Virus record (IMG/VR): IMGVR_UViG_2703718822_000010 | Direction: 5' to 3' (one strand) | From: a virus | Lineage: Duplodnaviria; Heunggongvirae; Uroviricota; Caudoviricetes | Length of the DNA stretch: 64,000 nt | Part shown: piece by piece, positions 1-64,000 of the stretch | Numbering within the stretch: the first letter of the stretch is position 1 | How the letters are laid out: each line of letters begins with the position of its first letter | Made by a program: the position numbers and the translations under genes | The notes under the pieces: model-generated | Told to the model about the DNA's origin: nothing | Seen by the model: the letters and a program-made list of their open reading frames with translations, nothing else | The model's database searches: none

Positions 1-9
1 ACCACTCCC

Positions 10-594
10 TTACGCACTAGCCTTTTTCTGGGTTACATTTAAATGATTAACCTTAGCTTCACATTCTTCATAAATCTCTCTTACAGTATCATCGGGTAAC
101 TCTTGTAGACTCAATGCTAGTGCTCTTTTGACTCCGCTCAATGAGTGCAGTTTTTGAATATCTGTATCAAGCAAAACGGTTAGTAGTTCGGCCCCTTTTC
201 TGATCAATAAGTTGGACAAAATCTCTTGTTCAGATGAAGTTAGCGAGTCCCACGCTCTCATGATGATGGAATCACTATCATCAATTCTTTGTTTTTTTGT
301 TCTTTTTGCTTGTTCAATTGGTTCTTTTTTCATGCTTGGCTCATCACCATAACCATGGACTAGCCACTCCATAGATACATGTTCTCTTTCTGCAATGTTC
401 TGGAGATGGTGCTTTCTTGGTTGTGGTGGCGGCTGATTGTTTCTCCTTTTGTAGTAGTTCTGCAATGTCTGAACGTTTATTCCCCATGCTCTAGCCGCCT
501 CACTTCTCGATTTGTAACGCTCTGCAAGACGAAAAATCCGTTCGATCACTGGTTCTTTTCCTTCGTCGAGAAAAGAACTGTTTTTCATGTTCAT
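10..594 (-). CDS. c: Mu c-type repressor (CI-like HTH)
   Basis: Minus-strand ORF divergent from ner; likely start at the internal MNMKNSS Met (track ORF 10..723 begins further upstream); size about 194 aa as for Mu c. Confidence 0.7.
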   Translation of the reverse strand: MNMKNSSFLDEGKEPVIERIFRLAERYKSRSEAARAWGINVQTLQNYYKRRNNQPPPQPRKHHLQNIAEREHVSMEWLVHGYGDEPSMKKEPIEQAKRTKKQRIDDSDSIIMRAWDSLTSSEQEILSNLLIRKGAELLTVLLDTDIQKLHSLSGVKRALALSLQELPDDTVREIYEECEAKVNHLNVTQKKASA

Positions 595-761
595 GCTCTC
601 AGGTTCCTTTGTATTTATCTTATTGATATTAATAACAAAAACACTACAAAGAATAAAAAGAACAAAATACCTTGATCTGGTTCTTTTGTTTGTTCTATTA
701 TTTACCCGTACAGATATCCGCACGAATATCCGCGCGGGTAACTTTTTAGAATAGAGGAAGT
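595..761. promoter_or_regulatory. Early operator/promoter region between divergent repressor and ner
   Basis: AT-rich 167-bp intergenic region between divergent c and ner, as in Mu O1-O3/Pe/Pc; individual sites not mapped. Confidence 0.5.
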
Positions 762-1010
762 ATGAGTAGAAGAGAAGTTTCAGATCACGATTGGCCGCCT
801 GAAATCATCAAGGCGCGCTTACACATGGCTGGCTTATCACTGCGCTCTTTATCTTTAAAGGCTGGTTACAGCAGGGATTCGCTGAAAAGCGTATTACGTA
901 CTCCTTGCCGACCGTATCAGCAAATAATTGCTGATGCTCTTGGGGTATCGCCTGAAGAAATCTGGCCCAGTCGATACCAGGTTAAGAGCTATATGAGAAA
1001 GGCGTCATGA
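762..1010 (+). CDS. ner: Ner-like DNA-binding protein
   Basis: 82 aa; contains the conserved IWPSRYQ motif of Mu Ner/Nlp; sits immediately upstream of the transposase. Confidence 0.85.
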   Translation: MSRREVSDHDWPPEIIKARLHMAGLSLRSLSLKAGYSRDSLKSVLRTPCRPYQQIIADALGVSPEEIWPSRYQVKSYMRKAS

Positions 1011-1011
1011 T

Positions 1012-3102
1012 ATGTATGTCATTGCAAAAGAACTGATTGGCGCGCCCGGAATGCCTGCTACAACAAAAGGTATTCGCCAGGCATTACAACGTTACGTACA
1101 AGGGAAAAGCTGTTGTTCCCGTCGTCGCTCAGGCTCTAAAGCAACTGAATACAGTATCGACTGTTTACCTGAAGTGACGCAGCAGGCATTACGTGAACGC
1201 TACGCCCTGCAACTGATGACGCAAAAAGCCGATGAATCACCGGCTCCGGTGGTGACAAAGGCCAGACGCTCGCCTGCCGTGGTTGATGCGGTGGAGGCAT
1301 ATCGCGGATCACCACAACTGATGGTTGAACGCCTTAATGCCCTGACTGAAAACCAGCGCCAGGTGGCTGATGCACGAATCGCGATCGTCAGCGAAGTGAT
1401 GAAAGTCGCGCAACAACCCGGTTTCAGCTGTGCGAAAGCTATCCGGTTTATCGTTGACAACCTGGCACGTTCGCAGCTGGACGAGCGCATTGTGGCAATG
1501 GTTGAGACGGCGAACGCCAAAAAGGGAAACAGCCGTGCGTTGAGTGAAATCACGCTGAAACGCTGGATTGCAGCCTTTAACAAGGCGCAGAACGCCGCCG
1601 AACGCCTGCTTTTGCTGGCACCGGGTAAGCGCCAGGAAATAAAAGCCGAAGATATTAACTGGCTGCCCGAATTTCTGGCGCAGTATCGCCAGTCAAACGG
1701 CCGACCAATGACCGAGGCCTACGAGGATTTTGTCGCTGAATGGCAGCACCGGCACGCTGATGAGCCTTATATGCTCGATATCATGCCGTCTTATGACACC
1801 ATTCGCCGCGCAATGAAGAAACTGCCGGAAGTGGTGAAACAAAAAGGCCGGGTGACCGGCAGTGAATATCGCCAGCTTGAGGGATTCACGCGCCGCGACT
1901 GGTCAAAAATGCCGGTGAATTATGTCTGGATTGGTGACGGTCACGGCATGAAGCTGAAATGCAGGCACCCGGTTCACGGGCGGCCATTTGCACCGGAAGT
2001 GACCTTTGTTATCGACGGTGGCACGCGCTTTGTGGTGGGCTGGAGCCTTGACCTGGCTGAAAATGTTTTCGCCGTAGCCGGTGCCATACAGCACGGTATT
2101 CGTAATCACGGCAAACCGTTTCTGTATTACTCGGATAACGGTTCCGGGGAAACCGCCGACATCCTGGATAAGGAAGTTGTGGGGATTCTGCCGCGACTGG
2201 GGATTAATCACCCGACAGGGATTGCCGGTAACCCGCAGGGACGGGGCATTATCGAACGGCTTAACCGCACATTACCGATGCGCATAGCCCGTAAATACCG
2301 CACCTATTTCGGGAAAGGTGCAGATCGCGAGACGTTACGTAAAACCAACCGCGATTTACGCTCGGCATTCAGTGCCCTGCAACAGGGCAAACGGCTGAAC
2401 GCCCGGCAGCAGTCAGCGATGCGTGATTTACCGTCCTGGGCTGAACTGATTGATGCCATTCGTGATGGTGTTGAGTGGTACAACAACCGGCCGCACGATG
2501 AATTACCCATAAAACCGAACGGCAAGCATTACAGCCCGGCGGAGTTCAGAAAAAAACGCCTGGCGGAAGAGGACACGGAAATTGAATGGCTGTCCGATGT
2601 TGAGCTGCGGGATATGTTCCGGCCGATGGTGGAACGCCCTGTAAGACGCTGTGAAATACGCTGGCTGAATAATATTTACTACGCTCCCGAGCTGCGTGAT
2701 GAGCATGGCCGCAAGGTGCTTATCAGCTATGACATTCATGATGCCGAACGAATTACCGTACGTCGCCTGGATGGCAGCGTGATTTGCGAGGCGGTATGGG
2801 GCGGCAATAAACGCGAAGCCTTCCCGGTCAGCGCGGAATACTACAAACAGCAGCAACGCCTTAAAGGCATGCGTAAACGCGCAGAGGAAAAAATCCGTGA
2901 TGCCGAGGATGAGGTGGTCAACGTGCTGGAGCACAAGCAGCAGGAGCCATGGCTGGAAAACATCTATCGCCCTGTGGGTAATGCGGTGATCGTTCAGCAA
3001 CCGGTCGCTGACGATGAACCTGATGAAGAATACGAGCGTAATTTCCAGCGGGGATTGCAGTTGCTGGAAGCGAAATTAAAAGAAAATGACCCGCTGGCCT
3101 GA
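1012..3102 (+). CDS. MuA-like DDE transposase
   Basis: 696 aa directly after ner; WIGDGHG and YSDNGSGETA blocks resemble the Mu A catalytic DDE region; distant from Mu A itself. Confidence 0.8.
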   Translation: MYVIAKELIGAPGMPATTKGIRQALQRYVQGKSCCSRRRSGSKATEYSIDCLPEVTQQALRERYALQLMTQKADESPAPVVTKARRSPAVVDAVEAYRGSPQLMVERLNALTENQRQVADARIAIVSEVMKVAQQPGFSCAKAIRFIVDNLARSQLDERIVAMVETANAKKGNSRALSEITLKRWIAAFNKAQNAAERLLLLAPGKRQEIKAEDINWLPEFLAQYRQSNGRPMTEAYEDFVAEWQHRHADEPYMLDIMPSYDTIRRAMKKLPEVVKQKGRVTGSEYRQLEGFTRRDWSKMPVNYVWIGDGHGMKLKCRHPVHGRPFAPEVTFVIDGGTRFVVGWSLDLAENVFAVAGAIQHGIRNHGKPFLYYSDNGSGETADILDKEVVGILPRLGINHPTGIAGNPQGRGIIERLNRTLPMRIARKYRTYFGKGADRETLRKTNRDLRSAFSALQQGKRLNARQQSAMRDLPSWAELIDAIRDGVEWYNNRPHDELPIKPNGKHYSPAEFRKKRLAEEDTEIEWLSDVELRDMFRPMVERPVRRCEIRWLNNIYYAPELRDEHGRKVLISYDIHDAERITVRRLDGSVICEAVWGGNKREAFPVSAEYYKQQQRLKGMRKRAEEKIRDAEDEVVNVLEHKQQEPWLENIYRPVGNAVIVQQPVADDEPDEEYERNFQRGLQLLEAKLKENDPLA

Positions 3103-3173
3103 AATAAAAAAATAACCCGAGCGGCGACTCAGGTTATTTGATTAAACAAGGTATCAAATGAGAGGTTAATAAT

Positions 3174-4106
3174 ATGACTGATATTAACGATGTAATCAAG
3201 ACCATTGATGAACTTATTGATGGCGGCGTACTGACGCAGTATGCCATCGCCAGAGAGGCGGGAATTTCCGACGGCACATTATCGGCTTTCCGTAAGGGAA
3301 AATATAAAGGCGATAACGCTGCTGTGGCTGCTTCCCTGCGTTCCTGGTATGAGAACTGGAATAAACAAAGCGCACTGCCGGAACCGCCGCAGTTTGTGGA
3401 AACGCAGACAGTCCAGGAGCTGCGCGCACTGTTTCAGGCGGTTCGTCTGATGGGCTGTATTAACGTTATTGTGGGCGTACCGGGTGTGGGTAAAACGGCC
3501 ACTGCCCGTAATTACTGCCAGGAGCAACCAAACACCTGGATGATCACCCTGTCACCCGCGCACTCCAGCGTCACGGAGTGTCTGCTGGAGCTGGCCGATG
3601 CGCTGGGGATTGATTACACCCGCGCGAACAAAGGGGCATTATCCCGCGCCATCCGCCGTCGCCTGATGGGAACGCGTGGACTGGTGATTGTGGATGAGGC
3701 GGATCATCTTGGTATTGACGGTCTGGAGCAACTCCGGGCAATTCAGGACGCCACGGGGATCGGGATGGTGCTTATTGGTAACCCGCGCGGATTGTTTAAA
3801 GGTGGACGCCGCGCCTTTGATGATTTATCGCGCCTGTTCAGCCGTCTTGCCCGTACAAAACAACTTCGCAAGGCCAAAAAGGCGGATGTGCTGGCCATTG
3901 CCAGGGCATGGGGTATCAGTGGTGAGGCCGAGCTGGCCGTCATGCAGGCTATCGCTGAAAAGCCGGGAGCGTTACGCGTTCTGACACATACGCTTAACCA
4001 GGCGTGGCTCACCGCCAGCGGTGAAGGTGCGGCGCTGACAGAAAAACATATTAATGCGGCCTTTAAAGAGGTTTATACCAACCCTGAATTACTCTCACAG
4101 GTGTGA
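3174..4106 (+). CDS. MuB-like transposition ATPase
   Basis: 310 aa with Walker A GVPGVGKT; follows the transposase as in Mu. Confidence 0.8.
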   Translation: MTDINDVIKTIDELIDGGVLTQYAIAREAGISDGTLSAFRKGKYKGDNAAVAASLRSWYENWNKQSALPEPPQFVETQTVQELRALFQAVRLMGCINVIVGVPGVGKTATARNYCQEQPNTWMITLSPAHSSVTECLLELADALGIDYTRANKGALSRAIRRRLMGTRGLVIVDEADHLGIDGLEQLRAIQDATGIGMVLIGNPRGLFKGGRRAFDDLSRLFSRLARTKQLRKAKKADVLAIARAWGISGEAELAVMQAIAEKPGALRVLTHTLNQAWLTASGEGAALTEKHINAAFKEVYTNPELLSQV

Positions 4107-4330
4107 TTATGGCGGTATTTTATATTCCTGATATTTACGGACGCTTTTACCTGGTTAATTTCGATAACGTGAAGGTGATTTCACTGGCCGAAAATAAAGA
4201 ATGTGGCGATTTACTTTTTGAATTTAATGACCGCACACGAATGGTGATATCTGCCGGACTTGATCGCGAAGGTGCGACAGAAGTTTACAGCGGAATATGC
4301 CGTTCTGTTGGTGCGAAACAAGTCAGCTAA
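4103..4330 (+). CDS. Small early protein (Mu kil position)
   Basis: 75-aa ORF with start overlapping the MuB-like stop; function unknown. Confidence 0.4.
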   Translation: MIMAVFYIPDIYGRFYLVNFDNVKVISLAENKECGDLLFEFNDRTRMVISAGLDREGATEVYSGICRSVGAKQVS

Positions 4331-4342
4331 ATGAGGTGTTAT

Positions 4343-4597
4343 ATGAATATGCAATCCTGCGGTAACAAAATGAATTTATTCGACTCCCTGAACAGCGCGC
4401 GCCGTCTGACCGAACTTGCCGGTGCGGTACTGGAACGCAGTAAGCGCTACCCACAACGTTTTGCACTGAAAACCACGCCGCCGGTAGGCAACGTGCAGGG
4501 AACCGGTGAAATTGAAATCACCATACAGACCAACGGCCTGCGCCGCCGTGTGAAGGCCACCCGCATCAGCGGCTGCACGGTTTACTGGGAGGTGTGA
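4343..4597 (+). CDS. Hypothetical early protein
   Basis: ORF 4331..4597; internal ATG at 4343 has a GAGGTG Shine-Dalgarno upstream. Confidence 0.4.
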   Translation: MNMQSCGNKMNLFDSLNSARRLTELAGAVLERSKRYPQRFALKTTPPVGNVQGTGEIEITIQTNGLRRRVKATRISGCTVYWEV

Positions 4598-4598
4598 G

Positions 4599-4880
4599 GT
4601 GAAAAAAAATCTCATTGCATGGGCGTGGTCGAGTGGTCTTATTGAGTTTGGTTACGTCCTGCCGGAAGGTGCATTGCCGATAGTTGCCGGAAAGCCTGCC
4701 ACGGTACGGCATGTGATTGAGGTTATGGCGCGTCATGGACGTGATGAACAGGAGCAGTTACTGGTTCCGGGGATACCGGAAGCGGTGACGGAGGAAGAAG
4801 CCTTTAATGCCATGATTCGGTTCTGCCGTGAGGTCAGACGCCGGGTCAGTTATCCAAACAGAACGAGGACCAGAGGATGA
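4599..4880 (+). CDS. Hypothetical early protein
   Basis: 93-aa ORF tightly packed in the co-directional early operon. Confidence 0.4.
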   Translation: MKKNLIAWAWSSGLIEFGYVLPEGALPIVAGKPATVRHVIEVMARHGRDEQEQLLVPGIPEAVTEEEAFNAMIRFCREVRRRVSYPNRTRTRG

Positions 4881-5149
4881 GTAAAGTCGTACGCATTATT
4901 TTCGAATACAAGGAGCACGTTATCCATAAAAACGCTGATGGAACAGTGCGCATGGGGGTAAGTCTGGACATACGTTCAACCGGGATAAAGCAGAAAGGTG
5001 ATGGACCCGCCATGATTTTTGGAGTGGTTATGCTCGCGGAAAGCAGAGACTTTGCTGAACTTGTGGCAATGAAAGCCAGAGCGCTCATGAAAGATATGAA
5101 CATGAGTTCCGGGGTTATTAAAGGTAATGAATTTAATCAGCAGGGGTAA
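4877..5149 (+). CDS. Hypothetical early protein (paralogue of the next ORF)
   Basis: 90 aa; N-terminus MSKVVRIIFEYKEH matches the next ORF's MSKVRVIFEFEH. Confidence 0.45.
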   Translation: MSKVVRIIFEYKEHVIHKNADGTVRMGVSLDIRSTGIKQKGDGPAMIFGVVMLAESRDFAELVAMKARALMKDMNMSSGVIKGNEFNQQG

Positions 5150-5153
5150 TTCC

Positions 5154-5447
5154 ATGAGCAAAGTACGCGTTATTTTTGAATTTGAGCATGTTTCGCATGA
5201 CGAAAAACCGGCAGGCAATGACAGTGTTGAAGTGCATGAAAAGATTGGAGTGGATGTGAAAACAGAACGTGATACGGATAACAGGCCGACGTCACTCTGT
5301 GACGTTTATGCAAGCATTCTCCAGTATCACAGTCCTGTAATTATTCAGTTTCTCTCAGCGGAATTTCAGGCATCTGTACAGGCTTTTGGGGCGGATGCCA
5401 TCATTAAACGCCACCGCGTGCATAAAGCATCAGGCACACTGCAATAA
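5154..5447 (+). CDS. Hypothetical early protein (paralogue of the previous ORF)
   Basis: Internal start of track ORF 5127..5447; tandem paralogue. Confidence 0.45.
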   Translation: MSKVRVIFEFEHVSHDEKPAGNDSVEVHEKIGVDVKTERDTDNRPTSLCDVYASILQYHSPVIIQFLSAEFQASVQAFGADAIIKRHRVHKASGTLQ

Positions 5448-5458
5448 GGAAAAACAAA

Positions 5459-5989
5459 ATGGCTAAACGTGTTACAAAATTAAAGGCCGCAGCCGAGGCT
5501 GCACCGCAGACCCGCGAAGAAGTCAGCCGCGATATCCGCACCCTGGGCGATATTCAGCGAGAGGCGCTGCGGCTGGAAACGGCGATGAATGATGAAGTGG
5601 CAGAAATCACCGCCCGTTATACGCCGCAAATTGAAAACCTTAAAAAAGAAATCAAAGTGCTTTTTAAGGGGATTCAGGACTGGTGCAAAACCAACCGCGA
5701 TGAGCTGACGAACGGCGGCAAAACCAAAACAGCCAATCTGACCACCGGAACGGTGTCATGGCGACTGGGGAATCCATCATGCAGCGTCAGTCGTGATGTG
5801 GAAGGTGTGATTGAAATGCTGCGCCGTATGGGCCTTGAGCGTTTTATCCGCACGAAAGAGGAAGTGAACAAGGAAGCGGTCCTGGCGGAGCCGGATGCGG
5901 TGAAAGGGATTGCCGGTATTAAGGTGAATAAAGGCGCTGAAAGTTTTTATGTCGAGCCTTTTGAACAGGACGCCGGACTGAATAAATAA
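5459..5989 (+). CDS. gam: Gam host-nuclease inhibitor (Ku-like DNA-end binding)
   Basis: 176 aa; LGDIQREALRLETAMNDEVAEIT, CKTNRDELTNGGKTKTANL and LERFIRTKEEVNKEAVL match Mu Gam as recalled. Confidence 0.85.
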   Translation: MAKRVTKLKAAAEAAPQTREEVSRDIRTLGDIQREALRLETAMNDEVAEITARYTPQIENLKKEIKVLFKGIQDWCKTNRDELTNGGKTKTANLTTGTVSWRLGNPSCSVSRDVEGVIEMLRRMGLERFIRTKEEVNKEAVLAEPDAVKGIAGIKVNKGAESFYVEPFEQDAGLNK

Positions 5990-6086
5990 CACCGCATTAA
6001 TCAATTAAATATCACTTCGTTTTAATTATGGCGCTCGCGTCAGGGGACTGCCTGCGCCTGTAAACTGAAAATAAGGAACAGGATAT

Positions 6087-6629
6087 ATGGCATATTTTTA
6101 TTTCAAATTAGACCGTGTGCAGACAAATAAATATTTCACCAAATATCAACAGACTGTTTTACCGCTACGCAACAGTATTCTTCGGGCATTACTGAAAAAT
6201 ACAGGCGCTGCCGGATTGCGCTTAAAGCCGTTTGCCATGGACGTAATCAGTGAGTTTTATTTTTCTGGTGCTCTGCCTGCGGGCTGGCGTAAGCGCGATG
6301 ATGTGGCTTTTATCGGGGACGGACCGTGCTTTATTGCCAGACCTGATGAGTCATGCCCTGAAGGTCCGGCGATTGCCGCAATGATTGAAACCGCTGAACG
6401 TGAGTTAAGAAAGCGTCCTGATTTCCTTGTCTGGCTCTGTGAAAAGCTGGGGGTAATGAGAATCCCCTCCATGTTTAACACGGACTCCTGGTGGACCCCG
6501 TCGCTCTCCCGTGATGCCCTGTGCGTGGTGTTTAAAGTAGGCGCTTATGGCAGGGAAATAAAAGGGTGTATTCCTGAAGAATGCCAGGAAATTAAACATT
6601 CTGAATATGTGGCGCTGACGGAGGAATAA
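6087..6629 (+). CDS. Hypothetical early protein
   Basis: 180-aa ORF in the early operon. Confidence 0.4.
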   Translation: MAYFYFKLDRVQTNKYFTKYQQTVLPLRNSILRALLKNTGAAGLRLKPFAMDVISEFYFSGALPAGWRKRDDVAFIGDGPCFIARPDESCPEGPAIAAMIETAERELRKRPDFLVWLCEKLGVMRIPSMFNTDSWWTPSLSRDALCVVFKVGAYGREIKGCIPEECQEIKHSEYVALTEE

Positions 6630-6632
6630 TTC

Positions 6633-7166
6633 ATGATTGATGCAAAAGTGCTTGAAGGGGTTAAAAACTGGCTGAGTATTTACGGGCGTCTGACCTGCGG
6701 CATTCTGGCTGAAAAAATGAATATGCCGCCATCCTCGATGGTTTATTTTCTGCGTGATGCGGTCGATGCCGGGGTGCTGACGGAATGTAACGGTTTTTAT
6801 GATATTCCGCGTCCCCGCCCGGTGCAGCCGGTTCGTCGCAAATGCAGCCAGGAAGGTGCGGCTGATGATGTTCAGTGGTGCAGCTTCAGAAAATCCCTGC
6901 CGTGGATTGAGGGGCATGATATTCCGTCGATGGCGTGGGAATTTGCTCAGGGCGTACTGACCTGCGAAACCGTTTATGTGGTGGCTGAAGTTGATGAGCA
7001 GGCCATGAAAGAAGGCGTGCCCCAGTTTGTGATGGCGTATATCGACATTCGCCTGGGTGTCATTATCTGCGGTTTAAGCGGCTGGAATATCACCGAACAT
7101 GTTCTGCGTTACCTGATTGTTGACCGGACGGCTGCGCCTGCCGGGATATCTGCGGAGGTGGCGTAA
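6633..7166 (+). CDS. Hypothetical early protein
   Basis: 177-aa ORF in the early operon. Confidence 0.4.
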   Translation: MIDAKVLEGVKNWLSIYGRLTCGILAEKMNMPPSSMVYFLRDAVDAGVLTECNGFYDIPRPRPVQPVRRKCSQEGAADDVQWCSFRKSLPWIEGHDIPSMAWEFAQGVLTCETVYVVAEVDEQAMKEGVPQFVMAYIDIRLGVIICGLSGWNITEHVLRYLIVDRTAAPAGISAEVA

Positions 7167-7681
7167 TGTTCTTTAAAACATCAAACCCTTCCGCGCTGGC
7201 TGCGTGGCAAAAATACCAGCAGGACTACAAGAAAGTTAAGGATGAGGCAAAACGTCTTGAGGCCGTGCTGAATGTTGATTGTCGGTCGGTATTTGTATCC
7301 GGTATCAATGGTTTTTATTTTAAAGGACTGCGTTTTACGGATAACAAATATCCTTTTCATCGCGACTTATGGCGAAAACCGACTGCGTCGAATGGCTGGA
7401 GCTGCACGCCGCGCACATCGTGTATTCCCAAAGCCCTGTGCGCTGCCTCTGACGAACTTAACAGTCTGTGGCGTGAATATTCGCCCGTCACGTATGCCAG
7501 AACCGATGCCCTGTTGTTCTGGCTGGGTATTGATTTCTCGGCAATCCTGTTTGGCCCTGTGGAGTGGTTCTGCGTTGACGATGTGATTTACCTTCAGTGC
7601 GGCGTAAAACCCGCAAAACAGAAAATGACCGAAATTCTGTCTGATGAGTTTTATGCTGCTGAAAAGCGAGTCAGGGGGTGA
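7166..7681 (+). CDS. Hypothetical early protein
   Basis: 171-aa ORF; start overlaps the upstream stop. Confidence 0.4.
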   Translation: MFFKTSNPSALAAWQKYQQDYKKVKDEAKRLEAVLNVDCRSVFVSGINGFYFKGLRFTDNKYPFHRDLWRKPTASNGWSCTPRTSCIPKALCAASDELNSLWREYSPVTYARTDALLFWLGIDFSAILFGPVEWFCVDDVIYLQCGVKPAKQKMTEILSDEFYAAEKRVRG

Positions 7682-7684
7682 TGT

Positions 7685-8236
7685 ATGATGATTTTACAAC
7701 CCATGGGGCGAAAAGGCCGTGCACCCGCTCATGTCCGTGCGTGGACACCTGAAGAAGATGCACTGCTGATTGCGCTTTATCCATCCACCCCGGTTAAGGA
7801 TATTGCTGTCAGGGTAAAAAGAAGTTTCTGGGGTGTACATAACCGGATTGTTTTATTACGCGGTACTTACCCGGAGTTGCTCAAATGCAAACGTCCAAGA
7901 TTTAAACATGATGAAGATAAATTTATCCGAAAAAATGCCAGAACGATGACCGGTAAGCAAATAGGAGAATATCTGGGGCGAGACCGGGATTCTGTCCACA
8001 AACGGGCGCGATATATTGGCGTAAGCATGAAAAAATACGGAGAGTTGCTGCCCTTCACCCGTATACCTGATGATGATGTTCATCTTATTCGTGAATTACG
8101 GGATGCTGAATCACCACGACGTCTTACCTTCCGGGAAATAGGCGAGAAATTTGAATTATCCGAGAGTACGGTGAATTTTATTTATCACCATCGCCGGACT
8201 GCCGAAGATGTTGTATTACGGGAGTTAATGCCATGA
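7685..8236 (+). CDS. Hypothetical early protein, possible DNA-binding
   Basis: 183-aa basic protein with two internally repeated HTH-like segments. Confidence 0.35.
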   Translation: MMILQPMGRKGRAPAHVRAWTPEEDALLIALYPSTPVKDIAVRVKRSFWGVHNRIVLLRGTYPELLKCKRPRFKHDEDKFIRKNARTMTGKQIGEYLGRDRDSVHKRARYIGVSMKKYGELLPFTRIPDDDVHLIRELRDAESPRRLTFREIGEKFELSESTVNFIYHHRRTAEDVVLRELMP

Positions 8237-8544
8237 TAACGACATTATTTGTTGAATCAGACGAGCCTCTGGTATGTGTCGCCGGAATGTCGGTTTGTGG
8301 CGGAACGCTGACCGGTGTTTATTTCGGGGATTTGCGCGGTTATCCCTGGCATTCACTGGATGACGCATTTCCGCCTGATATGGAGGCTGTCGTGCTGATT
8401 GTTCAGTATGGTGACCAACAGGAACTGCGCATCGGCCATATGGGGTATGAAGGCTTTTTTATTGATGAAGAAACCGGAGCCTGCCTTGAAGATGAGGACG
8501 GACAGGTGACGCACTGGTGCCATATTTCAGCTTTACCGGAATGA
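8233..8544 (+). CDS. Hypothetical early protein
   Basis: 103-aa ORF overlapping the upstream stop. Confidence 0.4.
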   Translation: MITTLFVESDEPLVCVAGMSVCGGTLTGVYFGDLRGYPWHSLDDAFPPDMEAVVLIVQYGDQQELRIGHMGYEGFFIDEETGACLEDEDGQVTHWCHISALPE

Positions 8545-8909
8545 CGGGAGGTGAATGCGTGAGAAGTTATATTGATAATGAAAAACTGAAGACAATCAGC
8601 GACTGTCTTAGCTTGCTGGCAAAAATAAAAGAAACCATTGAAGAGATTAAATTTCAGCTTGAATACGAACCCTGTGGCGATGATACATGGCGTAACTCTG
8701 CCAGAAAAGCACTAGCTGTCTTTCAGAAACAACGCCGGACTGTTGAATACCGCCTTGCTGTATTGCGCCAGGAGGAAAAGGAAAGAAATATAAGACGTCA
8801 TGAACTCGTTAATGATTTTCTTGTTCGTGAATTAAAGGAGCGTGTGCCGGAGTCGGTATTTTTTGAGTGTGAGGCTGTTGCCCGTAGCAAAGCACTGGAA
8901 ACTGATTAA
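8541..8909 (+). CDS. Hypothetical early protein
   Basis: ATGA start/stop overlap with the upstream gene; coiled-coil-like. Confidence 0.4.
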   Translation: MTGGECVRSYIDNEKLKTISDCLSLLAKIKETIEEIKFQLEYEPCGDDTWRNSARKALAVFQKQRRTVEYRLAVLRQEEKERNIRRHELVNDFLVRELKERVPESVFFECEAVARSKALETD

Positions 8910-8921
8910 ACAGGCAGGTGA

Positions 8922-9257
8922 ATGATGAGTATTGAATTAAGATCGTCTTATGAATATCGTAAAATTCTCATCGCCGGAGGCATGAAACCGGAAGATGCAG
9001 AAAAAATCGTTTCTTTTATGGATAAAGAATGTGACAAACGGGATATGCCAGAAATTATTATGGATGACATGATTCTGCATTCAGCCGTAGCGTTAAGCCC
9101 GTTATGGATTGTGCATTCTCTTGCTGAAATTGCCAAAGGCACCGATAAACAGGCAGCTGTTGCTGCCCTTCAGACGCTTAATGAAATGCGTATATCTCCA
9201 CGCCCGACATTAATACATATGATTCTGTCCAGCATGGAGGATAAAGCAAATGAATAG
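8922..9257 (+). CDS. Hypothetical early protein
   Basis: 111-aa ORF. Confidence 0.4.
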   Translation: MMSIELRSSYEYRKILIAGGMKPEDAEKIVSFMDKECDKRDMPEIIMDDMILHSAVALSPLWIVHSLAEIAKGTDKQAAVAALQTLNEMRISPRPTLIHMILSSMEDKANE

Positions 9258-9447
9258 TCTACCCGCTGGATGGGCGCGGCCACTAATGGCCAGGAAGCAT
9301 CATTTTTTTAAAACAGGCGAAAATATCAGTATATGTGGACGGTGGTTATATCTGGCTCATAATCGCGAGCCGGATACATTTGAAAGCCCTGATGACTGTG
9401 CCGAATGCCGCAGAAGAGTGAATAAGGAGAAAGATAATGGACAATAG
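9250..9447 (+). CDS. Hypothetical small protein
   Basis: 65 aa with a CxxC pair near the C-terminus. Confidence 0.3.
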   Translation: MNSLPAGWARPLMARKHHFFKTGENISICGRWLYLAHNREPDTFESPDDCAECRRRVNKEKDNGQ

Positions 9448-9733
9448 TTCTCTGTTGTTCTGGTGCTTATATATCACATCCTTTTTCGGCGCATTTGTTA
9501 TTACCCGGTGGTTATGTCGAAAAATCATCTGCTTTTTTGATAAAAGACATCCGGTTGAACGGGCGGCTGATGCGCTCATTCAGCAGGCCATTGTGTTATA
9601 TAGCGGTGAATTTTTCTGCCGGATAACAACCAGAGATGGCTGGCACATAATGATTATTCCACCAACACACCATGCCCGGTGGGATGAGGCAGAAAAGGCT
9701 TTCCATGTCCGTAAAAAGGTAAATACGGTATGA
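9437..9733 (+). CDS. Hypothetical small membrane protein
   Basis: 98 aa with a hydrophobic N-terminal segment. Confidence 0.35.
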   Translation: MDNSSLLFWCLYITSFFGAFVITRWLCRKIICFFDKRHPVERAADALIQQAIVLYSGEFFCRITTRDGWHIMIIPPTHHARWDEAEKAFHVRKKVNTV

Positions 9734-10239
9734 GAGGAAAACTGATATCCGCCATTCATGTGGCAAAGCGCGAGCTTGCCCTGGATGATGAGACTTATAC
9801 ATCCGCGCTGCTGGCAGCCACCGGCAAAACCAGCTGCCGGGATATGTCACCGGATGAGTTATCCCGCGTGCTGGATGTTTTCAAAAAACGCGGTTTTAAA
9901 GTGCGTCAGAACCCGGTTAACCGGGCCTTAAAACCGGGTACGGTGACCGCCAAAATTCGCGCCATCTGGAAGGTGATGCTCCGGCAGGGCTTTATCACCG
10001 ATGGTGCGGAAACCGCCCTTAACCGCTGGGTGAAATCGCAGACGGCCGCGCAGAACGGCGGCGAAGGTGTGGCAAACTGGCAGTGGCTGGAGCAACACCC
10101 CGCCCTGGCCTCAGATGTGCTGGAGCGTCTCAAGCGATGGCACCGCCGCAAAATGCTGGCCGCGATGGGAATGCCCGAACGCACGCTGATGGGGTATGAC
10201 GCCGTTTGCAGGCAGTATGAAAAATCACTTCCCCGTTAA
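9730..10239 (+). CDS. GemA-like (Mu gp16) regulatory protein
   Basis: 169 aa; position just before the Mor/C-family activator; N-terminus typical of Mu GemA. Confidence 0.7.
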   Translation: MRGKLISAIHVAKRELALDDETYTSALLAATGKTSCRDMSPDELSRVLDVFKKRGFKVRQNPVNRALKPGTVTAKIRAIWKVMLRQGFITDGAETALNRWVKSQTAAQNGGEGVANWQWLEQHPALASDVLERLKRWHRRKMLAAMGMPERTLMGYDAVCRQYEKSLPR

Positions 10240-10308
10240 CCCCAAATCCCGCCACAACGCGGGATTTTTATTTTAAACTTACCGGGAACGTGAGAACCGG
10301 AGGCTGAT

Positions 10309-10734
10309 ATGGCAGAAACTCAGATGAGCATGTTTGGTGGTGACAGTGAGCAACTGCACGCCCTTATCGACCGCCTTGATGACATCCCTGATGATGTTCT
10401 CAAAAAGAACTGGCCGCGGACCCTGTCAGAACTGGTTGAAGTCACCGGCGCAGAACTTCAGCGTCAGGGGATTGAGCCGGTACTGGCCGGTAAACTGGCA
10501 CGCAAGGTGGCTGCGGCTCAGGCAGCCTATATGGGCGGACGGGGTTATTACCTGCCGGTCGGGGAATCTCTCTTTGCCGAGCTGCGAAACAATGAGATAT
10601 TTTCGCGCTGGGACCGGGGCGAGAAAATTGAATCCCTTCGCCGCCATTACCGGATGTCAGAAACCCAGATTTATACCGTCATACGTGAACAGCGCCGTCT
10701 GCATCTGGCAAGAACGCAACCGCCACTTTTCTGA
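10309..10734 (+). CDS. Mor/C-family transcription activator
   Basis: 141 aa immediately upstream of the endolysin; only one Mor/C-family member is present. Confidence 0.7.
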   Translation: MAETQMSMFGGDSEQLHALIDRLDDIPDDVLKKNWPRTLSELVEVTGAELQRQGIEPVLAGKLARKVAAAQAAYMGGRGYYLPVGESLFAELRNNEIFSRWDRGEKIESLRRHYRMSETQIYTVIREQRRLHLARTQPPLF

Positions 10735-10805
10735 TATTCCGCAAAGCCTGCCGCCTTTCCTTCACCGTTACGCTGACTCAGAGAACATCATGAGACAGCG
10801 TAACA

Positions 10806-11306
10806 ATGCCAAAACTCCCCGCACCACTGCGTAAAAAGCTGATTGCCCTTGTTCTGGCCGGTGCCGGGACGTTCACGATTGCCACGCATTACACCGGTTA
10901 CTGGGAAGGGAAAGAAAACTCCACGTATATCGATCCCACCGGTACACCCACCATCTGTTACGGCCATACCGGCCCGGATGTGAAACCGGGTATGACCCTG
11001 ACGGATGAAGAATGCCTGGAACTACTGGAAAAGGACATGAAATGGGCCTTTGCGGCCATTGATCGGCGTGTTCAGGTGCCGCTTACCCGTGGTCAGACTG
11101 TGGCGCTGGCTTCGTGGATCTTCTGGGCCGGTGAAACGAACTTCCGCAACTCCACGCTTCTGCGCCTGATCAATGCCGGGCAGATGCCCGCGTCCTGTAA
11201 GCAGTATATCCGCTGGATTTATTCAAAGGGGGTGAAACTCCCCGGCCTTGAGGCCCGCCGTTCGGCGGATGAATGGTTATGTCGCTACGACTTGCCGAAA
11301 GTCTGA
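10806..11306 (+). CDS. lys: SAR endolysin (T4-lysozyme family)
   Basis: N-terminal signal-anchor segment LIALVLAGAGTFTIA followed by the E-x8-D-x5-T catalytic triad in EGKENSTYIDPTGTPT. Confidence 0.85.
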   Translation: MPKLPAPLRKKLIALVLAGAGTFTIATHYTGYWEGKENSTYIDPTGTPTICYGHTGPDVKPGMTLTDEECLELLEKDMKWAFAAIDRRVQVPLTRGQTVALASWIFWAGETNFRNSTLLRLINAGQMPASCKQYIRWIYSKGVKLPGLEARRSADEWLCRYDLPKV

Positions 11307-11379
11307 ACCGCTTCTGGCGACCGCTCATGATAGCGCTGCTGTGTGCGGTACTGCTGTTACGGGGTGTCCTGTGGCTGCG

Positions 11380-11769
11380 GTGAATAATGCCTTACCGGCC
11401 CTGATTGCCGGGGCGTGCATGGCGGCGCTGGGGATTATCGCTGTACTGGTTGCCGCGATATGGGGAATGCACCAGAAGACGCAGCGCCTTGAAGACAATA
11501 ATCAGGTGCTTGTGCGTGAGCGGGATGAGGCGCGTCAGGTGCTGGCAAATCAGCAGCACACCCTGCAACTCATTTCACAAATCAGTGAGGCGGCCACGAA
11601 TGAAAAACAACAGAACATTCAGCACAGCGAGGGACAGCAGAGCGTTGTCCGCCGGTCGCTGGCAGCGGTGCCTGCGGCCTCTGCCCCTGTTCCTGATGAT
11701 GTGGCTGATCGGGTGCGCCGGGCCGTCTGTGAAATACGTGCCTGTGAAGCCGGTGCCGATCCCCGCTGA
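11380..11769 (+). CDS. i-spanin (Rz-like)
   Basis: N-terminal transmembrane segment then coiled coil; start uncertain (GTG 11380 or ATG 11419). Confidence 0.6.
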   Translation: MNNALPALIAGACMAALGIIAVLVAAIWGMHQKTQRLEDNNQVLVRERDEARQVLANQQHTLQLISQISEAATNEKQQNIQHSEGQQSVVRRSLAAVPAASAPVPDDVADRVRRAVCEIRACEAGADPR

Positions 11770-11971
11770 ATGGCTGGCTGACTGCCTGGTCCCTCCTGTG
11801 CCGGAGCCGTTCACGTTTGGGGCATCGGTCACTTACAACCTGCAACTGCTGGCGGTGATCAAGAACTGCAACGTGGACAAGGCCAGTATTCGTCGTCTGG
11901 AGGCGCGGCGACAACATGAATTTACTGATATGGCCGGAACGCCTGCTGTTCCGGCAGGAAAGACGAAGTAA
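11600..11971 (+). CDS. o-spanin (Rz1-like lipoprotein) overlapping the i-spanin in another frame
   Basis: Internal Met followed by lipobox LIGCAG and a Pro-rich region. Confidence 0.6.
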   Translation: MKNNRTFSTARDSRALSAGRWQRCLRPLPLFLMMWLIGCAGPSVKYVPVKPVPIPAEWLADCLVPPVPEPFTFGASVTYNLQLLAVIKNCNVDKASIRRLEARRQHEFTDMAGTPAVPAGKTK

Positions 11972-11981
11972 GGAAAAAGGT

Positions 11982-12209
11982 ATGGATGATTCAGATCGTG
12001 CTCAGGCTGTGATGGAGCGGGGATCAGAACGCGCCCTTTGTAACCGGCTGACACGTAAGCGCCGGGCAATGGATGCTCCGGGCAGACGTGTCTGCGCGGA
12101 CTGTGGCGGAGAGATCCCCGCCGCACGTCTTGTTGCTGTGCCGGATGCCATCCGTTGTGTGAACTGCCAGAACATCATGGAGGCCCGTCATGTGGGTCAG
12201 CATCGTTAA
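11982..12209 (+). CDS. TraR/DksA-family C4 zinc-finger protein
   Basis: CADCGGEIP...CVNC motif. Confidence 0.65.
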   Translation: MDDSDRAQAVMERGSERALCNRLTRKRRAMDAPGRRVCADCGGEIPAARLVAVPDAIRCVNCQNIMEARHVGQHR

Positions 12210-12501
12210 AGATTATGTTGTGCCGATCCTTTCGGCGACGGCAACCGCTGGCGGGATATTCATGGCGCTGATGCGCAAAACGTTTGTCCCCCGCGAGGCC
12301 TTTGAAAAACTCTCCGACCGCGTTGAGAAGGTGGAAACCCGCCTGTCGTCACTGCCGACAGAAGCTGAGGTCAACCGTCTGAATGTGGAAATCGTGACCC
12401 TGCGGGGTGAACTGAAAACCACGAACGCCACGCTCCGCTCTGTCTCCTATCAGAACGAACTGCTGCTGGAGCAGGCGGTAAGGAAAAAAACGAATGAGTA
12501 A
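12190..12501 (+). CDS. Mu gp25-like membrane protein
   Basis: 103 aa with one transmembrane segment then coiled coil; synteny with Mu gp25. Confidence 0.5.
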   Translation: MWVSIVKDYVVPILSATATAGGIFMALMRKTFVPREAFEKLSDRVEKVETRLSSLPTEAEVNRLNVEIVTLRGELKTTNATLRSVSYQNELLLEQAVRKKTNE

Positions 12502-12784
12502 TTTCATTACTGAAGATCAGCGTCTGGTCATTCTGCGGTCGCTGGCAGATTACAACGGTGAACTGGGTGAATCCGTGCTCCAGGACTGTCTGGATGATTA
12601 CGGCCACCGCGTGTCCCGCGACACCGTTCACACCCACATTGCCTGGCTTGCCGAGCAGGGACTGGTGCGCAAACGCGTTCTGATTAACGGTTATTTCATC
12701 GCGGAACTGACCGGCCGGGGGCAGGATGTGGCGGAAGGCCGCGCCAGCGTTCCGGGTGTGAAGAAACCACGCGCAAGGGGGTAA
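12494..12784 (+). CDS. Mu gp26-like protein
   Basis: 96 aa; synteny before the terminase genes. Confidence 0.45.
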   Translation: MSNFITEDQRLVILRSLADYNGELGESVLQDCLDDYGHRVSRDTVHTHIAWLAEQGLVRKRVLINGYFIAELTGRGQDVAEGRASVPGVKKPRARG

Positions 12785-12786
12785 CG

Positions 12787-13368
12787 ATGGACAAGCCGAC
12801 GCGTGGACGCGTGCGCAAGGTGGATTTGCTCCCCGACAGCATCCGTAAGCCACTGCTGGAAATGCTGCGTGAAAAACGTCTGACGCAGGTCCAGATACGC
12901 GAGGAAATCAACCGTCTGATCCGTGAGGCGGGCCTGCCGGAAGAGCAGCAGCTTTCACCGGCGGCCATCAGCCGGGAAGCCTCCCGTAATGAGCTGATTG
13001 CCCGTAACCTGCGTGATTTACGCGAGCAGACAAAAGCCATGATGGCCGAACTGGGGGACAAGCCAACCGGTGAAACCACTGCATTGATCCTGGAGATGTC
13101 CCGCGCCCTGATGTACCGCCGTCTGCGTGCCGCGACCGAATCCCTGAACAGTGACAGCGACGTGGATATGCGTCTTATTAAGGACATCCTCCTGTCAGCA
13201 CAGCGTGCGGAAAGTGCCGCCGAGCGCAGCATTAAGCGTGAAAAAGAAATCCGGGCCGCATTTGCTGAAGAGATGGCAAACGCCGTCACCGACGAGCTGC
13301 GCGGCGTGGACGGGATGAGTGAACAGCTTGAGTCCCGTATTAAGGGGATTCTGTTGGGTAAAGCCTGA
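12787..13368 (+). CDS. Terminase small subunit-like (Mu gp27 position)
   Basis: 193 aa immediately upstream of the large terminase with ATGA overlap. Confidence 0.6.
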   Translation: MDKPTRGRVRKVDLLPDSIRKPLLEMLREKRLTQVQIREEINRLIREAGLPEEQQLSPAAISREASRNELIARNLRDLREQTKAMMAELGDKPTGETTALILEMSRALMYRRLRAATESLNSDSDVDMRLIKDILLSAQRAESAAERSIKREKEIRAAFAEEMANAVTDELRGVDGMSEQLESRIKGILLGKA

Positions 13369-15032
13369 TGAATAACGCCGAAGAACTCTCCCCCTTACTG
13401 ACGAATACCGTCTCCACCCGCAAAATTGATCTGGCCGGTGAAAAAGCCCTGCTGGGCGTGGATGTGCCGGACAGCCTTGATTTGCCCGGTGATATGCCGG
13501 TATTTCTGGATTATCAGGCCCGCTGGTTTGAGGATGAAAGCGAGGTCTGCATCGCGGAAAAATCCCGCCGCACCGGGCTTACCTGGGCGGAAGCCGGGCG
13601 TAACGTCATTACCGCCGCAAAGCCTAAGCGGCGTGGTGGCCGCAATGTGTTTTATGTGGGGTCAAAGCAGGAGATGGCGCTGGAATATATTTCTGCCTGC
13701 GCACTGTTCTCCCGTGCCTTTAACCAGCTGGCAGATGCTGATGTGTATGAGCAGACCTTCTGGGATCGGGATAAAAAAGAAGAAATTCTGACCTACATGA
13801 TCCGCTTTCCGAACAGTGGATTCAAAATTCAGGCACTGTCTTCCCGTCCGTCAAACCTGCGCGGCCTTCAGGGGGATGTGGTGATTGATGAAGCCGCGTT
13901 CCACGAGTCACTGGATGAGCTTCTCAAGGCGGCAATGGCGCTTACCATGTGGGGCGCGCGCGTGCGTATTATCTCCACGCATAACGGCGTCGATAATCTG
14001 TTTAATCAGTACATTCAGGAAGCCCGCGAAGGGCGCAAGGATTACAGCGTCCACCGCATTACCCTGGATGATGCCATTGCGGACGGGCTGTACCGTCGTA
14101 TCTGTTATGTCACCGGCCGCGAATGGTCACCGGAAAGCGAGCAGAAGTGGCGTGATGATCTCTACAAAAACGCCCCGACCCGTGAGGATGCCGACGAGGA
14201 ATACGGCTGTATCCCGAAAAAATCCGGCGGTGCCTATATTCCTCACGCGCTTATTGAAATGGCGATGATCCGCGACATCCCGATTCTGACGTTTGAAGCC
14301 CCGGACGACTTCATCAGCCGTGCCGCATGGCTGCGTGAATCGGAGGTTTTAACCTGGTGTGAAGAACATTTAAAACCGCTTTTAGAGGCGTTAAATTCCC
14401 GTTCCCGCTTCAGCTTCGGGGAAGACTTTGCCCGCACCGGAGACCTGTCCTGTTTTGTGCTGCTGGAAATCACTGAATCCCTGGCAAAACGCGAGGTGTT
14501 TCGCGTGGAGCTGCGCAACCTGCCGTATGCCCAGCAGGAGCAGGTGATGATGTACATCCTGACCCGCGTTCCGGCGCTGGTCGGTGCGGCGTTCGACGCC
14601 ACCGGTAACGGCGGCTATCTGGCCGAAGCCGCGCTGCTGGCCTTTGGCCCGGACATCATCGACTGCGTGATGTTATCGCCGAAGTGGTACTGCGAGTGGA
14701 TGCCAAAACTGAAGGCCGAGTTTGAGGATCAGAATATCCTCGTCGCCCGCCATCAGACCACGCTTGATGATTTGCGCCATGTGAAGGTGGTGAACGGTAT
14801 CCCGCAAATTGACAAGGGGCGTACGAAGGACCAGAACGCAACGGCTGTGAACGCCCGCCGCCATGGCGATTTTGCCGTGGCGCTCTGTATGGCAAACCGG
14901 GCGTCATACATGGAGGGCTTCATCCTGGATGAATCAGCCTGTCAGGCGCTGCCGGAGCGGTCGCGGGCCATGGAGGGCGGTTATCGTGATGACGATGAGG
15001 CATATCATGAATTTGATCGGGGGTGCTGGTAG
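13368..15032 (+). CDS. Terminase large subunit (Mu gp28-like)
   Basis: 554 aa; position and size. Confidence 0.75.
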   Translation: MNNAEELSPLLTNTVSTRKIDLAGEKALLGVDVPDSLDLPGDMPVFLDYQARWFEDESEVCIAEKSRRTGLTWAEAGRNVITAAKPKRRGGRNVFYVGSKQEMALEYISACALFSRAFNQLADADVYEQTFWDRDKKEEILTYMIRFPNSGFKIQALSSRPSNLRGLQGDVVIDEAAFHESLDELLKAAMALTMWGARVRIISTHNGVDNLFNQYIQEAREGRKDYSVHRITLDDAIADGLYRRICYVTGREWSPESEQKWRDDLYKNAPTREDADEEYGCIPKKSGGAYIPHALIEMAMIRDIPILTFEAPDDFISRAAWLRESEVLTWCEEHLKPLLEALNSRSRFSFGEDFARTGDLSCFVLLEITESLAKREVFRVELRNLPYAQQEQVMMYILTRVPALVGAAFDATGNGGYLAEAALLAFGPDIIDCVMLSPKWYCEWMPKLKAEFEDQNILVARHQTTLDDLRHVKVVNGIPQIDKGRTKDQNATAVNARRHGDFAVALCMANRASYMEGFILDESACQALPERSRAMEGGYRDDDEAYHEFDRGCW

Positions 15033-16621
15033 TGGGACGTATAATTGATCTTGACGGAAAACCTTTCTCCTTTGACCCGGAGATGCAGAGTGCCGCGCTG
15101 GATATTCCGCAGATTGCCAGCCGTTATATTGAACATCCGGCCTCGGGTATCACCCCGAACCGGGCGGCACAGTGCCTTCGCGGGGCTGAACGTGGCGATC
15201 TGATTGCCCAGTCCGATCTGGCCGCTGACATTGAAGAAAAGGATACCCATCTTTTTGCAGAGCTGGGCAAGCGACGTCTTGCCATTCAGGGGGTGCCCTG
15301 GAGTATTGAGCCGCCCCCGAACGCCAGCGCGAATGAGAAAAAGGACGCGGAAATGCTCGACGAATACCTGCATTCCGCCGACTGGTTTGATGCCATGCTG
15401 TTTGATGCCACCGATGCCATCCTGAAAGGCTATTCCTGCATGGAGATTGAGCACGGGATGCTCGGTAAAATGCACATCATCCGCGCCATCCGCTGGCGTG
15501 ACAGCGGGCATTTCTGCCTTAACCCGGATGATTTGAGCGAACTGCGGCTGCGTGACGGCAGCCATGCCGGGGTGGCGTTTCAGCCCTTTGGCTGGATAGT
15601 GCATCAGTCACGTTCACGCACCGGTTACGGCGGCGCAACAGGGCTTGTCAGAACGCTTATCTGGCCGTTCATTTTCAAAAACTATTCCGTGCGCGATCTG
15701 GCTGAATTTCTGGAGGTGTACGGCCTGCCGATGAAGGTCGGTAAATACCCGTCCGGGGCAACACCGGAGCAGAAAAGCGCCCTGATGCGGGCGGTGATGG
15801 ATATCGGGCGACGTACAGGCGGGATCATCCCGGCCGGGATGTCGCTGGAGTTTCAGGCAGCCGCGAACGGTCAGGCCGATCCGTTTGAAACCATGATTTC
15901 GTGGGGGGAGCGTTCCATCTCCAAAGCAATACTCGGCGGCACGCTGACCACGGAAGCCGGAGACAAAGGCGCGCGCTCGCTGGGTGAAGTGCATAACGAG
16001 GTGCGCCGGGAAATCAGGGATTCTGATTTACGCCAGCTGGCCGCCACGCTGAACCGCGATCTGGTGTATCCGCTGTATGCCCTGAACACCGCCCACGCCA
16101 TTGATATCCGTCGCCTGCCGCGTATCTGTTTCCAGACAAAAGAGCCGGGGGATATCACCAAAATCACCAGTGCGGTGATGCAGCTCAGTACGGGGATGGA
16201 TATTCCTGATCCCTGGGTACGGGAGCAGACCGGTATTCCACAGCCTGCCCCCGGTGAAGCCATCTTCCGTGTCCGTCAGAGTGGCAATGAACCTGCTCAG
16301 ACAGACAAAGAGATGCCACCGGAAAAACAGGAGAAGACAGAGCAGACAGCGCTGGCTGCCAGACTGCCGGAAGCGAAGAGCAGCCCCCGAGATGAACTGG
16401 ACGACATGGGGGATGCGGTGCCTGCCCGCCGGTTACAGGAGGCCATCGACCCGGTACTGGAGCCGGTCATTGAAGCCATCAGAACGCGGGGGCTGGCGGA
16501 GGCACTGGCAGACCTGCCTGCCCTTTACCGTGAAATGGATGATTCCCGCCTGATGACGCTGCTCAGTGATGCCATGTTTGCTGCGGAAATGAAGGGGATG
16601 CTGGATGGCACAGGGGATTGA
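15023..16621 (+). CDS. Portal protein (Mu gp29-like)
   Basis: 532 aa following the terminase. Confidence 0.75.
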   Translation: MLVVGRIIDLDGKPFSFDPEMQSAALDIPQIASRYIEHPASGITPNRAAQCLRGAERGDLIAQSDLAADIEEKDTHLFAELGKRRLAIQGVPWSIEPPPNASANEKKDAEMLDEYLHSADWFDAMLFDATDAILKGYSCMEIEHGMLGKMHIIRAIRWRDSGHFCLNPDDLSELRLRDGSHAGVAFQPFGWIVHQSRSRTGYGGATGLVRTLIWPFIFKNYSVRDLAEFLEVYGLPMKVGKYPSGATPEQKSALMRAVMDIGRRTGGIIPAGMSLEFQAAANGQADPFETMISWGERSISKAILGGTLTTEAGDKGARSLGEVHNEVRREIRDSDLRQLAATLNRDLVYPLYALNTAHAIDIRRLPRICFQTKEPGDITKITSAVMQLSTGMDIPDPWVREQTGIPQPAPGEAIFRVRQSGNEPAQTDKEMPPEKQEKTEQTALAARLPEAKSSPRDELDDMGDAVPARRLQEAIDPVLEPVIEAIRTRGLAEALADLPALYREMDDSRLMTLLSDAMFAAEMKGMLDGTGD

Positions 16622-17936
16622 TTTAGGTTATGCCGCCACGCTTCCCTCAAAAGAGGCGGTGGCATACTTCCGCGCCAAAGGGGCGCATATCAGCTGGAAC
16701 TGGTTCGAAACAAACGCAGATGTTCATGCCCGTTCATTCACGGCGGCAAAAGTGGCACGCCTGGACGTACTGACCACACTACAGGCGGAAGTGCAGCGTG
16801 CTGTTGATGAGGGGATTTCACAGAAAGCATTTATCCGCACACTGACACCCCGCCTGCAAAAGCTGGGATGGTGGGGAAAACAGATTGTGGTGGACAGTGC
16901 CGGTAACGCGGAAGAAGTGCAGCTGGGCAGTCCCCGCCATCTGGCGCTGATTTACAACGTGAACACCCGTGTGGCTTACAATGCCGGGCGTTACACGCAG
17001 ATGATGAACAACACGGACACGCATCCGTTCTGGCAGTATGTGGCGGTGATGGACAGCCGCACCCGCCCGGCGCATTCCGCCCTTAACGGTCTGGTATTCC
17101 GCTATGACGATCCGTTCTGGAATACACACTACCCGCCCAATGGCTGGAACTGTCGCTGCCGTGTCCGGCCATTGTCTCAGGCCCGTCTGGATGCGATGGG
17201 GTTATCCGTTTCATCCGGTCAGGATCATCTCTCCACCCGCAATGTTGAGGCTGGCGTGGATAAGCAGACCGGGGAAGTCAGAGAAATGCCGGTGACCACA
17301 TATTCAGATGGCACCAGAACCATGACACCGGATGTGGGCTGGTCATATAACCCCGGTTCGGCGGCGTTCGGCACAGACCAGGCGCTGATCCGTAAACTGA
17401 TCGAGGTGAAAAGCCCGGCGCTGCGGGAAATGGTGGTTCAGGAGATGAACAACAGCCCGGAGCGGCAACTGGCGTTCCGCATCTGGGCAAAAAACATCAT
17501 GAAAACCCGGCGAGGCGGTAACGATATCCGCACGCTGGGCTTTATGACCGAAAGCATTGCGCAGGCGGTGGAAAGCCGGACGGGAACGCCACCGGCCCGC
17601 CTGCTGGCGATGAGCGGTAAAAATGTGCTCCATGCGGACAGCATGAAACATCAGAATGACGGTATCGCCCTGACGCCGGAGGATTTCGGGCGCTTACCGG
17701 CAATGCTGGCAAGGCCAAAAGCGGTACTGTGGGACAAACGGCACAACAATCTGATGTATATCGTGGAAAATCAGGATGGCAGTGTGCAGATTGCCGTTAA
17801 TGCACCGTACAGCCTGAAGCGTCAGCCGGATAAACTGGATGTGATTGTTAATGCTTACCGGGTTATCAATATGGATAAGCTGAAATCGGATATCCGGGGC
17901 GGAATGCTTGAGGTACTGGAAGGAGATATTGATTAA
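16605..17936 (+). CDS. Head morphogenesis protein (Mu F/gp30-like)
   Basis: 443 aa following the portal. Confidence 0.7.
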   Translation: MAQGIDLGYAATLPSKEAVAYFRAKGAHISWNWFETNADVHARSFTAAKVARLDVLTTLQAEVQRAVDEGISQKAFIRTLTPRLQKLGWWGKQIVVDSAGNAEEVQLGSPRHLALIYNVNTRVAYNAGRYTQMMNNTDTHPFWQYVAVMDSRTRPAHSALNGLVFRYDDPFWNTHYPPNGWNCRCRVRPLSQARLDAMGLSVSSGQDHLSTRNVEAGVDKQTGEVREMPVTTYSDGTRTMTPDVGWSYNPGSAAFGTDQALIRKLIEVKSPALREMVVQEMNNSPERQLAFRIWAKNIMKTRRGGNDIRTLGFMTESIAQAVESRTGTPPARLLAMSGKNVLHADSMKHQNDGIALTPEDFGRLPAMLARPKAVLWDKRHNNLMYIVENQDGSVQIAVNAPYSLKRQPDKLDVIVNAYRVINMDKLKSDIRGGMLEVLEGDID

Positions 17937-17940
17937 CGGT

Positions 17941-18024
17941 CAGTGGCGGGGGTCGAACCCGCATACATGATCCACCCGGAGGCAGGCACCGACTTTACCA
18001 GTTAAGCGTACACTGACCGCCTGT
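17941..18024 (-). other. tRNA-like element (degenerate)
   Basis: Minus-strand RNA has a 7-bp acceptor stem GTCAGTG/CACTGAC, U8-A9, a D-loop with GG and a T-arm GCGGG-TTCGACC-CCCGC, but no canonical anticodon stem and no encoded CCA. Confidence 0.3.
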
Positions 18025-18057
18025 TTATTTTATATTCATCCTTTATGCGGAGGCAAT

Positions 18058-18531
18058 ATGTCATCCATTGATGCCGCTGTCGTTGTTGACGTTACGCGTC
18101 TCCAGCGGGTCTTTGCCCGGCTTCAGTTTGTGGGTGGTGGAAAAGACCTGACCCGCAGTGTGGCGTCCAGCCTTCTGTCATCGTCAGAAATGGCGTTTGA
18201 ACAGGAAAAAGAGCCGGACGGCGAACGCTGGCATGACTGGTCAGATCCTTACCGCAAGTGGCGTACCCGTAAGGGATACATGCCCGGCAAAATCCTGACG
18301 CTGAACGGCGATCTGGCCCGACGCCTGACCACGGATTATGGCGATACCTGGGCGCTGATTGGATCAAATGAGCCTTATGCGGCCATTCATCAGTGGGGGG
18401 GCCTGCCAGGTATGCCGCCTGGACCGGCGGCCATTGGTGCACGTCCGTATATGGGCTTTGATCAGGTGGCAGAGCAGGAGATCATGGACGAAATCAGAAA
18501 ACGCTTTAAAAAGGCCACAGAAACGCCTTAA
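18058..18531 (+). CDS. Virion morphogenesis protein (Mu G/gp31-like)
   Basis: 157 aa between the F-like and protease genes. Confidence 0.65.
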   Translation: MSSIDAAVVVDVTRLQRVFARLQFVGGGKDLTRSVASSLLSSSEMAFEQEKEPDGERWHDWSDPYRKWRTRKGYMPGKILTLNGDLARRLTTDYGDTWALIGSNEPYAAIHQWGGLPGMPPGPAAIGARPYMGFDQVAEQEIMDEIRKRFKKATETP

Positions 18532-18707
18532 TTGTTTAAGGTATGCAAATGCATTACCTTACCCCCTTCAGGCGCGTGTCGTGATTTTCTAACCTGAATT
18601 TAACGGGCTTTAAAATCTGCGTGAAGCGCCTTTGTATTTTTCCCCTGAAAGCACTTCCTGAAATCCCGCAAAACCCGCCCTGAAAATTCCCGGCCTATGC
18701 TGCCGGA
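18532..18707. promoter_or_regulatory. Candidate strong gyrase site (central G-I intergenic region)
   Basis: 176-bp non-coding gap between G-like and I-like genes, the position of the Mu SGS; motif not verified. Confidence 0.3.
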
Positions 18708-19832
18708 ATGAAGACGAAAAACACGCCCAAACTTGCTTATGCCATTCTGAATGCCATCAGCCTGTCCGCAGACGGGGACGGTGACTGGTGTCAGATCATG
18801 CCAGCCGGTCGGGTAAAGGCCCGTGACGGTCGCCCGGAAAAACCGGCCGAGGGCTGGCTGATCAACCATGCAGCCGTTGAGCGCATGGTCTCCCGTGTTG
18901 TGGCGCTCAATCAGCCGGTGAAAATTGACTACAACCACCAGACCCTGATTGAGGGACATCCGGCACCGGCTGCCGGTTTTGTGATGGCCTCACCGGAGAA
19001 TTTTCGCTTCAGTGAAGAGCGAGGTTTCGAGGTGCGCCCGAAGTGGAACCCTCCGGCCCTTGAACATCTGCGTAATAACGAATTCCCCTGGTTTTCACCG
19101 GTGATTGGCTATGACGAGAGCACCGGCGAACCTGTCGAACTTCGGATGCTGGCTATTACCGGTGACCCCGGTCTGACCGGCATGAATCCTGTCGCCGCAC
19201 TGTCGGCGGATGACCTTTATAACGCCTTAAACCCTCCTTTAAAGGATACCTCCATGAATGAGCAATTACGCCAGTTGCTGACGGCGCTCGGTCTGACCGT
19301 GGCTGACGGTGACGAATTTACGCCGGAGCTGGGCACGGCAGCGCTGTCTGCCCTCACCGGGATCAAAACCCGTGCGGATGCACACGACAACCTGAAAACA
19401 CAGGTCGCCAGTCTGTCGGCAGAGCTGGAAACTGCAAAAGGCACACCGGCTGGCGGCAGTATTGACCTGACGAAATACGTGCCCGTTGAAACGTATAACG
19501 CCCTGCGTACCGAATACGTTGCGCTGTCGGCGCAGCACGGCAGCACCACGCTGGAGCAGTTGCTGGACAAGGCCGAGTCCGAAGGACGCATCTTCAAAAG
19601 TGAACGCGGCTATCTGGAACAACTGGGCGGGCAGATTGGCGTGGCGGCACTTTCTGCACAGCTTGACGCCCGCCAGCCGGTTGCGGCCCTGACCGGCCTT
19701 CAGACCGACACCGTGACCGTGCCGGATAAAAAGACTGCCACCGCTGTGCTGTCGGCTGAAGATATCGCGGCCGCCAAACTGCTGGGTAAAACCGAAGCCG
19801 AGTTCCTGAAAATGAAAGAGGAAATGCAATAA
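18708..19832 (+). CDS. Head protease/scaffold (Mu I/gp32-like)
   Basis: 374 aa immediately upstream of the major capsid gene with overlapping stop/start. Confidence 0.7.
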   Translation: MKTKNTPKLAYAILNAISLSADGDGDWCQIMPAGRVKARDGRPEKPAEGWLINHAAVERMVSRVVALNQPVKIDYNHQTLIEGHPAPAAGFVMASPENFRFSEERGFEVRPKWNPPALEHLRNNEFPWFSPVIGYDESTGEPVELRMLAITGDPGLTGMNPVAALSADDLYNALNPPLKDTSMNEQLRQLLTALGLTVADGDEFTPELGTAALSALTGIKTRADAHDNLKTQVASLSAELETAKGTPAGGSIDLTKYVPVETYNALRTEYVALSAQHGSTTLEQLLDKAESEGRIFKSERGYLEQLGGQIGVAALSAQLDARQPVAALTGLQTDTVTVPDKKTATAVLSAEDIAAAKLLGKTEAEFLKMKEEMQ

Positions 19833-30045: not shown

Positions 30046-30475
30046 TATTGCTGTCGTCTGGGATCAGGGTTGTGGTTCCCTGCAACTGAACGGCGCAGAT
30101 CTTCTGACGGATAACAGCCTGCTGACTGCGGTCATTATTTCACTGTTTACGGACAGGCGGGCGCTGGATTCCGATGAAATCCCTGACGGCACCCGTGACC
30201 GTCGGGGATGGTGGGGAGACAGTTTCCGGGAGCGCCCCATTGGCTCCCGTCTCTGGCTGTTAAGCCGTGAAAAGACGCTGTCCTCCGTGGTCAGCCGTGC
30301 ACAGGCCTATGCTGATGAAGCGCTGGCGTGGCTGCATAAAAGCGGTGCTGCCACATCCGTGGTATGTCATGCCATGCGTGTGGGGCATGATCGCCTTTCG
30401 CTTTCCGTGAAAATCACCCTGCCGGACGGAAGCAGACATCCGATGATTTTTTATGCTGATATGAAGGGGGAATGA
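30038..30475 (+). CDS. Baseplate protein (Mu gp46-like)
   Basis: Start at internal ATG (MADIAVVWDQ) of track ORF 29825..30475. Confidence 0.6.
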   Translation: MADIAVVWDQGCGSLQLNGADLLTDNSLLTAVIISLFTDRRALDSDEIPDGTRDRRGWWGDSFRERPIGSRLWLLSREKTLSSVVSRAQAYADEALAWLHKSGAATSVVCHAMRVGHDRLSLSVKITLPDGSRHPMIFYADMKGE

Positions 30476-31557
30476 TGCCTTATCAGCCCTTACCACTGGC
30501 GCAACTGATCACACAGACACAACAGGATATCAGCCAGCGCCTGCCCGGTTCGCAGCCGGGCGTGAATGAAACCACCCTGAATGCCATTGCGTATGCACTG
30601 GCGGGTCTGTCAGCACAGGAGCATGAACATCTGGCCTGGATCTCCCGGCAGATAATTCCGACAGAAGCTGATGAAGCCGAACTCCTGAAACACTGCGCAT
30701 TCTGGGGTGTCATCCGTAAACCGGCTTCCCGCGCTGACGGACCGGTACAACTGATGCTGACCACGGATGCAGGGATCACGGAAGGCGTACTCCTTCAGCG
30801 AAGCGATGGTGTTGTGTACCGCATCACCGGCTCTGCGACCGGAAAAGCCGGAACACTGAATGTTAATGTGGAGGCGGAAAGTGCGGGGCGCGCCGGAAAT
30901 ACCCCGACCGGAACCCGCCTGTCCTTTATCACGCCACAGGCGGGCATCAACCAGACAGCCACGGTTACCGGCACGGGACTCACCGGTGGTGCGGATGTGG
31001 AAACGGTGCCGGAGTTGCTGTCCAGGCTGGTATTCCGGGTACAGAACCCGCCATCAGGGGGAACACAGTATGATTTTGAACGCTGGGCACGGGAAGTACC
31101 GGGCGTGACGCGGGCATGGTGTAAGCCTGAATGGCCTGAGGCGGGTAGTGTTGGTGTGACTTTTGTTCAGGATAATAACCCTGACATTTTCCCCGGAGAA
31201 GGTGATGTGAAGCGGGTGGCGGATTATATCCGCAGTCATGATGATCCGGCGACGGGCCAGCCCGTTGGTCAGCCACTTGGGCCGACAATCAGCGTGTTTA
31301 AGCTGACCAATAAGCCGGTGGCGTTTGAGATCAGGATTGTACCCAAAACGCCGGAAAATCAGGCTGCCGTAAAACAGGCATTAACGGACCTGCTTTATAA
31401 CGAATCGCGGCCGGGTGGACTTGTATTGCCTTCATCATTCTGGCGGGCTGTTGCAGGGGTGAAAGGACTGGAGGATTTTGAAGTTCGCAGTCCGCTGAAG
31501 TCCGTGATGGCCGGAGATACAGAGTTGCTGACCGTGGGGGAAATCACATGGCTGTAA
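30472..31557 (+). CDS. Baseplate J-like wedge protein (Mu gp47-like)
   Basis: 361 aa; synteny. Confidence 0.65.
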   Translation: MMPYQPLPLAQLITQTQQDISQRLPGSQPGVNETTLNAIAYALAGLSAQEHEHLAWISRQIIPTEADEAELLKHCAFWGVIRKPASRADGPVQLMLTTDAGITEGVLLQRSDGVVYRITGSATGKAGTLNVNVEAESAGRAGNTPTGTRLSFITPQAGINQTATVTGTGLTGGADVETVPELLSRLVFRVQNPPSGGTQYDFERWAREVPGVTRAWCKPEWPEAGSVGVTFVQDNNPDIFPGEGDVKRVADYIRSHDDPATGQPVGQPLGPTISVFKLTNKPVAFEIRIVPKTPENQAAVKQALTDLLYNESRPGGLVLPSSFWRAVAGVKGLEDFEVRSPLKSVMAGDTELLTVGEITWL

Positions 31558-32108
31558 CCCTGACCCCGCATCAGCGCGCCCTGTTGCAGTTGCTGCCTGA
31601 CGGGCTGGCATGGGATAAGCGGCCGTCATCCGTTCTTGCGGCTTTGTGCCTGGGCCTCAGTCATTCCACGGAGCGTGTTTCCTGGACCGGTAACCAGATG
31701 CTGGCAGAACGTTTTCCTGATTCATCCCGTCTGCTGCTGGAAGACTGGGAGCGTTATCTGGGGTTACCGGAATGTGATATGACCGGCGCAACCATTCAGG
31801 AACGTCAGCGTTATGCAGGGAATAAATACCGGATGAAACCCTCTCTTAACCGTGAATTTTATATCCGGTTTGCGGCAGAGTTTGGTTATGAAATAGATAT
31901 TCAGCCATCACCGGATTCACAGTGGGTCAGTATTGTCACGATAAACAGTGAAACCGGCTACCGGAATATGAATGTGCTGGATGATATTCTCACCCCGCTG
32001 CGTATTTATGAGGGTGGTGCGCTGGAATGTATTCTGAACCGTTATAAGCCTGCATGGCAGACGTTTATTTACGTGTATGCAAACAGTCACAAAGAGGAGA
32101 ATATTTAA
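31548..32108 (+). CDS. Tail protein (Mu gp48-like)
   Basis: 186 aa upstream of the tail fibre. Confidence 0.6.
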   Translation: MAVTLTPHQRALLQLLPDGLAWDKRPSSVLAALCLGLSHSTERVSWTGNQMLAERFPDSSRLLLEDWERYLGLPECDMTGATIQERQRYAGNKYRMKPSLNREFYIRFAAEFGYEIDIQPSPDSQWVSIVTINSETGYRNMNVLDDILTPLRIYEGGALECILNRYKPAWQTFIYVYANSHKEENI

Positions 32109-33019
32109 TGTTCCATGTTGATAATAATTCCGGCGTGGCGAATATGCCTGAACTGGCTCCGGCGCAGAGTAATACCACCACCTGGTTTACCGAAGGTGAC
32201 GGACAAAAAGGTATCAGCTGGATTGGTCAGGACTGGCTGAATATTCTCCAGGCCGAACTGCTGAATATTCTGGCTGAAGCCAGTATTCAGCCGGATAAGG
32301 CGCAGTTAAACCAGCTTACGCTGTCCATTAAAGCCATTATCGCTGCGAATGCCTTTTCCCGGAAAAACAACCTGAAAGAAATTGCTGATGCCGGTGCGGA
32401 AGCCCAGCGTCTGGCCCGTGGTTATCTTGGTCTGGGGACGCTTGCCACAAAAAACAGTCTTGGTCCCGCTGACGTTAATGCCCTGGCGAAGGATCAGAAC
32501 CTTGCCGACCTGGAGAATGCGGAAACCGCCCGTAATAATCTGGATGTTTACAGCAGGAGCGAAGGTGATAACCGTTACCTGCGCAGGGACCAGAATGGCG
32601 CGGATATCCAGGACAAAGGAACCTTTATCGATAACCTCGGTTTACGGGAAACGGTAAATAAGGCTGCTGATGCCCTGCCATCGGCTGGAACCGCCGTGGC
32701 AGCAAACAGACTCGCCACCCCAAGAAATATTAATGGTGTTCCTTTTGACGGAACGCTGGATATCAACATCACGTCAGGAATGACGCAGTCAACCGCAGAT
32801 GGCCGGTATGTACAGAATGTTCAGCTTGGAGCACAGAGCTATCATTCACCCGGAGGCAATGAAATGTCATGGAATTACAGCGCACCTTCCGGTTGTATGC
32901 TTTCCGGTATTAACGTGCAGGAAACCGGCTCCCGGTCTGCGGACAATATCGGTGGGGTCTATTATCGCCCGGTTCAGATTTATATTCATAATACCTGGAG
33001 AACGGTAAGTTCAGTGTAA
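32108..33019 (+). CDS. Tail fibre protein S (constant part plus currently expressed variable C-terminus Sv)
   Basis: Start at ATG 32108; C-terminal 123 aa lie inside the invertible segment. Confidence 0.75.
   Translation: MFHVDNNSGVANMPELAPAQSNTTTWFTEGDGQKGISWIGQDWLNILQAELLNILAEASIQPDKAQLNQLTLSIKAIIAANAFSRKNNLKEIADAGAEAQRLARGYLGLGTLATKNSLGPADVNALAKDQNLADLENAETARNNLDVYSRSEGDNRYLRRDQNGADIQDKGTFIDNLGLRETVNKAADALPSAGTAVAANRLATPRNINGVPFDGTLDINITSGMTQSTADGRYVQNVQLGAQSYHSPGGNEMSWNYSAPSGCMLSGINVQETGSRSADNIGGVYYRPVQIYIHNTWRTVSSV
32625..32650. other. gix-like recombination site (left)
   Basis: TTATCGATAACCTCGGTTTACGGGAA inside the S gene; core AACCTCGGTTTAC resembles the Gin/Hin-family crossover site. 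Confidence 0.7.
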
Positions 33020-33026
33020 ACCACAG

Positions 33027-33049
33027 AAAAGGGTGCTGAATGCACCCTC
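33027..33049. terminator. Hairpin between Sv and U' (bidirectional terminator candidate)
   Basis: AGGGTGC-TGAAT-GCACCCT stem-loop; T-rich tract follows on the minus strand. Confidence 0.45.
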
Positions 33050-33053
33050 TGAA

Positions 33054-33575
33054 TTATTCCGGTTTTTCCGGCCAGGGAATCGCCTGGTAATGCCCCTCAC
33101 TGGCAATATCATTAAAGTGCATTTCTTTAAGCTGTCGGATATACGCCATCCAGCGCGTCAGCTGTAATTTATTTTCATCGCTAATCATGTCCAGTTTTAA
33201 TTCTGTTTTCCAGTCATCCACGGTTTCGTTGGCTTCCTGGAGCAGCGATGAGCGACGCTTTTCAGCAACCGTCTTCCAGTTTACCGGCACCTTTGATATC
33301 AGGCCATCAGAAAACTGCCAGTTACCGTCAATATTCACACCTTCCGGCAGTTCGTCCACTTCAACAACAGTAAAACCTGCCGGATATAAAGCAGAGACAT
33401 CTTCAGCAACAGAGCAGATAATACCCGTTACAGGCGAAATACAGAGTTTGTATTTCTTTGTAAAAAGCGGGATAGATTCATAAAAATCCCTTCCGTCCTC
33501 ACTCTGGAAATACTGAACATCCTCACCATAGGGTTTGTCTTTCGGGTAATATCGTTTGACATTAATCAGTTGCAT
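33054..33575 (-). CDS. Tail fibre assembly protein U' (for the alternative fibre)
   Basis: N-terminal YFQSEDGRDFYE motif typical of Tfa proteins; start at internal Met of track ORF 33054..33626. Confidence 0.7.
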   Translation of the reverse strand: MQLINVKRYYPKDKPYGEDVQYFQSEDGRDFYESIPLFTKKYKLCISPVTGIICSVAEDVSALYPAGFTVVEVDELPEGVNIDGNWQFSDGLISKVPVNWKTVAEKRRSSLLQEANETVDDWKTELKLDMISDENKLQLTRWMAYIRQLKEMHFNDIASEGHYQAIPWPEKPE

Positions 33576-33696
33576 AAACATCACCATGTAAATCAATGAT
33601 AAAAACAGGAATAATACTATCGCCATATACAGGCAATGCTTGTCTGAAATAACGCATATTTCAGATGCTGGCTGCTGTGTGCTATGCCCCCGTTAA

Positions 33697-34068
33697 TTAA
33701 ATACTTGCAGCGGATACCCAATGCCCATTAATACAATATTGTATCTGTCTGTAATAAACACGGTCATCACCACCACGCATTTCCCAGTCTCCGTCAGTCT
33801 TAAAACCGGTAATCACATTTCCTGATGACAGGGAGTAATTATATTCCAGTCCGCCGCTTAATGCCTGCGCTCCCAGTCTTACCCCTGTAACATAACGCTG
33901 ATTGGCCGTTGATTCCGGCATTCCTGACGTAATGTTTATATCCTGCGTGCCGTCAAAGGCGACACCATTGATTCTGCGGGCATTTGCCAGCCTGCTTGCT
34001 GCAACAGCCGTACCGTTTGATGGCAGGGCATTCGCGGCCCTGTTTACCGTATCCCGTAAACCGAGGTT
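33697..34068 (-). CDS. Alternative tail fibre C-terminal segment Sv' (silent in this orientation)
   Basis: Minus-strand frame opens immediately inside the right gix-like site (NLGLRDTVN...) and ends RVYYRQIQYCINGHWVSAASI, parallel to the S C-terminus. Confidence 0.65.
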   Translation of the reverse strand, partial: NLGLRDTVNRAANALPSNGTAVAASRLANARRINGVAFDGTQDINITSGMPESTANQRYVTGVRLGAQALSGGLEYNYSLSSGNVITGFKTDGDWEMRGGDDRVYYRQIQYCINGHWVSAASI

Positions 34069-34076
34069 TCAGGGAT
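34051..34076. other. gix-like recombination site (right, inverted)
   Basis: Reverse complement ATCCCTGAAACCTCGGTTTACGGGAT shares the core with the left site. Confidence 0.7.
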
Positions 34077-34130
34077 GCCGTATATCTACTTTAAAAGGCT
34101 TTTCCACCTCTTTTTAAGGAAGGTAAATAC

Positions 34131-34691
34131 ATGCTGATTGGCTATATACGCGTATCAACAAATGACCAGAACACCGGTTTACAAAGAAATGCGCTGGAAT
34201 GTGCAGGATGTGAGCAGATTTTTGAAGACAAAATGAGTGGTAAAACGACACAGCGGCCGGGACTGAAGCGGGCACTGAAGAAACTAAAACCCGGTGACAC
34301 GCTGATGGTCTGGAAACTGGACAGGCTGGGGCGCAGTATGCGCCACCTTGTTGCGCTGACAGATGAATTACAGCAACAGGGGATAAATTTTCGTAGTCTT
34401 ACTGACAACATTGATACGTCAACCCCCATGGGGCGCTTCTTTTTTCACATAATGGGTGCGCTGGCAGAAATGGAGCGTGAATTAATTGTCGAACGGACAC
34501 GGGCTGGTCTTGCAGCTGCCCGTGAAAGGGGACGAACCGGCGGCAGACCCCGCCGTCTCACGCAGGAACAATACGAGCAGGTCGGGCGTTTACTGGCCGG
34601 GGGTGTCAGTCGAAGACAGGTGGCACTTATTTTTGATATCGGTCTTTCAACCCTTTATCGTTATTATCCTGCGAGCGTTTCGGAAAAATAA
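34131..34691 (+). CDS. gin: Gin/Hin/Cin-family serine DNA invertase
   Basis: 186 aa; N-terminal MLIGYIRVSTNDQ with catalytic Ser and C-terminal HTH. Confidence 0.9.
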   Translation: MLIGYIRVSTNDQNTGLQRNALECAGCEQIFEDKMSGKTTQRPGLKRALKKLKPGDTLMVWKLDRLGRSMRHLVALTDELQQQGINFRSLTDNIDTSTPMGRFFFHIMGALAEMERELIVERTRAGLAAARERGRTGGRPRRLTQEQYEQVGRLLAGGVSRRQVALIFDIGLSTLYRYYPASVSEK

Positions 34692-34790
34692 GACGCTCTC
34701 TTTGTTGGGCCTTTACTGAATTAACGCAAAATGGCGTTTATCGGTCTGTGGATATGATAATTCAGTTTATTCAGGAACAGGCTGATTATT

Positions 34791-36800
34791 ATGACGTCCA
34801 AATGGGTTCAACTATCATCAATGCCCGGAAACTTTACTGTTAAAGTTTCCGGTGGTACAGCGGCATTTCTTGAGGCTCCCTTTCCTCCGGCCGAAACAAA
34901 AGGAGGAATGACATTTGCTGACTGTCTCATCAGTTTTAATACACGGGATTGCCTGTGGGTAAGGCCAGTATCCGGTGATCCGAGTGTGGAAATTACCGGA
35001 GCGGGTATTGGTGCGGTCATTCCGTTAAGTGCTGATGTTGCCGGTACTGCTGAACCGTCAGACTGGGATAATGCTGAAACACATACCCGTCCGTCAGGAA
35101 ATGAAACTGCTTCCAGCTCCCCTTCCTGGTATTACGTGGTGGTTCTTGCTGGTCAGTCAAACGGTATGGCTTACGGTGAAGGTCTGCCACTGCCGGAGAC
35201 ATATGACCGCCCCGAACCGCGTATTATGCAGTTAGCCCGTCGCAGTACAGTCACGCCGGGAGGTAAAGCCTGTCAGTATAACGACATCATTCTGGCCGAC
35301 CACTGTCTGCATGATGTGCAGGATATGAGTGGAAAAAATCACCCGAAAGCGGATGTGGCTAAAGGGCAATATGGCACCGTGGGTCAGGGGCTTCACATTG
35401 CCAAAAAACTGCTGCCGTTTATTCCGGCAGATGCGGGGATTCTGCTGGTTCCCTGCTGCCGTGGTGGTTCTGCATTCACGGCGGGTGCTGACGGCACGTA
35501 CAGTGACAGCACGGGTGCTTCAGAGGACTCAGCCCGCTGGGGTGTGGATAAGCCGCTGTATAAGGACTTAATCAGCCGGACAAAAGCGGCACTGGCGAAG
35601 AACCCGAAAAACCGCCTGCTTGCTGTGGTGTGGATGCAGGGCGAGTTTGATATTGATGCGAAGCCGACGGAGCATTCTGCGCTGTTTCTGGCGATGGTGG
35701 AAAAATTCCGCGCAGACCTGGCTGAACAGGCGGAACAGTGTACCGGTGGCAGTGCTGCTGGCGTTCCGTGGATTTGTGGCGATACCACGTATTTCTGGAA
35801 ACAGAAAAATGAACCAGCATACCAGGCAATCTATGGCGGCTACAAAAACAAAACAGATAAAAACATTCATTTCGTTCCATTAATGACAGATGAAAATGGC
35901 GTGAATGTACCCACCAACAATCCGGCAGAAGACCCGGATATTGAATCCATTGGTTATTACGGCTCAACGTGGCGTAACAGTGCCGCTACCTGGACATCTG
36001 CGGACCGGGCCAGCCATTTCAGTGCCTGGGCGCGCCGGGGTATTATTTCTGACCGTCTGGCCACGGCTGTTCTGACTCATGCAGGGCGAACCACAGTAAA
36101 AGCCGATGTTCCATCTTCTGAAACTGAAGCAGTAACCACAACACTGCTGTCTTACCGTGTCAGTGAGTCAGAAGGAAATCTGAAAGCCCAGGGCTGGGAG
36201 CCGGCTGGCGGTAAAGCTGAAATTATCAGTGATGCAGGAGGCACAGGTGGTAAGGCAATGAAACTGACCAAGGAAACAGGTAAATCATCCTGGTATCTGG
36301 ATCATGATGCCGGTACTGGTGCTGAACTGCTGAAAAATGGTGGTTTAATCAGTTGTCGTTTTAAAGTACCTGGCGACCTGGTGGCAAACCAGTATGTCAT
36401 GGCGCTTTACTGGCCGGTTTCCTCTCTGCCGCAGGGTGTCACCCTGACAGGGGATGCAGGGAATAATCTGCTGGCATCGTTCTACATCCAGACAGACGCA
36501 AAAGACCTGAATGTGATGTACCACAATGCAAAAGTGGCAACAAATAACCAGAAACTGGGAACCTTTGGTGCATTTGATAATGAATGGCATACGCTGGCCT
36601 TCCGTTTTGCAGGAAATAACAGCCTTCAGGTTATTCCGGTTATTGATGGTCAGGATGGTGCCGCGTTTACCCTGACGCAGTCACCAGTAGGAACTTTCCC
36701 GGTGGACAAACTCCGCGTAACGGATATCACCAAAAATGCAACTTACCCGGTGCTGATTGACAGCATTGTGGTGGAAGTGAAAAAAGCGGTAACAGAATAA
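34791..36800 (+). CDS. NanS-p-like sialate O-acetylesterase (SGNH/SASA domain) with C-terminal beta-rich domain
   Basis: 669 aa; VVVLAGQSNGMAYGEG motif characteristic of the SASA esterase family. Confidence 0.55.
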   Translation: MTSKWVQLSSMPGNFTVKVSGGTAAFLEAPFPPAETKGGMTFADCLISFNTRDCLWVRPVSGDPSVEITGAGIGAVIPLSADVAGTAEPSDWDNAETHTRPSGNETASSSPSWYYVVVLAGQSNGMAYGEGLPLPETYDRPEPRIMQLARRSTVTPGGKACQYNDIILADHCLHDVQDMSGKNHPKADVAKGQYGTVGQGLHIAKKLLPFIPADAGILLVPCCRGGSAFTAGADGTYSDSTGASEDSARWGVDKPLYKDLISRTKAALAKNPKNRLLAVVWMQGEFDIDAKPTEHSALFLAMVEKFRADLAEQAEQCTGGSAAGVPWICGDTTYFWKQKNEPAYQAIYGGYKNKTDKNIHFVPLMTDENGVNVPTNNPAEDPDIESIGYYGSTWRNSAATWTSADRASHFSAWARRGIISDRLATAVLTHAGRTTVKADVPSSETEAVTTTLLSYRVSESEGNLKAQGWEPAGGKAEIISDAGGTGGKAMKLTKETGKSSWYLDHDAGTGAELLKNGGLISCRFKVPGDLVANQYVMALYWPVSSLPQGVTLTGDAGNNLLASFYIQTDAKDLNVMYHNAKVATNNQKLGTFGAFDNEWHTLAFRFAGNNSLQVIPVIDGQDGAAFTLTQSPVGTFPVDKLRVTDITKNATYPVLIDSIVVEVKKAVTE

Positions 36801-36946
36801 AAAAATCCCGCCGGTCATGATATGGCTGGCGGGAGCTACCTAACCCATAAAGGAAAATAAAAATACTCCCGAAGGAGTGGTTATCAGTCGCTTCGATGTT
36901 TTTACCCGATAACGAATTATGTAGTCAATATCAAAGGTAAGGTTAT

Positions 36947-37129
36947 ATGACATTCGTTCATACAATGCTGCTTTATTTCTGCGCTGTGGTCAGTGCGTTA
37001 TATCTGGTGAGCGGCGGTTATAAGGTCATCAGAAATTATATTCGCCGTAAAATTGATGATGCGGCAGCTGAAAAACTCAGTAAAACAGCACAGGCACCGT
37101 CATCCCCAAACGACCCGACCCCGCTCTGA
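36947..37129 (+). CDS. Small membrane protein
   Basis: 60 aa with an N-terminal hydrophobic helix. Confidence 0.35.
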   Translation: MTFVHTMLLYFCAVVSALYLVSGGYKVIRNYIRRKIDDAAAEKLSKTAQAPSSPNDPTPL

Positions 37130-37164
37130 TAACGGGGCAATATACCTGCAAAAGGAGAATATTC

Positions 37165-37410
37165 ATGCCAGAGATTAAAGGCACGGTTACTGAAGAGCTT
37201 GTCAAACAGGCACTTTATTCTGAAGAAGTGAACCGCGTGCTGAAGGCGCAGGTTCGCAAGGATTTTGAGGCACAAATCGACGCATATGTTGATGAAGTGC
37301 TGGCCCGAATGGTTGGCCGTTCTCCGGCTGAAAACAGCACGGAAAATGATCCTCAACCCGTAGAGCAACCAGAGCCGGTTCAGCCCGGAACTGACGGTAC
37401 TATGATGTAA
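37165..37410 (+). CDS. Hypothetical small acidic protein
   Basis: 81 aa with upstream AAGGAG Shine-Dalgarno. Confidence 0.4.
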   Translation: MPEIKGTVTEELVKQALYSEEVNRVLKAQVRKDFEAQIDAYVDEVLARMVGRSPAENSTENDPQPVEQPEPVQPGTDGTMM

Positions 37411-37418
37411 CAATACCG

Positions 37419-37450
37419 ACCGGCAGGTTTCCCTGCCGGGTGAGTTTGTT
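37419..37450 (+). terminator. Rho-independent terminator candidate
   Basis: CGGCAGG-TTTC-CCTGCCG hairpin followed by a T-rich tract. Confidence 0.4.
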
Positions 37451-37499
37451 AATGCACGTTTTGTGTATTTTCCCTCCTGGGAGAACAGGCAGGACATAT

Positions 37500-38029
37500 C
37501 AGCATCCTGAAACAGGAAGCATTTTTGGGTTTGTATGTCTTGCCATTTTGAGATCGAGAACGGCGATAGATGAGCTGTAAGGGAGTCTTACAGGCAGGGC
37601 AAACAGGCTCTTTCATCCATGATAAAGATCTCCTTTTTATGCATCTCTGCTTTACAGGAGACTGGGGAATATCATAGGATACGCCACGAGCTCGAAGTAA
37701 AGCATTGATGCAAAATTGTCTAAATCGGCCCAGAATAGTTCGCGCTATCTGGGTCGCTCTTTATGTATGTAGTATCCCATTGATTTGAAACATACTACAT
37801 ATACGCGCGATCCTACCTTCACTATATAAAAAGTCAATAAAATGATCATTTTATGATCGTTTTCACCACCTAACTCTTCGTTTTCTTTAAGTAAATAATC
37901 ACCTACCTGAATCATTGTTGATGACTTTTCAATCTATTTGTTGTATCAATTAAACAAATCGAATCGATCGTTTTTGTCGATCGATTGCATGAGAAAGGCA
38001 TCAACAACAAAGCAGGAGGTTATGCGGCC
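37500..38029 (+). promoter_or_regulatory. com-mom upstream regulatory region with GATC cluster and palindrome
   Basis: GATC sites near 37552, 37627, 37809, 37843, 37855, 37966 and 37979; perfect inverted repeat ATCGATCG-N7-CGATCGAT at 37962-37984. Confidence 0.45.
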
Positions 38030-38230
38030 ATGTATCGAAACATACGGTGCCGACACTGCAATAAGCTACTGGCACGGGCCAGTTTCAGTTATCTGGAAGT
38101 AAAATGTCCGCGCTGTAAAACCCTCAATCAAATCACATCTCCGAGCGCCACAGAGCACCCCACATACACAAGGAAATCCTGTCGTGGGGAACAGAAAGCA
38201 AGTCACATCCCGAATCATCAGCACGCCTGA
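38030..38230 (+). CDS. com: Com zinc-finger translational activator of mom
   Basis: [10 protein letters not shown]...KCPRCK matches Mu Com IRCKNCNKLL...RCPRCK as recalled; AGGAGG Shine-Dalgarno; overlaps the next gene. Confidence 0.8.
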
Positions 38231-38921
38231 ACTTATTCGCTATAACGACAATATCGTTGGTTATGGCTCCCGTGAGTTGCGGGTTGAGACAATAAGTTGC
38301 TGGCTGGCCAGACTGGTCATCGTCAATAAACATTACAGCCACCGTTTCGTAAATAACTCCTACCTTCATCTGGGCATATTTTCAGAACGGGAACTTGTTG
38401 GCGTAATGCAATGGGGTTACGCCCTTAACCCAAACAGTGGTGCACGCGTCGTAACGGGTACGCAGAACCGAGAATATATGGAGCTTAACCGGCTATGGCT
38501 GCATGACTGTATGCCGAGAAACTCCGAATCAAGGGCAATCAGTTACGCGCTCAAGCTAATCAGGCAGCTTTATCCGCAGGTACAGTGGGTTCAGTCGTTT
38601 GCAGATGAGCGTTGTGGCTGTCTTGGTGTCGTGTATCAGGCAAGCAATTTTGATTATGTAGGCAGCCATGAATCAATATTCTATGAACTTGATGGCGAGT
38701 GGTATCACGAGATTTGCAGGAATGCCATTAAACGAGGCGGACAACGAGGTGAACATCTGAGGGCTAATATTGACAGAGCCAATGTTCATAAGTTCCGACA
38801 GTTTCGTTACATCCGGTTTCTGAACAAGAGGGCCAAAAAACGCCTCAACACAAAGCAATTCAAAGTCCAGCCTTACCCAAAACCACAAACAGTTAAAACT
38901 GGTTTGAAAGAGAGTGAATGA
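38184..38921 (+). CDS. mom: Mom-like DNA modification protein
   Basis: 245-aa ORF with GTG start overlapping com, the arrangement of the Mu mom operon; identity inferred from context. Confidence 0.6.
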
Positions 38922-48537: not shown

Positions 48538-49194
48538 ATGGGTGGAAGTAAAGGTGGTGGTGATACCAAAGTAAAACCAACAGCAGCGCAAATAGCACAG
48601 GAAGAAGTGGCCTGGAAAGGGTGGCAGGATTACAAAAATATCCTCCGCCCGGCTGAAGATAACTTCATGGAAAAGGTCGATGACCTGAACAGTGAGCAGC
48701 AGTACGACAATATTGCTGGCACCACAAATCTGGGGTATCAAAAACAGTTTGGCGAAGCGCGGAAGGAGCTGGCAAGTAATCTCACTCGGTCCGGTGTTGA
48801 CCCGTCCAGTGGTCGCTTTAACGCGGTAATGAATGCGAACCAGAGTGATCAGGTAACCGGGCAGATTGACACAACCACACGGGGGCAGGTATCGCAGGCA
48901 GATAAGTATGTTGCCGGGCTACAGGATGTTGCTGCTCTCGGTTCTGGTCAGAAGGCGGATGCGTTACAGAGTTTTAACTCTCTGGCAGACAGCAGTCTGG
49001 CAAAAGCTAAATCGGATGCACAGGCGGCGTTTACGAAACAGCAGGGGCGAGCCTCTCTTGTTGGCGCTGGTCTGGGTGCGGCAGGTGCATATGCGATGCA
49101 TAAGGCTGGCGGTAGCGGAGGAAGTGGCGGTGCTAAAACACCTGGCACTGGCGCTAATGCCATTCAGCATCAGGCTCAGAACTGGAGACTGTGA
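48538..49194 (+). CDS. Gly/Ala-rich hypothetical protein, first gene of the giant-ORF block
   Basis: 218 aa beginning MGGSKGGG, ending with GGSGGSGG tract. Confidence 0.45.
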   Translation: MGGSKGGGDTKVKPTAAQIAQEEVAWKGWQDYKNILRPAEDNFMEKVDDLNSEQQYDNIAGTTNLGYQKQFGEARKELASNLTRSGVDPSSGRFNAVMNANQSDQVTGQIDTTTRGQVSQADKYVAGLQDVAALGSGQKADALQSFNSLADSSLAKAKSDAQAAFTKQQGRASLVGAGLGAAGAYAMHKAGGSGGSGGAKTPGTGANAIQHQAQNWRL

Positions 49195-49643
49195 TTATGG
49201 AGTACGGTAAATACGAAACACGTGCGAGATACGGTTATACCGGAGCAGCCCGCCCTCAGGGGGACTGGCAGACATCCGCAGCGCTGACCCGCCAGCAATA
49301 CGACGACTGGCGCACCAGATATTTACCCCGTGTAGCAAGGCTGGCTGACCTTGGGGAGAACAACAGTCTGATGAATCCACAGCTTGCACGGGTGGGAGGC
49401 CTTGCCACTTCCAGTCTCCGTACAGCGCAGATGGCGCAGGATAACCAGATGGCGAGATACGGGGTAAGCCGCCCGGATAATCCCGACAGTAATACGCTGG
49501 GGTTACGTAATGCCCTGGCAATAGCAGGTGCGAAAAATGGTATCCGTGAAGCCGAACAGGATCGCCAGATGAATATTCTGACGGGGGCTTCTGCACCGGC
49601 AAGACAGAAACTGAGTGTTGGCGGACAACTGGTGGCAGCGTAA
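49191..49643 (+). CDS. Hypothetical protein
   Basis: 150 aa; ATGA overlap with the upstream gene. Confidence 0.45.
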   Translation: MIMEYGKYETRARYGYTGAARPQGDWQTSAALTRQQYDDWRTRYLPRVARLADLGENNSLMNPQLARVGGLATSSLRTAQMAQDNQMARYGVSRPDNPDSNTLGLRNALAIAGAKNGIREAEQDRQMNILTGASAPARQKLSVGGQLVAA

Positions 49644-49652
49644 GGGGGCAAT

Positions 49653-49925
49653 ATGGGATACGGTTTACTGGATATTGCAAATCAGTCGCGGCGTGAGGCA
49701 TTACAGGGAATAAGTGACGCAGACAGACGACGTACAGAGATTGAGGCATCAAATAAACAACTGGCTGCTCAACAGAAAGCTCAGAAAAAACAGAATATCG
49801 GTACGGGCATTGGTACGGGGGCCACTATCGGGGCGACTGTTGGTTCAGCAGTACCGGTAGTGGGGACAGCCGTCGGCGCTGTTGCTGGTGCAGTAATTGG
49901 CGGCATTGCAGGCGCTTTGTTTTAA
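49653..49925 (+). CDS. Small glycine-zipper membrane protein
   Basis: 90 aa; C-terminus GTGIGTGATIGATVGSAVPVVGTAVGAVAGAVIGGIAGALF. Confidence 0.5.
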   Translation: MGYGLLDIANQSRREALQGISDADRRRTEIEASNKQLAAQQKAQKKQNIGTGIGTGATIGATVGSAVPVVGTAVGAVAGAVIGGIAGALF

Positions 49926-49935
49926 GGAGTGGTGA

Positions 49936-51201
49936 ATGAGCGGATTTGCACAGGGGTTACTTGCCGGATTCAGCACTGTTGACCAGGCAATGACCCGTCG
50001 TAAGGAGCTTGGTTTGCGAGAAGCACAGCTTGCTCAGCAACAGAAAAATAACGAGCGCGATTTTGAATTTGCGCAGTCTCAGTTTGAACATAATAAAGAC
50101 GTTGATCAGCGGAACTTTGATTACAGAGCCAAAGTTGATGACCGCAATTACACACTGCAGGAAAGGGAGTTTAACGCCAACCAGAATTACCGGAATGCGT
50201 CGCTGGGGATGGAACAGCAACGACTCCAGTTGCAGAAATACAACCAGCGACGGCTTGAGTATAACGATATGCTGGCGCGCGATCAGCCTGTGATGGCGGC
50301 GCTGGGAAAAGCGATTGATGCGGGTGACCATGATGCGGCTTCTCATCTGTTCGGTAAATTATCGGACGCCAATCCGCTTAAGATGATGTCAACGGTAGGC
50401 TATGCTGCGAAAGCGGGTCAGGCCGTGAACAACCTGCAGAAAATCTTTGATGATAAGCCGGACAGGGCGATTGCTTCGCTGAATACCCCGGAAAATCTCG
50501 ATGTGCTTTCCGGCGTGTTTGCCCCGGAACTACAACAGCGTATTGGCATGCCTGATTCAACCGGGGAAAAAACGATAAAAGAGGCCAGGATTGGCAGTAT
50601 CGTACCGGCGCAGCAGGAAGGGTACGTACTTATTGGCCTTGATCTCACATACAGCGATGGCTCCACCGCGCATAAACCTGTAACAGAATACGGCAGTGCG
50701 CACCCTGATGATCAAACCGTGCTGGCGATACCCGTTGATAAGGCTATCGCTCAGGTCAGGGATCGCAGCAAATTTGCAGAGATATCGAAAAATTATGGTT
50801 ATTTTATGCCGAAGCAGCAGGGACTTTCTCTGAAAGAGCTTCAGAAGGGGGCCAGCAACGTAGCGGCGGACGCGATCAAGAATGGCGGTAATGCTCAGGC
50901 TGCGGTGGATGAATATTATGCTGCGACTGGTTCACAACCGCATCAACAGAAAATTCAGCAACAAAAACTTCAGCAACAGGTTATCAACTGGGCGGGAGAT
51001 GATCCTGATAAGCTGTCATTTGCCAGAAATGTAGCGGCCCGTCAGCCTGAAATGCTGGAACCTCAGAATCAGAAATTGCTGGAGAACGGGTATGCGAATT
51101 TTCTCCGTATTCAAAAGGCCAGGGGGGAACAGGCCAGAGATGAAAGTGCTTCATCTGCATCTCAGTTTATCCGTGGACTGAAACAGAATTACGCCCAGTA
51201 A
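49936..51201 (+). CDS. Gln-rich coiled-coil protein
   Basis: 421 aa with Q/N-rich predicted coiled-coil segments. Confidence 0.45.
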   Translation: MSGFAQGLLAGFSTVDQAMTRRKELGLREAQLAQQQKNNERDFEFAQSQFEHNKDVDQRNFDYRAKVDDRNYTLQEREFNANQNYRNASLGMEQQRLQLQKYNQRRLEYNDMLARDQPVMAALGKAIDAGDHDAASHLFGKLSDANPLKMMSTVGYAAKAGQAVNNLQKIFDDKPDRAIASLNTPENLDVLSGVFAPELQQRIGMPDSTGEKTIKEARIGSIVPAQQEGYVLIGLDLTYSDGSTAHKPVTEYGSAHPDDQTVLAIPVDKAIAQVRDRSKFAEISKNYGYFMPKQQGLSLKELQKGASNVAADAIKNGGNAQAAVDEYYAATGSQPHQQKIQQQKLQQQVINWAGDDPDKLSFARNVAARQPEMLEPQNQKLLENGYANFLRIQKARGEQARDESASSASQFIRGLKQNYAQ

Positions 51202-51234
51202 TTCACGATATTCCATTAATACCATTTCCTGATG

Positions 51235-51260
51235 CCCGGCCATTGTGCCGGGTTTTTTTA
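51235..51260 (+). terminator. Rho-independent terminator or attenuator upstream of the giant ORF
   Basis: CCCGGC-CATTGT-GCCGGG hairpin followed by T7. Confidence 0.6.
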
Positions 51261-51270
51261 TGGAGTCTGT

Positions 51271-54200
51271 ATGGCCTATTCAGAGGAACAGCGTCCTGAG
51301 GCGCAACTCGGTAACCAGAATCGTAACAGCCTGAACATTCAGCAACCCGGCGAAACTGACAGCTATGAAGCATTTTTCTCTGATCCGAATCGCTGGAAGG
51401 ATAACAGTACGTCGTTCAGCCTGGGCGATGTATTGCCAACAATGGGTAAAGGTTTCGCCCAGTCCGTCCGGGGAACAGGGGAAATGGCCCGTGGACTCGG
51501 TGATGCGATGATTCAGAGCCCGGTAAAAACAGGGGCGCGTATTTTAAATGAGTTCAGCCGTATGGGGCTGCCGGGTGTCACAACTGTGCAGGATATTTTT
51601 GCCGGTGGCAGCAGGGGGGCTGATGAGGTCATCGATACCCTGCCTGATGGCAAAAACGCGGTTACTGATACTGTCGGTAAAGGTCTGAAGGCAACCGGTA
51701 AGGCTGTCAGTGATGGTGCTGAAGCCACTGATGAATGGCTGACCGGTAAGATGTCGCCGGGTGCAGTTCGTGCGCTGAATACGCCGATGACCGAAGGCTA
51801 TGATGATTCTGCGGTCTGGGTGGCGAAGGGTGTAAACCTGATTGGTGCGCTTGTACCTGATATGGTTGCTGGCGGTGTGGCTAAAAAGGTGGGTGATGTC
51901 ACACTGCGAAAAATGCTGACCGCCGGGCTGGAGAAAAAATACATCGCGGCAGGGATGCAGCCGGAAAGAGCCACGGCACTGGCAGCAGAAGCTGTCGATA
52001 AAAAAATGCCGGATTTATTCCAGGCGGGCCTGATCACCCATTCCACAGCCAGTGCACAGGGGCAGAGTGCAATGGCGGCAGCAGATGCTGTTCTTAATGC
52101 GGATTACTCTGAGCTGGCGCAGTCACCGAAATTTCAGCAGACGTTTTTGTCCATTGACGCCGACCCGCAGCACGCACAGCTTACTGATCGCCAGAAAATG
52201 GATCTGGCAAAAGAGCGTGTTGCCGATGAGGTGCGCGCGCAGCTGGCAACCGATCCTGAATTGCTGGCTGTGAATGCCATGGCGGCAAAACTGGGTGACG
52301 CACAACTGTTTAATCTGGTGACACGAGGCACAGCGAAGACCGTTAAAAGCGGCATTGTCAGAAATGCCACGGAACAGGGGGCGATTAATGCGGCGCAGGG
52401 CGGCTATTCACGCTATCAGGAAAACACGGCATTGCGTGAGACCGCCGGAATGGATGTGTCACCGTGGGAGGGCGTGGCTGACGCAACGATCGAAGGTGCA
52501 GCCTTTGGTGCTGCGATGGGGGCTCCATCCGGTGCGGTTGCCGGATATCGTGGCAGACGTCAGGCCGCAGAAGAAACCGCCATGCGTGATGCTGAAACCG
52601 TGCAGCAGGACGACGCAGCCCCGCAACCAGAATCTGTTGATCCGGTGGCGCAGCAGCGTGAATCCATGCAGGGCATGAATCGCGAGCAGCTTCTGGAGCA
52701 GTATGCTGATGCGGATATGGCAACAGAGGGTGACGCATCCGCAGCTCATCGCCGGGAAGCTGCCAGCCAGTTGTTGAATGAACTGGACGAACAGGCGAAG
52801 CGACAGGCTGTGATGAATGAGCTGAAGGCGAAGCCGCGTTCTGAACTGCTTGAGGAATACCGCAGACTCAGCCAGAAAGAGGGGCGCACCGAGACTGAAG
52901 AACAACAGTTTCAGGCAATACGAGAAGTCATTCGCCCACAACAGGAAGTGACGCCGGAAGCACAGTCACAGCCTGAAAATGCGGAGGATGGTAACGGGAG
53001 CATTTACCCGACGGTGCGGTTCCGGGACCCGAATGAAGTCCGCATTGAAATTAACGGGAATGGTGCGTCCAGACCAGCGGAACGCATTGAAAAGGTGCGC
53101 CCGGACAACCGTTATTTCACGGATGAGAAAAGCGCCATGGGGAGTGATGTTTTCCGTAATGCCGCCGCTACCGGCCTGAAACCGTCCGTAGTGAAGAAAG
53201 GCGAGAATCAGTATGCCGTTGAAATGGATAATCCTGCGTTCTCTGAAGATGTGGCAACGGAAACCATTAACACCCTGGCTGACGGAGAGCGTATTGCTGA
53301 TGCTGACCCGATGGAGCAGCCCGCGTTCATGCGTGACCCACGATTCCGTGGTTTCACGGGGGATGATACGGAGGTACAGGCCCGCCTTGCCCGTGGCAAC
53401 GTGCCGACGGCAGAGGAGCTTGTACGTTCACAGATGGCTGAAGGTGATGCCGGTCCGACAGCACAGGAGTTAACTGAGCGTCCACGCCTGCCCGCTCCCG
53501 GCGATATTCATCCCGGACAGGGATATCCGTTACCGGGAGAGGTGGCGCGTACGCCGGATGAGAATCAGGCAGGACGTGGTGGTCGTTTTACCACAACCGG
53601 TGAGGTTAAGGGCCAGAGTTTCCAGAAAGGACAAGCTCCGGCACCGGAAAACGCCGCTGGTCGCCAGGGGGAAACACTCGAGGGTGAAATGGTTCGTCGT
53701 GGTCTGCCGTCACCGGATGCGCAGAACGCGACAGCACCGGTACGTGAAGGGCTACCGGCTCCTGACATTGCGCGTAATGTTCGTATGCCTCAGCCTGAAT
53801 CACTTCCCCGCACTGTACGGGACTCACTGCCTGAGCTTGCACAGCAGGCAGAAGTACGCCGACAGGCCGGAGGAAATCGTGACATCCCGCAGCCTGAGAC
53901 AATCGCACCTGAATCTGAAACAACTGTCTCTACTGACAGGGAAGCTACCGTGCGCGGAGGTGAAGTCAGGGGCAAAAAAATTGAAGACTTTGGCGAGGAA
54001 ATTAAAGGGGCAGCCAAACACCGTTATGCACAGCTTGCTGAAACACTGGGTAAAACGCTGGAAGACAGGGATTATGCCACGCAGCCGCTGAGCAAACTGT
54101 TCCCGAAACCGGACTACGCAAAACTGGCGAACGAAGGTGCCGATGCTGATACCCTGGCAATGATAGCGCTGTATCGTAGCGATATTCCGGCGAAGACGAA

Positions 54201-57200
54201 ACACAATACGGCAGGCTGGGGGGAGAGCATAAAAAAAGTACGACACAGTGTATCGGAAATGCTGAACGGAACGGTCAGCGCGAAACGCCTCGCAGAATGG
54301 ATGGAAGGCAGAATGCCCTCCCGTTACGCGGACACCTGGCAACTGTTACGCACTCTGCCACCCTCACAGATGGACAGAGCTTCTGCTTATCGGGTGGTAT
54401 CGGGTGTGTATCAGGCGGCAGGAGGGAAGCGTTACGATCCGCCACAGAAACTTTATTCACTGCGCAATAAGGACAATAAGGGGAGTAACCTCTTTTTCTC
54501 GGAAAGCAGGGATGAATTACTGGCAAAGGCGAAAGTCTGGTTTGCAGAGCAGGAGGAAAAATCACAGGCGAAAGGTGATGAAAAAACAGCACCGTCACCG
54601 GATGACAAAATCCGCTTTGACGTTTACCGGAATACCCGCAGTGGCGATATTTTTATCGCTTACGGTAAAAACAAAATGCGGGTGAGAGGTGGCTTTAAGT
54701 CAGCCAGTGATGCGCGTAAGTACATTGATTCACATCGTGATGAGCTTGTTCGTCATGTGAAGGAGATGCGGGAGATTTCGCGTGAGGAGCAGCGCAACGC
54801 CACCAACCGCGACCGTACCGGACCAGAACGCCGCAAGGGGAATGTTTCACCGGAGCAGTTCAGTGATGCGTTTGGTTTCCGTGGTGTGCAGTTTGGTAAT
54901 TATGTGGAAGGTCCGCGTCGTCAGGCTGATTTGAACCGGGCTTATGACTCGCTGCATGACCTTGCGGAAGTACTGAATGTACCGACAAAAGCGCTTTCCC
55001 TGAACGGTCGTCTTGGCCTGGCATTTGGTGCCCGTGGTAAGGGTAAGGCGGCAGCACACTATGAGCCGGGTGAGGCGGCAATCAACCTGACAAAAGGTAA
55101 CGGACCGGGTGCGCTGGCGCACGAATGGTTCCATTCTCTGGATAATTATTTTGGTCGTTATGACGTTTCCACTGACGGGAAAATTACGTCAGGTGGCGAC
55201 TTTATGACGGAAGCACAGCGTGCCAGGCGCGTATTTAAAGACGGCAGGTATGTTGATGCTGAATATCCGGTACGTCAGGAGGTTTACGACGCTTTTAAAG
55301 GTGTGATTCAGGCCATTAAAAACAGTGACATGCCGCGTCGTTCAGCGCTTCTTGATGAGGTGCGCTCAAAACCGTACTGGTCAACGGATGTTGAAATGGC
55401 GGCACGTGCCTTTGAGCGTTATGTTCAGGATAAGGCGCGTATGGCTGGCGTGGAGAATGATTATCTGGTCAATATCCGTAAGGCACCTGAGCACAACACA
55501 GATAACACCTACGCTTATCCGACGAATGCGGAACTGGATGGCGGTATTCGTGAGGCATTCGATCACCTGTTCCGCACCCTGAAAACCCGTGAGACGGACA
55601 AGGGCGTTGCGTTTTATTCCCGTAAGGGCGTTACCCGCACACCTGAAGGTAATCTCATTTCGGATGTTAACCGTAGTGCGGAAGCCAAAGGCAGCCCGGT
55701 CCCGCAGGTTGAAGCGGTTGCCCGTGGCGTGATGAGCGGCATTAAGGACAGTGACCTGAAGGTCCGTGTGGTGAAGTCACAGAAAGAGGCTGAAGCGCTG
55801 GCGGGTGAATCGTTCGACGGTTACGGCAGGGTGCACGCATTCTATCGTCCGGATAAACGAGAAATTGTCCTGGTGGCGGATAACATCCCTGACGGGCGGA
55901 CCGTACGCGAGAAGTTGCGTCACGAGATTATCCACCATGCCATGGAGCATGTTGTCACGCCAGCGGAATATCAGACGATTATTAAGACCGTGCTGAAAAC
56001 CCGTGACAGTGATAACGCCACCATCCGTGAAGCCTGGCGTAAGGTTGATGCGTCTTATGGTAAGGAATCACCGGAAGTGCAGGCGGGTGAATTTCTGGCA
56101 CATATGGCGGAGAAACAGCCGAATAAATTCGTGGCGGCATGGGAGCGTGTTGTTGCCCTGGTCAAAGGGGTACTGCGTCGTACGGGGTTACTGAAGCCGA
56201 CGGAACTGAACGATATCAGACTTGTTCGCGAGACCATCCGTACGTTAGGCCAGCGTGTGCGGGAAGGTTACACGCCGCGTGAGGATGGCGCGGACGCATC
56301 GTCTCAGTACTCCCGTAGTGGTAAACCTGATCCGTTCAAAGTGCCGGAAGGTGAGGGCGAGCGTTATCGTGATGACCTTGCCAGAATGATGAAGTCGTTA
56401 CGTTCTGGTGCAATGACTGCAAACATCGGGCGTACGCCGCCGGTATTGCGCCACCTTGGCGCACCAGATTTGCCGCTGGTTATCTCCCGCGACACTGTGC
56501 GGAAGGCAACCAATGGCGTGAAACATGTGGTGCCGATGGATGTTATCGAGAGACTTCCTGAGCTGATGCACGATCCGGATGCAATTTACCGTTCCGCGAC
56601 AGAAAGAAATGCGGTTGTGATGCTGCTTGATGCCGTGGATAAAAATGGTGATCCGGTGGTGTCGGCAGTGCACATGAAGGCAACAGATAAACGAATAGAA
56701 ATTAACAAGGTGGCTTCTGTATATGGAACAAAAGGAGGGATGAACAAAGCTAATAGCCTGGATAAAGCAGGTTTGACGCTTTACCGGAAGGAAAAATTAA
56801 GCCGCGATAACCCTCAGTACAGTGGGCTTCAATTGCCCAAAGAGGAGCGTTCTTATCGCGGCTCTGTAGATAAAATACTCTATCCTGAAGATATTCGCAA
56901 GGGGCCGTATTACTCCCGTACCAGCAGTCTGACACCGGAAGAGACAATTGCATCGCGTTTTGTGCGCCAGATGCAGGATAAATTCCAGGTGCTGAAAGCT
57001 GTTCAGGAGAATATCCGTAAAACTGGCGGAAAAATAGACGACAGTAACAACGCTTATATGGCGGAAGAACTCTTCCACGGGAAGGCGGAAAACGACCTGA
57101 ACGTGATGAAGGAGCGCTACGTTCAGCCACTGGCTAAATTACTGGCGGACTACAAAATTGCGCAGGCCGATCTGGATGAGTATCTCTACGCCCGTCACGC

Positions 57201-64000: not shown

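Follow-up and report, generated by a model that had tools for sequence, protein, structure and literature searches.

Placement of the block and coding status of its ORFs

What is encoded by the run of small open reading frames (ORFs) that separates a MuB-like gene from gemA in a Mu-like prophage? The window analyzed here is a 64,000-nucleotide stretch of viral DNA (IMG/VR record IMGVR_UViG_2703718822_000010). Between the MuB-like gene (3174-4106) and GemA (9730-10239) lie fifteen + strand ORFs of 65-183 aa, present at 4103-9733 exactly as listed in the initial annotation, and on an identical E. coli chromosome the NCBI pipeline PGAP calls the same 15 CDS. The block is bounded by the following features:

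3174..4106, + strand: MuB-like transposition ATPase, left flank (Pfam Phage-MuB_C, E 2.5e-25, and AAA_22; 48% identity to Mu B)
9730..10239, + strand: GemA, right flank (Pfam GemA, E 3.9e-29)
10244..10267, + strand: intrinsic-terminator-like hairpin and T-run directly after gemA (9-bp stem, then TTATTTT)
10309-10734, + strand: Mor, right of gemA

Synteny and domain matches place c/ner/A/B on the left of the block and gemA/mor on its right, in the order found in Mu. The block thus lies between B and gemA/mor on the early-operon strand, and it holds gam and kil homologues amid short ORFs of mosaic conservation among relatives. It is very probably the semi-essential early (SEE) region of an E. 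coli Mu-like transposable prophage located in lsrC, built from backbone genes and exchangeable cassettes. The name 'semi-essential' refers to genes that are not needed for plaque formation. In the literature, SEE regions are described as small genes of poor conservation with functions unknown (PMC8705779, PMC3820752); in the present block, the searches yielded no functional assignment for 9 of the 15 ORFs. Of 5,426 complete E. coli genomes, 233 carry a prophage of this Mu-like type, and such prophages are common among Shiga-toxin E. coli; a block of this kind is ordinary, yet poorly understood.

Several of the ORFs are only 65-98 aa long with no Pfam or NCBIfam match, as would be expected if some had arisen by chance in DNA that is non-coding or regulatory. 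That reading is effectively refuted and keeps next to no probability: all fifteen ORFs match PHROG families (E 1e-32 to 1e-106) and are called by PGAP, each was found on at least 1,000 contigs, and Shine-Dalgarno sequences lie upstream of most. Measured against the most divergent gapless allele of each ORF, dN/dS was 0.05-0.37 across the block. The PHROG families, ribosome-binding sites and dN/dS values therefore mark the ORFs as genes rather than chance frames, and all fifteen are real genes under purifying selection. Stop and start codons overlap within the block; the genes appear tightly packed and translationally coupled, and together with ner-A-B they probably form one transcript. Its start would lie in the early promoter region beside the repressor gene and its end at the hairpin resembling a terminator that follows gemA, and the block genes would be co-expressed early.

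Backbone genes with counterparts in phage Mu

The view that only Gam is recognizable in the block was too pessimistic. About one third of the block genes have phage Mu counterparts, with ORF2 being Kil-like and ORF8, ORF9 and ORF10 resembling Mu gp11, gp12 and gp9/E8:

4331..4597, + strand: ORF2, Kil-like; PGAP start 4343 (PHROG 2679 'Kil', E 8e-46)
5459..5989, + strand: ORF6, Gam, predicted Ku-like DNA-end binding protein and host nuclease inhibitor (Pfam Phage_Mu_Gam, E 1.5e-41; 57% identity to Mu Gam)
6633..7166, + strand: ORF8, Mu gp11 homologue (68% identity to Mu gp11; Pfam Gp11_C, E 5.7e-41)
7166..7681, + strand: ORF9, Mu gp12 homologue (54% identity to Mu gp12; phrog_2314, E 2e-83)
7685..8236, + strand: ORF10, 183 aa, predicted three-HTH DNA-binding protein (phrog_323 'transcriptional regulator', E 6e-58)

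ORF2 matched PHROG 2743, the family of Mu Kil, at E 1e-3, and Mu Kil matched ORF2's own family, PHROG 2679, at E 9e-5, a weak reciprocal cross-match; BLASTP aligned ORF2 with Mu Kil at 33% over 39 aa. By sequence, ORF2 belongs to the Kil families, and it may block host division. Gam is an anti-RecBCD protein. ORF6 matched PF07352 over the full length of the profile (positions 1-149 of 149), scoring 142.2 bits where the cut-off is 28.3, and its identity to Mu Gam suggests that it binds the ends of double-stranded DNA and inhibits RecBCD, in which case it would cap linear DNA ends against this enzyme. The HTH-like repeats previously noticed in ORF10 were borne out: residues 10-66 and 67-124 are homologous (hhalign 94%, E 1.3e-7) and Myb-like. 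A third HTH, residues 125-183, gave AsnC-type and sigma-70 region 4 matches in Pfam below the gathering score, the best Pfam match of ORF10 being HTH_AsnC (E 9e-5; 22.6 bits, where the cut-off is 27). Residues 66-166 share 31% identity with Mu gp9/E8, and sequence comparison identifies ORF10 as an expanded relative of that protein.

The sole gap of more than 15 nt in the block is occupied by a conserved element:

6016..6073, + strand: conserved intergenic element with hairpin (outer stem 6030-6034 / 6054-6058)

The element is present in a single copy per enterobacterial Mu-like locus, Mu included, where it invariably separates the Gam or DUF3164 gene from the gene that follows. In the hairpin 94.7% of cells are paired, compared to 32-55% with partners slid, and one pair changes from C-G to U-A. 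A search of the element against Rfam gave no match.

ORF3 as a stand-alone form of a Gam-fused domain

The best new lead from the block is ORF3:

4599..4880, + strand: ORF3, 93 aa, stand-alone form of the domain fused to the Gam C-terminus in Pseudomonas Mu-like phages

ORF3 matches residues 176-248 of the D3112 'Gam' protein (43% identity, E 8e-19), while residues 1-161 of the same protein match the Gam of the window (54% identity). This fusion is seen in D3112 and, by tblastn, in 65 Pseudomonas phage records, and the 'host nuclease inhibitor' label attached to ORF3 arises because of it. The ORF3 family is large (968 representative clusters) and carries no family name. A Gam or DUF3164 gene lies on the same strand in 53 of 80 genome loci, at 150 nt or less in 19 of these; the proximity to Gam could partly mean only that both sit in the compact SEE region. 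In the window, two genes separate ORF3 from Gam. In some close E. coli relatives ORF3 has been deleted and its last 22 codons remain.

The AF2 model of ORF3 (pLDDT 92.4) gave no significant match in a structural neighbour search, and confidently predicts a new small fold, a small alpha/beta domain. An MbtH-like fold (MbtH being the small adaptor of NRPS adenylation domains) was considered and dropped, with no significant structural superposition. ORF3 is thus paired in genomes with Gam or DUF3164 and is Gam-fused in Casadabanvirus, and it may act with Gam at DNA ends.

Cassette genes exchanged among relatives

Across a comparison set of 55 IMG/VR loci together with Mu and SfMu, conserved backbone alternates with exchangeable cassettes, seen as presence/absence and as an allele mosaic. 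ORF1, ORF4/5, ORF7 and ORF11-15 are exchangeable among relatives and of lower GC:

4103..4330, + strand: ORF1, 75 aa, variable alleles; PGAP start 4109, 73 aa (phrog_3375, E 2e-46; dN/dS 0.25)
4877..5149, + strand: ORF4, 90 aa, tandem paralogue A (phrog_4107; dN/dS 0.31)
5154..5447, + strand: ORF5, 97 aa, tandem paralogue B (phrog_2230, E 2.5e-39)
6087..6629, + strand: ORF7, 180 aa, putative divergent DUF5420-type protein, cassette (40% identity to SfMu gp11)
8233..8544, + strand: ORF11, 103 aa, very acidic, strongly constrained (pI 4.1; 19 D/E against 2 K/R)
8517..8909, + strand: ORF12, 130 aa, cassette; PGAP start 8559, 116 aa (phrog_6158, E 2e-57; GC 0.42)
8922..9257, + strand: ORF13, 111 aa, cassette (phrog_1988; GC 0.40)
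9250..9447, + strand: ORF14, 65 aa, probable zinc-binding mini-protein (invariant H18, C29, C50, C53)
9437..9733, + strand: ORF15, 98 aa, N-terminal hydrophobic (membrane-anchor-like) segment (phrog_17269)

The backbone, common to Mu or to many transposable phages, consists of Kil, Gam, the gp11-like, gp12-like and three-HTH proteins and ORF3. The slots between these genes swap cassettes among close relatives. They hold ORF1, the tandem ORF4/ORF5, differing alleles of the putative DUF5420 gene at ORF7, and, in ORF11-15, a variable tail that includes a highly acidic protein, a putative zinc mini-protein and a putative membrane-anchored protein.

ORF1 alleles share 73-100% identity among relatives, and ORF1 has no homologue in Mu, whose kil comes straight after B. 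The paralogy proposed for ORF4 and ORF5 holds at profile level only (hhalign of the family alignments 95.2%, E 2.7e-8, 72 columns, 24% identity), pairwise BLASTP aligning no more than residues 1-17 (E 0.016); ORF5 is single-copy in Salmonella/Citrobacter-type relatives. ORF7 is absent from Mu and is kept, missing or replaced among relatives. It has no Pfam match even at E 10, and its positional allele at one locus (L023; 24% identity) matches PF17457 at E 7e-14; its homologue SfMu gp11 bears the RefSeq label DUF5420, yet gave no Pfam match in this analysis.

ORF11 retains 80% identity in relatives whose core genes share only 50-65%, with dN/dS 0.05 at a dS of about 2.2, and its family is limited to E. 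coli and Salmonella. Its match to DUF551 (PF04448), over profile positions 2-61 of 68, stayed below the threshold (13 bits, with 22 needed; E 0.2) and is a lead only. ORF12 was found in some relatives only, and ORF13 shares 34-36% identity with proteins of SfMu and Yersinia Mu-like phages. Homologues of ORF14 occur in 325 phage records, mostly of Pseudomonas Pbunavirus, and the four residues invariant in the alignment with its lytic-phage homologues suggest that it is probably a zinc-binding mini-protein. Residues 5-23 of ORF15 have a mean Kyte-Doolittle hydropathy of 1.82, and its alleles among relatives are either 100% or about 51% identical, or missing.

Possible anti-defence and lysogen functions as alternative readings

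The initial annotation equated the block with the early region of Mu, which its flanks bear out, and noted that anti-defence genes tend to lie in such blocks; for this second part, comparison of the 14 non-Gam ORFs with Pfam, PHROGs, NCBIfam (searched for ORF1-5 and ORF7-11), PADLOC and the PDB sequence set found no match to any family described as defence or anti-defence. That most ORFs without known function serve specifically in anti-defence, inhibiting particular host immune systems early in infection through anti-restriction, anti-CRISPR or similar activities, is a tentative possibility. The cassettes are low in GC and turned over among close relatives, Gam inhibits a nuclease, ORF14 is common to unrelated lytic phages, and Mu E6/gp7 from the same region is gnarl2 (PMC12373910). 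The strongly constrained ORF11 equals DNA-mimic inhibitors in acidity (pI 4.1), although acidity alone is weak evidence. Against this reading, no PADLOC defence model was matched, PDB sequences held no solved homologues, and ORF3, ORF8, ORF9 and ORF10 are conserved backbone. About one third of the 14 non-Gam ORFs are such Mu-shared backbone genes and not accessories; with this and the lack of family matches, an anti-defence function is therefore still something that we infer.

The accessory gene gnarl2, which is Mu E6/Mup07 of the SEE region, modifies the O-antigen; its expression shifts O-antigen banding and renders wild E. coli T5-sensitive (Silas et al., PMC12373910). The cassette genes might be prophage 'morons' serving superinfection exclusion or surface remodelling in the lysogen, in which case ORF4/ORF5 would be distantly related to Mu gp7/Gnarl2 and ORF15 would be a membrane protein; we consider this reading unlikely. 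Low-level Pe transcription is reported to cross the SE genes in Mu lysogens (PMC3820752), ORF15 has a hydrophobic N-terminus, and ORF4/ORF5 are like gp7 in their kil-gam slot, size and N-terminal M-[SA]-K-V motif. Mu gp7 and SfMu gp7 match PHROG 2230, the family of ORF5, near full length, and a bridging protein from another locus (L042) does so at E 6.5e-4; the match of Mu gp7 (E 0.009, positions 1-78), with the same E-value for SfMu gp7, is marginal, however. Alignment of Mu gp7 with the ORF4 and ORF5 alignments by hhalign was not significant, a local iterative HMM search never recruited gp7, and ORF4/ORF5 gave no reciprocal match to gp7's own family, PHROG 10252. Within an SEE region of backbone and cassettes, the reading we prefer, the cassette genes may modify the host or counter host barriers.

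Comparison with known systems

The SEE region of Mu (kil to gemA, AF083977 4315-8784) occupies the same position between B and gemA on the early-operon strand, and shares with the window block homologues of Kil, Gam, gp9/E8, gp11 and gp12 as well as the intergenic element after gam. It has eleven genes, compared to fifteen here: Mu gp6, gp7, gp8, gp13, gp14 and gp54 lack BLASTP-detectable homologues in the window block, whereas ORF1, ORF3, the ORF4/5 pair, ORF7 and ORF11-15 are extra relative to Mu. The HTH gene follows the gp12 homologue in the window, with an additional repeat, and precedes gam in Mu.

Gnarl2 resembles ORF4/ORF5 in its kil-gam slot, its size (87 versus 90-97 aa) and its N-terminus, but homology is unsupported by hhalign and iterative HMM searches. 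SfMu of Shigella and the Yersinia Mu-like phages (vB_YpM series) also carry a putative DUF5420 gene of the ORF7 type, inserted between gam and their gp11 homologue, and have a gene resembling ORF13. The identities of these shared genes are only 34-40%, and the remaining SEE genes of these phages follow Mu (gp6-gp9, gp13, gp14), unlike those of the window. The 'Gam' of Pseudomonas Casadabanvirus (D3112 gam, 266 aa; DMS3, JBD phages) combines the same two modules, Gam and the ORF3 domain, in one polypeptide, whereas the window has them as two distinct genes, 579 nt apart and on either side of ORF4/5.

Fifteen small genes under purifying selection fill the block

Fifteen + strand ORFs of 65-183 aa (ORF1-ORF15) fill positions 4103-9733, as initially annotated, and the same fifteen CDS are called by PGAP, which labels 14 of the 15 'hypothetical'. 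The ORFs are tightly packed: stop and start codons overlap, and just one gap (5990-6086) exceeds 15 nt. A Shine-Dalgarno sequence is present ahead of most of them. Every ORF has a PHROG family match at E 1e-32 or better, and dN/dS, computed for each ORF against its most divergent gapless allele, was 0.05-0.37 across all 15. All fifteen are real genes under purifying selection.

Gam had been taken as the only recognisable product, but ORF2, ORF7, ORF8, ORF9 and ORF10 also have identifiable relatives.

Assigned genes and elements of the block and its right flank
4331-4597, + strand: ORF2, Kil-like (PHROG 2679, E 8e-46; weak reciprocal cross-matches with Mu Kil's own PHROG)
5459-5989, + strand: ORF6, Gam (Pfam E 1.5e-41; 57% identity to Mu Gam)
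6016-6073: conserved intergenic element directly after gam (hairpin 6030-6058)
6087-6629, + strand: ORF7, 40% identity to SfMu gp11 (labelled DUF5420); own score below the Pfam threshold for PF17457
6633-7166, + strand: ORF8, 68% identity to Mu gp11; Pfam Gp11_C
7166-7681, + strand: ORF9, 54% identity to Mu gp12
7685-8236, + strand: ORF10, residues 66-166 31% identical to Mu gp9/E8
10244-10267: terminator-like hairpin and T-run (AAATCCCGC...GCGGGATTT, then TTATTTT), directly after gemA and before mor

In relatives, a same-position allele 24% identical to ORF7 matches PF17457 at E 7e-14. By BLASTP, Mu gp6, gp7, gp8, gp13, gp14 and gp54 have no counterpart in the block. The HTH repeats proposed for ORF10 proved genuine, i.e., residues 10-66 and 67-124 are homologous Myb/SANT-like repeats (hhalign 94%, E 1.3e-7); a third HTH gave sub-threshold matches to AsnC-type and sigma-70 region 4 domains, and Mu gp9 is the counterpart of repeat 2 plus this third HTH. 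Because a strong terminator-like hairpin separates gemA from mor, mor may require its own promoter or read-through.

A conserved backbone is interspersed with variable cassettes

The comparison set comprised 55 related loci from IMG/VR together with Mu and SfMu. In nearly all of these, MuB, Kil, Gam, ORF8, ORF9, GemA and Mor are present. Among relatives, alleles of ORF1 are 73-100% identical and those of ORF5 60-100%, ORF10 alleles show about 70% or about 97% identity, and ORF7 is present, absent or swapped for the 24%-identical allele. The tail of the block consists of ORF11 alone, ORFs 11, 12 and 13, ORFs 13, 14 and 15, all five, or Mu gp13/gp14-like genes. GC content is 0.40-0.45 in the cassette parts compared with 0.55-0.60 in the late genes. 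This mosaic of backbone and variable cassettes agrees with published descriptions of the semi-essential early (SEE) regions of such phages, whose small genes are poorly conserved and largely of unknown function (PMC8705779; PMC3820752).

ORF3 (4599-4880) is lost in the close E. coli relatives L014, L023, L032, L033, L038, L040 and L057, with its last 22 codons (MVRLCHQVRRRVSYPNKTRTRG) kept (e.g., at about 5124-5220 of L023), and a Mu gp8-like gene of 139 aa lies ahead of kil in the ORF3-less loci L014 and L023 and not in L040. The 22-codon remnant and the gp8-like gene in some relatives are evidence of recent deletion and replacement within the block. In L014, a 445-aa ORF that resembles an IS transposase by eye lies between gemA and mor (10056-11393).

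ORF3 is a candidate partner of DNA-end-binding proteins

ORF3 belongs to a PHROG labelled 'host nuclease inhibitor', a label explained by ORF3-like sequence within Gam-annotated genes of Pseudomonas phages: tblastn located such sequence within genes that carry a Gam or 'host nuclease inhibitor' annotation in D3112 and 65 Pseudomonas phage records. In D3112 it sits inside a 266-aa 'gam' gene, where residues 1-161 are 54% identical to the Gam of the window and residues 176-248 are 43% identical to ORF3 (E 8e-19). As a separate gene, the domain occurs in the window, in prophages of Salmonella and in the Burkholderia phage BcepMigl. An exhaustive profile search (E <=1e-3) yielded 968 representative ORF3-family clusters at 50% identity, mostly of 80-120 aa; no Pfam domain was found in these clusters, including their N- or C-terminally extended members.

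We then consider its neighbourhood in 80 genome loci, scanned with a 6-sequence alignment; these belong to Alpha-, Beta- and Gammaproteobacteria and to a handful of further groups. A same-strand gene for Gam (11) or DUF3164 (42) was present in 53 of the 80 ORF3-like loci, within 1.5 kb in 51 and within 150 nt in 19; GemA was found in 54 and MuB in 41. In Salmonella-type relatives a DUF3164 protein (PF11363, E 6e-79) holds the Gam slot; so it does in many Mu-like and B3-like prophages, where the ORF3-like gene still adjoins it.

DUF3164 genes replacing Gam in Mu-like and B3-like prophages
L045:4332-4970
L047:4785-5429
Also in 42 of the 80 genome loci (L061-L140)

DUF3164, of which no characterisation was found in the literature searched, may stand in functionally for Gam. 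We infer that ORF3 acts together with the DNA-end-binding protein; against this, some proximity to Gam or DUF3164 is to be expected, because SEE regions are compact, and ORF3 has been lost from several close E. coli relatives. Tentatively, and with some doubt, the ORF3 family could be read as a large unnamed family that serves the DNA-end-binding proteins of transposable phages as a dedicated partner module, fused to Gam in Pseudomonas Casadabanvirus and, in most other prophages of the Mu/B3-like kind, adjacent to Gam or DUF3164. If this partner reading is true, ORF3 would be a missing component in the protection or processing of linear phage DNA ends, e.g., a contact with a host nuclease or repair factor.

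The AlphaFold2 model of ORF3 (pLDDT 92.4, pTM 0.81; 105-sequence alignment) predicts three strands, a helix, a short hairpin and a long helix; a first model from a shallow 22-sequence alignment (pLDDT 57.7) was discarded. This small, confidently predicted fold had no significant structural neighbour, and its best BFVD matches, baculovirus BRO-like proteins (E 0.065), are a lead only. The ORF3 profile also gave a run of weak matches (E 0.05-0.3) to Clp/Hsp100 NBD1, in the segment that runs up to the Walker A loop and through it (LLVPGIPEA aligned with LIGEPGVGKTA). Secondary-structure order seems alike by eye, but the GKT motif is missing; the likeness is probably due to chance.

A conserved hairpin follows gam

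The intergenic element of about 45-58 nt (TTTTAATTATGGCGC..CGTCAGGGGACTGC..GCGCCTGAAA) lies just 3' of the gam or DUF3164 gene in all enterobacterial Mu-like loci examined, Mu included, and its conservation exceeds that of the adjoining genes.

Copies of the element in compared loci
Mu, L001:6354-6412
SfMu, L059:5426-5484
L042:4512-4568 and 5131-5187
L062:8205-8262
L132:1465-1524

The outer stem of the hairpin is 100% paired, with one pair changed from C-G to U-A. Rfam, sigma-70 and terminator scans returned nothing, and the element has neither a T-run nor a sigma-70 consensus. In L042 one copy lies on either side of an inserted 192-aa gene, which suggests that the element marks a cassette boundary. 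The hairpin may be part of the ORF3 module or mark a site of cassette insertion.

ORF4 and ORF5 are a divergent tandem pair

The proposed paralogy of ORF4 (4877-5149) and ORF5 (5154-5447) lies beyond the reach of pairwise BLASTP, which aligned 17 N-terminal residues only (E 0.016), and the two are assigned to different PHROGs. Family profiles built from alleles make the relation detectable: they align over 72 columns (hhalign probability 95.2%, E 2.7e-8). On this profile evidence, ORF4 and ORF5 are tandem paralogues of old origin; relatives of the Salmonella and Citrobacter types have a single copy in place of the pair.

O-antigen remodelling was recently demonstrated for one Mu SEE gene, i.e., E6/gp7 (gnarl2), which encodes a small accessory protein that modifies O-antigen (PMC12373910). 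Full-length Mu gp7 matches the PHROG of ORF5 at E 0.009, and for a bridging protein the match to this PHROG is at E 6.5e-4; neither hhalign nor a local iterative HMM search confirmed homology to ORF4/ORF5. A relationship to gnarl2 is a weak lead of marginal strength. The ORF sequences of the block are absent from the supplements of Silas et al.

The tail of the block and the question of anti-defence

ORF11 (8233-8544) is very acidic (pI 4.1; 19 D/E to 2 K/R) and keeps 80% identity in relatives that show 50-65% identity in their core genes. Judged from sequence comparison, this conservation reflects constraint and not recent transfer, because dN/dS is 0.05 at saturated dS. The family is restricted to E. 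coli and Salmonella (16 clusters, too narrow for a useful alignment), and its only domain hint is DUF551, at no better than E 0.2. ORF14 (9250-9447; 65 aa) has invariant residues H18, C29, C50 and C53 that look like a putative zinc site. Its homologues occur in 325 phage records, mostly of strictly lytic Pseudomonas PB1-like phages (Pbunavirus) with some E. coli phages, and sit amid small early genes of unknown function (L141:1486-1689; L142:1483-1692). The N-terminus of ORF15 (9437-9733) is hydrophobic.

The initial annotation remarked that anti-defence genes tend to sit in such blocks. The mosaic pattern and precedent make such a role a reasonable prior, but no sequence demonstrates it: in searches for anti-defence functions, the 14 non-Gam ORFs had no match in PADLOC, anti-defence PHROG categories, Pfam or, by sequence, solved structures, and ORF1-5 and 7-11 had none in NCBIfam.

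The block belongs to a common Mu-like prophage

Positions 4103-9733 match the chromosome of strain CFSAN027343 (E. coli) at 100% identity, within a Mu-like prophage inserted in lsrC, and the block occurs at an identity of at least 90% in 233 of 5,426 complete genomes of E. coli. Two records of Stx-converting phages also carry it, annotated as 'inserted Bacteriophage Mu-like phage'.

Mu-like copies annotated inside Stx-converting phage genomes
LC727881.1 65296-71332, Stx2c-converting
LC727895.1 10405-15055, Stx1a-converting

Given these copies, the Mu-like phage apparently continues to transpose in Shiga-toxin-producing E. coli. The prophage is common in such strains, so its early genes may affect the host physiology and phage susceptibility of pathogens.

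No part of transposable phages is understood less well than their SEE regions. The present one is now sorted into backbone genes and cassettes, among which ORF3 with Gam, ORF11, the ORF4/ORF5 pair and the intergenic hairpin stand out; ORF3 as a Gam/DUF3164 partner domain, ORF11 with its acidity and constraint, and the conserved hairpin after gam are modestly interesting. The block itself is an ordinary SEE region, as would be expected in a Mu-like prophage, here a common one. It is preceded by a repressor-like gene, a Ner-like HTH gene, a Mu-type transposase and a MuB-like ATPase and followed by GemA, Mor and lysis genes, the same gene order as in phage Mu.

Follow-up and report, generated by a model that had tools for sequence, protein, structure and literature searches.

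The 64-kb stretch of viral DNA that was analyzed (hereafter, the window) carries a 1.43-kb invertible tail fiber segment which is almost certainly an active Gin switch. The segment holds one tail fiber assembly gene, U', and we consider it probable that, next to a working Gin/gix switch, U' is a self-expressed chaperone common to both alternative fiber tips. The lone assembly gene (tfa) is the ordinary stand-alone chaperone gene of this family, neither a defect nor the private partner of one tip, Sv'. A sequence-only reading of the window had proposed a G-like, Gin-driven segment whose single assembly gene is antisense to the fiber operon in the window orientation, and this part of it stands; its further suggestions, i.e., that the expressed fiber lacks a cognate chaperone inside the segment, relies on a distant tfa or does not function, do not. 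The features referred to below are as follows (positions in the window):

31548–32108, plus strand: gp48-like baseplate wedge gene (YmfQ family).
32108–32638, plus strand: Sc, the constant N-terminal part of the fiber gene S, outside the invertible segment.
32625–32650: gixL, 26 bp, within S, TTATCGATAACC-TC-GGTTTACGGGAA, with the crossover dinucleotide TC at 32637–32638.
32633–32811: left arm of the inverted repeat, encoding the start common to both exons.
32639–33019, plus strand: Sv, alternative C-terminal exon, 126 codons and a stop, fused to Sc in the window orientation.
33028–33050: GC-rich hairpin in the gap where the Sv and U' stops face each other; its 9-bp stem precedes TTTTCTGTGGTTT on the minus strand.
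33054–33575, minus strand: U', tail fiber assembly (chaperone) gene, 173 amino acids, convergent with S-Sv, the only such gene in the segment.
33576–33696, minus strand: noncoding region upstream of U', 121 nt, 39% G+C, with a dyad CTGAAA-N9-TTTCAG at 33644–33664.
33697–34062, minus strand: Sv', alternative C-terminal exon, 121 codons and a stop, silent in the window orientation.
33890–34068: right arm of the inverted repeat.
34051–34076: gixR, 26 bp, plus strand ATCCCGTAAACC-GA-GGTTTCAGGGAT, with GA at 34063–34064 (plus strand).
34131–34691, plus strand: gin, serine DNA invertase, 186 amino acids.

Two inverted gix-like sites with a common core, one of them inside S, had been claimed, and the AACCTCGGTTTACGGGA core is indeed present in exactly two copies in the window, at positions 32633–32649 (plus strand) and 34052–34068 (minus strand); 100 shuffles gave no match to it, even with up to two mismatches. 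The reverse complement of gixR reads ATCCCTGAAACC-TC-GGTTTACGGGAT, and the 2-bp crossover core, TC, is identical in the two sites. Half-site ends AAACC/GGTTT flank this core, as they do in 26-bp sites of this type, with TAACC instead of AAACC in the outer half of gixL. The gixL sites of Mu and of the window are the same at 23 of 26 positions, and in some alleles gixL reads AACGTCGG. The patchy identity that had been noticed over about 170 bp inward of the sites corresponds to the inverted-repeat arms, which are 179 nt each, are 75% complementary and have been homogenized in certain alleles. The gin start codon (ATG at 34131) is located 54 nt past gixR (55 bp had been given previously).

The last gene before the fiber gene encodes a gp48-like protein (Pfam Phage_Mu_Gp48, E = 2e-22; "YmfQ family protein" in PGAP); in Mu, gp48 is the docking partner of the fiber N-terminus (PMC11915804). 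The S gene (32108–33019, 303 amino acids) has a frame that runs through gixL into Sv, and residues 1–198 of its product match the N-terminus of Mu S (PDB 5YVQ_A; domain E = 5e-43). From gixR, the minus-strand frame stays open down to the stop at 33697, and in silico inversion of the segment creates an in-frame Sc-Sv' protein of 298 amino acids. Both exons thus open at the sites, as had been read from the sequence, and the locus has the organization of the Mu G and P1 C type, with a constant N-terminus outside the segment and opposed C-terminal exons inside. The two tips are only 39% identical and each resembles tips of different phages. The Sv tip belongs to the "GINVQ..SADNIGGVYYRP" class and shares 60% identity with the tip of SfMu S' and 54–62% with tips of P2-like H proteins, while the Sv' tip is 57% identical to the tip of Mu S.

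The product of gin, which shares 76% identity with Mu Gin, consists of an N-terminal resolvase catalytic domain (Pfam Resolvase, E = 1.4e-51) and a C-terminal helix-turn-helix (HTH_7, E = 1.7e-14), as in the Gin/Hin/Cin/Pin invertases. The 5' region of the gene aligns well with Mu gin; the two matches to the Fis consensus in Mu gin have no equivalents in the window when the stringency is kept equal, the consensus being too loose to be decisive.

Detection of both orientations had been suggested as a check of the switch, and we carried it out in public genomes and contigs. Two complete E. coli genomes, NZ_CP045827 and NZ_AP026099, contain the 3301-nt sequence inverted in silico in one piece and with 100.0% identity, and two further genomes contain it at 99.0% and 98.5% identity. 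Of the complete E. coli records with a query coverage of 80% or more, 185 have the window orientation and 27 the inverted one. The exact S-Sv protein is encoded on 431 public contigs, versus 265 for the exact predicted Sc-Sv' protein, and IMG/VR loci of the window's family likewise include both orientations (eight Sv and three Sv'). The Sv orientation is therefore the commoner one in all three counts. By analogy with other systems of the Mu G and P1 C type, the two orientations may confer different host ranges.

The U' protein matches Pfam Caudo_TAP (PF02413) with E = 1.9e-18 (67.3 bits versus a cut-off of 22.1) and Mu U (PDB 5YVQ_B) with E = 1e-15, and so belongs to the Caudo_TAP assembly proteins. 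By analogy with other proteins of this group, it may be required for folding/trimerization of the tip. Caudo_TAP genes are usually found directly behind the fiber gene that they serve and in the same orientation. This is not the case for Sv: in the window as well as in gin-less relatives (see below), U' is convergent with it, with just 34 nt between the two stops in the window; relative to Sv', U' is downstream and co-oriented, across a gap of 121 nt. Nor is there one assembly gene per exon (S-U, S'-U'): each of the 10 aligned loci contains a single tfa. The sequence-only reading had also allowed for an assembly gene on the plus strand. No candidate was found on this strand of the segment, where there is one sizeable open reading frame (33187–33483, 98 amino acids), and its interpretation as a hidden assembly gene antisense to U' was rejected, since it is interrupted by stop codons in the diverged relatives L007 and L010.

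The evidence that ties U' to Sv comes from relatives that lack gin (loci L112–L115 and L118 and complete genomes such as that of E. coli S1-CAM-01-A). In these relatives the gene order is gp48, S-Sv, convergent tfa and a DUF6645 gene; Sv', gixR and gin are absent, and S-Sv is the only fiber. The Sc part is 92–100% identical to that of the window. The gin-less prophages, e.g., the one inserted in bcsA of S1-CAM-01-A, share with the window the conserved region upstream of tfa, the DUF6645 gene, com and mom, but have ca. 240 nt of unrelated sequence in place of window positions 33671–34820. Between two gin-less lineages, tfa has a dS of 0.383 and a dN of 0.049 (dN/dS of 0.13), indicating purifying selection. 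Since these relatives carry only S-Sv together with the same tfa under selection, U' is, as judged from comparison of sequences, very probably Sv's own chaperone. The closest phage relative of U', the Tfa of Rac-SA53 (51% identity), follows an Sv-class tip that is 67% identical to Sv. The earlier statement that Sv has no cognate chaperone inside the segment is thus not upheld.

Outside the window's family, a same-strand tfa was found close behind the Sv-class tip (at most 400 nt allowed) in 57 of 57 evaluable IMG/VR loci, and five phage examples also have a tfa behind such a tip. It follows from the IMG/VR loci that this class of tip normally travels with a chaperone.

The relatives devoid of Sv' have retained an intact tfa beside S-Sv, Sv-class tips elsewhere are accompanied by a tfa and the nearest relative of U' is paired with an Sv-class tip. 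In view of these observations, it is unlikely that the Sv tip folds without a dedicated chaperone while U' serves only Sv', the exon preceding it, even though, in the Sv orientation, U' is antisense to the fiber operon, a search for its promoter gave nothing convincing, the two tips have diverged as far as described above, and in all loci of the family tfa comes directly after Sv' and never after Sv.

A chaperone for Sv could also be borrowed from another prophage. The sequence-only reading pointed to the tfa at 40179–40850 (Caudo_TAP/DUF4376), which lies 7 kb downstream on the plus strand, and the genomes of such E. coli contain many prophages; another lambdoid prophage might also be the donor. 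However, the right end of the Mu-like prophage is at 39049, and the flank that carries the tfa at 40179–40850 shares 99.9% identity with an Stx1c phage; this tfa belongs to an Stx prophage into which the Mu-like phage inserted. Other copies of the Mu-like prophage adjoin unrelated host genes, e.g., ydeM or bcsA, and lack such a neighbor. The distant tfa product is only 25% identical to U', and this tfa would presumably be expressed only upon induction of the other prophage. We therefore regard borrowing as very unlikely.

Comparably improbable is that the Sv orientation represents an OFF state, in which particles lack working fibers and Sv is a relic, as the suggestion of a nonfunctional fiber implied. 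The lack of a chaperone gene co-oriented with Sv agrees with such a state, but Sv is intact in 10 of the 10 loci compared, with tip dN/dS values of 0.09–0.18 at dS of 0.2–0.9, and its C-terminal residues are unaltered in L007 and L010, although synonymous sites have diverged heavily there. The Sv' exon has similar dN/dS values (0.17–0.24). Moreover, the supposed OFF orientation is the prevalent one in public sequences and Sv is the only fiber tip of the gin-less relatives.

Finally, the host might have co-opted the switch, with one fusion product acting in the lysogen, e.g., as a receptor mask that keeps out other phages. A precedent exists in the E. coli K-12 cryptic prophages, where PinQ inversion produces the e14 fusion protein StfE2, reported to mask a receptor (PMC12529663), and many E. 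coli carry the locus of the window. However, the prophage appears complete from transposase to mom, Sp18 DNA was reported to be packaged (PMC2669165) and nothing points to S expression in the lysogen, which makes this the least probable explanation.

Gin recombines gixL, inside S, with gixR, the segment flips and, depending on the orientation, Sc is joined to the Sv or to the Sv' tip. Under the preferred reading, U' is a chaperone shared by the two tips: in the window orientation, it would be transcribed on the minus strand from its own conserved upstream region, and its product would fold the Sv fiber. After inversion, Sv' would be directly upstream of U' on the fiber-operon strand, and the same protein would be supplied to the Sv' fiber. 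The Sv'-gixR-gin block would be an add-on set upstream of a pre-existing tfa. With this module upstream of U', one chaperone would therefore serve both tips, and U' most likely does so.

A promoter proper to U' may lie in the conserved upstream region. The last 80 nt before the U' ATG, proposed here as a candidate promoter and leader, are 94–96% identical to the gin-less relatives, compared to 66–67% for the U' coding sequence. The gap before tfa is 51–121 nt and AT-rich in single-tfa systems, ca. 0–2 nt in two-tfa systems (2 nt at the corresponding position in Mu) and ca. 2–17 nt in noninvertible tip-tfa pairs. The best σ70 match in the U' spacer has 8 of 12 positions, a score often reached in AT-rich DNA. 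At the other end of the gene, the hairpin at 33028–33050 looks like a minus-strand terminator, and a perfect two-way terminator is present at the corresponding place in the Citrobacter locus L018.

Several more specific candidates were dropped. The plus-strand sequence CTATGCCCCCGTTAA at 33682–33696 resembles the Mu Pmom sequence TTATGCCCCAATAA, and TATGCCCC is found at a single place in the window, in the U' spacer; a Mu C-protein site or late promoter there was rejected, being unconserved across alleles. The Sv'-2 spacer does not contain TATGCCCC, and the com/mom, I, lys and N/P regions of the phage itself are not preceded by any obvious counterpart of it. The spacer dyad is unique in the window, and CTGAAA has three copies ahead of gene I and two inverted ones ahead of U'; as a late-activator half-site the hexamer is uninformative, with 106 occurrences in the window. 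A conserved RNA structure formed by the spacer hairpin (33642–33664) was discarded, since L007 alters both arms and pairing is not restored. We also dropped a leftward promoter located between gixR and gin and serving U' in the Sv orientation alone, because no feature of the gixR-gin gaps divides families with one tfa from those with two; the 115-nt gap of L045/L046 is the same in L099.

Three considerations qualify the preferred reading. The conserved region upstream of U' brackets the variable block, as Sc does, in the Sv'-2 allele the spacer is swapped along with the tip, and the conservation may be that of a cassette-exchange flank rather than of a regulatory element. Likewise, the gin-less layout may be a derived replacement and not the ancestral state. 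Chaperones of this kind are usually matched to the fiber C-terminus (P2 G, pyocin-retargeting work); given this and the low identity of the two tips, one chaperone for both is not guaranteed.

Other loci show that a tfa can be associated with different tips. The U'-1 allele is found with tips Sv'-1, Sv'-2, Sv-a and Sv-b, and Mu U and SfMu gp51, with 91% identity between them, nevertheless pair with different tip types. Three tips with one tfa are present in Citrobacter L018 and in IMG/VR loci L045 and L077. A single tfa is the commoner layout, being present in 27 of the 34 evaluable Gin-type loci, and thus the Mu rule of one chaperone per fiber tip fails for most of the Gin-type switches sampled. 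The chaperone gene of the window's family is a separate convergent unit that very probably works with several quite different tips, and the switch looks like an add-on to this unit. A broader proposal, whose chances we consider evenly balanced, is that the basic module in this prophage family is a fiber gene facing a convergent, independently transcribed, multi-tip assembly gene, and that switches arise by addition of a tip-gix-gin block, with one chaperone for two or three tips and, among the Gin-type switches sampled, the Mu layout in the minority. A GTDB scan with Sc returned four loci, of which only the Citrobacter one was informative and two end at contig edges. The remaining one, Morganella L021, shares only an "NLGL" motif, located in a noninvertible fiber. 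The number of chaperones is not addressed in a 2026 Pectobacterium paper.

Retargeting of phages and tailocins is practiced by moving tip and chaperone together; if one chaperone does serve tips of ca. 40% identity, this would be useful for retargeting by tip swaps. For annotation, it would follow that a silent, N-terminally "incomplete" tail protein by a recombinase, with a lone tfa between, is to be treated as a working alternative exon and not as a pseudogene.

The host of the prophage is a Shiga-toxin-type E. coli, and the locus, whose identity to O157:H7 chromosomes reaches 100%, agrees with what has been published on Sp18, a Mu-like prophage of E. coli O157:H7 Sakai in which an invertible host-specificity region was noted in 2009. 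From these matches and that description, the window element very probably belongs to the Sp18 family. The number of assembly genes is not discussed in the Sp18 paper. The switch itself is textbook and invertibility of the Sp18 type was already noted; the prevalence of a single tfa, the separate convergent chaperone and the add-on switch go further.

Among the closest known systems is the G segment of Mu (also of SfMu and D108); the window prophage is Mu-like, with a homologous fiber N-terminus and the related Gin and gixL described above, and in both, the constant part is outside the segment, the alternative exons are inside and gin lies just to the right. Unlike Mu, in which the G segment is ca. 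3 kb, the exons are ca. 330 amino acids long and there are two assembly genes (S/U, U'/S'), the window has a shorter segment, exons of ca. 125 amino acids, one tfa and a long gap between it and the exon upstream. Cargo genes (DUF6645/SASA and others) located between gin and com/mom also set the window apart from Mu. The P1 C and e14 P segments follow the same principle, a swap of the fiber C-terminus, and are usually described as having a chaperone gene for each orientation. Their invertases, Cin and Pin, are of the same family as Gin, and e14 was described in PMC4272514. In multi-site shufflons, such as p15B Min and a P2-like EPEC prophage with three repeats and three alternative C-termini (PMC4272514), several tips share one constant part, whereas the window has two sites and two tips only.

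Two exact copies of the core sequence AACCTCGGTTTACGGGA are present in the 64-kb window, at positions 32633-32649 (plus strand) and 34052-34068 (minus strand); no match to it was found in 100 shuffles, with up to two mismatches permitted. The copies belong to 26-bp Gin crossover sites, gixL and gixR; with both sites read in a common direction, the crossover dinucleotide is TC in each. The window gixL is identical to Mu gixL at 23 of 26 positions. The sites head two inverted-repeat arms (32633-32811 and 33890-34068) of 179 nt each, which are 75% complementary. The following features were located in and around the segment:

32625-32650, gixL, 26 bp, TTATCGATAACC-TC-GGTTTACGGGAA
34051-34076, gixR, 26 bp, reading ATCCCGTAAACC-GA-GGTTTCAGGGAT on the plus strand
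32108-33019, plus strand, tail-fibre gene S (303 aa), whose frame crosses gixL from the constant part, Sc, into the alternative C-terminal exon Sv
gixR to a stop at 33697, minus strand, open frame of the alternative exon Sv'
33054-33575, minus strand, U', a single Caudo_TAP assembly gene (tfa) between the Sv and Sv' exons
34131-34691, plus strand, invertase gene gin, with Resolvase and HTH_7 domains, starting 54 nt past gixR

The window Gin shares 76% identity with Mu Gin. The Sv and U' stop codons are only 34 nt apart, and this interval includes a GC-rich hairpin (33028-33050) that would be the end point of converging transcripts. Every part of the observation made in the sequence-only reading (core sites, inverted arms, exons, single minus-strand assembly gene, position of gin) was confirmed, and the segment is a host-range switch of the Gin/G-segment kind. 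A plus-strand assembly gene was also considered and rejected: the single sizeable plus-strand ORF in the segment runs antisense to U', and stops interrupt it in diverged relatives.

Some alleles have Sv-type arm sequence (GLRETVNKAADALPSGG...) in the Sv' arm; the arms have therefore been homogenised by gene conversion. In the alignment used for this comparison (A4; window 32639-32811 against 33890-34062, plus the same regions of loci L007 and L009), tips beyond the inverted-repeat arms were still distinct in alleles with homogenised arms.

The sequence-only reading had proposed a search for the inverted orientation. We flipped window positions 32637-34064 in silico, which created an in-frame Sc-Sv' protein of 298 aa. 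The 3301-nt inverted construct was found, unbroken and at 100.0% identity, in complete E. coli genomes NZ_CP045827 and NZ_AP026099, and at 99.0% and 98.5% identity in two further genomes. Among complete E. coli records with at least 80% query coverage, 185 had the window orientation and 27 were inverted. In a collection of 15 billion proteins, exact matches to S-Sv were on 431 contigs and exact matches to the predicted Sc-Sv' protein on 265. In IMG/VR loci of the same prophage family, the tfa was antisense in eight and sense in three. Judging by these records, the segment really inverts in nature; the comparisons demonstrate Gin-type sites with their enzyme, natural inversion and two in-frame fibre variants. 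Invertibility of this prophage family is already known from the literature. Phase variation of an invertible locus was also experimentally confirmed for a Mu prophage of EPEC (PMC4272514).

A recurrent gix variant, AAC-G-TCGGTTT, has a C-to-G change beside the crossover dinucleotide that replaces Leu with Val in the fibre. It is found in gixL of L006, L007, L010, L112 and L118, in SfMu gixL (L002:1874) and in site 3 of the Citrobacter locus L018 (7212). Among these are three inverted-orientation E. coli alleles, both gin-less lineages and one Citrobacter site. The SfMu paper suggested that a change like this might block inversion.

The suggestion that the Sv fibre is non-functional was not supported by an alignment of ten loci at about 85-100% identity, nine of them from E. 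coli (the window among these) and one a phage record; in all of them the one-tfa layout is present with Sv, Sv' and U' intact. dN/dS was 0.09-0.18 for the Sv tip (dS 0.2-0.9) and 0.17-0.24 for Sv'. Strong DNA divergence at the 3' end of Sv in L007 and L010 leaves the C-terminal residues unchanged. The alleles are mosaic: the Sv' tip, the Sv tip and U' each come in two versions, found in several combinations. On this pattern of conservation, we consider Sv a working exon, not a relic. Two kinds of RefSeq call at these invertible fibre genes are annotation artefacts: an intact 295-aa S gene was missed in L009 (2106-2993) and L011 (2087-2974), where a short fragment and an antisense ORF were called instead, and the silent alternative exon was labelled an "incomplete" pseudogene in every genome checked (L005-L011).

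Reliance of Sv on the tfa at 40179-40850 was also proposed. The window represents a Mu-like prophage from E. coli of the Shiga-toxin type, up to 100% identical to O157:H7 chromosomes, with the gene order repressor and transposase, then head, tail and baseplate genes, then S, gin, com and mom. DNA of Sp18, a Mu-like prophage of O157:H7 Sakai that is very probably of the same element family, has been reported to be packaged (PMC2669165). At its right end, homology with the copy in NZ_CP066756, which adjoins ydeM, stops at 39049, and the 5.25 kb that runs from 39050 to 44300 shares 99.9% identity with the tail-fibre region of the Stx1c phage phiSTEC1589 (PQ600364). It thus follows that the Mu-like copy truncated a fibre gene by inserting into it, and that this gene was part of an Stx-type prophage, to which two features belong:

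39050-40137, truncated fibre gene of the Stx-type prophage, not of the Mu-like phage
40179-40850, neighbouring tfa of the Stx-type prophage, not of the Mu-like phage

This tfa lies outside the prophage, in the Stx-phage flank, and is absent beside other Mu-like prophage copies, which makes the proposal very unlikely. The annotations of two GenBank Stx-phage records (LC727881, LC727895) show a similar inserted Mu-like phage. Between gin and com/mom, the prophage carries cargo (34791-37500) absent from Mu. A large gene there encodes 669 aa, with a SASA (sialate-O-acetylesterase-like) domain and DUF6645 at the C-terminus; behind it lie small genes of the DUF1378 and DUF826 types. Relative to its NZ_CP066756 counterpart the large gene is shorter by 30 nt, and in gin-less relatives its identity is only ~69-76%; its product may have a receptor-modifying or tail-associated role.

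Another proposal was that Sv has no cognate chaperone inside the segment. Tips of P2-like H, SfMu S' and Rac-SA53 share 54-62% identity with the Sv tip, and the Mu S tip shares 57% with the Sv' tip; Sv and Sv' share only 39% identity. In five annotated phages, a Caudo_TAP gene follows the Sv-class tip by 2-17 nt. Scanning IMG/VR with a profile of Sv-class tips gave 74 evaluable loci; with up to 400 nt allowed, a same-strand tfa was found close behind the tip in 57/57 loci outside the prophage family, and the 17 family loci had a convergent tfa only. A chaperone is thus the normal companion of the Sv tip class. Among phage proteins, Rac-SA53 Tfa is the closest relative of U' (51% identity), and its upstream tip is 67% identical to Sv.

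Sv', gixR and gin are all absent from 5 of the 17 family loci. Three complete E. coli genomes with 99.9% mutual identity likewise lack all three, as do four further ones, at ~92%, with no recombinase in the annotation. Homology of the gin-less form with the window is colinear from 31509 to 33670 or 33702 (the Sv' stop codon) and resumes at 34821, in the DUF6645 gene. In the one genome inspected in full, S1-CAM-01-A, the prophage lies in bcsA and contains baseplate genes, gp48, S with an Sv-class tip, an opposite-strand tfa, DUF6645, DUF1378 and DUF826 genes, com and mom; S-Sv is the sole fibre, and the tfa is permanently convergent. Comparison of the tfa of two gin-less lineages gave dS of 0.383 and dN of 0.049. 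A convergent tfa that is kept by selection needs transcription of its own, and S-Sv is the only fibre there that it could serve, contrary to the view that Sv lacks a chaperone. These data establish selection on both tips and the tfa as well as a gin-less base layout. The single gene is the stand-alone tfa of the family; it is very probably the partner of Sv and common to Sv'.

A promoter of U' itself may lie in 33576-33696, a conserved AT-rich region. Between the window and gin-less relatives, the 80 nt preceding the U' start codon share 94-96% identity, compared with 66-67% for U' coding sequence; the best σ70 match in the spacer is only 8/12, and the conserved block could have a role in cassette exchange, as a flank, instead of a regulatory one. 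If U' is self-transcribed, it would supply the Sv fibre in the window orientation. Inversion would bring Sv' onto the operon strand immediately before U', and the same U' protein would then be available to the Sv' fibre. On this model, U' would fold both tips. Compatibility of one chaperone with several tips is supported indirectly: the U'-1 allele occurs in company with four different tips, the 91% identical proteins Mu U and SfMu gp51 are partnered with different tip types, and three tips accompany one tfa in Citrobacter braakii L018 and in IMG/VR loci L045 and L077. The conserved region also contains a perfect dyad, CTGAAA-N9-TTTCAG (33644-33664), unique in the window and kept in gin-less relatives with one extra A; L007 and L010 have changes in each of its arms. 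The dyad could act as a stem-loop or bind a protein. Upstream of gene I (18645-18685), there are three direct copies of CTGAAA.

A scan of IMG/VR with Gin retrieved 80 loci (73-100% identity). Counting those with a recognisable gix-like site pair beside the invertase, and including the reference loci (window, Mu, SfMu and L018), gave 34 loci in a rough census based on pattern-based site finding and a home-made tfa profile: 27 segments had one tfa, six had two (Mu, SfMu and four others), and in one none was detected. The single-tfa cases represent at least five unrelated fibre families. The gap before the tfa separates the layouts, being 51-121 nt and AT-rich in single-tfa segments, ~0-2 nt in two-tfa segments and ~2-17 nt in non-invertible tip-tfa pairs. 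As a rule, the sampled loci do not follow the Mu layout; the single assembly gene is a genuine departure from Mu, as had been noticed, but neither a defect nor a puzzle requiring a neighbouring prophage. A limited literature search found no published discussion of one-chaperone switches.

L018 (C. braakii ATCC 51113; 4819-7871) has three sites, three tips, an invertase and one DUF4376-type tfa, with a perfect two-way terminator between the plus-strand tip and the tfa. The end of its third exon (7222 to 6869, minus strand) coincides exactly with the start of the second site. In L021 (Morganella psychrotolerans; 3602-5141), a non-invertible fibre with the motif DQNGADIQDK..F.ENLGL, including AAACC-NN-GGTTT, is followed by a co-oriented tfa, and the 5.5 kb inspected contains no invertase ORF of at least 90 aa. 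Thus, the crossover site coincides with a conserved fibre motif that exists switch-free.

Follow-up and report, generated by a model that had tools for sequence, protein, structure and literature searches.

One important question raised by this locus is whether the long reading frame lying between the invertase gene and com-mom of a Mu-like prophage encodes a functional sialate O-acetylesterase, and whether it is peculiar to the element that carries it. Enzymes of the NanS-p family have been discussed nearly always as cargo of lambdoid (Stx) prophages for EHEC growth on O-acetylated mucin sialic acids. In the window (the whole 64,000-nucleotide stretch of DNA that was analysed) a 669-aa reading frame containing VVVLAGQSNGMAYGEG is present at 34791..36800 of the plus strand, exactly as given in a preliminary description, which had taken its product for a NanS-p-like esterase located between a gin-type invertase and com-mom. 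The annotation of the neighbouring genes agrees with this location, and the right end of the prophage is organised as follows:

34131..34691, plus strand: gin-type serine DNA invertase (Pfam Resolvase and HTH_7; phrog_125 DNA invertase; 74.5% DNA identity to Mu gin)
34692..34790, plus strand: gin-esterase spacer, 99 bp
34791..36800, plus strand: Mu-type gene of the NanS-p sialate O-acetylesterase family, 669 aa, homologue of Sakai ECs_4993
36947..37129, plus strand: DUF1378 small protein with one N-terminal transmembrane helix, second gene of the cassette (Pfam E 1e-38; hydropathy)
37165..37410, plus strand: DUF826 small protein, third gene of the cassette (Pfam E 3e-15)
37449..37915, minus strand: frameshifted homologue of Sakai ECs_4996 (the Sakai copy is intact, 154 aa)
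37955..38029, plus strand: GATC-rich region directly 5' of com (sequence comparison with Mu 35660-35790)
38030..38230, plus strand: com, Zn-ribbon translational activator of mom (Pfam Zn_ribbon_Com; start mapped from the RefSeq annotation)
38184..38921, plus strand: mom, adenine modification enzyme (Pfam Mom E 2.5e-77; 71% DNA identity to Mu mom)
39048..39049, no strand: right end of the Mu-like prophage (four genomes are identical up to ...CGCCGCGCTATA and then have different flanks)

The reading that we favour, and consider quite probable, is that the product of this gene is a functional NanS-p-type sialate 9-O-acetylesterase with three domains, and that the gene is the first of a conserved three-gene accessory cassette between gin and com-mom. 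The element shares with phage Mu the order of the backbone, gin and mom at the DNA identities listed above and a GATC-rich region 5' of com. Mu itself holds only com-mom after gin, as had been stated, with a gin-com gap of 94 bp that contains Pmom, whereas the gap in the window measures ~3.3 kb and has four genes intercalated. The GATC-rich region is the positional equivalent of the Dam-regulated Pmom region of Mu and may be equivalent in function as well; since it matches the position of Pmom, the cassette is placed between the gin stop codon and this region. The two small open reading frames noticed behind the esterase gene at 36947-37410 were identified as DUF1378 and DUF826. The former is 53% identical to the open reading frame following nanS-p in an Stx2a phage and 74-88% to its counterparts in other Mu-like lineages; for the latter, these values are 38% and 72%, respectively. 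The same order esterase-DUF1378-DUF826 is found in an Stx2a phage, where it follows stx2AB.

The 669-aa protein is divided into the following parts, all on the plus strand:

34791..35024: N-terminal domain, residues 1-78, all-beta with six strands, without a Pfam family, in the place of DUF1737
35025..35126: linker 1, residues 79-112, disordered (pLDDT <50), ending in ...ETASSSPS
35127..36080: SASA/SGNH catalytic domain, residues 113-430 (3PT5 match, invariant columns, residue check)
36081..36140: linker 2, residues 431-450, without the 10-aa segment of the 679-aa Sakai-type allele
36141..36797: C-terminal lectin-like jelly-roll domain, DUF6645 (6YP6 match, Pfam, residues)

Assignment to the NanS-p family was borne out by Pfam, by sequence searches of the PDB and by Foldseek. 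Pfam identified SASA (PF03629) at residues 116-312 (E 6e-12) and DUF6645 (PF20350) at residues 514-632 (E 4e-70), and the PDB sequence search matched residues 104-428 to NanS/YjhS (3PT5, E 2e-118) and residues 449-664 to the C-terminal domain of NanS-p (6YP6, E 3e-112). The best Foldseek matches of the AF2 model were 6YP6 (TM 0.95 on target) and 3PT5 (TM 0.73), and the SGNH alpha/beta/alpha fold was recovered through 3PT5 (E 9e-24), 2APJ and the dog SIAE 8F9P. The full-length model is of moderate confidence (pLDDT 63), with low-confidence active-site loops, and the geometry of the active site was not drawn from it; the SGNH fold is nevertheless certain because of the sequence identity to 3PT5. 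All SASA motifs are intact, namely GQSN at 121-124 (Ser123), QGE at 283-285 and RASH at 406-409 (His409), as defined in PMC9487903 and PMC10462455, where the RASH/RSSH histidine block is named Block V and block IV, respectively. Together with four aromatic residues of the lectin domain, they are invariant in 16 homologues. The preliminary description had expected a conserved Ser-His-Asp set; Ser and His are present, whereas the Asp was slightly off the mark, as the Block V Asp is also absent from the NanS of E. coli (PMC9487903). The core of the protein is a SASA-type SGNH hydrolase with a Ser123-His409 dyad and the 'inverted' oxyanion hole typical of NanS (Gln122/QGE283-285). The beta-rich C-terminal domain that had been noticed corresponds to the lectin-like jelly-roll of NanS-p and is 79% identical to 6YP6 when aligned by structure. 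Its residues Y535, Y540, Y565 and F636 are equivalent to Y510, Y515, Y540 and F611 of vb_24B_21, and so the proposed sugar-binding aromatics are intact. The gene as a whole is intact and under selection, with dN/dS of 0.08-0.12 for the SASA domain and 0.13-0.26 for the C-terminal domain.

From residue ~113 onwards the protein is ~80% identical to the NanS-p proteins of Stx phage and of a P2-like prophage. The NanS-p proteins of STEC (L0105/z1466 of 933W, vb_24B_21/gp84 of phi24B) are likewise prophage-borne and have identical SASA motifs. The NanS-p alleles of EDL933 and O104:H4 are all active esterases that allow growth on Neu5,9Ac2 (reviewed in PMC8065619), and the identity of ~80% to characterised alleles makes esterase activity of the 669-aa protein highly probable. 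Chromosomal NanS (YjhS) is homologous to the catalytic domain over 325 residues (58% identity in a structure-based alignment) and also has the Ser-His dyad without Block V Asp. However, the 337-aa chain of 3PT5 covers just residues 104-428, the window protein having extra N- and C-terminal domains. NanS is a periplasmic product of the nanCMS operon, whereas neither a signal peptide nor a transmembrane segment was found in the 669-aa protein.

With regard to its carrier and position, the gene differs from the known nanS-p genes. It belongs to a Mu-type transposable myovirus instead of a lambdoid phage, and it lies between gin and com-mom instead of between stx and holin in the Q-dependent late operon (3' of Q/stx and 5' of the lysis genes). 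As this position differs from that of the late operon driven by Q/pR', the regulation known from Stx phage is not transferable. The 99-bp spacer contains neither a convincing sigma-70 promoter nor an intrinsic terminator, so that the gene may be co-transcribed with gin. A scan for promoter consensus sequences gave fewer promoter-like sites than in shuffled controls, none convincingly driving the esterase gene, and no Mu late-promoter (C-box) motif was recognised by eye in the upstream regions.

The main difference from NanS-p is found at the N-terminal end. DUF1737 occupies residues 3-53 of the 933W protein and is also part of the decoration protein gp84 of phi24B, whereas no Pfam match to DUF1737 (PF08410) was obtained in the window protein. 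Its residues 1-112 could not be aligned to proteins of the DUF1737 type (13-20% identity when columns are forced), and the folds are unlike, with six beta strands against one helix plus three strands. The canonical DUF1737 is thus swapped for an all-beta domain of ~78 aa that is unrelated to it and is followed by a disordered linker; the domain was previously undescribed, and its presence here constitutes the new point of this analysis. The preliminary description had overlooked the replacement. The N-terminal domain is fused solely to SASA esterases, never occurring alone or on other enzymes, and wherever the flanking genes are readable it lies in a Mu-like prophage, with E. coli, Shigella and Salmonella as bacterial hosts. 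None of 185,579 species-representative genomes contains it; a query with the Salmonella-type domain gave no match among viral contigs, and none of the isolated phages in INPHARED has a gene for an esterase with this domain. Exhaustive HMMER searching gave P0005, a 1445-aa Ala/Gly/Val-rich repeat protein (nine stretches, 35% identity), which was rejected as compositional because its Pfam hits lacked passing stretches and it matched the query where the latter is of low complexity. Between lineages the pN of the domain is 0.22-0.24 against saturated pS, and within the lineage of the window pN/pS is at most 0.27; by these values the domain is under strong purifying selection, while linker 1 retains merely 18-32% identity between Mu-type lineages. 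The end of this linker, ASSSPS, bears a superficial likeness to the SISSP motif of phi24B gp84. AF2 predicts the fold of the domain confidently, and a fold search gave generic beta-barrel matches only, with no known decoration or tail-adaptor fold among them. The domain is a candidate virion anchor, additional carbohydrate-binding module or oligomerisation module.

The DNA homology to nanS-p of lambdoid and P2-type prophages begins at 35129, which is the boundary between linker 1 and the SASA domain. For the SASA domain, dS is 0.52 in comparison with the gene of P2-like type but 1.6-2.3 in comparison with the other lineage of Mu type; the N-terminal domain, by contrast, is common only to the Mu-type genes. 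On sequence grounds, the gene is a mosaic: its N-terminal domain and linker are specific to Mu-like prophages, and the SASA and C-terminal parts, joined on exactly at this boundary, take part in exchange with genes of the DUF1737 type in lambdoid and P2-like prophages. One contig (P0078) encodes a DUF1737 N-terminus followed by a 3' half 100% identical to the window gene and then by Mu-type com-mom. It was set aside as proof of a recent recombinant, because the evidence is one short-read contig, beginning 608 nt 5' of the gene, which is possibly an assembly chimera.

To the left of the gene, the window contains all of a Mu-type genome: MuA (1012-3102), MuB (3174-4106), a regulator of the Mor/C type, Mu-type head (major head protein at 19832-20779), sheath, tube and baseplate genes and an invertible tail-fibre segment. 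From the RefSeq annotations of colinear copies, this prophage of pathogenic E. coli belongs to the Mu-like transposable elements of the Sp18 type. It is gene-for-gene colinear with Sp18 of O157:H7 Sakai (ECs_4943-ECs_4998), in which ECs_4992 is the invertase and ECs_4993 the esterase (679 aa, annotated as 'hypothetical protein'), followed by ECs_4994/4995, ECs_4996, com and mom. Unlike Sakai Sp18, the window has an allele 10 aa shorter in linker 2 and a frameshift in the ECs_4996 homologue, and its prophage is inserted in the tail-fibre gene of another prophage instead of in sorM. According to published reports, Sakai Sp18 is predicted to be intact, is transposable and varies in location. A MuA query at 95-100% identity retrieved 233 genomes, and Sp18-type prophages are present in ~205 of 5426 complete E. 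coli genomes (~4%), the esterase cassette being a near-constant part of them with up to 4 copies per genome. The identical 669-aa protein occurs on at least 1000 contigs, and full-length proteins of 669-691 aa with the Mu-type N-terminus on thousands of contigs. That a Mu-like phage carries the esterase as cargo proved right. The arrangement is not special to the window; the cassette is the standard right end of Sp18-type prophages. Its position is kept in Sakai Sp18, CFSAN027343 and AUSMDU00014361, and also in a second Mu-like lineage of S. sonnei and E. coli. In a Mu-like prophage of Salmonella, a gene with the N-terminal and SASA domains lies 3' of gin after two small open reading frames, the contig stopping inside the gene. 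The trio is found at this place also in Mu-like lineages whose synonymous sites are saturated relative to that of the window, and the esterase gene is thus not a recent one-off capture of cargo.

If the favoured reading is right, the enzyme would remove 9-O-acetyl groups from Neu5,9Ac2 and mucin glycans, like the characterised NanS-p. Contact with the substrate would be made only on the virion or after lysis brought about by the phage, and the O-acetylated sialic acid would thereby become usable by the Nan pathway of the lysogen population.

The pure 'nutritional conversion' model for the family has been called into question by phi24B, in which NanS-p (gp84) is a processed decoration protein, among the most abundant of the virion. 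Its DUF1737 forms a hexamer plugged into the centre of the capsid hexons, acting as capsid anchor, and the protein undergoes autoprocessing at linker motifs containing SSP (preprint 10.64898/2026.04.10.717836). A possible, albeit doubtful, alternative is thus that the window esterase is mainly a virion component, whose N-terminal domain replaces DUF1737 as anchor to the head or tail and displays the esterase and lectin domains for adherence to mucus or penetration of O-acetylated glycans. The Mu-type gene swaps exactly the DUF1737 module and retains a long flexible linker, the new domain is strongly conserved and confined to Mu-like prophages in the searches described above, and the gene adjoins the tail-fibre and invertase region. 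However, DUF1737-type NanS-p is found in particles as different as the 933W-type podovirus and a P2-like myovirus, so that the N-terminal anchor is not obviously matched to the capsid type. The persistence of the module might also be trivial, because without upstream flanking homology it cannot be replaced by recombination. The generic beta-barrel matches and the lack of an INPHARED isolate with the gene also weigh against an anchor. The generalisation that NanS-p esterases are modular virion-display enzymes with lineage-specific anchors (this domain on Mu-type particles, DUF1737 on phi24B-type and possibly other capsids) is accordingly proposed only tentatively.

In the classical layout of a carbohydrate-binding module, a disordered linker connects a small beta domain with a carbohydrate esterase. 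The small jelly-roll/cupin-like domain, the disordered linker containing Ser, Thr and Pro, and the exclusive fusion to SASA esterases are all consistent with the N-terminal domain being such a module, in which case a soluble mucin-glycan esterase with two glycan-binding domains would be released by lysis, and the departure from DUF1737 would reflect substrate targeting and not the type of phage. This is conceivable, although we hold it to be rather unlikely.

Regarding the substrate, SASA enzymes are also active on other O-acetylated glycans, and that of the window esterase could differ from Neu5,9Ac2. It is improbable, however, that its targets are O-acetylated polysaccharides of the bacterial surface (O-antigen, capsule or colanic acid) instead of host sialic acids, and that it aids adsorption or blocks superinfection. 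This possibility was raised for NanS-p in PMC8065619, de-O-acetylation of surface glycans is common among phage tail enzymes and the gene adjoins the host-range (G-segment) region, but the catalytic domain is 58% identical to NanS, which prefers 9-O-acetyl Neu5Ac, and ~80% identical to NanS-p enzymes that deacetylate mucin sialic acids (PMC8065619), and no tail-fibre or tailspike attachment motif was found in the protein. That the N-terminal extension is an artefact of ORF calling or a decaying remnant, the product being just the SASA and C-terminal domains, is extremely unlikely: the Shine-Dalgarno sequence before the ATG at 34791 is weak (AGG at about -10) and searches with the N-terminal segment yield 'partial' proteins only, but the latter is due to short-read contigs that end on reaching the multi-copy SASA repeat, Ser123 is included only if translation starts no later than M40 (itself nearly without Shine-Dalgarno spacing), and the domain is constrained against saturated synonymous sites, confidently folded and present in the full-length proteins already mentioned.

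The exact 669-aa protein had already been named 'sialate O-acetylesterase' by NCBI. No published description of the Mu-type esterase was found, although a mention in Rangel 2016, Saile 2016 or Rangarajan 2011 is possible. As the element is common and already sequenced, these results are a modest refinement and not a discovery. With the Mu-type cassette, STEC have a further, so far uncounted supply of esterase genes, which moves by transposition and often into other prophages. If virion display holds true, the N-terminal domain and DUF1737 would be a natural domain-swap pair, and the esterase would serve the phage, through retention in mucus or access to receptors, at least as much as the nutrition of the lysogen. 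DUF1737 and the domain that replaces it offer a natural experiment on whether the N-terminal module is a virion anchor and, hence, on whether phage or host benefits from the enzyme.

The ORF at 34791-36800 (+) encodes a protein of 669 aa, whose translation includes VVVLAGQSNGMAYGEG. Its preliminary description as a GQSN-type SASA esterase with a beta-rich, NanS-p-like C-terminal domain was confirmed. [quoted passage not shown] The same entries were the top two Foldseek matches of an AF2 model of moderate quality (TM on target 0.95 for 6YP6 and 0.73 for 3PT5), and in PHROGs residues 62-667 were covered by phrog_143, of unknown function. The SASA-defining motifs were complete and invariant in a 16-homologue alignment: Block I GQSN (residues 121-124), Block III QGE (residues 283-285) and the RASH block with His409. 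Neither the SGNH fold nor the catalytic positions have thus been lost, and the Block V Asp is missing from E. coli NanS too (PMC9487903). The sugar-binding aromatics proposed for vb_24B_21, the phi24B NanS-p (Y510, Y515, Y540 and F611), correspond to Y535, Y540, Y565 and F636, with an offset of +25 throughout. Since the SASA motifs and the lectin aromatics are kept, the enzyme assignment stands. Compared with the Sakai-type allele of 679 aa, this one lacks the 10-aa Ser/Pro/Glu-rich SETEAPVPSP in linker 2 (window 36081-36140). Database copies of both are numerous: P0011, the 669-aa allele, was present on at least 1000 contigs, and the P0045 protein cluster comprises 1046 members.

The likeness to Stx-prophage NanS-p held for only part of the protein. 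Alignments with the NanS-p of an Stx2a phage and of a P2-like prophage revealed ~80% identity from residue ~113 onwards, whereas the preceding residues were unrelated and gave no Pfam match to DUF1737, located at residues 3-53 of canonical NanS-p (PMC10462455). DNA homology to both genes starts abruptly at window 35129, at the SSSP/SWYY junction. The N-terminal domain (residues 1-78) is real and constrained, with pN/pS of 0-0.27 within the lineage and, between two Mu-type lineages, pN of 0.22-0.24 against saturated synonymous sites (pS 0.77-0.78). When 1.84 billion representatives were searched exhaustively with HMMER, it occurred only ahead of SASA esterases; among these were copies in a Salmonella enterica Mu-like prophage (29% identical, downstream of gin), in Shigella sonnei (59% identical) and, right behind an invertase gene, on a short contig of 2 kb. 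It was absent from 185,579 species-representative genomes and from the INPHARED isolated phages, save two Stx-prophage records holding a nested Mu-like phage. The short-read copies (proteins P0001-P0004, P0008 and P0009) all end just past AGQSN.... The junction of the unique Mu-type 5' part with the multi-copy SASA repeat is the point at which draft assemblies break, so that drafts systematically fragment and under-annotate this variant.

The proposed position of the gene between gin and com-mom of a Mu-like phage was borne out by the neighbouring annotation and by colinear RefSeq copies, and the two small ORFs noted at 36947-37410 were identified as DUF1378 and DUF826. The features of the prophage are as follows:

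10-723, repressor-like ORF (weak HTH matches only)
1012-3102, MuA (colinear RefSeq annotations)
3174-4106, MuB (colinear RefSeq annotations)
34131-34691, gin-type invertase
36947-37129, DUF1378 ORF
37165-37410, DUF826 ORF
37449-37915 (-), frameshifted ORF
38030-38230, com
38184-38921, mom

As read from colinear RefSeq annotations, the Mu-type prophage spans window ~1-39048, and behind MuB come the genes for Mor/C, lysis, head, sheath, tube, tape measure and baseplate, as well as an invertible fibre segment. The homologue of the frameshifted ORF in Sakai, ECs_4996 (phrog_26524; no Pfam family), is intact with 154 aa, but those of strains CFSAN027343 and AUSMDU00014361 are frameshifted as well. 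RefSeq annotates a 'tRNA-OTHER' in two retrieved loci (L001 4981-5060 and L019 23205-23284; ~window 17940-18020, minus strand) between head-morphogenesis and virion-morphogenesis genes; ARAGORN called no tRNA in the whole window. Phage Mu has 94 bp between gin and com, Pmom included, whereas here the gap is ~3.3 kb. A GATC-rich region is still directly upstream of com, which places the extra block after the gin stop codon and ahead of the Pmom-equivalent region.

At the right end (~39048) the sequence is common to four genomes up to ...CGCCGCGCTATA, and the flanks differ beyond. The right flank in the window is a tail-fibre gene of a 933W/phi24B-type prophage; the Mu-like phage is therefore nested within another prophage, an arrangement already reported from STEC (PMC10132054; records LC727881 and LC727895). 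The interrupted prophage (window 39049-60000) is of the 933W/phi24B short-tailed type and encodes tail fibres along with an internal virion protein. ORF 38914-40137 reads through from the Mu end, in frame, into the interrupted fibre gene and is thus a chimera of the two; 51232-59655 (+) is a 2807-aa ORF of the flanking prophage that combines MuF_C with LPD38, LPD5 and LPD1, domains of the 'large polyvalent protein' kind.

The host element is an Sp18-type Mu-like prophage. Inspection of the locus in other Mu-like prophages located the esterase at the same place in Sakai Sp18, S. sonnei and E. coli copies. In Sp18 the counterpart is the 679-aa product of ECs_4993, annotated as 'hypothetical protein'; ECs_4992 (invertase) lies on one side of the gene and ECs_4994-4996, com and mom on the other. 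A second lineage of full-length proteins (676-691 aa; 64-67% identical; no DUF1737) holds this position in Mu-like prophages of S. sonnei and E. coli. Here, too, DUF1378 and DUF826 come next, and after them either com-mom or com with a C5 DNA methylase. The methylase (PF00145) replaces mom in E. coli contigs L023-L025 and S. sonnei contigs L021/L022; of these contigs, only L025 has a Zn_ribbon_Com ORF called ahead of the methylase, and no gin gene was called between fibre chaperone and esterase in L021/L022.

Comparison among lineages revealed a mosaic gene. Identity of the SASA domain is 78-92% to DUF1737-type genes versus 69-81% to other Mu-type lineages, and that of the C-terminal domain 78-100% versus 56-73%; SASA dS is 0.52 to the P2-like-type gene versus 1.6-2.3 to the other Mu-type lineage. 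The N-terminal domain is common to Mu-type genes only. Taken together, this means that the 3' parts are swapped between co-resident prophage types, with the linker as breakpoint. The ORFs after nanS-p in the Stx2a phage are orthologues of DUF1378 and DUF826 but share only 53% and 38% identity with them, versus 72-88% among Mu-type lineages, which speaks for long residence of the three-gene cassette in this Mu-like clade and against a recent capture. In L003 (plasmid-labelled CP061233.1) a DUF1737-type nanS-p and DUF1378 lie between lysis and tail genes of a P2-like prophage, and thus at least three phage architectures (lambdoid, P2-like and Mu-like) carry the cassette. In P0078 (locus L026; GCA_012426925.1 contig AASMET010000054) a DUF1737 N-terminus is joined to a 3' half 100% identical to the Mu-type gene, followed by Mu-type DUF1378, DUF826, com and mom; this is a short-read assembly chimera or else a genuine lambdoid x Mu-like recombinant, which would imply prophage-prophage rearrangement.

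The NanS-p alleles of EDL933 and O104:H4 were all shown to be active esterases that allow growth on Neu5,9Ac2 and deacetylate mucin glycans (PMC8065619). From the ~80% identity to them we infer the same chemistry for the Mu-type esterase: Ser123/His409 would catalyse removal of the 9-O-acetyl group, and the lectin domain would target the enzyme to glycans. No signal peptide or TM segment was found in the esterase, and therefore it would be set free by lysis or carried on the virion. The 99-bp gin-esterase spacer contains no convincing promoter or terminator, so that transcription by read-through from gin is plausible. In the esterase-DUF1378 gap (window 36800-36900) there are two hairpin plus T-run terminator-like sites facing the minus strand, CCCGCCGG...CTGGCGGG, with an A-run before, and ACTCCTTCGGGAGT then ATTTTTATTT, which could halt antisense transcription before the esterase gene.

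In phi24B, gp84 (NanS-p) is a processed capsid-decoration protein with DUF1737 plugged into hexons (2026 preprint, 10.64898/2026.04.10.717836), and it is this anchoring that makes the N-terminal replacement the feature of interest. By analogy with the module replaced, the Mu-type domain may be an alternative particle anchor. This role is rather doubtful, since DUF1737-type genes occur in a P2-like myovirus too, missing upstream homology for recombination could explain the persistence of the N-module, and a role as carbohydrate-binding module suits the architecture equally well.

Among 5426 complete E. coli genomes, the MuA type of this prophage was present in 233 (coverage >=80%), the Mu-specific 5' part of the esterase gene (DNA) in 205 (246 places, <=4 per genome) and the 6-kb gin-to-mom block, at >=80%, in 167. 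The literature search, which did not cover three primary NanS/NanS-p papers, returned no paper joining nanS-p with Mu-like phages or naming ECs4993; as far as could be seen, the Mu-type esterase is present in databases yet undescribed in papers. There is nothing unusual about the carrier element, which is widespread in STEC, and automatic annotation has already given the protein a name (at NCBI 'sialate O-acetylesterase' or 'DUF6645 domain-containing protein'). What is so far undescribed is a Mu-lineage NanS-p variant with a new N-terminal domain at a conserved cassette position.

Follow-up and report, generated by a model that had tools for sequence, protein, structure and literature searches.

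Introduction

To our knowledge, mom of phage Mu is the classic gene at which Dam methylation is read by OxyR, and it has been studied in this one phage only. The enzymes of the Mom class combine a GNAT fold with a helix-turn-helix-like insertion and make N6-carbamoylmethyl-adenine. OxyR dimer sites follow the consensus ATAG-N7-CTAT, and the late promoters of Mu carry a site for the activator C between about -57 and -28. Further Dam/OxyR-controlled systems include opvAB, agn43 (flu) of Escherichia coli K-12, whose switching is affected by SeqA, and gtr of phage P22. In P22 gtr, OxyR binds the half-sites ATCGGTAACAACGAT and ATCGCTTGTATCGAT, named OxyR(A) and OxyR(C), in their unmethylated state only, and the promoter-proximal GATC pair overlaps the -35 region (PMC2909390). 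Besides com-mom, DNA methyltransferase cassettes led by com have been described, and the com-mom genes of the prophage Sp18 were noted in the same work (PMC3299994).

Here we compare these systems with the com-mom locus in a 64,000-nucleotide stretch of Caudoviricetes DNA (IMG/VR virus record IMGVR_UViG_2703718822_000010), which as a whole is called the window. An initial annotation had pointed to a com-mom module with clustered GATC sites and a GATC-containing palindrome upstream, and had suggested a switch similar to that of Mu but differently arranged.

Methods

Com-encoding loci were gathered from species-representative genomes and viral contigs. Those of the window type, referred to as class A, comprised 31 loci with 12 distinct sequences. 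OxyR sites were scored over the 64 kb by counting matches to the consensus of two half-sites 7 bp apart (20 positions). Sigma-70 promoters were searched for with a consensus scan and with a heuristic position weight matrix (PWM), whose frequencies follow published compilations. GATC density was counted in sliding 550-bp windows.

Results

Prophage setting and coding capacity of the com-mom operon

Sequence comparison placed the com-mom operon at the right end of a Mu-like prophage of the Sp18 type, carried by Shiga-toxin E. coli. The prophage extends from about position 664, where homology to a reference prophage copy starts, to 39049, and lies within a tail-fibre gene that belongs to a second prophage. 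Copies inserted at two other sites are homologous up to 39049/39050 and no further, so mom is the last gene before the right end (38922-39049), as in Mu. The annotated neighbours are also of Mu type and include the transposase, Gam, a Mor/C-family activator, lysis, head and tail genes and an invertase. Sp18-type prophages occur in O157:H7 and in further Shiga-toxin strains of E. coli, and the 1.6 kb around com-mom was found at an identity of at least 90% in 233 of 5,426 complete E. coli genomes. When the 619-bp upstream region was searched against phage DNA, the matches were to the same prophage type only. The com-mom call is correct and already stands in the annotation of public genomes. In the literature searched, neither an analysis of the Sp18-type mom promoter nor a methylome study covering the GATC sites of the palindrome described below was found.

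The com gene (38030-38230, plus strand), preceded by a ribosome-binding site AGGAGG (38014-38019, plus strand) evident in the sequence, encodes a zinc-ribbon translational activator of 66 aa (Pfam Zn_ribbon_Com, E=1.9e-12). It is 47% identical to Mu Com, and the four cysteines C7, C10, C26 and C29 (CxxC ... CxxC) are all invariant in the alignment. The mom gene (38184-38921, plus strand) encodes 245 aa and starts with GTG, as Mu mom also does. Its product matched the whole Pfam Mom profile (1-202/202, E=2.5e-77) and aligned with Mu Mom at 78% identity without internal gaps, including the insertion region. By sequence membership the product would be a tRNA(Gly)-dependent adenine-modifying enzyme; RefSeq names close alleles 'tRNA(Gly)-dependent adenine aminoacyltransferase Mom', in agreement with the tRNA(Gly)-dependent mechanism of a recent paper (PMC13219725). 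The mom GTG at 38184 falls inside the 3' end of com (stop side at 38230), the same overlap as in the Mu reference sequence (L002: com 5769-5957, mom GTG at 5908). The Com zinc finger overlapping a GTG-started Mom reading frame, as in Mu, was thereby borne out.

RNA folding predicted that the mom start is buried in a hairpin. The GAGCACCCCAC element together with the hairpin CCCCAC (38158-38163)/GUGGGG (38184-38189) occupies 38153-38189 on the plus strand, with the GUG start in the 3' arm, the Shine-Dalgarno sequence in the loop and the GAGCA(C/U)CCCAC element on the 5' side. The same start-burying hairpin was predicted for Mu and for two com cassettes with enzymes other than Mom (L006 and L009). 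Its stem is CCCCAC/GUGGGG in the window and in both of these cassettes, and CCCAC/GUGGG in Mu. Judged from these folds and by analogy with Mu, from which the binding of Com is inferred, the Com-dependent translational control of mom looks conserved.

GATC sites upstream of com

Seven GATC sites precede com, at 37552, 37627, 37809, 37844, 37855, 37966 and 37979. All seven reported at the outset exist; the close pair placed at 37843 and 37855 lies at 37844 and 37855. The seven sites fall within 428 bp, in the top 1% of the 550-bp windows. Seven per 550 bp is the maximum of the 64 kb, a density equalled at three other places.

A 154-aa phage gene whose function is unknown (phrog_26524; PHROG match E=2.5e-52) is present in frameshifted form, divergent from com, at 37449-37915 on the minus strand. 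The alignment contains +3/-1 indels, RefSeq relatives carry the label 'frameshifted', and other strains have the gene intact, as in locus L041. The first five GATC sites, including the close pair, are inside this pseudogene. In some E. coli relatives that keep com-mom (H52/H53), homology begins only at window position 37921 and a different gene lies upstream. In the relative L007, unrelated DNA replaces the pseudogene, and only one further GATC is present, at -133. Since these relatives share homology only from 37921 on, we take the regulatory module to be the 114-bp divergent intergenic region at 37916-38029, in which conserved blocks were seen across the 12 distinct sequences from 31 loci. 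The GATC sites of this region are 37966 and 37979 only. The other five stand outside the conserved switch, because they belong to pseudogene DNA that is absent from other com-mom prophages. By sequence comparison, no Dam targets upstream of com other than the palindrome pair are conserved.

The palindrome and its GATC pair

The intergenic region contains a perfect palindrome, AATCGATCG-N7-CGATCGATT, at 37962-37986. The inverted repeat first placed at 37962-37984 is real and perfect, and each arm extends one base further. Eight-bp arms lie at 37963-37970 and 37978-37985, around the dyad-symmetric core ATCG (37967-37970)-N7-CGAT (37978-37981), which is of the OxyR dimer type. Both Dam targets are inside: the GATC at 37966-37969 begins at -64 from the com ATG and the GATC at 37979-37982 at -51, 13 bp apart. 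No other GATC pair in the whole 64 kb has this 13-bp spacing. What exceeds chance is this pair, not the density of the seven sites. The palindrome is one of about nine distinct inverted repeats of the perfect hairpin type in the window whose arms reach 9 bp or more (13 overlapping matches), and shuffled sequences are expected to give 1.6 matches. The palindrome is in part a by-product of its GATC context, as any two copies of the self-complementary CGATCG make an inverted repeat.

In the alignment of the 31 class A loci, the palindrome, the block TATTTGTTGTATCAATT and an ATGAC motif were all invariant. The 12-15 bp on the 3' side of the palindrome were free to vary and tolerated a 6-bp insertion. 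This hypervariable spacer (37987-38003, plus strand) directly follows the palindrome in the window.

Likeness to known OxyR operators

The consensus scan suggested a putative OxyR tetramer site, ATCAATTAAACAAAT-CGAATCG-ATCGTTTTTGTCGAT, at 37945-37981, with 13 of 20 positions matched (6+7). Four of the seven best matches in the 64 kb (at least 13/20) lie within 37914-37981, and three of these are in the 114-bp intergenic region. When this region was shuffled by dinucleotides, 13/20 was reached in only 2% of trials; consensus and region are both AT-rich. The same scan gave 13/20 for the Mu mom site and 14/20 for agn43, both in the register of 37945-37981. Because the distal half-site is weak (6/10) and AT-rich, as is the region, this result supports an OxyR site and does not prove one.

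Among the systems compared, the agn43 operator is the closest match to the palindrome. It reads ATCGATCG-TTTATAT-CGATCGAT against ATCGATCG-TTTTTGT-CGATCGAT in the window, an agreement of 20 of 23 bases with differences in the spacer only. Both have a perfect dyad of 9-10 bp, a 7-bp spacer and GATC sites 13 bp apart. However, agn43 has a third GATC 19 bp upstream that the window lacks, and its promoter (TTGTCC-17-TAGAAT) is strong while the window candidates are weak. The two also differ in what they govern, as agn43 is an adhesin gene controlled by phase variation and the window operator precedes a DNA-modification operon.

The P22 gtr half-sites have the same ATCG-N7-CGAT form, each with its GATC pair 13 bp apart. 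In gtr, three half-sites with four GATCs give alternative activating and repressing OxyR positions, whereas the window has a single GATC-bearing half-site; furthermore, the gtr half-sites are 17 bp apart rather than 7.

Mu mom resembles the window in gene order, com/mom overlap, GTG start, hairpin and the shared element on its 5' side, and its GATC II/III are also 13 bp apart in an OxyR-like site of the same register. Mu has three GATCs, at -109, -91 and -78 from com, with the 18/13 spacing that is also found in another com-mom contig (L111), and the window has two. The triplet spacing of Mu and agn43 (18-19 + 13 bp) is not present in the window, where the position 18 bp upstream of the pair reads AATT. 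The window pair at -64/-51 is 27 bp closer to com than the Mu pair at -91/-78. The upstream neighbour in Mu is gin, whereas the window has the divergent pseudogene and a lambdoid-type cargo block.

Conservation among com cassettes

The pair was also found in front of com where the downstream gene is not mom. In a Citrobacter-type cassette, in which com is joined to a C5 cytosine methylase, the pair is at -64/-51 or -65/-52. In P2-like prophages of E. coli and Salmonella, which carry com with an N6 methylase (Escherichia phage Chuche type), GATCs are at -82, -64 and -51. The described com-led methyltransferase cassettes, Mu-like in B3, FluMu and Pnm1 and P2-like in Chuche, likewise place the same hairpin before a modification gene that overlaps com and starts at GUG, and the enteric versions have the same GATC operator at the same distance to com. 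They differ from the window in that they encode N6 or C5 methyltransferases rather than Mom, and the Haemophilus and Pseudomonas versions have no GATC pair. Upstream of com in Haemophilus, Pseudomonas, Acinetobacter and other loci the pair was looked for and not found. The operator is not universal to com cassettes, because Com relatives outside the Enterobacterales lack the pair. On these alignments, the GATC operator is a conserved companion of com in enteric phages, irrespective of the downstream enzyme.

Promoter candidates and the late activator

Neither the consensus scan nor the PWM revealed a convincing sigma-70 promoter before com in the window, the best scores being 5-6. The same PWM recovered the agn43 promoter (score 13.5), with a start at the annotated isrC 5' end, which coincides with GATC-I. 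In the P2-like cassette it found a strong extended -10 promoter, TCGATA-16-TATCAT (10.4), with GATCs in the -35 hexamer and the spacer. Mu Pmom was missed as well.

The weak candidate in the window, at 37921-37949 on the plus strand, consists of ATGACT (37921-37926) and TATCAA (37944-37949) separated by 17 bp. It scored 5.1 in the window and 6.4 in L007, and the aligned class A loci show little or no variation in either hexamer. Transcription from it is predicted to begin near 37956; relative to that start the operator would span about -12 to +25 and so follow the start closely, like the agn43 operator. A second candidate, at -31, lies in the hypervariable spacer, where some relatives have TATCAA or TATCAT (PWM up to 9.9) and the window has CATCAA. 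Because CATCAA replaces these hexamers, the window promoter may be weakened. With either candidate, OxyR occupying 37945-37981 should obstruct RNA polymerase.

The phage encodes a homologue of the late activator C, a 141-aa reading frame at 10309-10734 directly upstream of the lysozyme gene, with 39% identity to Mu C and the PHROG label 'late transcriptional activator'. A phage late-promoter box, CCGCAAARCCYGCC-N16-TAYGCT, was found before lys (10739) and I (18666) at the same distance to a -10-like hexamer, against a chance expectation of 0.06 matches. A third box in the N gene (27943) was rejected, as its spacing to any -10 element is wrong; hence the box rests on two sites. Upstream of com, this box, as derived from two sites, had no match at up to three mismatches, and the Mu C site TTAT-N6-ATAA was absent. 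A Mor/C-family activator at the com-mom promoter, as first envisaged, is thus not supported. In Mu, the 78 bp between the last GATC and com hold the C dyad TTAT-N6-ATAA, a poor -35, a T-run and a TAAGAT -10; the window has a gap of 51 bp, with no C dyad and no T-run/TAAGAT promoter. Since the gap to com is short and the activator motifs are absent, the operator probably overlaps the core promoter, as far as motif searches can tell.

Discussion

A probable rearranged Dam/OxyR switch

The only conserved GATC sites upstream of com sit in a palindrome that closely matches the agn43 operator, which leads us to favour a Dam/OxyR switch at the palindrome. It would be a rearranged version of the kind known from Mu mom, agn43 and P22 gtr, and not a new switch. 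From the sequence comparisons, we put the probability of this reading at roughly 0.6. The palindrome would form the promoter-proximal half of an OxyR operator at about 37945-37981. With both GATCs unmethylated, reduced OxyR would bind and block transcription of com-mom; once methylated by Dam, the GATCs would exclude OxyR and transcription could proceed, by the logic known for these three systems. Repression would act by occlusion, the operator lying across the core promoter or the start of transcription in the manner of agn43 and of the repressing site of gtr. This layout is suggested by the lack of both room and motif for the late activator C between operator and com. Translation would provide a second gate. 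Com made from the same mRNA would bind GAGCACCCCAC and open the hairpin that hides the mom GUG. Mom would then convert adenines in DNA to N6-carbamoylmethyl-adenine, using glycyl-tRNA. The similar but differently arranged switch first suggested can therefore be retained, at the level of sequence, for the palindrome pair, with its Mu II/III spacing, its gtr form and its agn43 match; the other five GATCs drop out of it.

Transcription of com-mom might depend mainly on the C homologue acting through a diverged site, which would leave the Dam/OxyR element as an upstream modulator only. The weakness of the window promoter makes such dependence a real possibility, as activator-dependent promoters predict the absence of a strong sigma-70 promoter before com and Mu Pmom escaped the same scan; moreover, the phage does encode a protein with 39% identity to Mu C. 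However, neither the lys/I box, derived from two sites and searched with up to three mismatches, nor the Mu TTAT-N6-ATAA occurs upstream of com, and with 27 bp less between the last GATC and com than in Mu, the stretch that C occupies in Mu is gone. We consider this explanation possible, and on the whole rather unlikely. An extension of the sensor to all seven upstream GATCs as a functional Dam-sensing array is very hard to credit. Seven sites in 428 bp do rank in the top 1% of windows, and the clustering had at first seemed notable; the same density is reached at three other places in the window, and five of the seven sites belong to the coding sequence of a frameshifted gene, not to regulatory DNA, and give way to unrelated DNA in relatives that keep com-mom, such as L007. 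The seven sites were accordingly rejected as a unit.

The palindrome itself could also serve something other than OxyR. It might be the operator of a different dimeric protein, such as a phage regulator, the product of the divergent 154-aa gene or SeqA on hemimethylated GATCs, with the likeness to OxyR sites being superficial. A divergent intergenic region is where a local regulator is expected, and the OxyR consensus is matched at just 13 of 20 positions with a weak distal half-site. These points are opposed by the 20/23 match to agn43 and by the register common to Mu and gtr. A regulator encoded next door is disfavoured because the palindrome persists where the divergent gene is different or missing (another gene in L007, other contexts in the P2-like and Citrobacter cassettes); the near identity to agn43 and this conservation across gene neighbourhoods favour a host factor. 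Overall, we regard an operator of some other protein as improbable. Still less probable is a role as RNA, in which the palindrome would act as a 9-bp hairpin in the com 5' leader, affecting stability or translation, or as a minus-strand terminator, and the GATCs would be incidental. The hairpin has a predicted energy of -10 to -11 kcal/mol, its minus-strand version was flagged as terminator-like, and it would be transcribed if the candidate promoter at 37921-37949 were used. Nevertheless, the plus-strand hairpin has no following U-run, the minus strand has no upstream gene to terminate, and an Rfam search matched nothing relevant. Related classes vary the arms only through GATC-containing self-complementary units, so covariation cannot support an RNA stem, and it is the GATC spacing, not the stem, that is conserved across divergent cassettes. 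The Dam/OxyR switch at the palindrome therefore remains the reading that we prefer.

Implications for enteric prophages

The GATC/OxyR operator, as judged by its conserved position, accompanies com in both Mu-like and P2-like prophages and stands in front of three unrelated modification enzymes. In the version carried by a common prophage of Shiga-toxin strains, the activator site and the third GATC have both been lost. One may speculate, with low confidence, that a portable epigenetic cassette, composed of com leader, GATC/OxyR operator and GUG hairpin, drives Mom, an N6 methylase or a C5 methylase in enterobacterial Mu-like and P2-like prophages and is heritably ON or OFF in lysogens. Heritable switching like that of agn43 and gtr is conceivable because the cassette has no late-activator site. 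If it were true, lysogen populations would contain subpopulations with an additional genome-wide modification, which would give E. coli and Salmonella a phase-variable methylome encoded by a prophage. If the switch needs the late activator, it amounts to no more than the Mu system in rearranged form. If it works without one, Mom or the methylases could be expressed in a fraction of lysogens, which would affect restriction barriers, how phages spread among Shiga-toxin strains and how methylome data are read.

Late promoter and accessory regions of the prophage

The motif CCGCAAARCCYGCC-N16-TAYGCT occurred twice in the window with identical spacing, 5' of the lysozyme gene (10739-10774) and 5' of the head protease gene (18666-18701), while only 0.06 matches were expected by chance. 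It is probably the phage's own late promoter, including the binding site of the homologue of the late activator C. Amid the head morphogenesis genes, RefSeq annotates a 'tRNA-OTHER' on the minus strand at the position homologous to ~17939-18018 of the window, where ARAGORN found no tRNA.

A cargo block occupied 34791-37410, in the interval from the invertase to com. Its content resembled that of lambdoid phages, being of the type usually located there downstream of stx, and included a 669-aa sialate O-acetylesterase-like protein (SASA + DUF6645) as well as DUF1378 and DUF826. The GC-rich hairpin that followed the block (37420-37439) could serve as a terminator for both converging genes. Within the frameshifted minus-strand pseudogene, we noted an inverted repeat, CCCAGAATAG...CTATCTGGG, at 37729-37753. 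Strains with an intact gene carried a perfect 10-bp repeat of another sequence (CCCAGCATAG...CTATGCTGGG) at the same place. This repeat fell in the only diverged patch of the gene, the remainder of which was 98% identical.

The Mu-like prophage interrupted the collagen-repeat tail-fibre gene of a second prophage (38914-40137; 39050 onward). In other strains the same prophage was located within ydeN, within a fimbrial usher gene or near mukF, and it was also present as an insert in some Stx phages. Positions 1-663 and 8240-8909 did not align to the reference prophage copy in strain ECP19-798, which suggests that the left (immunity) end and part of the early region have undergone allelic replacement.

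DNA methyltransferases in com-led cassettes

In otherwise near-identical Mu-like prophages, the place of mom was taken by a gene whose 350-aa product is a C5 cytosine methyltransferase (Pfam DNA_methylase, E=2e-42). Among the compared com-encoding loci, this was seen in L006 (4784-5836, LC727895), L012, L064, L066 and L069. The replacement started at the same GTG and in the same hairpin as mom (38184-38197 in the window), and homology between the window and these loci stopped 13 nt past the GTG. By this alignment, the boundary of the cassette is immediately 3' of the Com-controlled start.

P2-like prophages carried com with an N6/N4-type DNA methyltransferase, adjoining ogr and a hok-like gene, in L009 (2900-3921, E. 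coli 2014C-3075), L013, L039 (Escherichia phage Chuche) and L072-L096. We found no earlier report of a Dam/OxyR-switched methylase in P2-like prophages in the literature searched. In these cassettes GATCGAT occurred three times, at -82, -64 and -51 from the com ATG, within a 15/20 match to the OxyR consensus that overlapped a predicted strong extended -10 promoter (TGTTATCAT). In a few copies (L079, L094, L097 and L014), either a single GATC or the whole set had been lost. From its upstream sequence, the com-led methyltransferase of the P2-like prophages looks like a Dam/OxyR-switched methylase.
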